Positions 1-56,254 of a stretch of DNA of 56,254 nucleotides are shown in pieces; positions within the stretch are counted from its first letter, which is position 1; each line of letters starts with the position of its first letter. A program made the translations under genes and the position numbers. The DNA is taken from NCBI GenBank assembly GCA_001002135.1, contig LCLP01000001.1, positions 427,114 to 483,367 of the forward strand. Reading direction: 5' to 3'. The notes under the pieces were generated by a model. The model saw only the letters and a list, made by a program, of their open reading frames with translations, had not been told where the DNA came from and did not search any database. This DNA comes from Candidatus Pacebacteria bacterium GW2011_GWA1_46_10. Its GTDB lineage: Bacteria; Patescibacteriota; Microgenomatia; UBA1400; PJMF01.

Positions 1-865
1 GGTGAAGCGCTTGACTGCTTTGGCCGGCAAACTGCCCTCGCGGACAGAGTTGATCTTCGTGGATGATGGCAGTAAAGATCAAACGGTCTCGATTATCAAA
101 AAAGCTCGGTTCGCTTTTCCTGTCAAGATTATCCAGTTTACCAGAAACTTCGGTCATCAAGCCGCCCTCTGGGCAGGTTTACAAGAAGCTCAAGGTCAAT
201 ATGTGGTGAGTTTGGATGGCGATCTTCAACATCCGCCGGAATTGATCCCCAAAATGTTGAGGCTTCACAAACAAGGGTATGAAATTGTTTTAACCCGGCG
301 CGTTGACAGTGACGGACTGGCTTTTTCTAAAAAGGCCAGCGCGCGGTTTTTCTACCGACTGATTAACCTACTCTCTAATACACCAGTAGAGCCGAATAGC
401 TCGGATTTTCGGTCGCTAGGCAGAAAAGCGCTTGATTCACTGCTGGCTTTACCAGAGCGCCGTAAGTTTTTGCGCGGCATGGTGCAATGGCTTGGTTGGG
501 AAACTGTGATTTTACCGTTTGAGGTTTCACGACGAGCAGCTGGGGAGAGTAAATATAGTGTGTACAAAATGGCACGCTTGGCGCTGCATGGTCTGACCTC
601 TTTTAGCACCATGCCGCTCTTTTTGTCAGCTATCTTCAGCCTGATCTTATTTATAGCGGCTGCTCTTTACGCGGCTTATGTGCTGTATATTCGGTTCTTT
701 AGTGACAAAGTAATTGAAGGTTGGGCCAGTGTTTTGTTTGTGACACTAGTGATTGGTGGTTTTATTTCTCTGTTTGTTGGTTTACTGGGGATTTATTTGG
801 CGGCGCTCTACGACGAAGTCAAAGGTCGGCCGGAATATTTGGTTAAAGAAAAATATGTCTCGTAG
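1..865 (+). CDS. GT2 polyprenol-phosphate glycosyltransferase (GtrB/YkcC-like), 5' end probably outside the window
   Basis: FVDDGSKD, RNFGHQAA, DGDLQHPP, SDFR motifs; two C-terminal TM helices; ends in RPEYLV. Confidence 0.9.
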   Translation, partial: VKRLTALAGKLPSRTELIFVDDGSKDQTVSIIKKARFAFPVKIIQFTRNFGHQAALWAGLQEAQGQYVVSLDGDLQHPPELIPKMLRLHKQGYEIVLTRRVDSDGLAFSKKASARFFYRLINLLSNTPVEPNSSDFRSLGRKALDSLLALPERRKFLRGMVQWLGWETVILPFEVSRRAAGESKYSVYKMARLALHGLTSFSTMPLFLSAIFSLILFIAAALYAAYVLYIRFFSDKVIEGWASVLFVTLVIGGFISLFVGLLGIYLAALYDEVKGRPEYLVKEKYVS

Positions 866-1556
866 AGCCGCCGATTTTCAGAAAATGCACTTTTACGAGC
901 GCTTCGCGTCTGACTTTGACTCTGTCGTTAATATGTACGACACAAAAAAACGATTGACGGTTGTCTTTGATGAGCTTTTAAAGAACGAGAACCTAAAAAA
1001 CAAACAACTACTCGATGCTGGGTGTGGCACTGGCTGGTTTAGCGCTGAGGCAGTCAGGAGAGGCGCTCGGGTGACTTCGATGGATTTAGGGAAACAGTTA
1101 TTGAAAGAGGTGGCTAAAAAAGCGCGTTCAAAAAGAGTGGTTGGCTCTATTCTAAAAATGCCGTTCAAAGCGAAGACCTTTGATTATGTAATTTGCAGCG
1201 AAGTGATTGAGCATGTCACTGATCCAGGATTAGCGCTCAAGGAAATATATCGTGTGCTCAAACCTGGCGGAATTTTAGTGTTAACGACCGCTAATAAATT
1301 TTGGTATTTTTCACTCTTGATTGCGAAATTGTTTAATCTCCGTCCCTATCAAGGCTTAGAGAATTGGCATTGGTATGGTCAGTTGCGCCGAATGCTTGAA
1401 AAAACTGGTTTTATGATTAGAGAAATGTATGGTATTCATGCCTTTCCGTTTGTCATCCCCATCTTAAACCCTGTTTTAGATAGACTGCACTTTGGGAGAA
1501 AGCTATTAGCACCGGTGATGGTCAATATTGCTGTTAAATGTCAAAAACCACGCTAA
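855..1556 (+). CDS. Class I SAM-dependent methyltransferase
   Basis: LLDAGCGTG, FDYVICSEVIEH, LKPGG; ATG at 855 overlaps the upstream gene end and is preferred to the called start at 753. Confidence 0.88.
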   Translation: MSRRAADFQKMHFYERFASDFDSVVNMYDTKKRLTVVFDELLKNENLKNKQLLDAGCGTGWFSAEAVRRGARVTSMDLGKQLLKEVAKKARSKRVVGSILKMPFKAKTFDYVICSEVIEHVTDPGLALKEIYRVLKPGGILVLTTANKFWYFSLLIAKLFNLRPYQGLENWHWYGQLRRMLEKTGFMIREMYGIHAFPFVIPILNPVLDRLHFGRKLLAPVMVNIAVKCQKPR

Positions 1557-3082
1557 AATCACTATTCGTTTTACTGATATTGGTTGTTTTTGCGGGAGTT
1601 TATTTCAGGAAGCAACTACAGCAACCGACCTTCAACTTGATTGATGATGGTTATAGTTTGTTAGTGTCTCAGCAATTGAGCGAGAGTTATTCACTAGAAA
1701 ATTGGCGGCAGACTTTAGTGAGTAGCGAACTGGCTAAAGGGCGACTAAGGCCTGGGTATTACCTCTACTACTTCGGAGTTTATTTGTTTTCGCAAGATAG
1801 CCCGATCAATTTTTGGCTTGCTCAGGCCGGCAGTTTAACATTATTGTTGTTTTTGGTTTGGTTGTTTTTTAAGGCAGCCGGATTTAACCACTGGTTTGCT
1901 CTGATTGTTACGATTCCCGTTTTCTTTTTTCCTGCCTTGTCGGACAACTTTTTACGGCTAGGACCGGCTGAATCTCGACAGCTGCTTTGGCTGCTAACAT
2001 CTTTTTACTGGTTGTGGAAAGTAGGAGAGATGAAGCGTTTTCAGTTTTTTGGTTACGCCGGAGCAGTAATTTTTTATTGCTTGGCACTGACAACTAAAGA
2101 AACAACTCTCATCGCTTTACCGGCTTTTTTGTATCTTTTGCTGATAAAACAACTTGGCTGGAAACTAAAACTTAATAGGGCCATTTTGCAGAAAGTGGGC
2201 GCCTCGTTGACGGCGGTTTTTTTGACGACTCTTTTTGTAATGCTGATTCCTCGTTCAGGCTACAGCGGTGAGCTCACTTTTAATTTAGCTCAAGCCAAAA
2301 ATAATCTCTTCGCTGCCAGGGTATCTTTTCCGGAGTTTTATTGGTTGCTTTGCTTGGGAGGGTTGAGTTTTATGATTAGGATGCTTGATCAAAAGAACTT
2401 CAAGTTTATTTTTAAGTCAGAGTTTTTCTTTTCACAGTTGTTTTTGTTATTAGCACTGCCTTTTCTGATTCTGCCACTATTTTGGCCATATCAGCTTGAA
2501 CGCTATCTTCTCCCAGGTCAATTATTTACTTGGCTGTTTTTTACGGTTGAAATGTGGTGGTTGATCCAGTTTTTGAGAAAAAAATCGGAAAATTACGGGG
2601 TGAGGGTAGTGAGTGTGTATTTTTTACTAGCGTTTGGTTTAACTCGTTTCATTTTTGTGCCGGCCTTTTTGAGTCCAGAAAAATTGGTGGCCAGATTGGT
2701 GACAAGCAAAAAAACTTGGTATGAGCAGTATCAGTACAGTGGCGCCCTGATTGATTTTTTGGCTGAAAATACCAGAGCAAACGAAAAACTGGTGGTTACC
2801 CACAACGACTATGAAGTTATTTATGAGATTGGGTTGTATACTTCTGATTTGAAGACAAAGCCAGTAGAAATCTACAGCGAGAATCAAGAAGCGGCTGAAG
2901 TGTTTGGTTGGCCCTATCAGTATATTGAAGATACCGCTCAATTATTTGCCAAGCTTGAGTCACCAGTGATGTTACTGGGGAGAGGAAAAGAGGTGACTGA
3001 ATACCCTCAAGCGCAGTTGCTCACTCCTTTTGATGTAGAGCTAACTGATGAAAACCAACTCTGGTTTGCAGTAGTAAAATGA
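1538..3082 (+). CDS. Multi-TM GT-C-fold membrane glycosyltransferase (putative)
   Basis: Acidic IDD after TM1, GRLRP loop, TKE motif, about 11 TMs, soluble C-terminal domain. Confidence 0.65.
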   Translation: MSKTTLKSLFVLLILVVFAGVYFRKQLQQPTFNLIDDGYSLLVSQQLSESYSLENWRQTLVSSELAKGRLRPGYYLYYFGVYLFSQDSPINFWLAQAGSLTLLLFLVWLFFKAAGFNHWFALIVTIPVFFFPALSDNFLRLGPAESRQLLWLLTSFYWLWKVGEMKRFQFFGYAGAVIFYCLALTTKETTLIALPAFLYLLLIKQLGWKLKLNRAILQKVGASLTAVFLTTLFVMLIPRSGYSGELTFNLAQAKNNLFAARVSFPEFYWLLCLGGLSFMIRMLDQKNFKFIFKSEFFFSQLFLLLALPFLILPLFWPYQLERYLLPGQLFTWLFFTVEMWWLIQFLRKKSENYGVRVVSVYFLLAFGLTRFIFVPAFLSPEKLVARLVTSKKTWYEQYQYSGALIDFLAENTRANEKLVVTHNDYEVIYEIGLYTSDLKTKPVEIYSENQEAAEVFGWPYQYIEDTAQLFAKLESPVMLLGRGKEVTEYPQAQLLTPFDVELTDENQLWFAVVK

Positions 3083-3096
3083 GGTAGTTTGATAGT

Positions 3097-4191
3097 ATGA
3101 AATTGTTTTCCGCCACCAGTCGAAAACTGAAAAAGACCGCTCTATTTCGGTCAGCAAGAAAAAACCAAGATTTGTTATTGTTTTTCTTACTGTTGTTGGT
3201 GGGACTCGTGAGCACGCTCTACGTGGAGTACAAATTTCAATACGCTCAATTTAAGTGGCTTGGTTGGCGGGTATTTGTCATTGCCGCCGCGATTGTTCAA
3301 TATGGAGCACTGCCTAAAAAGATTCACCAGAGGTATCAGCGACCATTACTATTTATTTTGGCGGCGATTGTGGTGTTTTACCTGATAAATTTGTTGGCTA
3401 ACCTAATTAATGTTTATCACTTGGAACGATTTCCGTCTTTGATGGGGTATTGTGAGCAGAATGAACAATTGTGCGACACGATAGTGCGAACGTTTTTCCA
3501 GTTTAAAGTCTACCGATTTGTCAGTTTGACTTCTTACTTTTTTATGTACGTGATTTTTTTGATCGTGGGCTTGCTTTTTTCACAACAAGTATATAAACGG
3601 ACCTTAAAGGTTTGGCGAAAGTTGCCCAAGATTCGGTTAAGAAGAGTAAAACTGAAGTATGTTTTACTGTTTTACTTTTTACTCGTTTACATTCTTATTC
3701 AGCAGCTTATTTCTGCTTTTTCTACCATTTCCAAGAAAATGGTTAAGATGTACTACACTTCAGCTTTACCCTATGAACAACGTTGGGAACAAGTGATGGG
3801 TGGACGGTTTTCATTTGGATGGATGAAGACTTACTCAGAGTTTGTTAACGCACATACACCGGAAAACTCAACTCTTCTGATTCCTGATATGGAGGCGCCT
3901 TGGGAAATGGAGGGCAACCCCGATTACTTACGTTGGTTTATTTACCCACGGAAAATGGTCCAAATGAAAGGCAGCAGTGAAGTTCCAAAAGAGGCTGATT
4001 ATGCGCTTTTGACTTATGGAGTATTTGGTTACTATAAACGAACTTTTCCAACATTTTTTATCGGTCAAGACCAGATTAATGAGATTATTTTTGTCAACCA
4101 AAATACCCTTGAAGTTACCAGACAACAGAACATCGACTACCATCCAGAAGAATATAAAAACGTTTGGGGGTTGATTGAGTTAAAGAAGTAA
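3097..4191 (+). CDS. Hypothetical membrane protein, copy A (paralog of 5544..6563)
   Basis: About 5 TMs plus a C-terminal soluble domain; shares GW..(Y/F)S.F, MEGN..Y.RWF.YPR and WGLIEL with copy B. Confidence 0.7.
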   Translation: MKLFSATSRKLKKTALFRSARKNQDLLLFFLLLLVGLVSTLYVEYKFQYAQFKWLGWRVFVIAAAIVQYGALPKKIHQRYQRPLLFILAAIVVFYLINLLANLINVYHLERFPSLMGYCEQNEQLCDTIVRTFFQFKVYRFVSLTSYFFMYVIFLIVGLLFSQQVYKRTLKVWRKLPKIRLRRVKLKYVLLFYFLLVYILIQQLISAFSTISKKMVKMYYTSALPYEQRWEQVMGGRFSFGWMKTYSEFVNAHTPENSTLLIPDMEAPWEMEGNPDYLRWFIYPRKMVQMKGSSEVPKEADYALLTYGVFGYYKRTFPTFFIGQDQINEIIFVNQNTLEVTRQQNIDYHPEEYKNVWGLIELKK

Positions 4192-4195
4192 AGCT

Positions 4196-5563
4196 ATGAC
4201 GTTACTCACAATTTTAGCCATCCAAGTATGTTTACTGATAGTGGGCTATTTGATGGCGGTGGTGTTTGGGGTAGCCCAAAAACTTGAAGCGCTAGCTGTT
4301 GCTTATTTACTCGGGTCAGGTGTAGTCTCGATTGTTTTCTTGCTCCTGCATTGGTTATTTGGTCTTAATTTGGATGCTACCAACTTTATTGCGTCAGTTT
4401 TTCTGACTGGAGGTCTGGCTTTTTTGATAACTAAACGCATGAAAAAAACAAAGGAGATGACTGATTTTCGACTAACCAAAACCAGTCGTGTTTTAAAAAG
4501 TCTGAGTGTCTTTGAAAAGAGTCTCCTAATCTTACTGTTCATTTTGGTTGGCTACACGATCATTGAGAACTATGTTTGGCCGGTGACTGCCTGGGATTCA
4601 CTGGCACTTTATGACTTTAGGGCCAGAGTGATGGCTGTTCACGGCAATATGGTGGAAGGTATTCAACTGGGATATTTCTTCCAGTATCCGCCCTTTACCA
4701 GTTTTCTTCATTTGTTCGGGTATGTGTTTGGTAATGAAAGAATTAAGCTGGCCTACTCGTTTATCTTTGCGTCATTACTCACAAGCTTTTTCGTGCTGCT
4801 GCGCCGGAAACAACCACTCTGGATTGCACTGCTAGGCACACTTTTTTTAGCGGTGGATAGTTATATTTTTGGTCATTCCACCGTGGCCTACACCAACTTA
4901 TCTTACGTCACGTTTTTGACGTTGGGACTGATTTATCTCCTGTTTTGGTTTCATGAGGGAGCGAAAAAGGATTTATTATTGGGAGCATTTTTGCTGGGAC
5001 TGAGTACTTGGGTACGTTCTTCCGAGCCTTTTTGGCTGGTGGGGATTGGGCTTATTTTGCTGCGGCTTTTTACCAAAAGAGAGCAGGTGTTCTTGGGACT
5101 ATTGATGATTTTCTTGATGGTTGGGATCAGTCGGTTGTGGGGGATTTTTGTTCAATCTCTTTATGCAGCTAATAACTTTTATCCGGCGGCCAGGCGTTCA
5201 CTGCTGGCGATCGTGTTGTCATCGAGGTTTTCGTTTGAGTTGTTGCTGTCACGCATCCAAGAAATTGGCGGTTATTTTTATTTGTACTCTTTGAATGTTT
5301 GGCGTTACCTACTCTTACCTTTTGGTTTTAGTTTCTACTATGACTGGCGCGCAAAAAATAAGCACAACCTTACTCTGGCGGTTATGGTAGGACTTCTCTT
5401 ATCAATGTTGTTTGGCGGGATTTTTATTTTCAGTCTTTATTATGAAACTTGGAACTTAATTACCGATTCACTGCAAAGAGTGAGCATGGTCTTCCCACCA
5501 TTGCTGATTTACTTCATTTTTAGTAGTCAGATTTGGAAACAACATGGTACTCAGCGTCGTTAG
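4196..5563 (+). CDS. GT-C (ArnT/PMT-like) glycosyltransferase, copy A
   Basis: WDSLALYDFRAR, YPP, WVRSSEPF motifs; many TMs. Confidence 0.75.
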   Translation: MTLLTILAIQVCLLIVGYLMAVVFGVAQKLEALAVAYLLGSGVVSIVFLLLHWLFGLNLDATNFIASVFLTGGLAFLITKRMKKTKEMTDFRLTKTSRVLKSLSVFEKSLLILLFILVGYTIIENYVWPVTAWDSLALYDFRARVMAVHGNMVEGIQLGYFFQYPPFTSFLHLFGYVFGNERIKLAYSFIFASLLTSFFVLLRRKQPLWIALLGTLFLAVDSYIFGHSTVAYTNLSYVTFLTLGLIYLLFWFHEGAKKDLLLGAFLLGLSTWVRSSEPFWLVGIGLILLRLFTKREQVFLGLLMIFLMVGISRLWGIFVQSLYAANNFYPAARRSLLAIVLSSRFSFELLLSRIQEIGGYFYLYSLNVWRYLLLPFGFSFYYDWRAKNKHNLTLAVMVGLLLSMLFGGIFIFSLYYETWNLITDSLQRVSMVFPPLLIYFIFSSQIWKQHGTQRR

Positions 5564-6563
5564 AAGAGATACCTTTCGCCTATTTTTAGTGCTCCTCTTT
5601 TTTTTGGGACTTTTAGTAAGTAATTTTATTTTTGAACTGGAAGGTGTTTTGTCTTACTCTCACCATTTGTTGTTAAGAAGTGTGCTGGCGCTGGCTGTTG
5701 TGAGTCTGTTTTTTTCAATGAGAAGAGTGACCCGCCAGAAACTCCAGCCAGTTATTAGAGTAGGCATCATCGTTTTGGCGGCGGCACTGTTCATAAACAT
5801 TTTCTTGAATATGATCAATGTTTATAGTCTCGGTGAAAGTTTTTGGGGGGTTGAGTTTTGTGCTGCTTTCGTGTCACTGTGTACTTTTGTTCAAACGGTG
5901 TTTTTTACGTTTAAATTATTTCGTTTCATTACTCTTTCCTCTTATTTCTTTTTACTGCCGTTGTTTACGTTGTTGATGATATATTTAGGCAACGATTTTG
6001 TTTTAGGAACTAAAAAATATGATTTACCAAGGAAATTTTTCTTGGCTTTAATTTTTTTGTTAATTTTACCCAACCTACTTAAAAGTTTTCACCGGGCTTA
6101 CTTATCCATCATTCAGAGCTATCAAATACGCCACGAAAACTTTTACGATCGCTTTGTCTTTAAAGAAGGTGGCCCGGGCTATTATGGCTGGATTAAGGTG
6201 TTTAGCAATTTTATTTTGGCTCAAACACCAACAAGCGCCAGTCTTTTAGTGCCGCCTCAAGCGATGGAGTATAAGATGGAGGGTAATACTAATTACTTCC
6301 GTTGGTTTTTATATCCTAGGCGACTGTATCATTTACAGAGTCTTGAGGCGGGATTGGAAAGTAACGAGTTGGATTATGTTGTCGTTTCTGGGGGTGAATG
6401 TGAGTCAAAACAGTGTGTGTGGCCAGATTTTGAGATTGATCAGGATACAATCAAGCGCATGATCTTTATTGACAGGGAAACACAGGGAGTGACGACAATA
6501 GAAGGTGAACCGTTTTTGCCTGAAAATTATCAAAATAAATGGGGCTTAATCGAGCTTCGATAA
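5544..6563 (+). CDS. Hypothetical membrane protein, copy B
   Basis: Paralog of 3097..4191 (MEGNTNYFRWFLYPR, WGLIELR). Confidence 0.7.
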   Translation: MVLSVVRRDTFRLFLVLLFFLGLLVSNFIFELEGVLSYSHHLLLRSVLALAVVSLFFSMRRVTRQKLQPVIRVGIIVLAAALFINIFLNMINVYSLGESFWGVEFCAAFVSLCTFVQTVFFTFKLFRFITLSSYFFLLPLFTLLMIYLGNDFVLGTKKYDLPRKFFLALIFLLILPNLLKSFHRAYLSIIQSYQIRHENFYDRFVFKEGGPGYYGWIKVFSNFILAQTPTSASLLVPPQAMEYKMEGNTNYFRWFLYPRRLYHLQSLEAGLESNELDYVVVSGGECESKQCVWPDFEIDQDTIKRMIFIDRETQGVTTIEGEPFLPENYQNKWGLIELR

Positions 6564-6564
6564 C

Positions 6565-7917
6565 ATGGAACTGATTACTCTTTTATTACTTCAACTAAGT
6601 TTAGTAGCGGTCGGCATTTTGCTCGCGGTATTACTAGGTATGAGAGGGAAACTCGAGATTTTTGGTTTAGCTTACCTACTTGGGTCTGGATTCGTCAGTT
6701 TGCTGTTCTTTTTGTTGCATTGGTGGTTGGGTCTCAATCTTGACAGTCTTAATTTGCTCATTACTTTAGGTGGGAGCTTGGTGCTTTTACTACTACTTGC
6801 TGTTGTTACTCGGAAAACTCTCTTCTTATCAAATCTTTTTTCATGGCGATTAAGAAAACATTGGCGGCCATTGATTAAGCTGGAGAAAGTAGTCTTTATC
6901 ATTATTTTGTTTCTGGTTGGTTTTAGTTTTTTTGAAAATTATTTTTGGCCAATTACTGACTGGGACGCGCTGGCTTTTTATGATTTTCGGGCGCGGATTA
7001 TTGCGTTAAGAGGAAATATGTTGGAAGGTATCCAGCTGGGATATTTTTTCCAATATCCGCCCTACACCAGTTTTTTACACGTTTTTGGCTATGTTTTTCA
7101 TGTTCAAAGAGTGAAAGTAGCCTATTCGTTTATCTATGGTTCTTTTTTATTGCTTTTCTATGCGCTCCTGAGGAGAAAACAGGATCAAACGATTAGTGGT
7201 ATTGCCACACTGATTCTCGCTTCGTTTACCATGATTTTTGAACACGCTGTGACTGCGTATAGCAACTTACCATATACTGCCTTTTTTTCACTGGGCATGA
7301 TGTACCTCTGGTTTTACGTCAATAAAGGTTCAAAAGCCGACTTGCTATTGGGGGGAATATTGGTCGGTTTGAGTACCTGGATACGATCTACCGAGCCGTT
7401 TTGGCTGGTCGCTGCTGTGCCGATTCTTTGGGGGTACTTCCGATATCGCACGCGGTTAGTCTCCAGTGTACTGCTATTAGCTTGGTTAAGCTTGCCAGAC
7501 AAATTATGGCGAGCCTTCTTAAAATACTTAGATAGTCTTTCTCCACTCAACATCTTTGAGTCTCAAACCCACACCATCGCTGCTATTAAAGACTTTATTA
7601 CTCAGGGAGAAGGAGTTGCTTCGCTCTTAGTTCATATCTGGCAAGTAAGTATTTATTTAGTAGAGATTTTGGTGCCAGAATTCTTTTTACTGTTTCTTTT
7701 ATTCGTTTTTGCTATCGGTCATGGAGCAAAAAGAAGATTGCCGGAATTGGTTACCTTGATTTTGCTATTTAGCATTGTTTGGGGAGGAACCTTTATTTTT
7801 AGCTTCACCTGGGATACCTGGAATTTGATAGCCGGCTCGATCGTCAGAATGTGTATGATTTTTATTCCGTTGCTGATCTTTTTGACAGCGAGAGATTTAC
7901 ATTATGAAAAGAAGTAA
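6565..7917 (+). CDS. GT-C (ArnT/PMT-like) glycosyltransferase, copy B
   Basis: WDALAFYDFRAR and EGIQLGYFFQYPP shared with 4196..5563. Confidence 0.75.
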   Translation: MELITLLLLQLSLVAVGILLAVLLGMRGKLEIFGLAYLLGSGFVSLLFFLLHWWLGLNLDSLNLLITLGGSLVLLLLLAVVTRKTLFLSNLFSWRLRKHWRPLIKLEKVVFIIILFLVGFSFFENYFWPITDWDALAFYDFRARIIALRGNMLEGIQLGYFFQYPPYTSFLHVFGYVFHVQRVKVAYSFIYGSFLLLFYALLRRKQDQTISGIATLILASFTMIFEHAVTAYSNLPYTAFFSLGMMYLWFYVNKGSKADLLLGGILVGLSTWIRSTEPFWLVAAVPILWGYFRYRTRLVSSVLLLAWLSLPDKLWRAFLKYLDSLSPLNIFESQTHTIAAIKDFITQGEGVASLLVHIWQVSIYLVEILVPEFFLLFLLFVFAIGHGAKRRLPELVTLILLFSIVWGGTFIFSFTWDTWNLIAGSIVRMCMIFIPLLIFLTARDLHYEKK

Positions 7918-9115
7918 AAATAAAAAGAATGTTATTTGGTTGCATTCTCATTTTTTGTATTGGATGGGTGGGACAAAGTTTATTTATCAGGTTATCTCTG
8001 AAATAAAAAAAAGCAGAAAAATTGGCAAAATTATTATTGGAGTGGAGAGAAGTTCTAATCTTATTAAAAAGAACTACCAAGAAATTGGGTTGGAAATAAA
8101 TGAGATCAACGTTATTTCTTCAAATAATATTTTCTATTGGTTGTTGCTGCCTGTCTTTTTGTTGGTTGATTTACTAAATCTAAGAAGGTTAATTAAAAAG
8201 AATAACTTGAAGTTGAAAGACACAATAGTAATTTCCAGTATGTTTCCGATGAATGTAGTGGCTGAGTTTTCAGGTATAAAACATATTCAAAATTGTTATG
8301 AACCGTTTGCATTTTTTTATGATGAAGAGTTCATTTCGCAGTTTTCATGGTTAAAAAAAATTTTCCTGAAAATTTTAGCCCTGATATATATTCCACTGGA
8401 CCCCTGGGCAACTAAGCGGGCTGAAGTGTTGTTGACACTTAACACTACTACTCAAAAAACAATCAAAACAGTGTATGGAAGGAACAGCGTAAAAACTCAA
8501 GCTGGAGTTGATTCGTCATTTTTCAAACCATATGTCTCGGTGGCAGTACAAAAAAAATACCATGGCAGGAAGATTGTCATTCATAGCACCGATTATTCAC
8601 CAGTTAAAGGGACTGATAAAGTTATTACTGCCTTTGCTCGAGTTGTAGAGGCAATACCTGAAGCACTTTTGCTTATTACCACCACTATAGATGACTCAGC
8701 ACGACGTACAGTCTACGAGCAGCTGACGGAAAAACTGCGTATTCACAACAAAGTTCGTTTTCTTGGTTTTGTACCGATAAAATTACTGCCACAATATTAC
8801 AGTTTAGCCTCGGCGATGGTTCAAGGTGCCTCGAGCGAAAAGTCTGGTACAACTTCAATGTCTTTACCTGTAAAAGAGGCAATGTGTTGTGAAACTCCTG
8901 CCATTAGACCGGATATGGGGGGTGAAGATGTTCAAGATAATAAAACAGGTTTTTTGGTTGATCCAAATAACACACACTTGTTGACTAAAAAAATAATCTT
9001 TTTACTTCGTCATGACGCGCTTGCCAAAAAAATGGGTAAAATGGCAAGGAAAACGATAAAAGAAAAATATACTTGGAAAAAGACTGCTCAAGTATTTCTA
9101 GACCAATTACGGTAA
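7904..9115 (+). CDS. GT4 family glycosyltransferase
   Basis: GT-B features: GGT near N-terminus, KG.D, VRFLGFV, KEAMCCETP, TGFLVDP, YTW. Confidence 0.85.
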   Translation: MKRSKNKKNVIWLHSHFLYWMGGTKFIYQVISEIKKSRKIGKIIIGVERSSNLIKKNYQEIGLEINEINVISSNNIFYWLLLPVFLLVDLLNLRRLIKKNNLKLKDTIVISSMFPMNVVAEFSGIKHIQNCYEPFAFFYDEEFISQFSWLKKIFLKILALIYIPLDPWATKRAEVLLTLNTTTQKTIKTVYGRNSVKTQAGVDSSFFKPYVSVAVQKKYHGRKIVIHSTDYSPVKGTDKVITAFARVVEAIPEALLLITTTIDDSARRTVYEQLTEKLRIHNKVRFLGFVPIKLLPQYYSLASAMVQGASSEKSGTTSMSLPVKEAMCCETPAIRPDMGGEDVQDNKTGFLVDPNNTHLLTKKIIFLLRHDALAKKMGKMARKTIKEKYTWKKTAQVFLDQLR

Positions 9116-9137
9116 TATTACGTTTTGGAAGTGAAAA

Positions 9138-10313
9138 ATGATTAAATTAATCAAGTCAACGTTTTACCATGAAAAAACCACCAAAAAAGCTTTGAATGCT
9201 TTTATCAATAAAGCAAAGATCCTCAGTTTTGGTGAACAGTGTGAGTTATTTGAGAGGAATTTTTCTCAATACCAGCAGCGAAAGCATGGTGTTTTTGTGA
9301 ACAGCGGGAGTTCAGCCAATCTGGCTATTATCCAATCGCTTTTAAACCTTGGTAAAATAAATCCTGGCGACAAAGTTGGCTTTTCGGCTCTCACGTGGTC
9401 CACCAACACTATGCCACTTTTGGAACTTGGTCTTAATCCTATTCCAGTTGATGTTGAGATTAATACGTTGAATGTTTCAAGTCGAACGTTTAAAGAGACA
9501 TTAAAAGTGCATAAGCCAAAAATGCTTTTTTTAACAAATCTGCTCGGATTTTGCGATGATCTGGATGAAATAGTGAAGATATGTAAACAAAAAAATATCA
9601 TCTTAATCGAAGACAACTGCGAATCATTAGGAAGTGTTTATAAAGGTAAATTGCTTGGCAATTTTGGATTAGCTTCGACTTTTTCGTTTTACGTTGGACA
9701 CCATATGTCTACTATCGAAGGTGGGATGGTAGTGACCGACAACAAAAGATTAGCTGATATGCTGCGACTTGTTAGAGCTCACGGTTGGGATCGAAATTTA
9801 GCGATGCAAGACCAGGAAAAAATCCGTAAAAAATTTAGAGTTAACTCAACTTTTTACTCTCGTTATACTTTTTACGATCTTGGGTACAATCTCAGGCCAA
9901 CAGAAATTGCTGGCTTTTTGGGAAATTATCAATTGCAGTTTATTGACGAGATTTTAACGAAAAGAAATAAAAATTTTTTGAAACTTTCTCGACAGCTATA
10001 TCAAAATAAAGAATACTATCCGATTCGTTTTGATCATATGGATTTTATTTCAAATTTTGCAGTGCCAATTGTTTGCCGAACCAAACAAAAGCGGGCAAAG
10101 TTGGTCCAGCGTTGTAACCAGAGGGTTGAAATTCGCCCCATTGTTGGTGGAGATATGACTCAGCAACCTTTTTATTCCAAACATAAGCAATTTATTCCCA
10201 AGTCTTGGAAAAATGCCAATGCCAAGATGATTCATGAACAAGGCCTTTATTTTGGTAATAATCCGGAAATGACGAGCGAGGAGTTGAAAATACTGGCCAA
10301 AGTATTTGTCTAA
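9138..10313 (+). CDS. DegT/DnrJ family PLP enzyme; ColD-like GDP-4-keto-6-deoxymannose 3-dehydratase
   Basis: NSGSSAN, EDNCES, SFYVGHHMSTIEGG (His at the PLP-Lys position), RAHGW, GYNLRP; no RfbH-type Fe-S Cys motif. Confidence 0.75.
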   Translation: MIKLIKSTFYHEKTTKKALNAFINKAKILSFGEQCELFERNFSQYQQRKHGVFVNSGSSANLAIIQSLLNLGKINPGDKVGFSALTWSTNTMPLLELGLNPIPVDVEINTLNVSSRTFKETLKVHKPKMLFLTNLLGFCDDLDEIVKICKQKNIILIEDNCESLGSVYKGKLLGNFGLASTFSFYVGHHMSTIEGGMVVTDNKRLADMLRLVRAHGWDRNLAMQDQEKIRKKFRVNSTFYSRYTFYDLGYNLRPTEIAGFLGNYQLQFIDEILTKRNKNFLKLSRQLYQNKEYYPIRFDHMDFISNFAVPIVCRTKQKRAKLVQRCNQRVEIRPIVGGDMTQQPFYSKHKQFIPKSWKNANAKMIHEQGLYFGNNPEMTSEELKILAKVFV

Positions 10314-10316
10314 GTC

Positions 10317-11471
10317 ATGAAAAAAATCCGTGTGGCACTGGTCCACAACATTATTTCTCCTTATCGAGTTCCTGTTTTTAATGCTTTGGCTAAAAAAAGA
10401 GATGTTGACTTAACGGTGTTTTTTTTGAGTGAGAGTGCTCGTAATCGACAGTGGAACACTCGACTTTACAAAAAACACATGCACTTTAAATATAAAATCT
10501 TAAATAACACTAAAATTATTTTTCCGTTTAAAGAACCCGTTGAATACATTATTAACTTTGCAATCTTTCATGAGTTAGCAAAGAAGAAATATGATGTGGT
10601 TATTACCTCTGGTTGGGCTGACTTTGCCTGCCAAATTATTCCTTTTTTAAAAAATGTATATCACTACAAATTTATTTTATGGGCAGGCAGTACCAAAGAT
10701 GAGCCGAGTTTACAAAGAACATTAACATTACCTTTGGTTAAAAAGATTGTTATTGCTGCTGATCATATTGTGGCGTATGGTTCAAAGGCAAAGGATTATC
10801 TTATTTCCTTGGGCGCTTCAACGCGAAAAATTAGTTCAACCGTTAACGCTGTAGATGTTGCTTATTTTAAAAAACAAGCCAAGCTGATGAAAAGACAAAA
10901 GTTAGCAAGAGTTCGCAAACAATATTCCTTGTTGGATGTAAAACGGTCGGTTTTATACGTTGGTCAGTTTATTGAAAGAAAAAACGTTGAAATGTTGATA
11001 AAAGCGATGAGTTTATTAAAAGTGCCAGATGTAACTTTAATACTGTTGGGTTATGGTCCACGGAAAAAGATATATTTACAACTCGCCAAAAAAATGGACG
11101 TGGACATTAGAGTTATTAATCACGTCGAACTTGAAAATATTCCAAATATTTATAGTCTTTCTGACGTATTGGTGTTGCCGTCGAGAGAAGAGGTTTGGGG
11201 ACTAGTGGTAAATGAAGCGATGGCGGTGGGGTTACCGGTGATTGTCTCAAATAAATCTGGATGCATTAATGATTTAATTTTTGAGGGCAAAAACGGATTT
11301 TCTTTTCATCATGATAATGAAAAAGAATTAGCAGAAAAAATAAATTTGATCTTAACGAATAGCGACTTAAAAAAACGGATGGGCCGAGAAAGTCAGAAAA
11401 TTATTTCACGAATTACTCCTGCTAAAACTGCAGCTGTTTTTTATCAAGAAATTAAGAAACTCGTGAAATGA
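10317..11471 (+). CDS. GT4 family glycosyltransferase
   Basis: SPYR, LYVGQFIERKN, LVLPSREEVWGLVVNEAMAVGLPVI. Confidence 0.92.
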   Translation: MKKIRVALVHNIISPYRVPVFNALAKKRDVDLTVFFLSESARNRQWNTRLYKKHMHFKYKILNNTKIIFPFKEPVEYIINFAIFHELAKKKYDVVITSGWADFACQIIPFLKNVYHYKFILWAGSTKDEPSLQRTLTLPLVKKIVIAADHIVAYGSKAKDYLISLGASTRKISSTVNAVDVAYFKKQAKLMKRQKLARVRKQYSLLDVKRSVLYVGQFIERKNVEMLIKAMSLLKVPDVTLILLGYGPRKKIYLQLAKKMDVDIRVINHVELENIPNIYSLSDVLVLPSREEVWGLVVNEAMAVGLPVIVSNKSGCINDLIFEGKNGFSFHHDNEKELAEKINLILTNSDLKKRMGRESQKIISRITPAKTAAVFYQEIKKLVK

Positions 11472-11643
11472 TTAAGTTGTTTTGGTCATATTTTCAAATC
11501 CTCAATCATCCAAATAATAGATCAAGAAAACTTTACAGGAAAAACTCGCTCCGGTGAAAATGTATCGTGGTCGGTTTACTCAAAATTTTCTTATTGTAAA
11601 AAATCAAAAAAGAATAATGCAGAGAGTAAAGAAAATAGCCCAT

Positions 11644-12324
11644 TTATTGCGGTCTTAAAACGTAAAAATGGTGGTATGGATAGAAAATTCTATCTTGTTG
11701 TTTAGTGATAGAAAAACCAGCTTTTTTAATTGAATTTTCAATTTTTTTCTTAGGATAATTTTTTCTGCCCATTTCCCAAGCGTGCATCGGAATCATGCCT
11801 TGCGTATTAAGAAAAAACGTGGGAATTTTGAGGCTAAAATGTTTTGGGGTGTGTGGTTTCATTTTAAGGAGTCGAAATAACCAACCAAGGCGTTTGGCGT
11901 AAAAGAAAGAAAAGGCCATGCCCAAATAAAATGTTGAGTGAGGAATAGAAATAATGACTCCCTTTCTGGCAATTCTCCCCATTTCTCTTAAAGCTTTTTC
12001 GAATTCACTGTAAGGAATATGTTCTAAGACCTCGAACGCGCAAACAACGTCGTGTGACTTACTTTTTAAGGGAATGTCTGTGATATCGCAGATGACGTCT
12101 GGTTTTAACGAGCGCTCTCTATCAGCTGAAGTGTATTGATACCCTTGTCTTTTTAGCAAATACTCTAATGTGCCAATTCCTTTTCCAACTTCCAATATTG
12201 ATTTTGGCTTCAAATCATTAATCAATTCAAATTGAGTCCAATAGTCCAGCCATAAGTTGAAAGATTCATACGTTTTTGGGTTATATATTCTGGCATTTTG
12301 GCGAGGTCTTTTATTTCTCATCAA
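11644..12324 (-). CDS. Class I SAM-dependent methyltransferase
   Basis: ILEVGKGIG, DVVCAFEVLEH, HAWEMG. Confidence 0.85.
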   Translation of the reverse strand: MMRNKRPRQNARIYNPKTYESFNLWLDYWTQFELINDLKPKSILEVGKGIGTLEYLLKRQGYQYTSADRERSLKPDVICDITDIPLKSKSHDVVCAFEVLEHIPYSEFEKALREMGRIARKGVIISIPHSTFYLGMAFSFFYAKRLGWLFRLLKMKPHTPKHFSLKIPTFFLNTQGMIPMHAWEMGRKNYPKKKIENSIKKAGFSITKQQDRIFYPYHHFYVLRPQ

Positions 12325-12361
12325 TCACTTATATCATATTCGAAGCACCAAAACCCCGGTT

Positions 12362-13651
12362 ATGAAAACAAAACCATTCAACAAAAGCTCTGGCTTCGTA
12401 CAAAGCACAGTCTCTATTGTCGGCAACGTTTTGGCCACCGGTATGTCTGCCATTGCCTTGATAATCATTACTAGAATGCTTGGTCCGGAAGGTTTTGGTG
12501 TTTTCAGTGTTGGCTTTTCGATCATGCTCATTCTGACAAAAATTAATGAATTAGGGCTTAATACGCCAATCATCAAGTATGGTTCAAGCGCCCAAACCGA
12601 AGCGGAAAAAAATCTCATTTATTCTATTTCGCTGAAATATAAGCTGATTTTTTCAGTGTTAGTGGCGCTGATTGGTTTATTTGGTGCCCGATACATTGCT
12701 CAACTCCTTAACTTTCCAGAGCCAACCATTATTGTGTTAGCCTTCACCGTTGGGCTGATTACTACTTATTATGAGCATCTGCTCTCAATGCTGCAGTCAC
12801 TTCATTTATTTACACAGACAGTTGTCATTAATGCTCTGCAAGCAGGCAGTAAACTCATTTTGTCGCTTTTACTACTTTTGACTGGTTTTTACCAAAATTG
12901 GCTGGTTTTCACAGTTTATATTGCCTCACCTCTGACGCCAATTCTTTTAAGTAAAAAGTTACTCCCCAGTTGGGTAAAAACTAACTTTAAACGAGGCGAT
13001 AAAACCGTGCAAAATCGGTTGATTAGGTTGGCCAGACACTCTGCGGTAGCATTGATTTCCGCTGGTATTATTGAAAACGTTGATGTGCTGTTTCTTCAGA
13101 AAAACCTCACTACTTATGAAACGGGTTTGTACGGTGGTGTTTCTCGCATCGCCATGTTGTTTGCGCTTGTTGCCTATTCACTGGCTAATGTGCTCAATGC
13201 CCGGGTAGCAAAGTATAAAACTCAAGAGCACTTACGGGTATATATGAAAAAGGCATTTGGGGTGGTGCTTCTTTCTGCCTTTGGCTTTTTAGTGTTTATA
13301 CCGTTAGCTCGACTCGTGATATTTCTCACCATTGGGCCAGAGTACTTAGCTGGCGTGGGGATACTACTAACATTAACTGCAGCCAGTTTCTTGGCCATCG
13401 CTGCCATTCCCTTTATTGCTCTGTTTTATAGTTTTGATGCTGATTGGTATTTTTCGATTAGTGGTATCTTGCAGTTAGCGATTGTGCTCGTTGGCAATGC
13501 CGTGCTTGTACCGCTCTATGGTTTGGAAGCAGCCGCTTGGACACGTTTAGCTACTCGTCTTTTCCTTTTTATTTTCACAGCCGGGGTTGGGCTATACTTG
13601 TATCAAAAACACTATGGGAAAAAAGTTCAAACAGCTGTTGTTAACACATAA
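12362..13651 (+). CDS. Wzx/MOP-family oligosaccharide flippase
   Basis: RMLGPEGFGVFS, about 12 TMs, GLYG and VPLYGLEAAAW motifs; ATG 12362 chosen to avoid overlap with the divergent gene. Confidence 0.85.
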   Translation: MKTKPFNKSSGFVQSTVSIVGNVLATGMSAIALIIITRMLGPEGFGVFSVGFSIMLILTKINELGLNTPIIKYGSSAQTEAEKNLIYSISLKYKLIFSVLVALIGLFGARYIAQLLNFPEPTIIVLAFTVGLITTYYEHLLSMLQSLHLFTQTVVINALQAGSKLILSLLLLLTGFYQNWLVFTVYIASPLTPILLSKKLLPSWVKTNFKRGDKTVQNRLIRLARHSAVALISAGIIENVDVLFLQKNLTTYETGLYGGVSRIAMLFALVAYSLANVLNARVAKYKTQEHLRVYMKKAFGVVLLSAFGFLVFIPLARLVIFLTIGPEYLAGVGILLTLTAASFLAIAAIPFIALFYSFDADWYFSISGILQLAIVLVGNAVLVPLYGLEAAAWTRLATRLFLFIFTAGVGLYLYQKHYGKKVQTAVVNT

Positions 13652-15170
13652 AGCGTTTTGGTTAACGCTGGTTATTTTCTTGGCCGGCACTTTTACTTTG
13701 CTGGACACCAGTAAACACTTTGCTTTTAATCTTGAACCGTATCCTGATGGCTTGTTTTATACCTTGCCCGCCTGGAACTTTGTTCATGGTAATGGTTTCT
13801 CCATGCGATTTGCAGGAAAAACTATTCAAAACCTAGTGCCGCCGTTGTATTCAGTTTTACTAATTCCTTTTTATTTTTTGTTTCCTACCCCAGTCGCTTT
13901 TTATGCTCTTAATGTAATGTTAGGTGCGCTTTCACTTTATATTTTTTACCGCATTTTGTCGGAACACACAAATCAGAAAACCACCTTAATTTTTACGCCA
14001 TTATTAGCCTTACTGCCGGTAATACTATGGTTACCAAGTTTGCCAATGGCTGAAAATCTTGTTCTGCCGCTAGTGATACTTATAATTTGGCTTTGGTTTA
14101 CCAAACAAATCCTGTTAAAAAAGAAAGTCATTTGGTTGCCACTGCTGCAAGTGGCGTTGTTTTTGACCAAATATTCTACCTTTACTTTTCTAATCCCTTT
14201 TAACACCCTCTTTCTTTGGGAAATAGTAAAAGAGAAACGCTACTCTGAGCTCAGGCGGTATGCGGGAATTTCGTTTGTTATTTTTTTAGGATATTTAATA
14301 GTTAGTCAGCCAGCATTCCTGCTACGAGTATTTCAAGCTCAGAAGGAAAGTAAAACCGATTCAGAGCTTGTAGCGTTTTCGGCGGGTTACTTTTCTGAAA
14401 ACTTTCTCGTTTATTTAAAAACACTGGTCGGGCTCCCAAGTTGGTTTTTATGGGAAAAAATTATGCTGGTAATTCCAGGATTTGCTTTTTTACCGTTTTT
14501 AGCGTTTAAAAAGAAATCTCAACAGGTTGTCCAAGCCCGAAAGTTACTGCTCATAGCTTTCGGGGTGGTATTTTTGCAGTCATTTTTTTATGCGGTTGAC
14601 GCGCGTTATTTAATAGCAACTGTGCCGTTGATTTTCATTGCAACCGCTCTGGGTTTTTATTCTTTTTCAAAAACCCGCTATTTTAATCGCGCTTTAATAC
14701 TCCTTACTTTACTTGTTTTAGCTCTCTTAGTCAGCCAGCGAGGTTTTTACAAACGACTCATTGCTTCTAATTGGTTTCATCGATCTCGAGCTTGGCAATA
14801 CGAAGCAATTCTTCACTTTAAACAGCTTAATCTGCCAGTAGATTCTTACCTTGTAACAGCGCTGCCACCATATCTTTTCACTTTCTATTACCCAAGTGCT
14901 CCTAATATTCTTCCTCTTTCTGAGACTCAGGAGTTTATGAATGAACAACAAAGACCATGGTCAGCAGAGATAAACTATCAGAACTTACTTGAGTCATATC
15001 ACTCTTTGTTGGAGAATGGCGAAACACTTTATATCAGTAATGCCTACATTACTCATTTGAAAAGTGTGGTAGAAGATTTTGAAGAATATAAAAATCAGTT
15101 TGAACTGAAACCTATCTCCAGTGATTGTGACCAAGCTTGCAATGTATATCAACTCTATCTCCCAAAATAG
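13614..15170 (+). CDS. GT-C-fold membrane glycosyltransferase (putative)
   Basis: YPDGLFY, PPLYS, MAENL, TKY, DARYL motifs; multi-TM. Confidence 0.72.
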   Translation: MGKKFKQLLLTHKAFWLTLVIFLAGTFTLLDTSKHFAFNLEPYPDGLFYTLPAWNFVHGNGFSMRFAGKTIQNLVPPLYSVLLIPFYFLFPTPVAFYALNVMLGALSLYIFYRILSEHTNQKTTLIFTPLLALLPVILWLPSLPMAENLVLPLVILIIWLWFTKQILLKKKVIWLPLLQVALFLTKYSTFTFLIPFNTLFLWEIVKEKRYSELRRYAGISFVIFLGYLIVSQPAFLLRVFQAQKESKTDSELVAFSAGYFSENFLVYLKTLVGLPSWFLWEKIMLVIPGFAFLPFLAFKKKSQQVVQARKLLLIAFGVVFLQSFFYAVDARYLIATVPLIFIATALGFYSFSKTRYFNRALILLTLLVLALLVSQRGFYKRLIASNWFHRSRAWQYEAILHFKQLNLPVDSYLVTALPPYLFTFYYPSAPNILPLSETQEFMNEQQRPWSAEINYQNLLESYHSLLENGETLYISNAYITHLKSVVEDFEEYKNQFELKPISSDCDQACNVYQLYLPK

Positions 15171-15173
15171 CAT

Positions 15174-17059
15174 ATGCAGTTAATAGATTACTTTCAGACT
15201 TTCACACTGATTAACTTCACTATTTTTGGTGTTTTCCTCTTATTGATGGATTTTCTCGGTTACTCTATAGCAAAAATTTTAAAAATTACTACTGTCTTTC
15301 GACCAGTGTATTGGTTGATTGGGTTTGCTCTTTTTTCTTTTGAGTGGTTTGTGCTCCATTTTTTTATGCCTTTTCGCCCTTCATTGGTTTGGTTGAGTCT
15401 CATTCCGTTAGTGACTTTTGCAATTTTTACAGTTCGAAAATATTCATTAAAACAATTTTCGTTATTTTGGAAAGAGGGGCTTGTTTTACTGTTTTTATTG
15501 GTGCCATTTGCTAAAGCTCTTTTCTTTCACACCGCTTTACCACCGCGATTATGGGATGAAATGGCTTATCACTTTTACTCTCCCATGAGAGTAGATAAAG
15601 AGGTTTCTTGGAATTTTTCTCACCCCCTGCAGTCAGGAGAATTTGATTTTTACATGATGTTACCTCGCACTATTGATGTTATGTATATTTTAATTTTTTC
15701 TATAACTCATACGTACGCCACCGCTCAATTACTGCATTTGTTGATCGTACTAAGTTCGATTCTTGTTGTTTCAAAATTTTTTTCTGAAAAAGGTGGTCTT
15801 TTACCTGCGGTGGTTTTTCAATTTTTATTTTTATTTCTTAACACTGAATTGCTATTTGATGCCACCACTGGATATATAGACTCTGCCACTGCAGCTATTG
15901 TTATATTGCCGCTAGTGGCTTTGTTCTTATACGTCCAAAAACCCACCGCAAAAAACTTGATGACCACTGTGCTTCTTTCTTCTCTATCAATGGGAACAAA
16001 ATACACAGCTCTTTCTTTTCTCGCTTCTTCCTGGTTAATAGCTCTCTTATTAGTTCTGTTAACCAATAGAAAAATCATCGATCAAGTCATAAAAAACAAG
16101 AAAAAAATACTGCTGGTAAGTTTAAATACCTTGGGGGTGCTTTTAGTTGTGAGTGTGTTGTTTGGCGGGTATTGGTACCTCAAGAATATGATTATGACCG
16201 GCAACCCAACCCACCCATTTACATTTTTTTGTCAAGCTTGTTCTTTAGGTACTGCTAAACTCCAAGGTTGGGGCTATCTTGATTTTTCTGTTGAAAATAT
16301 TGTTGAGATTTTTTATCCGTTATTTCATTTATTCCGAGATTTAGTATTTTTGTTTTTTCTCTCCATAGTTCTTTTGTTTTACTTTTCTTGGAAAAACAAA
16401 ACAAAGGATTGGCAACTCCTTATTTTAGCTGCGGGAGGAGTTCTATTAGAGGTTTTGCTTGTCAGTAGAGTGGGCAATTATGCCACCCGGTTTTTTTACC
16501 ACTGGTTTATTCTTACTTCCTTTATCTTTTCGCTCCCTTTTTTATTTTTCAAGCAAAAAAATGCCAAAGATATATTAATAATTTTTGGATTGTTTTTGTC
16601 GGCCGTAGTGTTTCTGTTTTTCTAAAAGAACAACCAATTCATCAGGTTCTAGAGCGAATTAGCGACAACGACAGATGGTTTGCCAGAGGAAAAATGGATT
16701 TACTCCAGTGGTTGCAGCCGAAAATTCCACTTGTTTATTCGATAGTTACTGAGTGTGGGAAAGACCAGCCATTTAAAATCTATTACACTGCTGATCCGGC
16801 GATGATTTGGGGCGATCCGGGACTGACTCGTGTTTTTCTCGTTAATTGTCACTACCAATTTATTCAATTAGATGGAAATGCAGAGAAAACAGCAGAAAAC
16901 GTGGATAAAGATACACCGCTTTTATCAACGGTAAACTGTGAATCAGAAAAAGAAAATCCATTTATTGATCCGCGAATGCGTGAGTATCACAAGCTCAATC
17001 AGTTGTTAATCTGTGATAGAACGGAAACTGAAAAGTTTATTTACACTTACTCTGATTAA
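15174..17059 (+). pseudogene. GT-C-fold glycosyltransferase split by a frameshift (15174..16625 plus a second frame ending at 17059)
   Basis: WDEMAYH, TKY, WYLKNMIMTGNP motifs; the frame of ORF 16694..17059 stays open upstream across the stop at 16623-16625 in a T/A-homopolymer-rich region. Confidence 0.6.
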
Positions 17060-18738
17060 GACTCTGGTAAACCTTTTTTAAAACATTCCTTAAATTCCCT
17101 TTTCTCAAAAGCTGGCCAATAGAGAGTTTCAAATTCATCGTCTTGAATGAAACAAGCATCGATTACTTTAGAAAAGTTAAAAATATTCTGCTCGAAACTT
17201 TCGACATTAAGATCAGTTAGAACGGTAATATACACCAACGCGGCGGGTGGATTGCTCACTAATTGTTGCTGATATTCAGAAATTTTTTCGGGCGGCAAAA
17301 TGTTGGTTAAAAAGAAGCGCGTACAGGGTCGTCTTTGACTGTAATAGTATTGTTGGCCGACGTTCCAGCCATGCTGGACATCAATGCAGTCTGTTAATGA
17401 AGTATTATTTTTGATTTTCGTTTCCATGCTGATTTGTTCCTTTTTTTCGGTATTAAACCACCTGGCAGCATGAAGTCTTGGGTTGTAGTCTCTGATCTGT
17501 GAAAAGTTTTCTGACCAAAGTTGTTGGTTTGGCATCAATAGTAAACCGATAAACGCCAGAGAAAGCATAAATGTCATGGAGCGCGAAAAATGTTTCTGCC
17601 AAACAGGGAGTAAGTTCAGGAGTGTATGAATGAAAATCTTGCCGACTAAGGCTATTAGTAAAATAAACGATAAAAGAATGGCAATATCATAAATGTGGTT
17701 ATACCGATTTTGCATTAAATAGCCAGCGAACGAACCAAGGCAAAACAAAAGAGCAACTGCATAAAGAGTGATTGTTTTTGAAAGTGGTTGAGAAAAAATG
17801 AACTGGACAATGCGCTGATTTTTTTTCACTAAGGTTTGAGTAATGTTTTTCTTAAACCAGAGGAATAGAACTACACCGGTTGTGGCAAAAAGTAATAACA
17901 ACGCTCTGTAGGGCAAAATAAAGAATCGTTGGGTGAGATACCGCAGGGCGGGAGAGAGGCGAGTAAAAAGCGCCCCAAAATCAGTCGGATTAAAAACGCT
18001 CGATTTATACGCCAGAAGCTCTCCATACGCTGAGAGAGCTTCTATTAACAGAAGATAGATTAATATGATAAATGCAGCTAAAGCTATTCCCGCCACGACA
18101 TTCCTTACAAATTGCCACAACTCTTGCTTGTTGCCGAATAACTTTATGACAAAATGAGGCAATAAACTTATTCCCACTAAAGCAAAAACCTCTTTCATTT
18201 GGCCAGCAAGAATAAAAAAGAAACTACTGAAAAAAATATCTCTATTGAAAGGCTTGTTTTTTAAGGCAAATATCAGTCCCGCCAATGAGAAAAATAGTCC
18301 ATTGATTTCTGGCGGGAAAAATTGAGTCTGGACTGAATTGGCGAAAAATAATAGACCAAAGGCAAAGTAAATCAGTATTTTTTCCCAAAAAGAAAATAAT
18401 CTTCCCAAAATAACCCAAGTCATCCACATGATGCCGGCCAAAAATAATAACCACAACAGGTGAAAAGACCAGAGAGAAGTGCCGATTAAAGCACCCCAGA
18501 GGCCGGTCATTAACGGTAAAGCCGGCGGTCGTATCTCCCAGTAGTTCAAATATGGGGAACCCAGACCCTTGAAAGGAGCGATACCGGGGACAAGTGTCGA
18601 GATAAAATCGGCCCGCAAGAGTGGTGTTTGCAGTTTATAGAAACTTTGCAACGCTAACCAAGAAAGAGTCACGAGCGCCACGACAACAGTGACGTAGCGT
18701 TGAATAGATTGGTCGCTGGAAAATTTTTTAATTGTCAT
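17056..18738 (-). CDS. GT-C-fold membrane glycosyltransferase (paralog of 31543..33228)
   Basis: PYLNYWEIRPP, QMKE, HGW, QRRPCTRF, NPPAALVY. Confidence 0.72.
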   Translation of the reverse strand: MTIKKFSSDQSIQRYVTVVVALVTLSWLALQSFYKLQTPLLRADFISTLVPGIAPFKGLGSPYLNYWEIRPPALPLMTGLWGALIGTSLWSFHLLWLLFLAGIMWMTWVILGRLFSFWEKILIYFAFGLLFFANSVQTQFFPPEINGLFFSLAGLIFALKNKPFNRDIFFSSFFFILAGQMKEVFALVGISLLPHFVIKLFGNKQELWQFVRNVVAGIALAAFIILIYLLLIEALSAYGELLAYKSSVFNPTDFGALFTRLSPALRYLTQRFFILPYRALLLLFATTGVVLFLWFKKNITQTLVKKNQRIVQFIFSQPLSKTITLYAVALLFCLGSFAGYLMQNRYNHIYDIAILLSFILLIALVGKIFIHTLLNLLPVWQKHFSRSMTFMLSLAFIGLLLMPNQQLWSENFSQIRDYNPRLHAARWFNTEKKEQISMETKIKNNTSLTDCIDVQHGWNVGQQYYYSQRRPCTRFFLTNILPPEKISEYQQQLVSNPPAALVYITVLTDLNVESFEQNIFNFSKVIDACFIQDDEFETLYWPAFEKREFKECFKKGLPES

Positions 18739-19331
18739 TTTTCAATCACAAACAAGTTGTTCATGCCCCACTCAAAATATTCGTGGTGAGTTTGTAAGCG
18801 TTTTACTTTTGTTGGCAGTAATTTCATTAGTTTATAGTGGTCAAAGTATCGTTTATGCTCTTCAATTTCCCGGCGGGAAATAAGCTTTAATTTATAAGAA
18901 ACAAACTCCAAAAAGCTTTTAGCCCAGGGCGAGGGAACTGTCAAAATAATTTTGCCGCCGGGTTTAAGAATGCGATACGCTTCGGCCAGAATCTCTTGCG
19001 GATAATTAATGTGTTCAAAGAAAGCAAAAGCAGTCACGATGTCTACTGATTTTTCTTTGAGTGGAATGTGCTTTTTTAACGGATCATTAACAATCTTTAC
19101 GACACTGGCTTTGTGAAGATGCAGTAGTTCGCCAGCAGCGAGCGGATCGATGCCAATATATTGTCGAAACTTTACACCGAAATTAAGTGCTTCATAATAA
19201 AAACGAATTTTTGGTCCGCAGCCAAGATCTACGAGCGTTAACGGAATTTCTAGAGGAATGTGTTTCAAGCCATGGTGAAAACGAATTTTGCGGGCAAGCG
19301 GTTCCAGTAATTCTTCCTCAAATATCGGCAT
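18735..19331 (-). CDS. Class I SAM-dependent methyltransferase
   Basis: LVDLGCG, AFFEH, RILKPGGKIILTVP, EEHKRYF. Confidence 0.88.
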   Translation of the reverse strand: MPIFEEELLEPLARKIRFHHGLKHIPLEIPLTLVDLGCGPKIRFYYEALNFGVKFRQYIGIDPLAAGELLHLHKASVVKIVNDPLKKHIPLKEKSVDIVTAFAFFEHINYPQEILAEAYRILKPGGKIILTVPSPWAKSFLEFVSYKLKLISRREIEEHKRYFDHYKLMKLLPTKVKRLQTHHEYFEWGMNNLFVIEK

Positions 19332-20298
19332 GCCGGAAGTATTCTATTGTTTTCTTTAATCCGTCGTGAAAATCAATTTTTGGCTCCCACCCCAACAATT
19401 GCTTAGCCTTCGTGATATCAGGCTGCCTTCGCATTGGGTCATCTTTGGGGAGGGGAGCCGAAGTAATTTTTGGCTCACTCTCAGTCCCATGGATGGCTTC
19501 CCAGACGATTTTGGCCGTTTCTAGCACGCTGAATTCACCTGGATTGCCTAAATTAACTGTCTCGCCCTTGGCTTTTGGTTCCAAGCTCAAACGGAGAATA
19601 CCCTCAATGAGATCACTGACATAACAATAGGAGCGGGTTTGTGAACCATCGCCATAAACCTCCATCGGTTCATTTTTCAGTGCGGCAGTAATAAAACTGG
19701 GAATAATGCGGCCGTCATGAGCATCAATGCGTGGCCCGTAGGTATTGAAAATCCGGACAATTCTGGTATCAATCTTGAAAGTGCGGTAAAAAACACCGCA
19801 AATGGTCTCGCCAAGGCGTTTACTTTCGTCGTACATCGAACGCGGGCCATTGGGGTTCACATGACCCCAATACGTTTCTTGCTGCGGATGCTCCTGCGGA
19901 TCGCCATAGGCTTCTGAAGTGCCGGCAAAAACAAACGTGCCATTCGGATTGGTCTCTTTCAAGAAGTTGAGCAAGTGATCAGTCGCTACCGTATTGACCA
20001 AATACGTCTCCCGCGGAAATTGCTGGTAGTAGGGCGGGGAAGCGGGGGAAGCAAAGTGAAAAATAAAATCGAAAATTTGATTTTTTAAATATTGGTCGGT
20101 CGGCTGATTTACATCGGCCTCAATAAAAGCGAAGTTTTCAGTCTTGATATGAGCCAAATTATTTTTATTACCCGTCAGAAAATTATCAACCCCAGTGACT
20201 TGAGCACCTTCAGCCAACAGGGCGTCGACTAGATGGGAGCCAAGAAACCCGGCCGCACCAGTGACCAACACTTTTTTATCACTAAACCTCTCTGGCAT
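19318..20298 (-). CDS. uxs: UDP-glucuronate decarboxylase (UDP-xylose synthase), extended SDR
   Basis: TGAAGFLGSH, HFASPASP, TSEAYGDP, YWGHVNPNGPRSMYDESKR, RIFNTYGPR, DDPMRRQPDI. Confidence 0.92.
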   Translation of the reverse strand: MPERFSDKKVLVTGAAGFLGSHLVDALLAEGAQVTGVDNFLTGNKNNLAHIKTENFAFIEADVNQPTDQYLKNQIFDFIFHFASPASPPYYQQFPRETYLVNTVATDHLLNFLKETNPNGTFVFAGTSEAYGDPQEHPQQETYWGHVNPNGPRSMYDESKRLGETICGVFYRTFKIDTRIVRIFNTYGPRIDAHDGRIIPSFITAALKNEPMEVYGDGSQTRSYCYVSDLIEGILRLSLEPKAKGETVNLGNPGEFSVLETAKIVWEAIHGTESEPKITSAPLPKDDPMRRQPDITKAKQLLGWEPKIDFHDGLKKTIEYFRHADI

Positions 20299-20334
20299 AT
20301 AAGGAGATTGTAGCAGAAAAGACCCGAGTGGAGA

Positions 20335-20625
20335 TTATTGGAATTGAACGACAAGTTTAGCATCAAAAGCCTTAGCCACTTTTTTCAGGAATTTAAAAGA
20401 AGGGTTGGCGTCAAAAGATTCTAGTCGAGAAATTGCAGATTGTTTCGTACCGATTTTTTCCGCCAGGTCTTTTTGAGTCATGTTTTTTTCTAGCCTCTTG
20501 TCTAGTATTTGACAAATTAAATCAAATTCAGGTTGAAGCGCATCATGATAAGCCTTAACCTCCGGATCAGATAAGAGTTCCTTCCTAAATTCGGACCAAG
20601 GAATGAAGTTTTTATGATTTATCAT
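20335..20625 (-). CDS. XRE/HigA-type HTH antitoxin
   Basis: MTQKDLAEKIGTKQSAISRLES helix-turn-helix; downstream of a RelE-like gene. Confidence 0.88.
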   Translation of the reverse strand: MINHKNFIPWSEFRKELLSDPEVKAYHDALQPEFDLICQILDKRLEKNMTQKDLAEKIGTKQSAISRLESFDANPSFKFLKKVAKAFDAKLVVQFQ

Positions 20626-20633
20626 ATCCTTGC

Positions 20634-20663
20634 AGTATCACATATATGCTATATATTTGTCAA
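20634..20663 (-). promoter_or_regulatory. Internal antitoxin promoter with a palindromic operator candidate
   Basis: Minus strand TTGACA-N18-GATACT with a TG extension; the spacer contains ATATAT-AGC-ATATAT; ATG lies 8 nt downstream. Confidence 0.6.
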
Positions 20664-20998
20664 TATGATGAGAATCGTTTAATTGCTGTTTTTAATTCTT
20701 TAATAGGAGTCTTATTGGTCTTCTTAACAAAGCCATGCAAAACATATACTGATCCCTTATAAAACGCATAAAATAATCTAATCTTCAAAGAACCTCCAAC
20801 TCTTAACTCATATAGGTTTTTAGAAATCTTTTTAGCATAAGGCATAGAAAGATTAGGTCCGTACTTTGTTAATAAATCTAAATACTCGATTACTTTTGCC
20901 CCACTCTGTAGATTTAATGAATTAATAAACTTTTTACAACGAGGGTCAATATGAAAATTCTCTATCACTTCAAAAGAATATACAACAAGCCATAACAT
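20660..20998 (-). CDS. RelE/HigB (Gp49-like) toxin
   Basis: GPNLSMPYAKKI, LYELR, RLFY, LHGFVKKTNKTP motifs; start uncertain (20998 preferred to 21049). Confidence 0.88.
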   Translation of the reverse strand: MLWLVVYSFEVIENFHIDPRCKKFINSLNLQSGAKVIEYLDLLTKYGPNLSMPYAKKISKNLYELRVGGSLKIRLFYAFYKGSVYVLHGFVKKTNKTPIKELKTAIKRFSSY

Positions 20999-21037
20999 TA
21001 TCCTGACATCAGAGAGCTTTCGCGGTATCATAAGAGA

Positions 21038-22486
21038 GTGAGAAACCAACGAGTTTTATGGGTAATTTTGCTAGTAGCATTGGTACTACGCTTACCACTT
21101 TTAACCGGTTCATTTTGGCTAGACGAGGCGGCACAAGCACTGGAAAGCATCCGGCCACTGGCGCAACAAACGGACATTACTGGCGATTTTCAGCCGCCAC
21201 TGTTTCATTATCTGATTCATTTTGCCGTTCAAGCTAGCCGAGCTGAATGGTGGCTTCGACTTTGGGGATCACTCATTCCCGGAATAATCACTGTCTGGGC
21301 TACGTATCAATTGAGCAAAAAACTGTTTAATGAAAAAGTGGCTGCGGTGGCTGCGCTGCTGCTGGCCACCTCCTCACTGCATATTTTTTACTCCCAGGAG
21401 TTGCGCCCCTATAGTTTAGCCGTGATGTGGGCCATGATCAGCACTTTGCTCTTGTTGGCCAAAAAATTTGACTGGTGGCAGTTTGCCGGTGTGTCTTTAC
21501 TGGGAGTTTATACCAGCTATCTTTATCCATTTTTCCTACTCCCACAACTGTGGTTTGTCTGGCAGATGAAGTGGGGCTGGCAGCGAGTACTGAAAATTAT
21601 CGCCGCTCTTGGCTTGCTTTTGATGCCTTGGGGGCCCACTTTCTGGCGCCAGCTGGAAGCTGGGCAAGCCCTGCGCCAAGCCTTACCCGGTTGGGAAAAT
21701 GCGGTCAGCCTGCCGCCAGCAAAATCACTTGCCTTAGTACCACTAAAGTTTCTTTACGGAGTATTAAACCTTGACCCCACTCTTTTTTTCATTATCCCGG
21801 CGGTTGTGCTGTTGGGGTTTACTTTTGTCAGTTGGCGGTCGGCTGCTCACACTCAACTGCTGAAGCTTAAAAAACCAACAGCCAAAATAACTTTCCTGTT
21901 GATTGCACCACTACTGCTCAGTTGGCTCGTTTCCTTTGTTATTCCAGTTATCCAACCCAAACGCTTACTTTATTTACTACCTTTCTGGTATCTTCTGCTA
22001 AGCGCACCCTTGGCTTGGCCGAAAACCAATCGGTTGTTTGTCCGGGCAACCATTGCGATTGTGTTGGCCATCAATCTCTTCAGTCTCTGGCAATATTGGA
22101 CCAATCCATCTTTGCAGCGAGAAAACTGGCGAGGACTCAAACAAGAACTTGTTCAGAAGTTTCCCAAACAAGATACGTTAGTTATTTTCGCCTTTGACGA
22201 GGCTCTCTCACCTTGGCGTTGGTATCAGCCTGACGCACTACCATCACTTTCCATTGATTCTCGTCAAATTAATAATGATCAAGCGTTAAGAACTCAATTA
22301 AAAATTACTGAGAACTATCGCTATCTGTTGGTCTTTGACTACTTACGCACCCTGACTGATCCAGATAACAAACTGGAACCGGCGGTGGAAAATCTCGGCT
22401 TTGTTGGCCGAGGAGTGATCGACTACCCCAATCTCGGTTTTGTGCGCATTTACACCAGGCCGGACTTCGCGATAGGCTACCGTTGA
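21038..22486 (+). CDS. GT39/PMT-like (GT-C) glycosyltransferase
   Basis: SFWLDEA, QPPLFHYL, YSQELRPYSL, RENWR. Confidence 0.85.
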   Translation: MRNQRVLWVILLVALVLRLPLLTGSFWLDEAAQALESIRPLAQQTDITGDFQPPLFHYLIHFAVQASRAEWWLRLWGSLIPGIITVWATYQLSKKLFNEKVAAVAALLLATSSLHIFYSQELRPYSLAVMWAMISTLLLLAKKFDWWQFAGVSLLGVYTSYLYPFFLLPQLWFVWQMKWGWQRVLKIIAALGLLLMPWGPTFWRQLEAGQALRQALPGWENAVSLPPAKSLALVPLKFLYGVLNLDPTLFFIIPAVVLLGFTFVSWRSAAHTQLLKLKKPTAKITFLLIAPLLLSWLVSFVIPVIQPKRLLYLLPFWYLLLSAPLAWPKTNRLFVRATIAIVLAINLFSLWQYWTNPSLQRENWRGLKQELVQKFPKQDTLVIFAFDEALSPWRWYQPDALPSLSIDSRQINNDQALRTQLKITENYRYLLVFDYLRTLTDPDNKLEPAVENLGFVGRGVIDYPNLGFVRIYTRPDFAIGYR

Positions 22487-23594
22487 TGAAAGTAGGTATC
22501 GATTTCACCCCAGCCCTTTATGACCGTGGAGTATCACGGTATACCACCAATCTGGTGCGCTCACTGTTGGAGAAACCAGCAGTAGAATTGACCTTATACG
22601 GTTCATCCCTACGCAGTCATCAGAAACTTACCACCCGAGCCAAAAAAGTGGTGAATGCAGCCAAAGTTGCTAACCAACCACAGCTTCATTTTCAGCAATA
22701 TCCCCCCAAGCTTCACCGTTTAATCTGGCGCTTCGGTCTTAACTCCATTCAAAGCCAGTTGCCACACTTGGAAGTGTTTCATAGTTGGGATTGGCTCCAG
22801 CCACCAGATAAAAAACTACCACTCGTTTCTACCATCCATGACTTGGCAATGCTCAAATACCCAGACGTCGCTCATCCAGAACTCTTGAAAGCTCACCAAC
22901 GATCTTGGCGTATTCTCAAAGAACGTCAAGCAGAAATTATTGCCGTTTCACAGGCCACCAAAAAAGACATCATGAATTTTTTGGATATCCCCAGTTTTCG
23001 TATTCACGTCGTGCCGGAAGCGCTACCACGAGAAATTCGTGATACTAATGAAGCCATGACCGAACAACAAACCGAAGCAATTAAAACCAGACTCAAGCTT
23101 GATCGACCTTACGTTTTATTTGTTGGCACTCGCGAGCCACGCAAGAATTTATTGCGTTTAATTGAGGCTTGGCAACCACTTAATGATCAACTTGACCTCT
23201 TGATTGTGGGAGCGAAGGGGTGGGATCAAACCGGTGATGTACGTTACCACCAACCAAACTTACGTTTCTTAGGTAAAGTGACTGATCAAGAGTTGAATGT
23301 CCTGTATACGAAGGTTTCGGCTTACCCATCCTGGAAGCTTTTTACCACGGCACGCCGGTAGTAACCTCTACTGCCAACGCGCTAGTGGAAGTAGCCGGTA
23401 ACGCCGCGCAACTTGTTAACCCTGAATCACCCGAGGATATTCGAGGTGGGATCCAGACGGTTCTCAACGAAACCGCTGATCAGCAGCGAGTGCGACTGCA
23501 ACGGATGATTATCCGCCTGCACATGTTCTCCTGGCACCAAACCGCAGAACAAACCATTGAAGTGTACCGTAAAGCTATTGAACACCATGAGTAA
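22483..23594 (+). pseudogene. GT4 glycosyltransferase disrupted by a frameshifting deletion near 23305-23309
   Basis: The first frame reads ...ELNVLY; the other frame resumes YEGFGLPILEAFYHGTPVVTS and runs to the stop at 23594; the usual intervening xxAxxFxFPSL segment is missing. Confidence 0.8.
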
Positions 23595-24783
23595 ACTAAT
23601 TCACATCGCCATCGACGGCAATGAAGCCAACGTCGTTAACAGAGTAGGCAGTAATGTCTATGCTTTTGCAGTCCTTCATCAACTGTGGGCGCTGACCAAA
23701 AATCCGCGTAAGTTTCACTGCACAATCCTGTTGGCCCATGCACCGGTTGAAGACTTCCCACCCGAGCGTAAAAACTGGCAATATCAGGTGATTGGACCGG
23801 CTCGTTTCTGGACTCAATGGGCTTTGCCACTTCACCTGTTTTGGCGGCAGGGAAACTACGATGTCTTTTTCACTACCAGCCATTATGCCCCGAGAGTCTC
23901 GGCCGTGCCGTATGTTAGTAGTGTGATGGATACTGCGTATCTTGATTTTCCTGATCAGTTTCGCCGAAACGATCTCTATCAGCTTACACACTGGACACAC
24001 TACAGTGTCAAACGAGCGGCCAAAGTAATCACCATCAGTCAGTTTTCCAAACAACACATTCACGCCGCTTACCACAAACCGCTCGCCGATATTGTAGTTG
24101 CTCCACCGGCTGTATCACTACCCGAGGTTACTTCACCTTTGCGGGTAAAGGCGTTTTGGCGAAAACATAAAATTGAAAAAGGGAGTTACTTTCTCTATGT
24201 TGGCACCCTACAGCCACGCAAAAACTTGGAAAATCTGATTGAGGCTTTTGAGATCTTTTCTCGCTCACTGGCCGCTCACCAACTCAAAAAACGAGTTGCC
24301 CAAGCAAAACAACAAGATGTATCGCCACAACTAGTGCTGGCTGGCAAAGTTGGTTGGCTGGCCAAAGGCATTCAAGATCGCATCGAAGCTTCACCGCTCA
24401 AAAACCGCATCATCACCACTGGCTTTATCAGTGATGAGCTGAAACGTGCGCTCTATCAACAAGCCCGCGCCACGGTGTTGGTCAGTTTGTCAGAGGGTTT
24501 TGGTATTCCATCACTAGAATCAATCAGTGTCGGTACCATCCCAATCGTCTCCAATACTAGCAGTCTACCGGAAGTAGTCGGTCAGGCAGGCCTACTAGTA
24601 GACCCCACTCAACCGCACCAGATTGCCCAGGCACTCAAAAAGGTTTGGCATCTTTCCGCCAGCCAGCAACAACAATTTGCCAAAAAAGCTCAGAAACAAT
24701 TGGCTCAATTTACCTGGCAAAAAACTGGTAAAACTATTTTAAACACTTTAATGAAGGTAGCCCGTCATGCCAAAAAAACCTGA
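23587..24783 (+). CDS. GT4 family glycosyltransferase
   Basis: LYVGTLQPRKN, SEGFGIPSLES, SSLPEVVG, FTW. Confidence 0.92.
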   Translation: MSKLIHIAIDGNEANVVNRVGSNVYAFAVLHQLWALTKNPRKFHCTILLAHAPVEDFPPERKNWQYQVIGPARFWTQWALPLHLFWRQGNYDVFFTTSHYAPRVSAVPYVSSVMDTAYLDFPDQFRRNDLYQLTHWTHYSVKRAAKVITISQFSKQHIHAAYHKPLADIVVAPPAVSLPEVTSPLRVKAFWRKHKIEKGSYFLYVGTLQPRKNLENLIEAFEIFSRSLAAHQLKKRVAQAKQQDVSPQLVLAGKVGWLAKGIQDRIEASPLKNRIITTGFISDELKRALYQQARATVLVSLSEGFGIPSLESISVGTIPIVSNTSSLPEVVGQAGLLVDPTQPHQIAQALKKVWHLSASQQQQFAKKAQKQLAQFTWQKTGKTILNTLMKVARHAKKT

Positions 24784-25276
24784 AGTTATCCTTGGCATTG
24801 ATCCTGGTTACGATCGGGTCGGTTGGGCTGTTGGCGTTGCTCTCAGGAACCAGTGGCAATTAATCCACTATGGGGTTATTCAAACCGATAGAGCATTACC
24901 GCTGACAGAACGTTACCAATCGTTGACTAATCAACTAACTACCCTCATCAAAACACACTCTCCACAAATAGCTGTCATCGAATCGCTTTTTTTCTTTAAA
25001 AACCAAAAAACCGCCCTCAAAGTCAGTGAGGCGAGAGGAGTGATTATCAAAACCTGTTTAACGCACAATTTAAAAATTGCCGAGTTCACGCCGCTCCAGA
25101 TCAAACAAGCCGTCACTGGTTACGGTCGAGCCGATAAAAAAAGTGTCGAAAAAATGGTGCGACTGCAACTCAAGCTGACTGACCGCAAAATTATCGACGA
25201 TGCGATTGATGCGCTGGCGATTATGCTAACCTACCGGGTACAAAATAAACTGCTGAATCCAAAAGCAGTGGCCTGA
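24767..25276 (+). CDS. ruvC: Crossover junction endodeoxyribonuclease RuvC
   Basis: ILGIDPG, IESLFF, EARGVI, TPLQIKQAVTGYGRADK, DDAIDALA. Confidence 0.96.
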   Translation: MPKKPEVILGIDPGYDRVGWAVGVALRNQWQLIHYGVIQTDRALPLTERYQSLTNQLTTLIKTHSPQIAVIESLFFFKNQKTALKVSEARGVIIKTCLTHNLKIAEFTPLQIKQAVTGYGRADKKSVEKMVRLQLKLTDRKIIDDAIDALAIMLTYRVQNKLLNPKAVA

Positions 25277-25282
25277 ACTCGC

Positions 25283-25311
25283 TTGCTCCCTCTGGCCGTT
25301 TCTGCTACTTT
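25283..25311 (+). promoter_or_regulatory. Sigma70-like promoter for the cassette between ruvC and ruvA (leaderless)
   Basis: TTGCTC-N17-TACTTT with TG extension, 6 nt before ATG 25318. Confidence 0.5.
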
Positions 25312-25317
25312 GAAGGC

Positions 25318-25527
25318 ATGGTACTTTTACTACTCTTCATTACTCTCATTTTTCCACCACGAGTCCAGGCTTATCTTGACCCAGGTACGGGCAGTTACAT
25401 CACTCAGCTTTTGATCGGTTCACTGGTGGGCGGGCTTTATCTTATCAAGGTATACTTCTCGAAAATTGTCGCTTTTATCAAATCACTGCTCCAGAAACTT
25501 TCCCGCCGTGAAAAACCGTCTTCGTAA
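25318..25527 (+). CDS. Small membrane protein with AYLDPGTGS motif
   Basis: Signal-like hydrophobic N-terminus, AYLDPGTGS, one TM and a basic tail; overlaps the next gene. Confidence 0.75.
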   Translation: MVLLLLFITLIFPPRVQAYLDPGTGSYITQLLIGSLVGGLYLIKVYFSKIVAFIKSLLQKLSRREKPSS

Positions 25528-26896
25528 AACAGCAGAACCCGGATCATTTCGAGATCCTCATGGATTTGTGTATTACCACAAAGGCTCGGTATACCGACAA
25601 GTCCATCCTGAGTACGCAACGGTCTTTTCCCGAATTGAAAAAGCCGGTTTTTACCAACACCTGATTGATGAGGGGTGGTTAATCTCATATCAAAAGGTCT
25701 CCAAAAAATCAGCCTTCGACCACCGCGCCACGCTGGTGCTGAAAGTGAAACCCATTCCTTTCCTCTCATATCCGTATGAGTGGAGCTTCAGTCAGTTAAA
25801 AGACGCCGCCCTTTTCACTCTAAAGTTGCAAAAATTAGCGCTCACACATGACTTTTCTCTCAAGGACGCCAGCGCGTACAATATTCAGTTTCTGGAAGGC
25901 AAACCAATCTTAATCGACCTTTTGTCATTTGAAGAATATCGAGTGGATGCGCCATGGGTGGCATACCGTCAATTCTGTGAGCATTTCTTAGGCCCACTCT
26001 TGCTGACAAGTTATACCGACTTACGTTTACACAAGTTGCTGCGCACTCACCTTGATGGCCTCCCCCTAGATTTAGTCAGTCATTTATTACCTAAAAAAAC
26101 GTATCTTAATTTTGCTATCGCCATGCACGTTCATTTTCATGCCCGTCAGCAACAGCAGTTTGGTGCACGGCATCACGCTGACCGCCACTATCGCTTGAGT
26201 AAACTAAGCTTCATGGCGTTACTCGACAGCTTGGAATCACCCATCACTAAACTAACAGCACCCAAGCAACCAACCGAATGGGGAGAGTACTATACGTTTA
26301 CCAACTACTCACCCAAAGCCTTTGCCGCCAAGAAAAAAATCATCACCCAGTATCTGCGACAAAGCAAACCAAGAACCGTTTGGGATCTAGGCGGGAACAC
26401 TGGTGAGTTTAGTCACTTGGCGAGCAATCAGGGTATCTTTACTGTTTCCTTTGATACCGACCCTCGAGCGGTAGAAATCAATTACCTCATGGTAAAAGAA
26501 AAAAATGAGAAACACTTATTACCTTTGCTTATGGATCTCACTAATCCGAGCCCTGACCTTGGCTGGGCGCTGACAGAAAGGCAGTCACTCATCCAACGCG
26601 GTCCAGCGGAGCTTACCATGGTATTGGCACTCATTCATCATCTGGCTATTTCACAGAATGTGCCGTTTGAAAAAATAGCCAACTTTCTGGCTCGTTTAAG
26701 CCGTCACTTGATTATCGAGTTTGTGCCCAAAGCAGATTCTCAGGTACAAAAACTGTTAGCAACAAGAGAGGATATTTTTACTGATTACCACCAAGATCAT
26801 TTTGAAAAGGCGTTTCATCACTATTTTCGTATTCTCGAAAAAGACCGCCTCGGTTTCGGCTCACAGCGCAGTTTATACTTAATGAAACGGAAATGA
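25508..26896 (+). CDS. NoeA-like protein: kinase-like N-domain fused to a C-terminal SAM methyltransferase
   Basis: GSFRDP, SYPYEW, LKDASAYN and ILIDLLSF (kinase-like), WDLGGNTG, LALIHHL, IEFVP; GTG start at 25508. Confidence 0.78.
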   Translation: MKNRLRKTAEPGSFRDPHGFVYYHKGSVYRQVHPEYATVFSRIEKAGFYQHLIDEGWLISYQKVSKKSAFDHRATLVLKVKPIPFLSYPYEWSFSQLKDAALFTLKLQKLALTHDFSLKDASAYNIQFLEGKPILIDLLSFEEYRVDAPWVAYRQFCEHFLGPLLLTSYTDLRLHKLLRTHLDGLPLDLVSHLLPKKTYLNFAIAMHVHFHARQQQQFGARHHADRHYRLSKLSFMALLDSLESPITKLTAPKQPTEWGEYYTFTNYSPKAFAAKKKIITQYLRQSKPRTVWDLGGNTGEFSHLASNQGIFTVSFDTDPRAVEINYLMVKEKNEKHLLPLLMDLTNPSPDLGWALTERQSLIQRGPAELTMVLALIHHLAISQNVPFEKIANFLARLSRHLIIEFVPKADSQVQKLLATREDIFTDYHQDHFEKAFHHYFRILEKDRLGFGSQRSLYLMKRK

Positions 26897-28488
26897 AAAA
26901 ACTTTTGATACTCTGGCTCGCCCCCGTGTTGTTGGCGCTTTTTCCGACTCTAACCACTTACCATCACAATCTCGATCAACTGGCCTTCAATCGCCTCACA
27001 ATTCCGCTCGTGTACTCGTTGGGTTTTGTGTTGGTCAGTGGTGCCGTAGCTCTAGCTGTTTTTAAATCACAGCGCAAAGCCAGCTTATTTACCTCACTGT
27101 GGATCGTTTTGTTTTTTTCTTTTGGGTACCTCTATTTAAAGTTGGGTGAAACTCACTTGGTTCAATTGCTTCCCGTTAGTCTAAACACCCTGTTGATCGG
27201 ATTATTTGGTCTCATTTTATTGGGTGTTGGTATGGCATTGTTTAAAAAAGAACCAGCCAAAAAACTTAGTAACTTTGTTTTAATAGTCGGCCTGACTACT
27301 GTTGCCCTCAATTTATGGACTATTCTTCCTTTTGAGCTGCAACGTCAGTTGGCTGAAACAAGATTGCAGAAATACTTGCTACTCAATCCCATGCTGCCTT
27401 CCTCGGTCGAAGAACCAGCCCTTAAACCTGATGTGTATTATTTTATTTTTGACCGCTACGCCCGCCAAGACGTGTTGGCGGAATATTTTCATTTCGATAA
27501 TCAAGAGACCTTACAAGCCTTGGCCCAAAACAATTTTTTCATCGGGACCCAAAGCTTTGCCAATTACCCCAACACCTATCTTTCACTCGCCTCGTCACTT
27601 AACTTGCGCTATTTAGATTTTCTGCCTCAAACCTTGGGTGTAAAAAATCGTGATCGTATTCCAGCCTATCAACAACTTATTCAGAGTAATGAACTGGTGC
27701 GCTTTCTCAAAAAGCAGGGGTACCACTATGTACTGGCCGGCAGTTTTTGGGATCCTTCCAAAACTAGCCCTTTAGCAGATGCCAATTACAACCTATTTGC
27801 TGATTTTGATGAATTCGAACTTTTTATGTATGAGCGAACTTTATGGAATACCTTGCGCGGTGTCTTGGAAAACAAACAGCTTTACACCGGCGTTGAACGG
27901 TTGGAACGGATGGCCCAAAATTTTGATCTACGTTTGACCAGCCTGAAAAAACAAGCCGGCGTGAACTCGCCCAAATTTGTTTTGGCTCATTTCCTGATGC
28001 CGCATGATCCCAATATTTTCGATCAAACATGTCTGCCAATGGAGTTTGCTGAAATGAGACAGTTAACTCTTATGGAAGGATTTTTAGCAGAAACACAGTG
28101 CGCCAATAAGCTTATGCTCGAGTTGGCTAATTACTTACAAACTAATGCCAAACGGCCAACCGTCATTATTTTTCAATCAGATGAAGGACCATATTTACCT
28201 GAACAATACTTTAATCAAAATGAAGAACTCGTGCCTGATGATCCAACTGCCTATCGTATTCACGCGGCGATTTTAAACGCCATCTATCTGCCAGACAAAG
28301 AAAAGCCAACCCAAGCGGCCGATTATCAAGCCATCGGTTTGGACGAACGGTCAACTCCGATCAATACCTTTCGGGCGATTTTGAATTATTATTTTGGCAC
28401 AAACTTACCGATTTTGGAAAACAAAGTGTATGTCTTTGCTAGCCCGGACGAACCTTACAATTTTCGAGAAATTACTGATAGACTATAA
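26893..28488 (+). CDS. Membrane-anchored sulfatase/alkaline-phosphatase-fold transferase (LtaS/EptA/NoeB-like)
   Basis: 5 N-terminal TMs; PDVYYFIFDRY, NYPNTYLSLAS (Thr nucleophile candidate), HFLMPHDP, IIFQSDEG. Confidence 0.78.
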   Translation: MKKLLILWLAPVLLALFPTLTTYHHNLDQLAFNRLTIPLVYSLGFVLVSGAVALAVFKSQRKASLFTSLWIVLFFSFGYLYLKLGETHLVQLLPVSLNTLLIGLFGLILLGVGMALFKKEPAKKLSNFVLIVGLTTVALNLWTILPFELQRQLAETRLQKYLLLNPMLPSSVEEPALKPDVYYFIFDRYARQDVLAEYFHFDNQETLQALAQNNFFIGTQSFANYPNTYLSLASSLNLRYLDFLPQTLGVKNRDRIPAYQQLIQSNELVRFLKKQGYHYVLAGSFWDPSKTSPLADANYNLFADFDEFELFMYERTLWNTLRGVLENKQLYTGVERLERMAQNFDLRLTSLKKQAGVNSPKFVLAHFLMPHDPNIFDQTCLPMEFAEMRQLTLMEGFLAETQCANKLMLELANYLQTNAKRPTVIIFQSDEGPYLPEQYFNQNEELVPDDPTAYRIHAAILNAIYLPDKEKPTQAADYQAIGLDERSTPINTFRAILNYYFGTNLPILENKVYVFASPDEPYNFREITDRL

Positions 28489-28493
28489 CCACG

Positions 28494-29060
28494 ATGATCG
28501 GGTTTCTTTCAGGTACGGTTCAGAAACTTCATGAGGCAGTGCTGATTCATGCCGGCGGCGTTGGGTACCGAGTGGAAGTAGGCCAACTATTACTCAATTC
28601 ACTGAAAAATGAAGAGCCAGCGTCTTTATTCATTCACACCTATATGACTGACAACCAGCTGCGTTTGTTCGGCTTTGCCACCGAACAAGATCTCTATTTA
28701 TTCGAGCTTGTACTCTCAGTTTCCGGTGTTGGCCCCAAGATTGCCCTAGTCTTAGTGGACACCGGCACCGATCGGCTGGTTGGGGCTGTGCAAAACGCCA
28801 ACGTCGGTTTTTTCAAAGCTATCCCCAGAGTAGGTAAAAAATTGGCTCAGAAAATTATTATCGAGTTGAAACCCAAACTGGGTGGACTAAAAGAAGTGGA
28901 GCTTGGTCCACTATCACGAACCGAACGGGATGTGGTTGAAGGTCTCAAAAATCTTGGCTTTGATGAGAATAATATTCAACAAGTCTTGAGTGAACTTGAC
29001 CGTGAACAACCGCTGGAAATTATGCTCAAAGAAGCAGTGAAAAAGTTAGCGAAAATGTAA
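28494..29060 (+). CDS. ruvA: Holliday junction branch migration protein RuvA
   Basis: [40 protein letters not shown]. Confidence 0.96.
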
Positions 29061-29062
29061 TT

Positions 29063-30067
29063 ATGATTGAGCCAATCGCCATCCAACCAGCTACCGTCGA
29101 AGAAGAGATTCTTTTTACCTCTCTGCGCGCCCAAGATTGGAACGAGTTTCTTGGCCAAGAAACAGTTAAAAAAGCCTTTCAGATCGCCATTGAGGCCGCC
29201 AAACAGCGTAAAGAAACCATGGATCACGCGCTGCTGTACGGTCCGCCAGGCTTGGGAAAAACCACCCTGTCTCATATCATTGCTAAGGAACTGGGTGTCA
29301 ACATTCGCGTTACTTCTGGTACGGCGCTCACCAAAACTGGTGACTTAGCCGCGATCTTAACCAACCTAGAAAACGGCGACGTGCTGTTTATCGACGAAAT
29401 ACACCGGCTTTCCAAAGCAGTGGAGGAAACACTCTACCCAGCGATGGAGGACTACGCGCTGGATATTGTCATTGGCAAAGGTCCCTCAGCCCGCACCGTG
29501 CGGCTGGATCTCCCCAAGTTTACGCTTGTTGGGGCCACCACTCGCTTTGGCTTGCTCTCCGGGCCATTTAGAGATCGTTTTGGTTTAGTACAACGTCTCG
29601 AGTTTTATCCGCCAGAAGGTTTAAAAACCATTATTCACAACGCCGCTAAGAAACTGAAAGCCAGGTTACCAGATAAAGCAGCGTTCGCTATTGCCCAACG
29701 CTCCCGTGGTACACCTAGGGTGGCACTGAAACTTTTTAAGCGGGTGCGTGATTATGCCCAGGTCAAAAACGGCGGCGGTATTACGCCACAAACCGTGGAG
29801 GATGCGCTTTCGATGTTTGCCATCGATCAACTGGGTTTAGATCACAATGACCGCAAGTTTCTCATTGAACTCATTAATAAACACGGCGGCGGTCCAGTAG
29901 GACTGGGTACTATCGCCGCGACCCTACATGAAGATCCCGGCACGATTGAAGAGGTGATCGAACCGTACCTCATTCAAGTTGGCTTACTGAAACGAACCAC
30001 CAAAGGTCGGGTAATTAGCAAACTGGCATATAAACACTTAGGATTAGAATATCCTGAGAAAAAATAA
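29063..30067 (+). CDS. ruvB: Holliday junction DNA helicase RuvB
   Basis: [38 protein letters not shown]. Confidence 0.98.
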
Positions 30068-30068
30068 T

Positions 30069-30785
30069 ATGTCAGCACCCGGCATTTCTGTTTTTTTTCC
30101 TTGTTATAACGATGCCAAAACCATTGGTAAATTAGTTGCCGATGTTACCCAAGTGCTCGAACAACTTACCGAAAACTTCGAAGTGATTGTGGTGAATGAC
30201 GGCTCAACTGATGGCAGCGCCCAATTACTCACCAAGCTCAAACAAAAAAACAATAAACTCAAAGTAATCACCCACCGAAAAAACCGGGGCTACGGTGGCG
30301 CGTTGATTAGTGGTTTTAAAACAGCCACAAAAAAACTGGTTTTCTATACCGATGGCGACGGTCAATACGACGTCAAAGAATTGCCGATTTTACTCAAACT
30401 GATGACGCGTGATGTTGACTTTGTGAACGGGATTAAAATGACTCGCCACGATGCGACGTATCGCATCATTGTTGGTAATTTATACAGCTTAGTTATCCGC
30501 TGGGGATTTTGGTTGCCGATCGTTGATGTCGATTGCGACTTTAGACTTATTCGCCGCTCCATCATTAAAAAAACTAAACTGACCAATACGAGCGGCTCTA
30601 TTTGTGTAGAGTTAGTCAAAAAAGCCCAGCGCGCTGGGGCAAGATTCAGGCAGGTTTCTGTTCACCACTTTGATCGTCGTTGGGGAGAATCACAATTTTT
30701 TGTACCTCGCCGGATCCTCAAAACTTTTTGGGACCTAGGTTCGTTGTGGTTACAATTAATGATCATTGATCCGCTTAAAAAATAA
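30069..30785 (+). CDS. GT2 polyprenol-phosphate (DPM-synthase-like) glycosyltransferase
   Basis: FFPCYND, VNDGSTD, NRGYGGA, TDGDGQYD, DVDCDFRL. Confidence 0.9.
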   Translation: MSAPGISVFFPCYNDAKTIGKLVADVTQVLEQLTENFEVIVVNDGSTDGSAQLLTKLKQKNNKLKVITHRKNRGYGGALISGFKTATKKLVFYTDGDGQYDVKELPILLKLMTRDVDFVNGIKMTRHDATYRIIVGNLYSLVIRWGFWLPIVDVDCDFRLIRRSIIKKTKLTNTSGSICVELVKKAQRAGARFRQVSVHHFDRRWGESQFFVPRRILKTFWDLGSLWLQLMIIDPLKK

Positions 30786-30794
30786 TTTTTGCTC

Positions 30795-31529
30795 ATGGAA
30801 ATTGCCGAGTACCAAAACATTTACTTGAATGAAGGCGACCAATTTTTTTACGTCTCAACTCACACTTTGGTTTTATCACTGACTAAACACTTTCAACCAA
30901 GAAAAAAGAAATTGCGTATCCTTGATGCTGGTTGCGGTACTGGTTTGCTCACCAAAAAAATGCAGCGCTTTGGCAAGGTGGTCGGTATTGATATGAGTCC
31001 AGAAGCATTGCGTTTTGCAAAAAAGCGCAAAGTCCAAGTGACTCAAGCCTCGATTGAAAAAGTGCCATTCAAAAATCAGTCCTTTGATGTGGTAGTTTGT
31101 ATTGACGTGCTTACCCATGCTTCAATTAAAAACGATCTTATCGCCCTAAAAGAATTTTACCGAGTGCTCAAACCAAATGGCATTTTGATTCTGCGAGTGG
31201 CGGCCCACCCTTGGCTTAAACTCATTCATGATAAACACGTGCACGTAAACCACCGATACAAAAGACAGGAATTAAAAGATCAGCTCACCAAAACTGGTTT
31301 TAAAATCGAAAAACTTTCTTTTATTCACTCTCTTTTGTTCCCATTAATAATCGTCAAACATACTTGGGAAAACGTCACTAAGCCAAAAGAAATCAAATCA
31401 GCCGTGGTGAGAATCAACCCTGTTATCAACTCGCTTTTAACTCAACTTCTCCTCATTGAAGCAAAACTCTTCCTCAAAATAAGCCTTCCTTTTGGCTTAG
31501 GGCTTGTATCGGTGGGAAGAAAAACCTAA
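30795..31529 (+). CDS. Class I SAM-dependent methyltransferase
   Basis: ILDAGCGTG, FDVVVCIDVLTH, RVLKPNG, HDKHVH..HRY. Confidence 0.9.
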   Translation: MEIAEYQNIYLNEGDQFFYVSTHTLVLSLTKHFQPRKKKLRILDAGCGTGLLTKKMQRFGKVVGIDMSPEALRFAKKRKVQVTQASIEKVPFKNQSFDVVVCIDVLTHASIKNDLIALKEFYRVLKPNGILILRVAAHPWLKLIHDKHVHVNHRYKRQELKDQLTKTGFKIEKLSFIHSLLFPLIIVKHTWENVTKPKEIKSAVVRINPVINSLLTQLLLIEAKLFLKISLPFGLGLVSVGRKT

Positions 31530-31542
31530 AATCTCACCTTGT

Positions 31543-33228
31543 ATGAAGTTTAAAAAGTTGAACTTTGTTTTGGTTCTTCAGTGGTTTATCGTTATCGTCT
31601 CAGCTTTTTATAACTTTAATCTTTTTGCCGGCTCCAAACTGTGGGGGAATGCCGCTTCTCGAGTTCTACTGGCCGTTGGACCACAACTTGGTATCGGCAG
31701 TCCTTATAAAGATTTGTACGAACTTGTTCCGCCAGGATACCTAGTCTTCATTGCCAGTTGGGTGCGCCTTTTTGGTCTGAGCATGATCTCAATGAGATTA
31801 ATTCAGGTGCTCTTAGTGGTTTTAAACGGCTTTTTCTTGATAAAAGTGGGAGAGAAACTGTTCAAAAATCGTTGGCTGCAACTCTTTGTTTTTTTCTCCA
31901 TTATCATGACTGTTCACTCTCGAATTATTCAAACGGATTACTTTTCCATTGATTTTTTTGCGACCACACTGGTGCTAGGAGGACTGGCAACCCTGCTAAA
32001 CATCAAAAATAGATTCATAAAAATTCCGCTCGCCGCGACTCTTTTTGTCTTAGCTAGTCAAATTAAAGACATTTATATCTTCAGTTTAATTTCACTTTTC
32101 CCATATTACTGGCAAGCCTTGCAAAAGCCTCAAAAAAAACAAACTTTCAAACTGATCGTACTTTCACTGATTGGACCACTGGTTATTGCCATCGTCGAGT
32201 TAATCTACCTTTCCGCCGTTGATTCACTGCCAGCGTATCTTGATATTCTGATCAACGATAAAATTGGCTTTGGTCGAAACTTTTCTCTCAAAGCGATCAT
32301 TCGCGCTTATTTCACGATGCTGATGGAAGTTGAAGAAACCTTCTTGACAACCAATTATGTCATTTTTGGTTTAATCATCACCAACCTCACTCTTGTCTTT
32401 AAACTCTTTGAAAAACCACTAGCCAAAGCCAAACCCTATCAATGGCGTTCCCCGTACTTAAAAAAACAAACTCTGAAACTTTTAAAAAAACAACTGCGGG
32501 AATATGGCAAAACGGAGTTAGGCAAAACTCTCTTGACGGGCTTGCTGATTATCAGTACCTTTTACGGCCTAGCTCTCTACGGTCTTTACTACGGCACACA
32601 ACTGAGTATGATTATTACCGGCTATTATTTAGTAGTTGGCATACTACTCATTCTCCCGCTTCAGTTTATTGGTGCACTTAAAGTTCGTTGGCAAAAAATT
32701 GGTTTACTTCTCTTACTCTTCGCCATCTTTCTGCCGAAAAAAGCTGTCTTTTACTACCAATTCCGACCAGTTATTCGTTACTACCCGTTTGAAATCGAAA
32801 AAGCCATCATGGTTAGAGTCGACAAGAACGACTGTATTTTGCACGTTCACGGCTGGGAAGTGGCCATTAGTTATATTTACTCACAACGCAGACCATGCTC
32901 GCGGTACTTTTTAGCCAATGAACTTTTTAATATTAAACGGGGAGGAGTTATCGAAACATACCGTCGTGATCTTTTAAATAACCCGCCGGCAGCACTGCTT
33001 TACAATGAGCTTGGTTCTGATTTAGATATTGAAAAGTTTAACAACCAAGTCATTGATTTTCCTCGAATATTAAAACATTGTTACGAACCCGATCCAAACT
33101 TCACTGATTATTTAAAACATTTCTTTGCCAAAATGACGCTTTATTGGCCAAAACCGACCTTGACAAAAGATCAGTTAAAAAATTGTTGGGCAGAAAACTC
33201 AGTGCTGTCTAGCGGTAAAAATCTTTAA
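31543..33228 (+). CDS. GT-C-fold membrane glycosyltransferase (paralog of 17056..18738)
   Basis: PYKDLYELVPPG, QIKD, HGW, QRRPCSRY, NPPAALLY. Confidence 0.72.
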   Translation: MKFKKLNFVLVLQWFIVIVSAFYNFNLFAGSKLWGNAASRVLLAVGPQLGIGSPYKDLYELVPPGYLVFIASWVRLFGLSMISMRLIQVLLVVLNGFFLIKVGEKLFKNRWLQLFVFFSIIMTVHSRIIQTDYFSIDFFATTLVLGGLATLLNIKNRFIKIPLAATLFVLASQIKDIYIFSLISLFPYYWQALQKPQKKQTFKLIVLSLIGPLVIAIVELIYLSAVDSLPAYLDILINDKIGFGRNFSLKAIIRAYFTMLMEVEETFLTTNYVIFGLIITNLTLVFKLFEKPLAKAKPYQWRSPYLKKQTLKLLKKQLREYGKTELGKTLLTGLLIISTFYGLALYGLYYGTQLSMIITGYYLVVGILLILPLQFIGALKVRWQKIGLLLLLFAIFLPKKAVFYYQFRPVIRYYPFEIEKAIMVRVDKNDCILHVHGWEVAISYIYSQRRPCSRYFLANELFNIKRGGVIETYRRDLLNNPPAALLYNELGSDLDIEKFNNQVIDFPRILKHCYEPDPNFTDYLKHFFAKMTLYWPKPTLTKDQLKNCWAENSVLSSGKNL

Positions 33229-34291
33229 TCGCTTTACACACTGTTCGAATGTCAGCCTCCGGTATGTCAGGATAAAAGGGGAGTGAAAGCAGATCGTGGT
33301 TAACACTGCTGGCATTTGGGTAGTCACTATCTTTACCCTGCAAATAGGTAAATGACTCCACTTGATGAATCAGTAGTGGATAGTGAATGCCGGTTTGAAT
33401 CCCGTGTTCTAAGAGATACTGTTGCAGTTTATTCCTCTGACAAGCCTTGATTACAAACAAGTGAAAAGTATGCTCCCATTTTTTGCCTATCAAAGGCAAT
33501 TTAATTTCGCTGACGTCTTTTAAATTATCAATATACACTTTGGCTTTTTTCACTCGCTTAGTAAGATCGATATTAAGCTTTCGCAGTTTTACTCTTAAGA
33601 AAGCAGCCTGCAGTTCATCCAGTCTACTCACTCTCCCTTCCATCTGACTTTCGTAGCGCTTCACTTCACCGTATTGACGCATGGCCCGAATTATATCGGC
33701 CAACGTTTCGTCATTAGTGACTACTATGCCGCCATCACCGAGTGCCCCAAGATTTTTGGTGGGGTAAAAACTAAAACAACTCAACTTTCCGAAACTACCA
33801 ACTTTTTTCCCTTGGTATTGCGTGCCATGAGCTTGTGAACAGTCTTCAATCAAAACCAACCCCTTTTTTTTAGCCAATGCTGAAATCGCCATGAGGTTAG
33901 CAGTCTTCCCAAATAAATGAACCACAATCACTGCCTTTGTTTTTTGAGTTATCTTTTTGGCTAAGTCAGTCACATCGATGTTCAGTGTTTCAGGGTCAAC
34001 ATCAATCAGCTTCAACTTGAAACCTGCCGATTCAACAGCAAAGGCCACTGGGTATACATTGACCGGAATTGCCACCTCATCGGTCGGTTTGAACATAATT
34101 GCGTCGGTCCCCGAAGCAACCCCAACCCCATATTTCACGCCAACATAACTGGCAAACTCCTTTTCAAATGCCGCCACTTCACTCCCTAAAATCAAGTTGC
34201 CTCTTTTTAAAACGAGACTCAAGGCTTGCTTAAAGGCGGTTTGGTGTTGAATGTTTTGGTATTGTAAATCGTTAAAAAGAATTGTCTTCAT
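33209..34291 (-). CDS. DegT/DnrJ/FdtB-like nucleotide-sugar 3-aminotransferase
   Basis: SGTDA, VHLFG, EDCSQAHG, SFYPTKNLGALGDGG, SRLDELQAA, GIHYP; adjacent to fdtA. Confidence 0.9.
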   Translation of the reverse strand: MKTILFNDLQYQNIQHQTAFKQALSLVLKRGNLILGSEVAAFEKEFASYVGVKYGVGVASGTDAIMFKPTDEVAIPVNVYPVAFAVESAGFKLKLIDVDPETLNIDVTDLAKKITQKTKAVIVVHLFGKTANLMAISALAKKKGLVLIEDCSQAHGTQYQGKKVGSFGKLSCFSFYPTKNLGALGDGGIVVTNDETLADIIRAMRQYGEVKRYESQMEGRVSRLDELQAAFLRVKLRKLNIDLTKRVKKAKVYIDNLKDVSEIKLPLIGKKWEHTFHLFVIKACQRNKLQQYLLEHGIQTGIHYPLLIHQVESFTYLQGKDSDYPNASSVNHDLLSLPFYPDIPEADIRTVCKAIKDFYR

Positions 34292-34695
34292 ACCAGCTTC
34301 TTAAACTCACGATAATCTCTAATGTAATCCTTAGGATTATATGGGGCAGAAGCTACTACTAATAAAACCGCATTTCTTGAAAACTGATGCATCTCGTGCC
34401 ACACCATTCTATCAATAAACACCCCCGTTTTTGGATCATCCAATTGCATGGTCTCTCGTTTGTGACCATTGTCGAAAACAATTTTTATTGAACCTTGAAT
34501 GCAAAATAAAACTTGTTGTGTTTTACGGTGAGCGTGAAAACCGCGAGGCAAATCTTTTTTGGCTTTGGTAATGTAGTAAATGCGTCTAATCGGAAAGGGA
34601 ATGTGGCGAGGGGACTCAGCAAAATAGAGAAAACAGTCATCCGTAATTTTAGGAATAATAATAGTTTTGAAAAGACCGTTTTTTTTCTTTGTCAT
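34288..34695 (-). CDS. fdtA: FdtA/QdtA (WxcM-like) sugar 3,4-ketoisomerase, cupin fold
   Basis: IPFPIRRIYY, RGFHAH, WHEM, DYIRDY. Confidence 0.88.
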   Translation of the reverse strand: MTKKKNGLFKTIIIPKITDDCFLYFAESPRHIPFPIRRIYYITKAKKDLPRGFHAHRKTQQVLFCIQGSIKIVFDNGHKRETMQLDDPKTGVFIDRMVWHEMHQFSRNAVLLVVASAPYNPKDYIRDYREFKKLV

Positions 34696-34755
34696 CGAAC
34701 TAATTTCACATCATACCTATAAGCAGATATACTAACACAGTCCTCGCCAACCGAC

Positions 34756-35766
34756 ATGATCATGATCAAACAACAAAATGACATCTCCAGCCTTTATTTC
34801 CAAAAACCCAACCTCCAAAGCCGCGTTGAGCCAATTTTGACGGCAATTATCCAACAGTCTAGCTTTCAAGTCGGCCAACTATTGCAAAAGAGTGCTTGGT
34901 GGACTTCACCATCCATTGGCGCACTACACTACGCTGGTACATATCAAGGCCAACCAGCCATTTTAAAAATTCAAGGTGCTAAACCAAATATCAGCGAGGC
35001 TGAAAATATTAAGGCGTTTGCTCAACATAATCAAAGTCAACTGGTTCGACCACCACATGTGTATTGGAGTACTCCATGGAATGAGGCACTCCAATTTGAG
35101 GCGTTGATTTTTGAAAGTCTAGGGCAAGAAAAGTTAGTTGAGTTACCTGCTACTCAGGAACAGGTGAATGAGTTTTTCACGGTCTATCAAGAGTATCGAC
35201 GTCACTGTCTCAATAAACCTTGGCTGGAAAAACCAACCAACGGTTTAGCCGAGGGCGTGAAACAAGCCTTTGGTCAATGGGGCAAAATACGCCAGGAACT
35301 ATTTCCTACCCACCCATTGATTGAAGCCGGTGATGAAGAGCTGATCCAACAAGCCGTCGATACTTTGGCCAACGAGTACAAAGGTATCGACTGGCAATTT
35401 CAACATGGTCATTTCTCAACCCGTGATATTTTCCCCAAGGGTAGCCAATACATTTTGCTCTCCAACCTTTATTGGTCATGGCGACTGCCGTACTACGACG
35501 CCGTGTTTGGCTTTCACTGGTATCAGTTTGACCTGGCGGCCAAACCAACCACCACGGTCGAACTATTGGATCAGCACCGTCAATGGTGGAAACAAGCCAT
35601 CCATCAAACAATCAACCCATCAACTCCTCAAGAAAAACGGCTGCTCGAACTGGCTTTTTTAGAACGAGCCGCCGCTGGACTCAATCTCGATGCCTTAATC
35701 AGCCCTACCCCGGTTTCACGCTGGCTGATTAATACCTTGCGTCAAGAAATCCAAAGTCTGATGTAA
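34756..35766 (+). CDS. APH/choline-kinase-fold protein with degenerate catalytic motifs
   Basis: AILKIQ (beta3 Lys), E in helix C, QHGHFSTRDI at the HGDxxxxN position, WRLPYYDA at the APH GdpxyDla position. Confidence 0.55.
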   Translation: MIMIKQQNDISSLYFQKPNLQSRVEPILTAIIQQSSFQVGQLLQKSAWWTSPSIGALHYAGTYQGQPAILKIQGAKPNISEAENIKAFAQHNQSQLVRPPHVYWSTPWNEALQFEALIFESLGQEKLVELPATQEQVNEFFTVYQEYRRHCLNKPWLEKPTNGLAEGVKQAFGQWGKIRQELFPTHPLIEAGDEELIQQAVDTLANEYKGIDWQFQHGHFSTRDIFPKGSQYILLSNLYWSWRLPYYDAVFGFHWYQFDLAAKPTTTVELLDQHRQWWKQAIHQTINPSTPQEKRLLELAFLERAAAGLNLDALISPTPVSRWLINTLRQEIQSLM

Positions 35767-35776
35767 GAATGCCGTT

Positions 35777-35805
35777 TTGCTCTCCCGCCTGGCCTAAGGT
35801 ATACT
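35777..35805 (+). promoter_or_regulatory. Sigma70-like promoter (leaderless) for the 35.8-46.7 kb operon
   Basis: TTGCTC-N17-TATACT, 7 nt before ATG 35813. Confidence 0.6.
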
Positions 35806-35812
35806 AAACACC

Positions 35813-36436
35813 ATGCCAATCACTGATAAACACGGCAATGTCTTGACCACCAGCCAAATCTGGGAGAAGGGGATTGGCCGAGTAAAAGCGATTTGGTTGG
35901 AGCTGACCACCGGTTTCTTGTGGTGGTTGGTAGGTTACTTGCCATTTCATTCCTGGCGTAAGTTTTTTTACCGTTGCTGTGGCCTGAAAATCGGCCGTGA
36001 CTCCACCATTCACATGATGGCCCGCCTCTATGATCCGGCCCACATTACAATCGGAGAGGGAACGCTGATTGGTGAAAACGTCACCCTCGATGGCCGCAAG
36101 CAACTGCCAAATTCTCGCGGTGGTCTAACGATCGGCAACCATGTTGATATCGCCTCACAAGTCATGATCTGGACCAGTCAACATGATATTCACAGCGAAG
36201 ACATGCGGCCAATTGAAGAAAAAGTGGTAATTGAAGACTATGTCTTTATCGGCCCGCGAGCCATTATTCTGCCCGGTGTCACGATCGGTAAAGGCGCCGT
36301 AGTGGCGGCTGGCGCTGTTGTCACCAAAGACGTCCCAGCCGGCATGATCGCCGCCGGTATCCCAGCCAAAGAAATTGCTAAACGAGAAGTAAAAGACTTT
36401 CACTACCGACTCGGCCGACCACGGTTATTCCAGTAA
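35813..36436 (+). CDS. Hexapeptide-repeat (LbH) O-acyltransferase
   Basis: [54 protein letters not shown]. Confidence 0.93.
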
Positions 36437-36443
36437 GTTTGCT

Positions 36444-37457
36444 ATGTCAAAAACCTCCCCCCCCTTCATGATCCTCTCGATCATCATCGTCTCTTACAAC
36501 ACCAAAGACATTACGCTACAAACCCTGCGCTCAGCCGTAGCTGATCTGAGGCAATCAAAACTTTTGCCTAAAACAGAGTTTTTTGTGGTCGACAACAACT
36601 CTCAAGACGGCTCAGTCACCGCAGTCAAACAGTATCTACAAAAAGCCAAAGTTCACCACACCGTGATTGCCAATAAAGACAACCGCGGGTTTGGCGCCGC
36701 CAATAACCAAGGCATTAAAAAATCCCGCGGTAAGTACCTCATTTTACTCAACTCTGACACTATTACTCAGCCCGGTGCTTTCAAGACTTTGGTTGAGACT
36801 TTTGAGAAGCGGCCGATTGATGAGCACACTGCGCATCTCAGTTCTTATCACCGCCAAAAAACCGATCGGCTGGGTATCATCGCGCCAATACTCTTGAACA
36901 CTGACCTCAGTCTCCAAGCGCAAGGCGGCAATTTCCCAAGCCTACTGGCTCTGACTGTCCACCTGCTGTTTCTCGATGACTTGCCGGTTATCGGCCCACT
37001 GCTGCCCTCCACTCAACACACTGGCCGCAATGTCAAGCTACACCTCACCGAGACGAAGCTTACTCCCATTGATTGGCTAGGAGGAACGGCGATGATGATT
37101 CGCCGCGAGGTGATCGATGAAATTGGGCTGTTTGACGAAAACATCTTCATGTACGGCGAAGACATCGAATACTGTTTTCGCGCTCGCAATCACCATTGGG
37201 ATATCGCCATTCAACCTAAAGCCAAGATTGTGCACTTGGCTAATGCCAGCGCTGGGTCGGAAAACGCACTGACTGGTGAGATAAAGGGGTATGTGTACCT
37301 TTGGTCTAAATTCAAACCGTTTTGGCAGCGACCGGTCGCCAAAATGATTTTGTGGTTAGGATCGTTTTTGCGAATGATTCTTTTTGCCACTGTTGCCTAT
37401 AATCCTAGAAAGGCTGGTATTTATTCACGCATTTTGTGGAAAATTCCTGGATTCTAA
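36444..37457 (+). CDS. GT2 glycosyltransferase (WbbL-like)
   Basis: IIIVSYN, VDNNSQD, NRGFGAANN, LNSD, FMYGEDIEYC. Confidence 0.92.
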   Translation: MSKTSPPFMILSIIIVSYNTKDITLQTLRSAVADLRQSKLLPKTEFFVVDNNSQDGSVTAVKQYLQKAKVHHTVIANKDNRGFGAANNQGIKKSRGKYLILLNSDTITQPGAFKTLVETFEKRPIDEHTAHLSSYHRQKTDRLGIIAPILLNTDLSLQAQGGNFPSLLALTVHLLFLDDLPVIGPLLPSTQHTGRNVKLHLTETKLTPIDWLGGTAMMIRREVIDEIGLFDENIFMYGEDIEYCFRARNHHWDIAIQPKAKIVHLANASAGSENALTGEIKGYVYLWSKFKPFWQRPVAKMILWLGSFLRMILFATVAYNPRKAGIYSRILWKIPGF

Positions 37458-37458
37458 A

Positions 37459-39144
37459 ATGGCCAAAAAACAAAACTCATCTTCACCCACGCGGTTCAAA
37501 AAAATTTGGGCTTGGCTGGACAATCACATCTTGTTTGTCTTGAGTGCCTTTCTGCTGGCCTTTATTCCGCTCTATCCCAAGTTACCGTTATTTGACATCT
37601 TGCCCGGGTACATCGTGCGCGTGCGCTTTGAAGACATCATTATCGCTTTCTCCGGTTTTGTCTGGCTTGTTCAACTATGGCGAAAAAAAATTACTTGGCA
37701 ATCACCGCTCTTGAGGATGATTGGAATTTATACAGCAATCGGGTTTTTCTCGATTGTCTCAGCCATATTTATCACCCACACTGTGCCGCTGGAACTACTG
37801 CATCTAGGAAAGTCCGCTCTTCACCTGCTCCGCTACATTGAATATTTCTTTCTCTTTGTGATGATGTACTCCGCGCTGAAAACTGCTAAACAAGCCAAGG
37901 TCATACTTATGACTGTAGTGCTCAGCGTGTTGGCAATCTCAATCTATGGGGTTGGCCAAAAATACTGGTATTGGCCAGTGTATTCCACCATGAATCGCGA
38001 GTTTAGTAAGGGGATGCGATTATATTTGACTGAGCATGCCCGAGTGCAATCAACCTTTGGCGGCCACTACGATCTGGGGGCTTACTTGGTGATTATTTTA
38101 CCCATTTTGTTAGCGCTCACCTATAAAGCTCAAGTCAAATGGGAAAAACGGCTACTCTTTCTCACTCACACATTCGGCTTGTGGCTGTTGATCGTCAGTG
38201 CTTCACGCGCTCCTTTTGCTGCCTACACCGTCGCCGCTTTACTCGTCATTGTTTTAATTTCTTACAACGAACCAACTTGGAAAAAACGCCTTTTTAGTTT
38301 TCTGAAGCGTTCGATTGGTTTCGTTTTTTTCCTCAGTTTTCTCCTAGTAATTTTTGGGGAAGACATCAATGAGCGCTTTATGCAAGTCGTTGAAAGTCAT
38401 CCTCAATACCCTAAGGTTATGGCTACTTATGACTATTGGAACGCCCGCCGTAAGGATGTGCGAGATGTCGTTTATGATCGACTGGGCATCCGAAAACTTG
38501 CCCCACCGCCAAACTCAGTCGCTTTTGATAACTCCAATGAACTTGAACCGGTCCTCACCCCCACTGACCAACTCCCGACCACGGTGCGACCCAGTGATGT
38601 CTACGAAGATATTCCCGACTTGGTCGAGGTGGAAACAGATCAAGGAGTGGTAGTAGTCGAGAAAGAGCGCACCTGGTCGGCCAATGCCTTAAAATACGGT
38701 CTTTCCGTTGCCATTCGTCTTGATACACTTTGGCCTAATGCCATTAAAGGTTTCGTACGCAATCCTCTCCTGGGAAGTGGCTATGCTACCCTCAATAAAG
38801 AGGCGGTCCATCAATTCACTGACGCAGACAGTACTGATAATAACTACCTGCGAGCATTGGGCGAAACAGGGTTACTTGGTTTTCTGACTTTCTTTGGCAC
38901 GATTTTTTTAGTACTCCGGCTAACTGCTAAACATCTCTTCGACAAAAACCTGCTCAAAGCCACTTTGGCAATTGGTGTTTTTGCTGGTTCAATTGGGCTG
39001 CTTTTGAACGCTCTTTACATCGATGTTTACGCCGCCTCCAAAGTGGCTTTTACTTATTGGGCTGTGGTTGGTGTAACATTGGCAGTTTTTTCACTAAAAT
39101 TGACTGTTCCCAAACGCCAGCAGCCGCAGGCTTTGTTGAAATAA
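37459..39144 (+). CDS. O-antigen ligase/Wzy_C family protein
   Basis: RVQSTFGGHYDLG, SASR, NPLLGSGY, DNNYLRALGETGLLG; multi-TM. Confidence 0.85.
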   Translation: MAKKQNSSSPTRFKKIWAWLDNHILFVLSAFLLAFIPLYPKLPLFDILPGYIVRVRFEDIIIAFSGFVWLVQLWRKKITWQSPLLRMIGIYTAIGFFSIVSAIFITHTVPLELLHLGKSALHLLRYIEYFFLFVMMYSALKTAKQAKVILMTVVLSVLAISIYGVGQKYWYWPVYSTMNREFSKGMRLYLTEHARVQSTFGGHYDLGAYLVIILPILLALTYKAQVKWEKRLLFLTHTFGLWLLIVSASRAPFAAYTVAALLVIVLISYNEPTWKKRLFSFLKRSIGFVFFLSFLLVIFGEDINERFMQVVESHPQYPKVMATYDYWNARRKDVRDVVYDRLGIRKLAPPPNSVAFDNSNELEPVLTPTDQLPTTVRPSDVYEDIPDLVEVETDQGVVVVEKERTWSANALKYGLSVAIRLDTLWPNAIKGFVRNPLLGSGYATLNKEAVHQFTDADSTDNNYLRALGETGLLGFLTFFGTIFLVLRLTAKHLFDKNLLKATLAIGVFAGSIGLLLNALYIDVYAASKVAFTYWAVVGVTLAVFSLKLTVPKRQQPQALLK

Positions 39145-39151
39145 AGGAACC

Positions 39152-40597
39152 ATGAAAAAAGTGTTTGCGTGGGTTTCATCACCAACCGGCAGATTACTCT
39201 TGCTCATTGTAGTGGCGGCCATGGTCAGACTTTACCGGATTACCAACCCGGTGGCTGACTGGCACGCCTTCCGCCAAGCCGACACTGCCTCGGTCACTCG
39301 CGAATACATCAAGCGCGGAGTTGACTGGTTGCGCCCGCGTTACCAAGATCTTTCCAACATCCAATCTGGCCAAGACAACCTGGAAGGGTACAGGATGGTG
39401 GAGTTTCCATTAATTAATGGAGTGTTAGCAACACTGCTCAGGGCCATTCCCAGTCTGCCACTGGTACTCACCAGTCGATTGGCAACCGTGCTCATTTCAC
39501 TGGGCTCTCTCTGGTTTTTGGTTGATTTTGTCACCAAAATCACAGGCAACAAAACTGTCGGTTGGTTAAGTGGTCTCTTTTTTGCCCTTTTACCTTACAG
39601 TGTTTACTACTCACGCACTATTTTGCCAGAACCATACGTAATTTTCTTTAGTCTTGCCTCACTTTCCTGCCTCGTCAGTGCGCTCCAATTCAAACGACCA
39701 GTCGGCCAGTGGCAGTGGTGGGTCTCCGCCGTTTGTTTAAGTGTAGCTTTTCTGCTGAAACCATTTGTGGTTTTTCTAGCCCCAGTGTACGCAGTTATCA
39801 TTTGGCAGCAGCAATCTAAAATCAGGTACTCGCCTTGGTGGGTGGTATATGGCCTGTTAGCCGTGGCACCATTTCTCTGGTGGCGTTATTGGATTCAACA
39901 ATTTTCCAGTGGCATTCCAGCCGCCGATTGGCTTTTAAACGGTAACGGTATTCGCTTCCGCCCAGCCTGGTTTCGTTGGATTTTTTATGAGCGCTTCACC
40001 AAGTTGATTATGGGATATACAGGTATTGTGATCGCTGCTACTTCACTCTGGTACAAGGGGAGAGGCCAAGTAGTTTTGTGGGCTTGGTGGCTTGGTTTAA
40101 TCACCTATACAGCGGTGGTAGCCACTGGCAACGTTCAGCATGATTATTATCAAGTGATCTTCACTCCGCTGATCAGCTTTACGCTGGCGCTTGGCACTTG
40201 GCTACTCTGGCAAAAAAGCATTCAACTTATTTATAAAGCAGGAGTGATCACACTGATTGCCGTGTTGCTTGTGTTGTCCTGGCAACAGGTGGCTGGTTAC
40301 TTTAACGTCAATCATTGGGAGTACGTAGAAGCGGGGAGAGCCGTCGATCAACTGACCCCTCTTGACGCAAAAGTGATTGCTCCAGCCTTTGGTGACACTC
40401 ACTTCCTTTTTCAAACCAACCGCACTGGTTGGCCGATTGGCTTTGAAATCGATGACAAAATCAGTCAGGGCGCCACCCATTACGTCACCACTAGTTTTGA
40501 CGATGAAGCACAAGAACTGGAAAGTCGTTTCGCCACAGTGGTTAAAACTGATCGCTACCTTATCCTTAACCTCACTCAACCAAAGGAGAAACAGTAA
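39152..40597 (+). CDS. ArnT/GT39-like GT-C glycosyltransferase
   Basis: WHAFRQADT, EFP, YYSRTILPE, LLKP, HDYYQ. Confidence 0.85.
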   Translation: MKKVFAWVSSPTGRLLLLIVVAAMVRLYRITNPVADWHAFRQADTASVTREYIKRGVDWLRPRYQDLSNIQSGQDNLEGYRMVEFPLINGVLATLLRAIPSLPLVLTSRLATVLISLGSLWFLVDFVTKITGNKTVGWLSGLFFALLPYSVYYSRTILPEPYVIFFSLASLSCLVSALQFKRPVGQWQWWVSAVCLSVAFLLKPFVVFLAPVYAVIIWQQQSKIRYSPWWVVYGLLAVAPFLWWRYWIQQFSSGIPAADWLLNGNGIRFRPAWFRWIFYERFTKLIMGYTGIVIAATSLWYKGRGQVVLWAWWLGLITYTAVVATGNVQHDYYQVIFTPLISFTLALGTWLLWQKSIQLIYKAGVITLIAVLLVLSWQQVAGYFNVNHWEYVEAGRAVDQLTPLDAKVIAPAFGDTHFLFQTNRTGWPIGFEIDDKISQGATHYVTTSFDDEAQELESRFATVVKTDRYLILNLTQPKEKQ

Positions 40598-41796
40598 TGA
40601 AAGTTTTGATGCTGACGCCTTATTTGCCATACCCACTGCTGTCGGGCGGACAAATTCGCACCTACAATTTGCTGAAAAAACTAGCCAAAAAACATGACAT
40701 TACTTTGTTCGCTTTGATTAAAAATGAGAACGAAAAACAATACATTGCCGAACTAGAAAAGTACTGCCGAAAAGTGCGTGTTTTCAAACGCTCAGAAAAA
40801 CCATTCACCCTGCAAAATGTACTGAAAGCAGTTTTTTCTTCCTACCCATTCCTGGTCACTCGAAACCATGTCCCGGAAACCATCAATGCCATCAAGCAAG
40901 AGCTCGCTGCCGGCCAGTATGACCTCATTCACTCAGAAACATTTTACATGATGCCGCATCTGCCAAAAAATAACGTGCCGACTATTTTAGTGGAACAGAC
41001 CATCGAATACCTCGGTTATGAAAGTTACGCTAAGAAAGTGTGGCCAATTTTACGACCACTGCTGGCCATCGATATTGCCAAAATCAAACGCTGGGAGCGC
41101 TACTATTGGGAGTTGTGCGACCAGTTGATTGTGATGAGTCCCGAGGATAAAGACTTTATCGGCCAGCAAATCAAAGATCACCGTAAAATTAAGGTCGTTG
41201 CCAACGGCGTTGATGCTGCTTGGTTTGACGAAGTCCCCCGGGAGCTCCCCAAAAACCCCACTGTTTTATCAGTCGGTACCTTTAAATGGCTACCGAACAT
41301 TGAGGCTGTTGATTTTCTTGTTCAAAAAATCTGGCCACAAGTCAGAAAGACCGTCAACAATGCTCAACTGCTGATCGTCGGCAACGCTCCCACCGCCAAG
41401 GTAGAAAACTATGGCAAACAAGATACCAGCATTCATGTCCTTGGTCGTATTACTGATATCCGCACCGCCTTTAAACAGTCGCATGTCTTAGTGGCACCGG
41501 TCTTCAGTGGCACTGGCACTCGCTATAAAATCCTAGAAGCCATGGCCAGCGGCACGCCAGTAGTGGCCAGCAAAATTGCCGTGGAGGGCTTGGGGGTAAC
41601 GCATGGCACCAATGTGCTCACCAGTAATTCGGCCGAGGAAATGGCTGACTCTATCATTAAATTACTGCAAAATAAAAAACTCTGGAAAAAATTATCTGAA
41701 CAAGGCAGGCAGTTTGTTCACAAAAACTTTGACTGGCAAGAGATTTCGCAAAAACTTGATATGATTTATAAAGCAATTGGCGAAAAAAGGAATTAA
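40597..41796 (+). CDS. GT4 family glycosyltransferase
   Basis: PYPLLSGGQIR, VANGVD, GTFKWLPN, GTGTRYKILEAMASG. Confidence 0.92.
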   Translation: MKVLMLTPYLPYPLLSGGQIRTYNLLKKLAKKHDITLFALIKNENEKQYIAELEKYCRKVRVFKRSEKPFTLQNVLKAVFSSYPFLVTRNHVPETINAIKQELAAGQYDLIHSETFYMMPHLPKNNVPTILVEQTIEYLGYESYAKKVWPILRPLLAIDIAKIKRWERYYWELCDQLIVMSPEDKDFIGQQIKDHRKIKVVANGVDAAWFDEVPRELPKNPTVLSVGTFKWLPNIEAVDFLVQKIWPQVRKTVNNAQLLIVGNAPTAKVENYGKQDTSIHVLGRITDIRTAFKQSHVLVAPVFSGTGTRYKILEAMASGTPVVASKIAVEGLGVTHGTNVLTSNSAEEMADSIIKLLQNKKLWKKLSEQGRQFVHKNFDWQEISQKLDMIYKAIGEKRN

Positions 41797-41797
41797 A

Positions 41798-42685
41798 ATG
41801 ACGAAAAAAACTGACCAAGCAGATTTAACGATTGTGGTTTTAAGTTTTAATACTCAGTTTTGGTTGAAAAAAACCTTAACCACTCTCAAAGAGTTTTACC
41901 TTGATAAAACCAAGTATAAAGTAGCTGTGATTGTGGTCGATAACGCCAGCACCGATGGCTCACCGACCATGGTCAAAAAGGAGTTTCGCTGGGTGAAGCT
42001 CATTCAGTCAACGGGAAACGTTGGTTTCGCCGCCGGTAACAACATCGCCCTCCAAAAACTCACCTCGCGGTATGGCATGCTGTTAAACAGCGACACCGAG
42101 TTTCACCACGGCTCAAACTTGGATGTTTTAATCGAATACCTTGATGAACACCCAACAGTTGGGTTGATTACTCCTCGCGTCGAACTACCCAATGGCCGAG
42201 TGGATATGGCTTCACACCGCGGAGAACCAACTCCTTGGACCTCGTTAACGTACTTCCTTGGTTTGGAAAAGCTTTTCCCTCACAGCCATTTATTTGGTCA
42301 ATACCATCAAACCTATCGCAATATGCAGGAAATTCACGAAATCGATGCTTGTACCGGAGCAGCGATGATGTTTCCCGTCAAATTGATGCAAAAAAAAGTC
42401 GGTTACTTAGATGAGCAATTTTTCATGTACGCCGAGGATTTAGACTGGTGTCGACGTTTCCGTGAAGCTGGCAAAAAGGTGATCTATCACCCGGGCGCCC
42501 AAATTACTCACCACAAATACAAATCCGGCATTAAAAGCTCGTCCACCAGGTTCTCCAAGAAAGTTCACAACATGTTTTACGACACTATGCTGATGTATTA
42601 CGACAAGTGGTATGCCGCTCAATACCCCAAACTTTACCGGACCCTCTTGCGGGCATTTTTATTTGTTAAAAAGGGTGGATTGTAA
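41798..42685 (+). CDS. GT2 glycosyltransferase (WbbL-like)
   Basis: VDNASTDG, NVGFAAGNN, LLNSD, FFMYAEDLDWC. Confidence 0.92.
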   Translation: MTKKTDQADLTIVVLSFNTQFWLKKTLTTLKEFYLDKTKYKVAVIVVDNASTDGSPTMVKKEFRWVKLIQSTGNVGFAAGNNIALQKLTSRYGMLLNSDTEFHHGSNLDVLIEYLDEHPTVGLITPRVELPNGRVDMASHRGEPTPWTSLTYFLGLEKLFPHSHLFGQYHQTYRNMQEIHEIDACTGAAMMFPVKLMQKKVGYLDEQFFMYAEDLDWCRRFREAGKKVIYHPGAQITHHKYKSGIKSSSTRFSKKVHNMFYDTMLMYYDKWYAAQYPKLYRTLLRAFLFVKKGGL

Positions 42686-42688
42686 AGC

Positions 42689-43789
42689 ATGAAGCGAATT
42701 GGTGTCGATTGTCGGTTAGCAGGCACAAAACACGCCGGTATTGGCCGGTACATCGAAAACTTCATCCGCAGGGCGGTCAAAGAAAAAACCTTTCAGTGGG
42801 TGCTTTTTTTTCACGACCAACCCCAAGCCCAAGCAGTGCTACCTGGTAAATTGCCCCACGTAAAACGAGTCTATATCCCAGTCAAACACTACTCCCTCAA
42901 AGAACAATGGACGTTACCAAGGGTCTTCCTCAAAGAAAAACTTGATCTGTTGCACATCCCGCATTTTAATATTCCCTTGTTTTATCCGAAAAAAATAGTG
43001 GTAACAATCCACGATTTGCTGTGGCATGAACAGCGAGGGGTAACCGTGACCACCTTGCCCACTTGGCAATACTGGTTTAAATATTTGGGGTACCGCTTGA
43101 CAGTCAGTCAAGCGCTGAAACGAGCCCAACGTGTCTTTGTCCCTACCCAAACAGTCAAAAACATCGTCAAGAAATACCGCCCTCGAGTCTTAAGTAAAAT
43201 CGTCGTCACCCCAGAGGGCGTAGCCCAAGAGTACTTACTGGCTGCTCGACAAAAAACCGCACCTCAACCAGCAAAACAATTAGTCTACACCGGGTCTTTT
43301 TACCCACACAAAAACGTCCGACTAGTCATTCAGGCTTTGCCGTTTCTACCCAACTTTAAACTTATTTTGGTCGGTGCCCGCAATGCTTTTCAAAAAGACC
43401 TTGAAATGTACATTCAACACCATCAATTAGAAAAAAGAATCGAGTTTGCTGGCTTCTTGAATGACAAAGAGCTCATTAAACTCTATCAGCGCTCTTACGC
43501 GCTCGTCGTGCCTTCTTTATCTGAAGGTTTTGGCCTGCCGGGACTGGAAGCGATGGCTGTTGGACTGCCCGTGGTAGCCTCAGATATTGCCGTTTTTCGA
43601 GAGGTTTATGGGAGCGCCGCTGCCTATTTCAATCCGCGCTCAGTCTCAGAACTCGTCGAGATACTCCATACTTTAGAACCTTCTCGCTCCATATTGATAG
43701 CGGCCGGCCGGCAAAGAGTCCAACAGTTTAGTTGGGATACGATGGTACAACAAACGGTCAACCAGTACCGAGCCGTTCTGTCTGCGTAA
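42689..43789 (+). CDS. GT4 family glycosyltransferase
   Basis: GIGRY, VTIHDL, PHKN, PSLSEGFGLPGLEAM, FSW. Confidence 0.93.
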   Translation: MKRIGVDCRLAGTKHAGIGRYIENFIRRAVKEKTFQWVLFFHDQPQAQAVLPGKLPHVKRVYIPVKHYSLKEQWTLPRVFLKEKLDLLHIPHFNIPLFYPKKIVVTIHDLLWHEQRGVTVTTLPTWQYWFKYLGYRLTVSQALKRAQRVFVPTQTVKNIVKKYRPRVLSKIVVTPEGVAQEYLLAARQKTAPQPAKQLVYTGSFYPHKNVRLVIQALPFLPNFKLILVGARNAFQKDLEMYIQHHQLEKRIEFAGFLNDKELIKLYQRSYALVVPSLSEGFGLPGLEAMAVGLPVVASDIAVFREVYGSAAAYFNPRSVSELVEILHTLEPSRSILIAAGRQRVQQFSWDTMVQQTVNQYRAVLSA

Positions 43790-44959
43790 ATGTCAAAAAC
43801 AGTTTCTCCTTCCATTGCGCTGGTCTACGATCGAGTGAATACTCCTCATGGTGGGGCAGAAAATGTTTTGCTGGCCCTCCACCAAGCTTTTCCCACAGCC
43901 CCGCTGTTTACTGCTCTGTATCACCCAAAAACCACCGCCTGGGCGCAGCAGTTTCCGGCAGTTTACCCCAGCTTCTTAAACAAACTGCCGTTGTTGCGCT
44001 CACTGCACCGCTGGCTGGCTTGGCTGATGCCACTGGCTTTTGAGTCGTTTGATTTAAAAGCTTTTGACATTGTTATTTCAGTCACGAGTGCTGAGGCCAA
44101 GGGCATAATTACTCATCCCCACCAACTCCATCTTTGTTATTTACTCACTCCGCCAAGGTATCTCTACCAAGATCGAGAACACAGTTTGGCTTCGCACTGG
44201 TTATTACGACTGCCGCTCGTTCACCAACTTGCTCAACTTTGGCTCAATTACCTCACTTGGTGGGACCAGGCGGCCATTTTCCGCCCCGACGCGGTGATCC
44301 CGATTTCACGCCGAGTGGCCAACCGGATCAAACAGTATTATCCTGCTCTCAAATCCCGACCAGTCATCTATCCGCCGGTTGACGTCATCACCACCCAAAC
44401 TACTCTCCCACACCCATTCCAAGGTCAATCGTATTTCCTCAGTATTTCTCGTTTAGTCAGTCATAAACACCTTGATTTAGCTATCAAGGCGTGCGCCAGA
44501 CTGAAACAAAACCTGGTCATAGTAGGAGAAGGCCCAGAGTTGGCTAGACTACAACGAATAGCGGCGGCCACTGCCGACCAACACCAAGTAGTTTTTCTCT
44601 CCTCGGTTGACAATCAGCAGCTTCAGGCTTTGTACACGCACTGCCAAGCCCTGCTTATGCCTGGAGAAGAAGATTTTGGTATTGTGGCGCTGGAGGCTAA
44701 CGCCTTTGGCAAACCGGTGATTATCAACCAAAACAGTGGGGCAGCAGAGCTGATTAAGCCTAGTGTACACGGCATTTATCTCGCCGACGGAACGGTGGAG
44801 GCTGTCGTAACAGCCCTGCAAAAATTCAATCAAACTCAGTTTTTCACCCACACACTTCGACAAAATTCATTAAAATATGGTACAAATAACTTCATTCGCG
44901 CCTTTGTGAGCACCGTCAAGGAAGCTTGGAAAACATATCAAACAAAGTATGACCAATAA
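43790..44959 (+). CDS. GT4 family glycosyltransferase (WbaZ-like mannosyltransferase type)
   Basis: GGAENVL, VIYPPVD, SRLVSHK, EEDFGIVALEA. Confidence 0.9.
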   Translation: MSKTVSPSIALVYDRVNTPHGGAENVLLALHQAFPTAPLFTALYHPKTTAWAQQFPAVYPSFLNKLPLLRSLHRWLAWLMPLAFESFDLKAFDIVISVTSAEAKGIITHPHQLHLCYLLTPPRYLYQDREHSLASHWLLRLPLVHQLAQLWLNYLTWWDQAAIFRPDAVIPISRRVANRIKQYYPALKSRPVIYPPVDVITTQTTLPHPFQGQSYFLSISRLVSHKHLDLAIKACARLKQNLVIVGEGPELARLQRIAAATADQHQVVFLSSVDNQQLQALYTHCQALLMPGEEDFGIVALEANAFGKPVIINQNSGAAELIKPSVHGIYLADGTVEAVVTALQKFNQTQFFTHTLRQNSLKYGTNNFIRAFVSTVKEAWKTYQTKYDQ

Positions 44960-46052
44960 AAATAATGTCTTTGCAGTGATTTTGGCAGGTGGTGGTGGGA
45001 CCAGACTGTGGCCAAAATCCAGAAACAAAACCCCCAAACAGTTCTTAAAGTTAGTCGAACAACGCACCATGATGCAGGTGGCAGCTGATCGGGTAGCCAA
45101 GATTGTTGATTGGAATAACATCATTGTCGTCACCAACAAGCTGTACTACCAAGAGGTGGTTGATCAGCTGCCCCAAGTTCGCGAAGGCAACATCATCGCT
45201 GAGCCAGAAAAAAGAGATACTGCACTGGCCATGTTGGTCGGTGCTTTGTTTGCCAAAAGTCAAGATCCACAAGCAGTGGTTATCAACGCCGCCTCAGACC
45301 ACACCGTCACCAACGAGAGAGAGTTTATACGAGTGATGAACGCCGCTGTAAAAACTGCTGCCGAGAATGATTTCCTCGTCACGGTCGGCATCACTCCGAC
45401 TTTTGCGACCAGTGCCTTGGGATACATTAAGATTAGCGAAGACTTGAAAAAACTTGACCACGGCTTGTCACTTTTTAAAGTTAAAAGCTTCACTGAAAAA
45501 CCAAACATCGCCACCGCTCGAGCTTTCATCGCGACCGGCAAATATTTTTGGAACGCCAATATGTATGTTTGGTCGGCCAAATCGATTAAAGAGGCTTTCA
45601 AAAAACACATGCCACAGATGTACAAATTGACTGCCAAACTTGACAGCCTCAGCGCTAAAGCCTTCCATGATGCCTTGCCAGCCGTTTATAAAAGTGCCGA
45701 GAGTATTTCCATCGACTACGCCGTCAGTGAAAAAGCTGATAACCTGGTGTTAATCCCCGGCGACTTTGGCTGGAGCGATGTGGGAGACTGGAAAGTCGTC
45801 TATGACCTCGGTGTAAAAGACGGCGCTGATAACGTGGTCACCGGTGAAGCCGACGAGCAAAAAGTGCTCACGCTTGATTCTCGGCGCAACCTGATTCACA
45901 CCAACAACAGTTTGGTGGCCATCGTTGGTTTGGAAGATATGATTGTGGTTGATACCGGCGAAATTCTGATGATTTGCCCGAAAAATCGTAGCCAAGACGT
46001 GAAAAACCTGGTAGAAAAACTGAAAAAAGAAAACCGTAAAGAGTATCTCTAA
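44949..46052 (+). CDS. manC: Mannose-1-phosphate guanylyltransferase
   Basis: ILAGGGGTRLWPKSR, PKQFL, EPEKRDTA, FTEKP, WNA, SIDYAVSEK, WSDVGDW. Confidence 0.93.
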   Translation: MTNKNNVFAVILAGGGGTRLWPKSRNKTPKQFLKLVEQRTMMQVAADRVAKIVDWNNIIVVTNKLYYQEVVDQLPQVREGNIIAEPEKRDTALAMLVGALFAKSQDPQAVVINAASDHTVTNEREFIRVMNAAVKTAAENDFLVTVGITPTFATSALGYIKISEDLKKLDHGLSLFKVKSFTEKPNIATARAFIATGKYFWNANMYVWSAKSIKEAFKKHMPQMYKLTAKLDSLSAKAFHDALPAVYKSAESISIDYAVSEKADNLVLIPGDFGWSDVGDWKVVYDLGVKDGADNVVTGEADEQKVLTLDSRRNLIHTNNSLVAIVGLEDMIVVDTGEILMICPKNRSQDVKNLVEKLKKENRKEYL

Positions 46053-46679
46053 ATGACATACGAACAACAAAAACGCCTCCTCGATCTCGTCGTGGCGACC
46101 TTGCTGATCATCGCTTTTCTGCCATTCTGGATTATTATCCCCATTTTAATTATTTTCGACTCAGGCTTGCCAATTCTTTTTCAGCACCAGCGCATCGGTA
46201 AAGGCGGCCGAGAGTTTCAGATCAATAAGTTTCGCTCCATGGTTCCCGGTGCTCACGAACTGCTGCATAAGCGAAACAAACGCTTGCTGAGAAAGTTTAA
46301 AGATGGCGACTGGAAAATTGCCGCCAAAGAAGACCCTCGCATTACTCGATTGGGCAGACTCTTAAGGGCTCTTACTATTGATGAGTTTCCCCAACTGTTT
46401 AACGTCTTGAGGGGGGAGATGAGTATGGTTGGACCGCGTGCCTATATGAGATCTGAACTAAAAGAACAAACGAAAAAATATCCTGAAACTCGTCAGTACA
46501 TCAAAAAAATCCTTTCGATTAAACCCGGCATCACTGGACCCTGGCAAACCAGCGGCCGCAATGAAATTCCATTTGCCAAACGGGCTAAAATGGACGCAGA
46601 GTATGCCAGTAACCTCGCGCTCTGGAAAGACATCCAAATCCTGCTGAAAACCCCTAAAGCCATGATCTCTAAGTGGTAG
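46053..46679 (+). CDS. Priming phosphoglycosyltransferase (Bac_transf)
   Basis: KRLLD, KFRSM, DPRITRLG, IDEFPQLFNVLRGEMSMVGPR, KPGITG. Confidence 0.95.
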   Translation: MTYEQQKRLLDLVVATLLIIAFLPFWIIIPILIIFDSGLPILFQHQRIGKGGREFQINKFRSMVPGAHELLHKRNKRLLRKFKDGDWKIAAKEDPRITRLGRLLRALTIDEFPQLFNVLRGEMSMVGPRAYMRSELKEQTKKYPETRQYIKKILSIKPGITGPWQTSGRNEIPFAKRAKMDAEYASNLALWKDIQILLKTPKAMISKW

Positions 46680-46708
46680 CAGCTGGGGAATTTTTGTATA
46701 CTATGGTA

Positions 46709-48784
46709 ATGACTGAGCAACCTCCCGTCCAGCCAAGTGCTTCTGCTCCCTCTCCTCAAAACGTTCACACTGTTTCACTTGATGACACTCCAACATCAGT
46801 GGAAACTCAACCGACAGCTAACCCAACTAAACCAACTAAACCAACTAAACCAACTTGGCAAACCCGTCTCATGGTAATTTTCCGACGAAAAAAAATAACC
46901 AAGAATAATACTGATAAACCAACTAAATTTAAACTCTCTAAACGAGGAAAAATTATCCTGGCTACCGTGGTTGGTTTATTAATGGTGATCAGTGTTTACA
47001 CCAGCATCGTCGGTCTGCGTTTTAAAACTCAAGCGGCAGAGGCTCAAACCCACGCCCGAGCAGCACTCGATGCTTTCAAAACGCAGAACTTACCTGGTGC
47101 CGAACAAGAGTTAATCGCCCTGCGAGATTCGATCGGCAACTTACAAAAAACCTATCGCTCACTGGTTTTTTATAACTTTCTACCCTTGACCCGCGGCTAT
47201 TACCAAGATGGTCAACACGCGCTTAATGCAGCCGATGCTGGTGTGGCGGCCGGCATTAAAGCCGCGCAAGAAATTACTCCCTATGCTGACGTGCTTGGTT
47301 TCCAAGGCGAAGGCTCATTTACTGGCGGGACGGCCGAAGATCGGATTCGGCTTATCATTGAAACACTCGATAAAATCATGCCGGCTTTCGATGAGATTGC
47401 CCAAAACCTCCAAACTGTTGATGCCGAAATCAGTGCCATCAACCCCCGTCACTATCCCAAAAGTTTTCGTGGCACACTGGTGAGAGAAAAAATCGCTGAC
47501 ACTCAAACCACATTGAGTAACGGCGTGAAGGGTTTTATCAGCTTTCGACCAGTCCTCGAACAACTGCCGGATTTAGCCGGCGGTAAAGGGCAACGAAAAA
47601 AGTATTTAATCTTGTTCCAAAACGACAACGAACTAAGACCAACTGGAGGATTCTTGACCGCCTATGCGGTGGTGTTTGTAGAAAACGGCAAAGTCACTCC
47701 AGAAAAATCTGATGACATTTATGAACTGGACCAAAAATTCACAAAACGTATTCCCATCCCTGACGCACTGGGTAAATATTTAACCACTGAGCGGTATTGG
47801 AACCTGCGAGACATGAACATTTCACCTGACTTTAAGACATCAATGGATCAATTTTTTACCCACTATCAAGAGGTGAGGGGAGAGCCGGGTGATATTAACG
47901 GCATTATTGCCGTCGACACCGTCGTACTGGCTGACTTACTCAAGATTCTTGGCCCGGTGCAAGTTGGTGGTAGCACCTTTAGCGCTGAGCCAGAAGATCG
48001 CTGTGATGGCTGTGCTCAAGTGGTCTATGCTTTGTCAGAAATCATCACGCGACCAACCCCATACTTGCGTGAAGACCGTAAGGGCATCCTTGGCCCATTG
48101 ATGCAAGCCACTCTTCAAAAAGCCTACAGTGCTCCCAAAGAGCTTTGGCCACAATTATTCGAGACCATGTGGCAAGAGCTTGAAGGCAGACACATTCAGC
48201 TCTACTTCTTGGCAGAATCGGCACAAACTGCCGCGGAAGCAGTCAACGGCGCCGGCCGACTCTTGCCGCCGGCAGAGGATCATGATTTTTTGGGGATCGT
48301 GGACGCCAACCTAGGTGGTGCTAAGTCGAATCTCTACACCGAGTACGAGGTCAAACAAACTGTTACTTCGCCGGAAAATGGTCAACTAACCAAAACTGTT
48401 GAGATTACCTACAAAAATACCCGCCGCGCTGACAACTGTAACCTCGAGGCTGGTCAATTGTGTCTGAATGGCACACTGCGCGACTGGTCGCGGCTCTACG
48501 TACCAAAAGGTGCCCAGTTAGTTGAAGCCCAAGGTTTCACGGCCGAGCCGAGTGTTTATGAAGAAAATGGCCTAACTGTCATTGATGGCTTTTTTATTCT
48601 CGAGCCTCTGGGCACTGCCAAGCTGCGCCTCACCTACACCGTACCGTATACCAACGAAGAAACTTACCGCATTCAACTCTGGAAACAAGGTGGTATCGAT
48701 CCCTTCACCACTCTCTTTGACGTCAACGGCGGCGAAGAACAGGTAATAGTGGCCAAAGACACCCTGGTTGAGATTCCGTTTTAA
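46709..48784 (+). CDS. DUF4012-like membrane-anchored surface protein
   Basis: Low-complexity N-terminus, one TM, helical region, YLILFQNDNELRPTGGF, RDMNISPDF, NLGGAKSN; start at 46703 or 46709. Confidence 0.85.
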   Translation: MTEQPPVQPSASAPSPQNVHTVSLDDTPTSVETQPTANPTKPTKPTKPTWQTRLMVIFRRKKITKNNTDKPTKFKLSKRGKIILATVVGLLMVISVYTSIVGLRFKTQAAEAQTHARAALDAFKTQNLPGAEQELIALRDSIGNLQKTYRSLVFYNFLPLTRGYYQDGQHALNAADAGVAAGIKAAQEITPYADVLGFQGEGSFTGGTAEDRIRLIIETLDKIMPAFDEIAQNLQTVDAEISAINPRHYPKSFRGTLVREKIADTQTTLSNGVKGFISFRPVLEQLPDLAGGKGQRKKYLILFQNDNELRPTGGFLTAYAVVFVENGKVTPEKSDDIYELDQKFTKRIPIPDALGKYLTTERYWNLRDMNISPDFKTSMDQFFTHYQEVRGEPGDINGIIAVDTVVLADLLKILGPVQVGGSTFSAEPEDRCDGCAQVVYALSEIITRPTPYLREDRKGILGPLMQATLQKAYSAPKELWPQLFETMWQELEGRHIQLYFLAESAQTAAEAVNGAGRLLPPAEDHDFLGIVDANLGGAKSNLYTEYEVKQTVTSPENGQLTKTVEITYKNTRRADNCNLEAGQLCLNGTLRDWSRLYVPKGAQLVEAQGFTAEPSVYEENGLTVIDGFFILEPLGTAKLRLTYTVPYTNEETYRIQLWKQGGIDPFTTLFDVNGGEEQVIVAKDTLVEIPF
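46823..46855 (+). repeat. 9-bp tandem repeat (CCAACTAAA) x3.7, encoding PTK repeats
   Basis: Seen directly; one further copy at 46919-46927. Confidence 0.9.
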
Positions 48785-48785
48785 G

Positions 48786-49328
48786 ATGAGTAAACCAAAA
48801 ACGTTTATGACTGAGGGCTTGGTGCTCAAGCGCACCAACGTCGGCGAAACTGATCGAGTGGTGACGTTTCTCACTCGCGATTTCGGTAAATTGGTGGGCG
48901 TTGCCAAGGGTATTCGCTCACTCAAATCCAGCCGACGAGCACACTTGGAACCCGGCAACTACGTTAAAATTTTCGGTGCTTATACCAAGTCACTGCCACT
49001 CATCACCCAAGCCACTCCACTAGAAGATAATGGCACTTCACGCCAATCGCTTGCCAATGTTCGTCGCCTTACTCAAATCTTAGAAGTTTTGGATCGGCTC
49101 TTTGTGGAAGGGGACACTGATCAGGTTGCTTACTTACGCGCGATTGAACTTCGCCGAGCGGTACTTAAACAAGCCTCCTTTAAAACTTTACAAAGCTTGC
49201 TTGGCAAGCTATTGGAACACTTAGGGTACCAAGATTATCGCCAAACCGCTCATAGCTCGGTGCTTGATTATGTAGCCGAAATCACTGAAAAAAAGATGAA
49301 GAGTTTTGATTACCTTCAAGTGAAATAA
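48786..49328 (+). CDS. recO: DNA repair protein RecO
   Basis: EGLVLKR..VGETDRVVTFLTRDFGKL..VAKGIR N-terminal OB motif; upstream of glyS. Confidence 0.9.
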   Translation: MSKPKTFMTEGLVLKRTNVGETDRVVTFLTRDFGKLVGVAKGIRSLKSSRRAHLEPGNYVKIFGAYTKSLPLITQATPLEDNGTSRQSLANVRRLTQILEVLDRLFVEGDTDQVAYLRAIELRRAVLKQASFKTLQSLLGKLLEHLGYQDYRQTAHSSVLDYVAEITEKKMKSFDYLQVK

Positions 49329-49351
49329 GCCTGGAAAGTTATCCTATAATA

Positions 49352-49380
49352 TTGACTTTTTCTGTTTCAAGCACTATAAT
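49352..49380 (+). promoter_or_regulatory. Near-consensus sigma70 promoter
   Basis: TTGACT-N17-TATAAT. Confidence 0.8.
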
Positions 49381-49387
49381 TTCTTGT

Positions 49388-49527
49388 TGTAAAACACCAG
49401 TTTAACTAGCGATTGCCGCCAGTCAAAGCAAAGTGTTTTGCACCTTAATAAAATAGATCATGTCTCTTTTTGGACTGGTTGAATTTAATGCTCCCGACCT
49501 TAAAGGGGGCATTAAACAAACCAGTTC
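49388..49527 (+). ncRNA. Structured 5' leader or unknown cis-regulatory RNA (two long hairpins)
   Basis: TGTAAAACAC(49388-97)/GTGTTTTGCA(49433-42); GGACTGGTT(49472-80)/AACCAGTTC(49519-27) enclosing TTTAATGCTCCC/GGGGGCATTAAA. Confidence 0.5.
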
Positions 49528-49540
49528 TGAGGAGAAAACC

Positions 49541-49846
49541 ATGATCTACCACATACTTTTTACAGCGTTTCTCGTAGGCCTTGTCCTCTATGTAACGTAC
49601 TACTTGGTGGGCAAAACCTACAAATCATCCAGACAAAAAAGTCTAGGAGAATGGCTGGTAGCACTACTCGTGCTTGCCGGCTTTGGCTATAGCTGTTGGG
49701 ACGTATGGCTGAGGTCAATTCGCTTCTTCGGTGCCCCTTGGGGGTATGCACTGGATGTTTTTTGGGCGATGACCGCAGTAGGGATTCTCTTGGGCGTGAG
49801 TTTTTTCAGAGAAATACTTCGACAGAAACCTCACTCAGATGAGTAA
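49541..49846 (+). CDS. Small orphan 3-TM membrane protein (101 aa)
   Basis: GAGGAG RBS at 49529-34 before ATG 49541; three hydrophobic segments; own promoter and terminator. Confidence 0.75.
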   Translation: MIYHILFTAFLVGLVLYVTYYLVGKTYKSSRQKSLGEWLVALLVLAGFGYSCWDVWLRSIRFFGAPWGYALDVFWAMTAVGILLGVSFFREILRQKPHSDE

Positions 49847-49884
49847 AAACTGTCGAAGAAATCAAAACCCAAGTGAACCCACCC

Positions 49885-49912
49885 AAAACCGCCGGTTTAC
49901 CCGGCGGTTTTT
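49885..49912 (+). terminator. Rho-independent terminator (possibly bidirectional)
   Basis: AAAA-CCGCCGG-TTTAC-CCGGCGG-TTTTT. Confidence 0.88.
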
Positions 49913-49916
49913 CTTG

Positions 49917-49945
49917 TTGCAAAGCATTTTAATTGAAAATACAAT
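49917..49945 (+). promoter_or_regulatory. glyS promoter
   Basis: TTGCAA-N17-TACAAT; predicted +1 near 49951-49952, at the base of the first leader hairpin. Confidence 0.72.
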
Positions 49946-49951
49946 TAACTC

Positions 49952-50077
49952 GCACTCTTTCGCCCTTGGCCAGCGAACTAAGTGGAGTGCACAAATTAAA
50001 GAGAGCCCCATTTGGGGAATTAGGGTGGAACCGCCCGGCAGGGTCCCTCGCAAGCAGACACTTGCAGGGATTTTTTT
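49952..50077 (+). ncRNA. Glycine T-box riboswitch (transcription attenuator), ultra-compact
   Basis: T-box AATTAGGGTGGAACCGC (50018-50034) with UGGA bulge; antiterminator AGGG/CCCT and GCCC/GGGT; overlapping terminator; stem III CCCC-ATTT-GGGG; directly upstream of glyS. Confidence 0.85.
50044..50077 (+). terminator. T-box attenuator terminator
   Basis: TCCCT-c-GCAAG-cagaca-CTTGC-AGGGA-TTTTTTT. Confidence 0.85.
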
Positions 50078-50089
50078 GTAAAAGTACCT

Positions 50090-51475
50090 ATGAATCAACC
50101 AACCTTAAACGAAATTGTGGCCCTAGCCAAACGACGAGGGTTTGTTTTTCCAGGGTCAGAAATCTACGGCGGCTTGGCTAATACGTACGACTTTGGACCG
50201 TTGGGCACGCAGCTACTGCGCAACATCACTAATTACTGGTGGGATTTTTTCGTCACCCGCCGGCATGACATGTTCGGCCTGGATAGCTCCATCTTGATGA
50301 GTCCTAAGGTCTGGGAGGCCTCCGGCCACACCCAGAGTTTTACTGATGCCTTGATTGACTGTCGTCATTGCCACACTCGGATGCGCGCTGATCATTTAAT
50401 CGAGCAGTTCTTTGAGAAAAAAGGCAAACCAATCAAAGTAGAGGGGAAGAGTGCCGAAGAATTAACCCAAATCATTCGTGAAAACCAAATTCCTTGTCCC
50501 GCTTGTGGTAAACATGATTGGACTGACGCTCGGGAATTTAATCTGCTGTTTGAGACTCATATTGGCATCGTCGAGGAAAATCAATCGCTCGCATATCTGC
50601 GCGGTGAGATCGCCCAAGGCATGTTTGTCAACTTCAAGAACGTCCTCAACACCATGCAGCCTAAACTGCCATTTGGTATTGCTCAAGCCGGCAAAGCCTT
50701 CCGTAATGAAATTACTTTGGGGAACTTTATTTTCCGTACTCTCGAGTTCAACTTAGCCGAGTTTGAGTACTTCTTTGATCCAATCAATCAAAAGTGGGAA
50801 GAATTGTTTGAACAGTGGCAACAAACGATGTTCGAATTTGCTCTTTCACTCGGTTTCAGTGAAAAAAAACTGAGGTGGCGCGTCCACACTGATGAAGAAC
50901 GCTCACATTACTCCACCAGAACCGAAGACTTAGATTATGAATTTCCGTTCGGCTTCAAGGAGATGTTTGGTCTGGCATATCGGACTGATTATGACCTTAA
51001 AAACCACATGGAAAAATCAGGTGTCGACCTCAAGTACACTGACCCACAAAATCCTAAGCGCAAGTTTATTCCCCATGTCGTGGAACCCACATTTGGCTTA
51101 AATAGAATTTTCCTGGCGCTCTTAAGTGAGTGTTACACCAAAGAAAAAGATCGCACCTACCTCAAGTTACCAACCCAATTAGCGCCATTTAAAGTGGCTG
51201 TTTTCCCCTTGGTAAAAAACAAACCAGCACTCGTCAATAAAGCCAGGGCGGTCTATGAACTCCTGCGTCAATACTGGGCTACCGACTGGGACGACAGGGG
51301 CAACATCGGCAAACGATACCTGTCACAAGATGAAATCGGCACGCCGTATTGCGTCACCATCGATTATCAAACCCTGGAAGACAACACCGTCACTTTACGC
51401 GACCGCAACACCACGACACAACAACGCTTGTCGGTCGAACAACTTGAGCCACATTTGGCCCACGTGTTAGGCTAA
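50090..51475 (+). CDS. glyS: Glycine--tRNA ligase (alpha2 type)
   Basis: KRRGFVFPGSEIYGG, YDFGPLG, WEASGH, LRGEIAQGMF, FRNEI, PHVVEP, IGKRY..QDEIGTP. Confidence 0.96.
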   Translation: MNQPTLNEIVALAKRRGFVFPGSEIYGGLANTYDFGPLGTQLLRNITNYWWDFFVTRRHDMFGLDSSILMSPKVWEASGHTQSFTDALIDCRHCHTRMRADHLIEQFFEKKGKPIKVEGKSAEELTQIIRENQIPCPACGKHDWTDAREFNLLFETHIGIVEENQSLAYLRGEIAQGMFVNFKNVLNTMQPKLPFGIAQAGKAFRNEITLGNFIFRTLEFNLAEFEYFFDPINQKWEELFEQWQQTMFEFALSLGFSEKKLRWRVHTDEERSHYSTRTEDLDYEFPFGFKEMFGLAYRTDYDLKNHMEKSGVDLKYTDPQNPKRKFIPHVVEPTFGLNRIFLALLSECYTKEKDRTYLKLPTQLAPFKVAVFPLVKNKPALVNKARAVYELLRQYWATDWDDRGNIGKRYLSQDEIGTPYCVTIDYQTLEDNTVTLRDRNTTTQQRLSVEQLEPHLAHVLG

Positions 51476-51498
51476 ACAAATCACAAAAAAGGGGAGAA

Positions 51499-52293
51499 AT
51501 GAAACTACTCAAAAACAAAAAAATCATCATGAGCTTACTCGTTTTACTCGCCCTGATTGGCGGTTTTTTCTGGTGGCGCGGCCGAACCACCACACCAGAG
51601 GAAACCAAACAAAAACAGAAATTAACCCTGCCCAACAACGTCATTCCAGGGGCGGAAAGGCCATATCTTTCGATCGAGCCATTGGCAGACGGCCGGAATG
51701 TAGAAATTACCATCCACAACCTCAAGAAAGACGCTCAGGAAATGGAGTACGAACTTGAGTACCAGGCGGGGACACTGTTGCAAGGGGCTTTTGGCACGCT
51801 CGATCTTGCCTCCCTACCTGCTACCGCTCAGATTTTGCTTGGCAGCTGCTCAGCCGGAGGAGCCTGCACCTACCACGAGGATGTCAAGGGCGGCACCTTG
51901 CTCACCCGATATACGGGCGGTAGTGAGCCCTACGCGCTTAAATCTGACTGGAAGTACATTGATAACAGTACCAGAGAAACCGCTCACAGCTCTAAAGATG
52001 CCAAGTTCCAGATTGACGGCCGCAATCTCGGCCAGCAACGTTATCTCATTATTTTCAACACCCCAGGTTACCCAGAGGGAATTCCAGGCGAAATAGTATC
52101 AGAAAACTATGCTTTAACTGCCTCTGGTGTTTTGTCTGGGAAAGTTGAACTGACCATGCGGGCCAACGAAGAAGGCGAGCTTAAGATTGCCGCCTGGGAC
52201 GGTTCAAAATGGGTCACCTATGAGGGAAAAGTTGATGGCAAAATGATCACTGCCACAGTTGATCTGGTTGAGGTTTATGTTGTAGTGAGATGA
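51499..52293 (+). CDS. Hypothetical membrane-anchored extracellular protein
   Basis: N-terminal basic plus TM anchor, LGSCSAGGACTYHE motif, beta-rich body; GGAG RBS. Confidence 0.8.
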   Translation: MKLLKNKKIIMSLLVLLALIGGFFWWRGRTTTPEETKQKQKLTLPNNVIPGAERPYLSIEPLADGRNVEITIHNLKKDAQEMEYELEYQAGTLLQGAFGTLDLASLPATAQILLGSCSAGGACTYHEDVKGGTLLTRYTGGSEPYALKSDWKYIDNSTRETAHSSKDAKFQIDGRNLGQQRYLIIFNTPGYPEGIPGEIVSENYALTASGVLSGKVELTMRANEEGELKIAAWDGSKWVTYEGKVDGKMITATVDLVEVYVVVR

Positions 52294-52599
52294 AAAACGC
52301 CCTAAGAGGGCCTCTTGTTACTTAAAAACGCGCTGAGCCAAGTTTTTTTTCCCACAAACCCTCAAAAATAAGAATTTGAAAACCAATCACTGGAGTTTTA
52401 ACCAGTGGTAACTCTTTTCCTGCCAACATTCTCTTTCACCCTCTCAAATCAGCAAAAACTCATTCAGCCAAAATGGACTGATCAAGTCCTATAGCTCTTA
52501 AAAAATTCCCCAAAAACCCGAACAAAGTTTCGTCTTTACAAGCCTTAAAATTTTCGTCAAAGTTGATATTGGTAAAAATTGGTAAAGAGACTTATAAAA

Positions 52600-53019
52600 A
52601 TGTTCATCGGCACCTATTATCACACGCTCGAAGAGCACGGACGAGTCTCTTTACCAAAAAGTTTTCGAGAACAGGCAAAAACCTGGGTGGTGACGCGAGG
52701 TCTTGATGGAGGGTTGTTTTTATTTCCAGCAGCCAAGTTCCAACAACGCCTTGAAAGCATCAGCGAAAACCAAACTTTTACCAAAAAAGCGAACCGAGAC
52801 TTTGTTCGGCTGATGACAAACGAAGCCCAACAAGTCCAACCGGATAAAAATGGTCGAGTAAAACTGCCCAATTACTTGACCGAGTTTGCCGGTCTTAAAA
52901 AAAACGTAGTGGTTGTCGGCAGTTTGGACTACGTTGAAATCTGGGAGAGAGGCGAGTACCACCAATACGTCGATTCTCTCGAGAAAAAAGCGGCACAAAT
53001 TGCCGAAAAGGTAACATGA
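52600..53019 (+). CDS. mraZ: Transcriptional regulator MraZ
   Basis: MFIGTYYH, GRVSLP..FR, TRGLDG, DKNGRV, VEIW; precedes rsmH. Confidence 0.96.
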   Translation: MFIGTYYHTLEEHGRVSLPKSFREQAKTWVVTRGLDGGLFLFPAAKFQQRLESISENQTFTKKANRDFVRLMTNEAQQVQPDKNGRVKLPNYLTEFAGLKKNVVVVGSLDYVEIWERGEYHQYVDSLEKKAAQIAEKVT

Positions 53020-53930
53020 ATAACCTAACTCATATCACCGTCATGTTGGAGGAAGCTGTTCGTGCGCTCCAAGTACGGCCTCACCAATGGTACGTCGATG
53101 CCACTGTCGGTAGTGGCGGTCACACCCAGCGCATTCTCGAGAGCGGCGGCAAAGTAGTGGGGTTTGACTTTGACCAAGAAACTATTGATCGAGCCGTCAA
53201 CCGTTTTCAAATCGAGATGCTACATGGCGACGTTATTCTCATCCGAGAAAACTTCGACGCTTTGGCCAGGGTAATCAAAGACCTCGCCACAGCTGAGAAA
53301 ATCGATACGGCTATTGGTGGCATTTTGTTTGATTTTGGCACCAGCACTCAACAGCTCATGGCAGTCAACAGAGGCTTGAGTTTTGAACACGAGGAGGCAG
53401 CACTTGATATGCGTCTTGATGACCGACTCGGGGTCAGGGCGGCTGATTTACTGAAACTGCTGAGTGTTAAACAACTCACTCAAGTTTTCAGCGATTTAGG
53501 TGGCGAAAAATATGCTCACCGCATCGCCCAAGCCATCATCACCCTCCGCAAAAAGGACCCCAGCCAACTAGAAACTGTCGGTTCACTCTTGCGCGTCGTG
53601 GAGCAGAGCAAACCAAGAAAAACCAGTCATTTACACCCAGCCACCAAGGTTTTTCAAGCTTTGCGCATTGCCGTTAACGATGAACTGGACAACATTAGCC
53701 GAGCCCTGCCACAAGCTTTAGAAACGGTCGCTCCAGGCGGCAGAATCGTCACCATCGCTTTTCATGAGGGTGAAGATCGGCTCGTCAAACAAGCTTTCAC
53801 AGCCTGGGAAAAAGCTGGTCTAGGGAAAAAAGTGACCAAGAAACCGATGCGACCAACCGAGCAAGAAATACAACGCAACCCCAGAAACAGAAGTGCTAAG
53901 TTGCGTGTTTTTGAAAGGAAACAATCATGA
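53016..53930 (+). CDS. rsmH: 16S rRNA C1402 N4-methyltransferase RsmH
   Basis: HITVML.E, DATVGSGGH, LDMRLD, HPATKVFQALRIAVNDEL, NPRNRSAKLR. Confidence 0.97.
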   Translation: MNNLTHITVMLEEAVRALQVRPHQWYVDATVGSGGHTQRILESGGKVVGFDFDQETIDRAVNRFQIEMLHGDVILIRENFDALARVIKDLATAEKIDTAIGGILFDFGTSTQQLMAVNRGLSFEHEEAALDMRLDDRLGVRAADLLKLLSVKQLTQVFSDLGGEKYAHRIAQAIITLRKKDPSQLETVGSLLRVVEQSKPRKTSHLHPATKVFQALRIAVNDELDNISRALPQALETVAPGGRIVTIAFHEGEDRLVKQAFTAWEKAGLGKKVTKKPMRPTEQEIQRNPRNRSAKLRVFERKQS

Positions 53931-54208
53931 AAAAACTCATCGCGTTTTACTATGGCCTGCTCATTCTTGTCTTGGCTAGTCAAGCTATTTACACCGTGTA
54001 CAAGTTGGGCGGAACTGTTGGACAGGGCGAAAAATTGGGTTTACTACAGCAACAACAACAAACACTCAGCCAACAACTCCAAGTTCTGCGAGAAACCTAT
54101 TCCAGGGCTACTGCGCTGACTCCTTTAGCAGAAACAGTTGAAACCGACTACCAACCTATTCAAAAACCAATTATTCTCACCGTCAGCAGCAGCGTGGCTT
54201 CACGGTAA
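53927..54208 (+). CDS. FtsL-like bitopic coiled-coil protein
   Basis: TM plus coiled coil, located between rsmH and the PBP gene (dcw synteny). Confidence 0.6.
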   Translation: MKKLIAFYYGLLILVLASQAIYTVYKLGGTVGQGEKLGLLQQQQQTLSQQLQVLRETYSRATALTPLAETVETDYQPIQKPIILTVSSSVASR

Positions 54209-54248
54209 GGTTGGCATCATTCTTGGTATCCAGTACACTTTGAGTTAC

Positions 54249-56042
54249 ATGCCAGAGCAACACTCGCTTCGACCTCGGTTTGTCTTTTTAAGCATCATGC
54301 TGCTTTTTTTGGGAGTAATTTCACGGTTGTTTTACTGGCAAGTTATTGAGGGGTCTTCGTTAAAAAAAGTGGTAGAAAATCAAGCCACCAAAGAGACTAC
54401 TTCTGTCGGTCGCCGCGGCAACATCTATACCGCCGACGGTCAACTCCTGGTTGGCAACACCGATCTATTTCATCTGATGGCTGATAAAACCCTGCTCACT
54501 CTCTCAACAGAAAAAATTATCGACGCACTGGCTCCGCTATTAGTCGAACGAGATCTCAATGAAGAAGCTTCGGACGGTGGAGAACTGGTTGAAAGAGAAC
54601 AGCGGGTTAAAACTTTACTACTAGCAAATACGGCTTATCTTCATGAACGCTTTAATCTTAACAGTACTTGGGTAAGACTTTCTTCACGCATTAATCGGGA
54701 ACTTCGCCAAAAAATCGAGACTCTGCAAATACCAGGCATTTATTTTGAAGAATACCAAACTCGTTTTTACCCTGAAGCCTCAATGGCGGCGCACTTAACC
54801 GGCTTTGTCGGTAAAAACGAAACCGGTGAAGATACTGGTTATTTTGGTATTGAGGGGGCACTCAACAAAGAACTTCAACCACAAATGAGAAAGAATCGAT
54901 TTTTAACCGATGCACTCGGTAATTTACTCGGTGGGGAAAACACTATTGAGACACGAAGCTTAGATGGACGAGATATTGTCTTAACCATTCGGCGTGATGT
55001 TCAGTTTTTAATCGAACAGGAGTTAAAAAGAGGACTTGAGCGGTATGGAGCGGTCAGCGGTGAAGTAATCGTGATGGAGGTGAAAACAGGCAATATTCTT
55101 GGGTTGGCTGCCTGGCCAAACTATGATCAAGCCAAATACTATGATTTCGCCTCAGAGCTGTACAAAAACCCCAGTCTCACTCATCTTTATGAACCAGGTT
55201 CCACCTTTAAAGTCCTCACCGTCTCGGCCGGTATCGATACTGACGCCATCACCCCTGACACTCAGTGTCCGGTTTGCGCTGGGCCACGCCAAATCGGTCA
55301 GTACACCGTGCGAACTTGGAATGATGAATATACGCCAGACATTACCGTTCGAGACGCACTCGCTCAGTCTAATAATGTTGCCATGATCTACGTGGCCGAA
55401 ACCATGGGAACTGATACATTTGTGGAGTACCTCCATCGTTTTGGCATCGGAGAAGCCCTTCACCTTGATCTTCAAGAAGACACAGACACCCCCTTCCCAG
55501 CAAAGTGGGGACCGATCGAGCTGGCCACCAGTTCATTTGGTCAAGGAATCAGTACCACTAGTTTACAAATGGTCAGAGCAGTGAACGCGATCGCTAACCA
55601 CGGCGTGATGGTGCAACCGAAAATCCTCAAGAAAGTTATCGACCATCAAGTTGAGAAAGAAATGAGTATTCCTGATCGAGCAGAGCGGAGGGTGGTCTCC
55701 GCCGAAACCGCCCAAACTGTCACTGAAATGATGGTCAACGCTGCCAAACACGGCGAGGCGCAGTGGATTTTTAAAGATACTCACACCATCGCTGGCAAAA
55801 CCGGCACCTCACAGATTCCCATTGCTGGTGGTTACAAGCCAGATGCCACTCTGGCCAGTTTTATTGGTTTCGCGCCGGCCAGCGAGCCACAATTCATTAT
55901 GCTGGTAAAACTGACTGAGCCACAAAGCAGTCCCTGGGCAGCCGAAACCGCCGCACCCCTCTGGTATCGTCTTGCCGAAAAACTCTATTTGTTACTCAAT
56001 ATTCCACCCGACTCGACTACCCCAAACTTGACACTTGAGTGA
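54249..56042 (+). CDS. ftsI: Class B penicillin-binding protein (FtsI/PBP3-like)
   Basis: RGNIY, RFYPE, EPGSTFK (SxxK), SNN (SxN), KTGT; dcw context. Confidence 0.9.
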   Translation: MPEQHSLRPRFVFLSIMLLFLGVISRLFYWQVIEGSSLKKVVENQATKETTSVGRRGNIYTADGQLLVGNTDLFHLMADKTLLTLSTEKIIDALAPLLVERDLNEEASDGGELVEREQRVKTLLLANTAYLHERFNLNSTWVRLSSRINRELRQKIETLQIPGIYFEEYQTRFYPEASMAAHLTGFVGKNETGEDTGYFGIEGALNKELQPQMRKNRFLTDALGNLLGGENTIETRSLDGRDIVLTIRRDVQFLIEQELKRGLERYGAVSGEVIVMEVKTGNILGLAAWPNYDQAKYYDFASELYKNPSLTHLYEPGSTFKVLTVSAGIDTDAITPDTQCPVCAGPRQIGQYTVRTWNDEYTPDITVRDALAQSNNVAMIYVAETMGTDTFVEYLHRFGIGEALHLDLQEDTDTPFPAKWGPIELATSSFGQGISTTSLQMVRAVNAIANHGVMVQPKILKKVIDHQVEKEMSIPDRAERRVVSAETAQTVTEMMVNAAKHGEAQWIFKDTHTIAGKTGTSQIPIAGGYKPDATLASFIGFAPASEPQFIMLVKLTEPQSSPWAAETAAPLWYRLAEKLYLLLNIPPDSTTPNLTLE

Positions 56043-56254
56043 GTTCCATGATTTTTTCCAAATCGGCCTGAGTTTTCTGTGGTGAACCCTTGAGAATAAT
56101 CGTCACCCTTGTCTGGTTTTTAGAGCGAGAAAGCTTCAGCTTCGTGGGAGAGTGGAACACCGCATTAAAGCCTTTCTCCCAGTCCTTCACTTGCTCATCA
56201 TACTGCGTCACCTGAACAGGAGATAAAGTCGACTTTTGAGATCGCGACATCTCT
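56017..56254 (-). CDS. C-terminus of a gene entering from outside the window (possibly a ParB-like C-terminal domain)
   Basis: Open frame to the window edge; helix-beta-beta-helix pattern only. Confidence 0.35.
   Translation of the reverse strand, partial: EMSRSQKSTLSPVQVTQYDEQVKDWEKGFNAVFHSPTKLKLSRSKNQTRVTIILKGSPQKTQADLEKIMELTQVSSLG

What the first reader, a model, noticed from the sequence alone, without database searches (positions are those of the whole stretch)
49917..50089. Ultra-compact transcriptional glycine T-box riboswitch in a CPR-like genome
Seen: the promoter TTGCAA-N17-TACAAT is followed by a leader of only about 126 nt up to the terminator. It contains a 39-nt Stem I (GCACTC 49952-57/GAGTGC 49985-90, inner TTCGC/GCGAA), an A-rich linker with no Stem II, a small stem III, the T-box AGGG-TGGAACC-GCCC, an antiterminator and a mutually exclusive U7 terminator 12 nt before the glyS ATG. 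Established: the UGGA bulge is what pairs with the UCCA-3' end of tRNA-Gly (U73), as in Bacillus glyQS. Canonical transcriptional T-boxes have a Stem I of about 90-100 nt with AG-bulge/T-loop elbow contacts, whereas ultrashort Stem I forms are described for translational actinobacterial ileS T-boxes, which keep Stem II. Inference: ultrashort Stem I, no Stem II and transcriptional attenuation together look like a minimal, possibly undescribed T-box class.
Basis: partly seen in the sequence, partly recalled or inferred. Interest (0 to 1): 0.9.

Follow-up and report, generated by a model that had tools for sequence, protein, structure and literature searches.

The report
Compact glycine T-box leader before glyS
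Upstream of the glycyl-tRNA synthetase gene sits a very small tRNA-sensing RNA switch that keeps the usual sensing end but has lost both parts thought necessary to hold the tRNA, and the same small design recurs in many other bacteria.

Summary
Window 49917-50089 holds a promoter-like site, a 39-nt Stem I, a 15-nt linker, a 4-bp Stem III, a T-box antiterminator and an overlapping U7 terminator 12 nt before the GlyRS start codon. Rfam's T-box model matches only Stem III plus antiterminator (23 bits, threshold 93).

New here: the glycine codon GGC (49968-49970) lies in the apical loop of Stem I. The design is a conserved family. I collected 65 such leaders in the window's order, 61 of them directly before GlyRS by tblastn. 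GG of the codon is invariant, the stem covaries, 49 of 65 have a terminator that reuses the antiterminator strand, and a -10 box lies a median 23 nt before the codon.

A covariance model built without the window finds it at 62.9 bits (E 8.5e-13). It also scores leaders from contigs titled Chloroflexota, uncultured Bacilli and Saccharibacteria at 54-71 bits. The family is therefore not specific to the candidate phyla radiation.

It combines the single-stranded linker of published class II (glyQS) with the short apical-specifier Stem I of class III (ileS). None of the four published classes does this. My best reading is a tRNA-Gly-sensing transcription attenuator (confidence 0.78). No expression or binding data exist. 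I found no description in print, but key older papers were not readable.

The parts
49885..49913 (+). Intrinsic terminator of the preceding gene (49460-49846). It bounds the leader on the 5' side.
   Evidence: Terminator scan: 11-bp stem, 7 G-C pairs, T-rich tail; sequence.
49917..49945 (+). Promoter-like site: -35 hexamer at 49917-49922, 17-nt spacer, -10 hexamer at 49940-49945. The transcription start is inferred near 49952.
   Evidence: 9 of 12 matches. In relatives, a -10-like hexamer ends 12-33 nt before the codon in 47 of 56 leaders, against 14.1 expected from shuffles. No start site has been mapped.
49952..49990 (+). Short Stem I: outer helix 49952-57/49985-90, 2-nt 5' bulge, inner helix 49959-63/49973-77, 7-nt 3' internal loop 49978-84. 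It has no K-turn, AG bulge or distal loop.
   Evidence: -12.6 kcal/mol. The inner helix aligns with a covarying helix in 65 leaders.
49964..49972 (+). Apical specifier loop (9 nt). The glycine codon GGC is at 49968-49970, preceded by U and followed by C and A.
   Evidence: Across 65 leaders the codon is GGC in 63 and GGA in 2. U precedes it in 64. The next base is A in 57 and C in 6, the window among the 6. tRNA-Gly(GCC) is present in the genome.
49991..50005 (+). Single-stranded A-rich linker of 15 nt that ends in the purine-rich 5' flank of Stem III. No Stem II or pseudoknot.
   Evidence: An RRRxG flank precedes the best Stem III helix in 45 of 65 leaders.
50006..50019 (+). Stem III (4 bp, 4-nt loop) plus the conserved AA on its 3' side (50018-50019).
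   Evidence: Rfam alignment. AA is invariant in 65 of 65. A helix of 5 bp or more occurs in 53 of 65 leaders against 29% of shuffles.
50022..50048 (+). Antiterminator: helix A1 50022-25/50045-48, 7-nt T-box bulge 50026-32 (UGGA pairs with the UCCA-3' end of the tRNA), helix A2 50033-36/50041-44.
   Evidence: -8.9 kcal/mol. The 13-mer and the 3' strand are invariant in 65 of 65. All three tRNA-Gly genes have U at position 73.
50044..50077 (+). Intrinsic terminator: 5+5 bp stem with one bulged C, 6-nt loop, seven T. Its 5' strand is the 3' strand of the antiterminator.
   Evidence: -13.3 kcal/mol. 49 of 65 leaders have the same kind of overlapping terminator.
50090..51475 (+). glyS, dimeric-type glycine--tRNA ligase: the regulated gene.
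   Evidence: NF003211 E 1.9e-181; TIGR00389 E 1.8e-154.

Best explanation
This is a working glycine T-box that controls glyS by transcription attenuation, built on a reduced plan.

Transcription starts a few bases after the -10 box. The first 39 nt fold into a short Stem I whose apical loop shows the codon GGC in the way an anticodon loop shows its anticodon: U on the 5' side, and two bases between the codon and the helix on the 3' side. Uncharged tRNA-Gly(GCC) pairs its anticodon with this loop. Its free UCCA-3' end pairs with UGGA in the T-box bulge. Together with Stem III this holds the antiterminator, so RNA polymerase reads into glyS. Glycyl-tRNA cannot fill the bulge, the more stable terminator forms, and transcription stops at the T7 run.

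Unlike the published kinds, tRNA would be held at only two places, the anticodon and the 3' end. There is no elbow-binding platform and no Stem II.

Shown here: the parts, their conservation and covariation, the link to glyS, the codon rule, and the match of the discriminator base.

Inferred: tRNA binding, the direction of regulation, the transcription start, and that no helper is needed.
For: **1. Anatomy.** The element has a canonical discriminator half and a terminator that overlaps the antiterminator and is more stable than it, -13.3 against -8.9 kcal/mol.

**2. Conservation in the order.** The 13-mer with any N occurs in 107 of 286 genomes of the order. Of 71 distinct TGGA instances fetched, 62 lie directly before GlyRS.

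**3. Covariation.** 65 compact leaders were aligned.
- The three apical helix pairs are paired in 84.6% of cells, and all three change on both sides.
- The covariation score is 0.337 against 0.132 for shuffles (0 of 500 reach it) and at most 0.083 when partners are slid.
- In contrast to the changing stem, GG of the codon is invariant, and the codon is GGC in 63 and GGA in 2 of 65.

**4. Independent check of the codon rule.** Leaders with a UGGU bulge in the same order start with a hairpin whose 7-nt loop holds CGC at the same loop positions. One precedes argH and one precedes a tRNA-Arg gene.

**5. Discriminator match.** The A of UGGA matches U73 in all 3 tRNA-Gly genes of the genome, and a GCC isoacceptor is present.

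**6. Transcriptional control.** 49 of 65 leaders have a terminator hairpin that reuses the antiterminator strand, followed by a T-run.

**7. No room for a long Stem I.** The previous gene's terminator ends at about 49913. A -10-like hexamer ends 12-33 nt before the codon in 47 of 56 leaders, against 14.1 expected.

**8. Membership of the family.** Model R1, built from 64 relatives without the window, hits 49946-50048 at 62.9 bits (E 8.5e-13) over its full length. This is the only hit in the genome.

**9. The same design elsewhere.**
- R1 scores 54-71 bits on contigs titled Chloroflexota, Bacilli/Tenericutes and Saccharibacteria.
- 65 of 73 hairpin-bearing pattern instances there precede GlyRS.

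**10. Support from the literature.** The review PMC7583486 (passages read) argues that the strong GGC:GCC pairing is why glycine T-boxes can do without Stem II.
Against: - There is no experimental evidence of any kind. No RNA run holds the region.
- The literature read here points the other way for such a design. Transcriptional T-boxes are said to need the elbow-binding motif, and truncated Stem I barely binds tRNA without Stem II (PMC7583486).
- The window's copy departs from the family consensus. It has no K-turn, whereas 31 of 65 members have the tandem GA signature. It also has C instead of the conserved purine after the codon, as do 6 of 65.
- All three congeneric genomes lack the leader altogether, so it is dispensable.
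- The fold's z-score is only -1.75.
- The covariation alignment (A2) was anchored on the codon by my own choice of start points. The sequences are also related, which inflates the shuffle controls.
- 16 of 65 leaders did not pass my crude terminator test. Some failed because the script stopped at an earlier T-run, and two look translational.
Confidence: 0.78

Rival explanations
1. The compact leader needs a helper. tRNA-Gly is held with the aid of a protein (for example a K-turn-binding protein of the L7Ae family) or of an RNA contact not recognised here. The RNA alone would not bind tRNA well enough to act during transcription.
For: - The literature states that a truncated Stem I hardly binds tRNA without Stem II, and that transcriptional T-boxes need fast tRNA capture through the elbow (PMC7583486).
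- A K-turn signature is present in 31 of 65 members. The review notes that K-turn-binding proteins may assist T-boxes.
- Some lineages carry an extra hairpin beside the specifier hairpin (L054-L063).
Against: - No candidate partner was looked for or found.
- The window's own copy has neither a K-turn nor the extra hairpin.
- The design occurs in at least three distant groups, which argues against a lineage-specific factor.
Confidence: 0.12
2. It is a decayed T-box. Stem I was truncated and tRNA identity is no longer read. The element is now a constitutive partial terminator, or it responds to any uncharged tRNA with U73.
For: - The leader is absent from the three genomes of the same genus.
- The window's copy lacks the K-turn and the purine after the codon.
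- A canonical long-Stem-I glycine T-box exists in the same order (L098, 97.2 bits), so truncation did happen in this lineage.
Against: - A relic would not keep an invariant GG(C/A) in a loop whose stem covaries across 65 leaders.
- It would not keep the same loop in Chloroflexota- and Bacilli-titled contigs.
- It would not show the parallel CGC loop before arginine genes.
Confidence: 0.06
3. Control is translational, or acts on mRNA stability, rather than on transcription termination.
For: Two family members of one genus (L046, L104) have no T-run. Their antiterminator 3' strand can pair with a purine-rich stretch just before the start codon. The family can therefore switch mode.
Against: - The window has a textbook terminator: a 10-bp stem and seven T.
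- The terminator ends 12 nt before the ATG and sequesters no ribosome-binding site.
- 49 of 65 members have such terminators.
Confidence: 0.04

Closest known systems
Class II T-box (Bacillus subtilis / Geobacillus glyQS type), as classed in PMC10482949
   Same: - Glycine-specific with a GGC specifier.
- UGGA bulge for U73.
- A single-stranded linker replaces Stem II.
- Stem III has purine flanks.
- Antiterminator competes with an intrinsic terminator.
- A K-turn lies below the specifier in about half of the family (31 of 65).
- A canonical member stands before glyS in the same order (L098, 97.2 bits).
   Different: - The whole of Stem I above the specifier is missing: no AG bulge and no distal loop, so no elbow-binding platform.
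- The specifier is in an apical loop, not an internal loop.
- Rfam score is 23 bits against a threshold of 93.
- The leader is about 126 nt from the inferred start to the end of the T-run.
Class III 'ultrashort' T-box (actinobacterial ileS; Mycobacterium, Nocardia)
   Same: - Short Stem I without the elbow-binding motif.
- Specifier mounted in the apical loop.
- tRNA held at the anticodon and at the NCCA end only (passages read).
   Different: - Those RNAs are isoleucine-specific and translational (they sequester the ribosome-binding site).
- They require Stem II and the IIA/B pseudoknot.
- Their apical loop is described as 5-6 nt.
- Here the amino acid is glycine, there is a terminator, the linker is 15 nt with no Stem II, and the loop is 7-9 nt.
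Arginine leaders of the same order (L034, L035, L038, L048)
   Same: - Promoter-proximal short hairpin with the codon at the same loop positions.
- T-box 13-mer and terminator with a T-run.
- All score below Rfam's threshold, at 29-52 bits.
   Different: - CGC codon and a UGGU bulge.
- About 100 nt more RNA lies between the hairpin and Stem III. I did not analyse it; it may be a Stem II domain.

Membership tests
T-box leader (Rfam RF00230) | Antiterminator with the 7-nt bulge UGGNACC between two helices, and the conserved T-box sequence | tested here: met
   50022-50048. Rfam alignment of model positions 151-216. The 13-mer is invariant in 65 of 65 relatives.
T-box leader (Rfam RF00230) | A competing terminator (or sequestrator) that shares a strand with the antiterminator | tested here: met
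   50044-50077. 49 of 65 relatives have the same.
T-box leader (Rfam RF00230) | Stem III flanked by 5'-RRRxG and 3'-AA (definition read in PMC11404447) | tested here: met
   50001-50019. AA in 65 of 65. The RRRxG flank precedes the best helix in 45 of 65.
T-box leader (Rfam RF00230) | Specifier codon in Stem I that matches the amino acid of the regulated gene | tested here: met
   GGC at 49968-49970 before GlyRS. GGC in 63 and GGA in 2 of 65. A CGC loop stands before argH and a tRNA-Arg gene.
T-box leader (Rfam RF00230) | Fourth bulge base complementary to the tRNA discriminator base | tested here: met
   UGGA pairs with U73, which is present in all 3 tRNA-Gly genes of the genome.
T-box leader (Rfam RF00230) | Score at or above the family's gathering threshold (93 bits) | tested here: not met
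   No hit at gathering score; 23 bits in E-value mode. Other compact leaders score 29-58 bits.
T-box leader (Rfam RF00230) | tRNA-dependent antitermination that is sensitive to aminoacylation | not testable with these tools
   No RNA run holds the region. This needs in vitro transcription.
Class II (glyQS-type) T-box | Long Stem I with AG bulge and distal loop, forming the elbow-binding motif | tested here: not met
   Stem I is 39 nt and ends in the specifier loop. Rfam aligns nothing 5' of model position 151. The upstream terminator and promoter leave no room.
Class II (glyQS-type) T-box | Glycine-specific, with a single-stranded linker in place of Stem II | tested here: met
   15-nt linker at 49991-50005, unpaired in the minimum-free-energy and centroid folds.
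Class II (glyQS-type) T-box | K-turn at the base of Stem I | tested here: not met
   The window has a UU bulge opposite a 7-nt loop and no tandem G-A. 31 of 65 relatives do have GA/GA plus a C-stem.
Class III (ultrashort, ileS) T-box | Short Stem I with the specifier in the apical loop and no elbow-binding motif | tested here: met
Class III (ultrashort, ileS) T-box | Stem II with S-turn and the IIA/B pseudoknot, required for tRNA binding | tested here: not met
   Only 15 unpaired nt lie between Stem I and Stem III.
Class III (ultrashort, ileS) T-box | Translational control by sequestering the ribosome-binding site; isoleucine-specific | tested here: not met
   Intrinsic terminator with seven T, a GGC codon, and glyS downstream.

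The most novel reading that the evidence does not exclude
This is a fifth structural class of T-box. It is a natural, mostly transcriptional riboswitch that reads tRNA-Gly through only two contacts: a kissing interaction between the anticodon and an anticodon-loop-like apical specifier loop, and pairing of the NCCA end. It has neither the elbow platform nor Stem II. The class is widespread (Microgenomates and other Patescibacteria, Chloroflexota, some uncultured Bacilli) yet is missed by Rfam's model at its gathering score and absent from the four-class scheme of 2023. At about 126 nt, the window's copy would be among the smallest natural T-boxes.
Probability: 0.5. Interest if true: 0.78.

Novelty: new variant of a known kind. 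Interest (0 to 1): 0.68.

Why it matters
The structural work read here holds two things. Transcriptional T-boxes need the Stem I elbow platform to catch tRNA fast enough. When Stem I is short, Stem II becomes essential. A conserved family that lacks both, and still carries intrinsic terminators, gives a natural test of the smallest RNA that can read tRNA identity and charging during transcription.

It also matters for annotation. These leaders fall far below Rfam's threshold, so T-box control of glyS is currently missed by Rfam's model in these groups. A small two-contact tRNA sensor would also be a convenient part for engineering.

Tried and rejected
**Expression data.** The look-up of sequencing runs listed no RNA holder. 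I did not use read laying, because contigs cannot show transcript ends.

**Folding energy.** The z-score of -1.75 is not significant, so I did not use it as support.

**Specifier against tRNA gene content.** I asked whether the two genomes with a GGA specifier lack tRNA-Gly(GCC).
- In G041 (88% complete), BLAST with the window genome's tRNA-Gly genes found the CCC and UCC isoacceptors but no GCC.
- In G216 (99% complete), GCC is present, and my query did not find UCC.
- This is inconclusive and I dropped it.

**Stem III and lower antiterminator columns.** MAFFT did not align the 5' strand of Stem III or the lower part of helix A2 consistently. I therefore left these pairs out of the covariation count. 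I tested Stem III by script instead. That script picked a wrong, longer helix in some rows, the window's own among them.

**Automatic hairpin detection.**
- The first script crashed.
- A later version missed 6 leaders whose stems hold mismatches and mis-placed 3.
- For the alignment I placed those 9 by the first TGG(C/A)(A/G) match.

**Terminator test.** The test stops at the first T-run, so it under-counts.

**A long Stem I from an upstream start.** Rejected for three reasons: the previous gene's terminator at 49885-49911, the conserved placement of the -10 box, and the absence of any Rfam alignment to Stem I.

**Chance matches.**
- 5 of the 71 TGGA 13-mers in the order lie inside coding regions (L053, L074, L075, L078, L088).
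- 19 of the 86 loci given to R1 gave no hit at E 0.001 or better.
- In the phylum sample, L105 scored only 38.7 bits.

**Literature.**
- Eight searches found no paper that describes a glycine or transcriptional T-box with an apical specifier and no Stem II, and none on T-boxes in Patescibacteria.
- I read passages only of PMC7583486, PMC7778990, PMC11404447, PMC11297988, PMC5622331, PMC10482949, PMC12990946 and two bioRxiv preprints.
- Sherwood 2015, Vitreschak 2008 and Gutierrez-Preciado 2009 were not held.
Full report
**1. What is in the window**

The intergenic stretch 49847-50089 lies between a 128-aa ORF of unknown family and glycine--tRNA ligase at 50090-51475 (NF003211, E 1.9e-181), on the same strand. 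Reading 5' to 3', it holds:

- the previous gene's terminator, 49885-49911;
- a promoter-like site, 49917-49945;
- a 39-nt Stem I, 49952-49990;
- a 15-nt A-rich linker;
- a 4-bp Stem III, 50006-50017, followed by AA;
- the T-box 13-mer, 50022-50034, inside an antiterminator, 50022-50048;
- a terminator, 50044-50070, with seven T;
- 12 nt, then the ATG.

ViennaRNA reproduces Stem I, Stem III and the terminator. The terminator (-13.3 kcal/mol) is more stable than the antiterminator (-8.9 kcal/mol), and the two share a strand. The fold's z-score is only -1.75, so it is not evidence in itself.

Rfam has no hit in the window at gathering score. In E-value mode the T-box model aligns only positions 151-216 of 219, that is Stem III plus antiterminator, at 23 bits against a threshold of 93. 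This is the only T-box-like hit in the 920-kb genome.

**2. The specifier**

The 9-nt apical loop of Stem I holds GGC at 49968-49970. The genome encodes tRNA-Gly with anticodons GCC, CCC and UCC. All three have U at the discriminator position, which matches the A of the UGGA bulge.

**3. Conservation in relatives**

- Among 29 GlyRS loci from relatives, 12 carry the T-box 13-mer upstream of glyS. The three genomes of the same genus do not; there glyS follows the upstream gene directly.
- In the whole order, the 13-mer with any fourth bulge base occurs in 107 of 286 genomes. That tally includes one unpublished genome, G163, whose sequence I did not use.
- I fetched all other TGGA instances and obtained 71 distinct ones.
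- Of these, 62 lie directly before GlyRS by tblastn. One more shows the GlyRS N-terminus at a contig end. Three are good leaders followed by another ORF. Five are chance matches inside genes.
- One of the 62 (L098) is a canonical glycine T-box with a full Stem I, at 97.2 bits, above Rfam's threshold.
- The other 65, the window included, are compact. Those I scored reach 29-46 bits in Rfam.

**4. The compact family**

I aligned the 65 leaders from 22 nt before the codon to the end of the antiterminator (alignment A2).

- *Codon and neighbours.* The two G of the codon are invariant. The codon is GGC in 63 and GGA in 2. U precedes it in 64. A follows it in 57 and C in 6, the window among the 6. 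Exactly two bases separate the codon from the 3' strand of the helix in the leaders where a helix was found automatically.
- *Apical helix.* Its sequence changes freely but stays paired: 84.6% of cells are paired, and all three pairs change on both sides.
- *Whole tested structure.* For the 14 tested pairs as a whole, 86.0% of cells are paired, against 73.6% in shuffles and 35-55% when partners are slid. The covariation score is 0.337, against 0.132 for shuffles (0 of 500 reach it) and at most 0.083 slid. Two cautions apply: the sequences are related, and I anchored the alignment on the codon.
- *Below the helix.* 31 of 65 leaders have tandem GA opposite GA, all 31 with at least 3 of 4 pairs in an outer helix. 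This is the signature of a K-turn. Twelve have Watson-Crick pairs at those positions. Twenty-two, the window among them, have something else. In the genera nearest the window, an extra hairpin sits between the specifier hairpin and the 3' strand of the outer helix. The window has only a 7-nt internal loop there.
- *Stem III.* It is at least 5 bp in 53 of 65 leaders, against 29% of shuffles. The purine flank RRRxG precedes it in 45 of 65, and AA follows in 65 of 65.
- *Terminator.* A hairpin that reuses the antiterminator's 3' strand and is followed by a T-run is present in 49 of 65 by a crude test. Two leaders of one genus have no T-run and could instead pair that strand with a purine-rich stretch before the start codon.
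- *Promoter.* A hexamer matching the -10 consensus in at least 5 of 6 places ends 12-33 nt before the codon in 47 of 56 leaders with enough upstream sequence, against 14.1 expected from shuffles. The median distance is 23 nt. The transcripts therefore start just before the short Stem I.

**5. Check of the codon rule**

Leaders with a UGGU bulge in the same order begin with a promoter-proximal hairpin. Its stem differs between genomes. In three of the four leaders its loop is 7 nt and holds CGC at loop positions 3-5; in the fourth (L048) the loop is 6 nt. One of these leaders precedes argininosuccinate lyase (TIGR00838, E 3.7e-103). Another precedes a tRNA-Arg gene. So the triplet at that loop position follows the amino acid of the downstream gene in two independent sets.

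**6. Membership of the window's element**

I built a covariance model from the 64 relatives without the window. It hits 49946-50048 over its full length at 62.9 bits, E 8.5e-13, with the specifier hairpin aligned. The next best hit in the window scores 12.1 bits, and this is the only hit in the genome. E-values from this model are rough.

**7. Distribution beyond the order**

- An evenly drawn sample of 401 genomes of the phylum gave 6 matches to a pattern of codon, gap and 13-mer, 5 of them outside the order. Four of those five score 55.6-66 bits with R1.
- Of 86 loci given to R1, 67 have a hit.
- By record title, 16 of these are Chloroflexota (Anaerolineae, Ardenticatenaceae, Chloroflexia, Bellilinea, Promineifilaceae). 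Nine are uncultured Bacilli, Tenericutes or Mycoplasmatota. Three are Saccharibacteria. These 28 score 54-71 bits. Most of the others carry titles of Microgenomates lineages or 'Patescibacteria group'.
- Titles are as deposited. Some titles, such as Pseudomonadales and Limisphaerales, belong to contigs whose lengths equal contigs of the window's order, so titles are not always reliable.
- These leaders show the same plan: a -10 box, a K-turn signature, a 3-5 bp helix, the same loop, a short linker, Stem III, an antiterminator and a terminator.
- Among 125 pattern instances in these loci, 73 have the hairpin, and 65 of those 73 are followed by GlyRS within 700 nt.
- Six of eight tested score 34-58 bits in Rfam. 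The other two do not reach E 0.001.
- The canonical L098 scores only 38.2 bits with R1.

**8. How it most likely works**

I take it to be a glycine T-box of the glyQS kind from which everything above the specifier loop has been removed.

- Uncharged tRNA-Gly(GCC) would pair its anticodon with the apical loop.
- Its UCCA end would pair with the bulge. This stabilises the antiterminator against the stronger terminator.
- The loop looks like an anticodon loop: U before the triplet, usually a purine after it, and two bases to the helix.
- From recalled knowledge, not from any call, pairs of tRNAs with complementary anticodons bind far more tightly than three base pairs would suggest.
- The review PMC7583486 (passages read) explains the absence of Stem II from glycine T-boxes by the strength of the GGC:GCC duplex.

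All steps that involve tRNA are inferred.

**9. Comparison with what is known**

PMC10482949 (passage read) sorts T-boxes into four classes.

| Class | Stem I | Specifier position | Between Stem I and Stem III |
|---|---|---|---|
| I | long, with elbow-binding motif | internal loop | Stem II domain |
| II (glyQS) | as class I, glycine-specific | internal loop | single-stranded linker |
| III (ileS) | short, no elbow-binding motif | 5-6-nt apical loop | Stem II, required |
| IV | intermediate, no elbow-binding motif | side bulge | as class III |

The element here has the Stem I of class III and the linker of class II, with glycine specificity and a terminator. Other statements in the papers I read:

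- A 2023 preprint states that all ultrashort T-boxes regulate ileS.
- A 2026 review still describes the ultrashort form only for translational ileS leaders.
- The 2020 review says that transcriptional T-boxes generally require the long Stem I, and that truncated Stem I hardly binds tRNA without Stem II.
[quoted passage not shown] I could not see its supplements.

I found no description of this design in eight searches. Three key older papers were not held.

**10. Verdict**

The element is a member of a conserved, widespread and apparently uncatalogued variant of the T-box. The window's copy is a further reduced, K-turn-less version of that variant. It is a new variant of a known kind, not a new kind of system. 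Function is inferred from comparative evidence only.

Noticed in passing
L034, L035, L038, L048 (T-box 13-mer at locus position about 1501 in each); also L045: Arginine leaders in the same order. A promoter-proximal hairpin has a covarying stem; in L034, L035 and L038 its loop is 7 nt and holds CGC at loop positions 3-5, and in L048 it is 6 nt. They also have a UGGU bulge and a terminator with a T-run. L038 precedes argH. L034 precedes a tRNA-Arg(UCU) gene, so a T-box stands directly before a tRNA gene. They have about 100 nt more RNA than the glycine form between the hairpin and Stem III. This would be an ultrashort-type Stem I in transcriptional, non-ileS T-boxes.
   Followed up: partly
L121 (4161-4283 and 4323-4443, minus strand), L160 (5599-5713 and 5765-5881, minus strand), L131 (two hits): Two compact glycine leaders in tandem on one strand, on contigs titled Gottesmanbacteria and Daviesbacteria (R1 hits).
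   Followed up: no
L046 and L104 (two genomes of one genus in the window's family): Compact glycine leaders without a T-run. The 3' strand of the antiterminator can pair with a purine-rich stretch just before the glyS start codon, which suggests a switch to translational control within the family.
   Followed up: partly
L032 (G041) and L079 (G216): The apical loop holds GGA instead of GGC. tRNA-Gly gene content did not give a clear match: GCC was not found in the 88%-complete G041, and GCC is present in G216.
   Followed up: partly
L098 (G276), 56-232: A canonical glycine T-box with a full Stem I (97.2 bits in Rfam) before glyS in the same order. Long and compact forms therefore coexist among relatives.
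   Followed up: partly
L003, L004, L005 (same genus as the window): In the three congeners glyS has no leader. In two of them (L003, L004) its start codon follows the stop codon of the upstream gene within about 10 nt. In the window a 128-aa ORF of unknown family (49460-49846) and the leader lie between recO (48768-49328) and glyS.
   Followed up: no
L085 and L092: Compact glycine leaders followed by a short unrelated ORF rather than by glyS. This may be an insertion between leader and gene.
   Followed up: no
window 1-56254: No tRNA gene and no Rfam family at gathering score in the whole 56-kb window.
   Followed up: no
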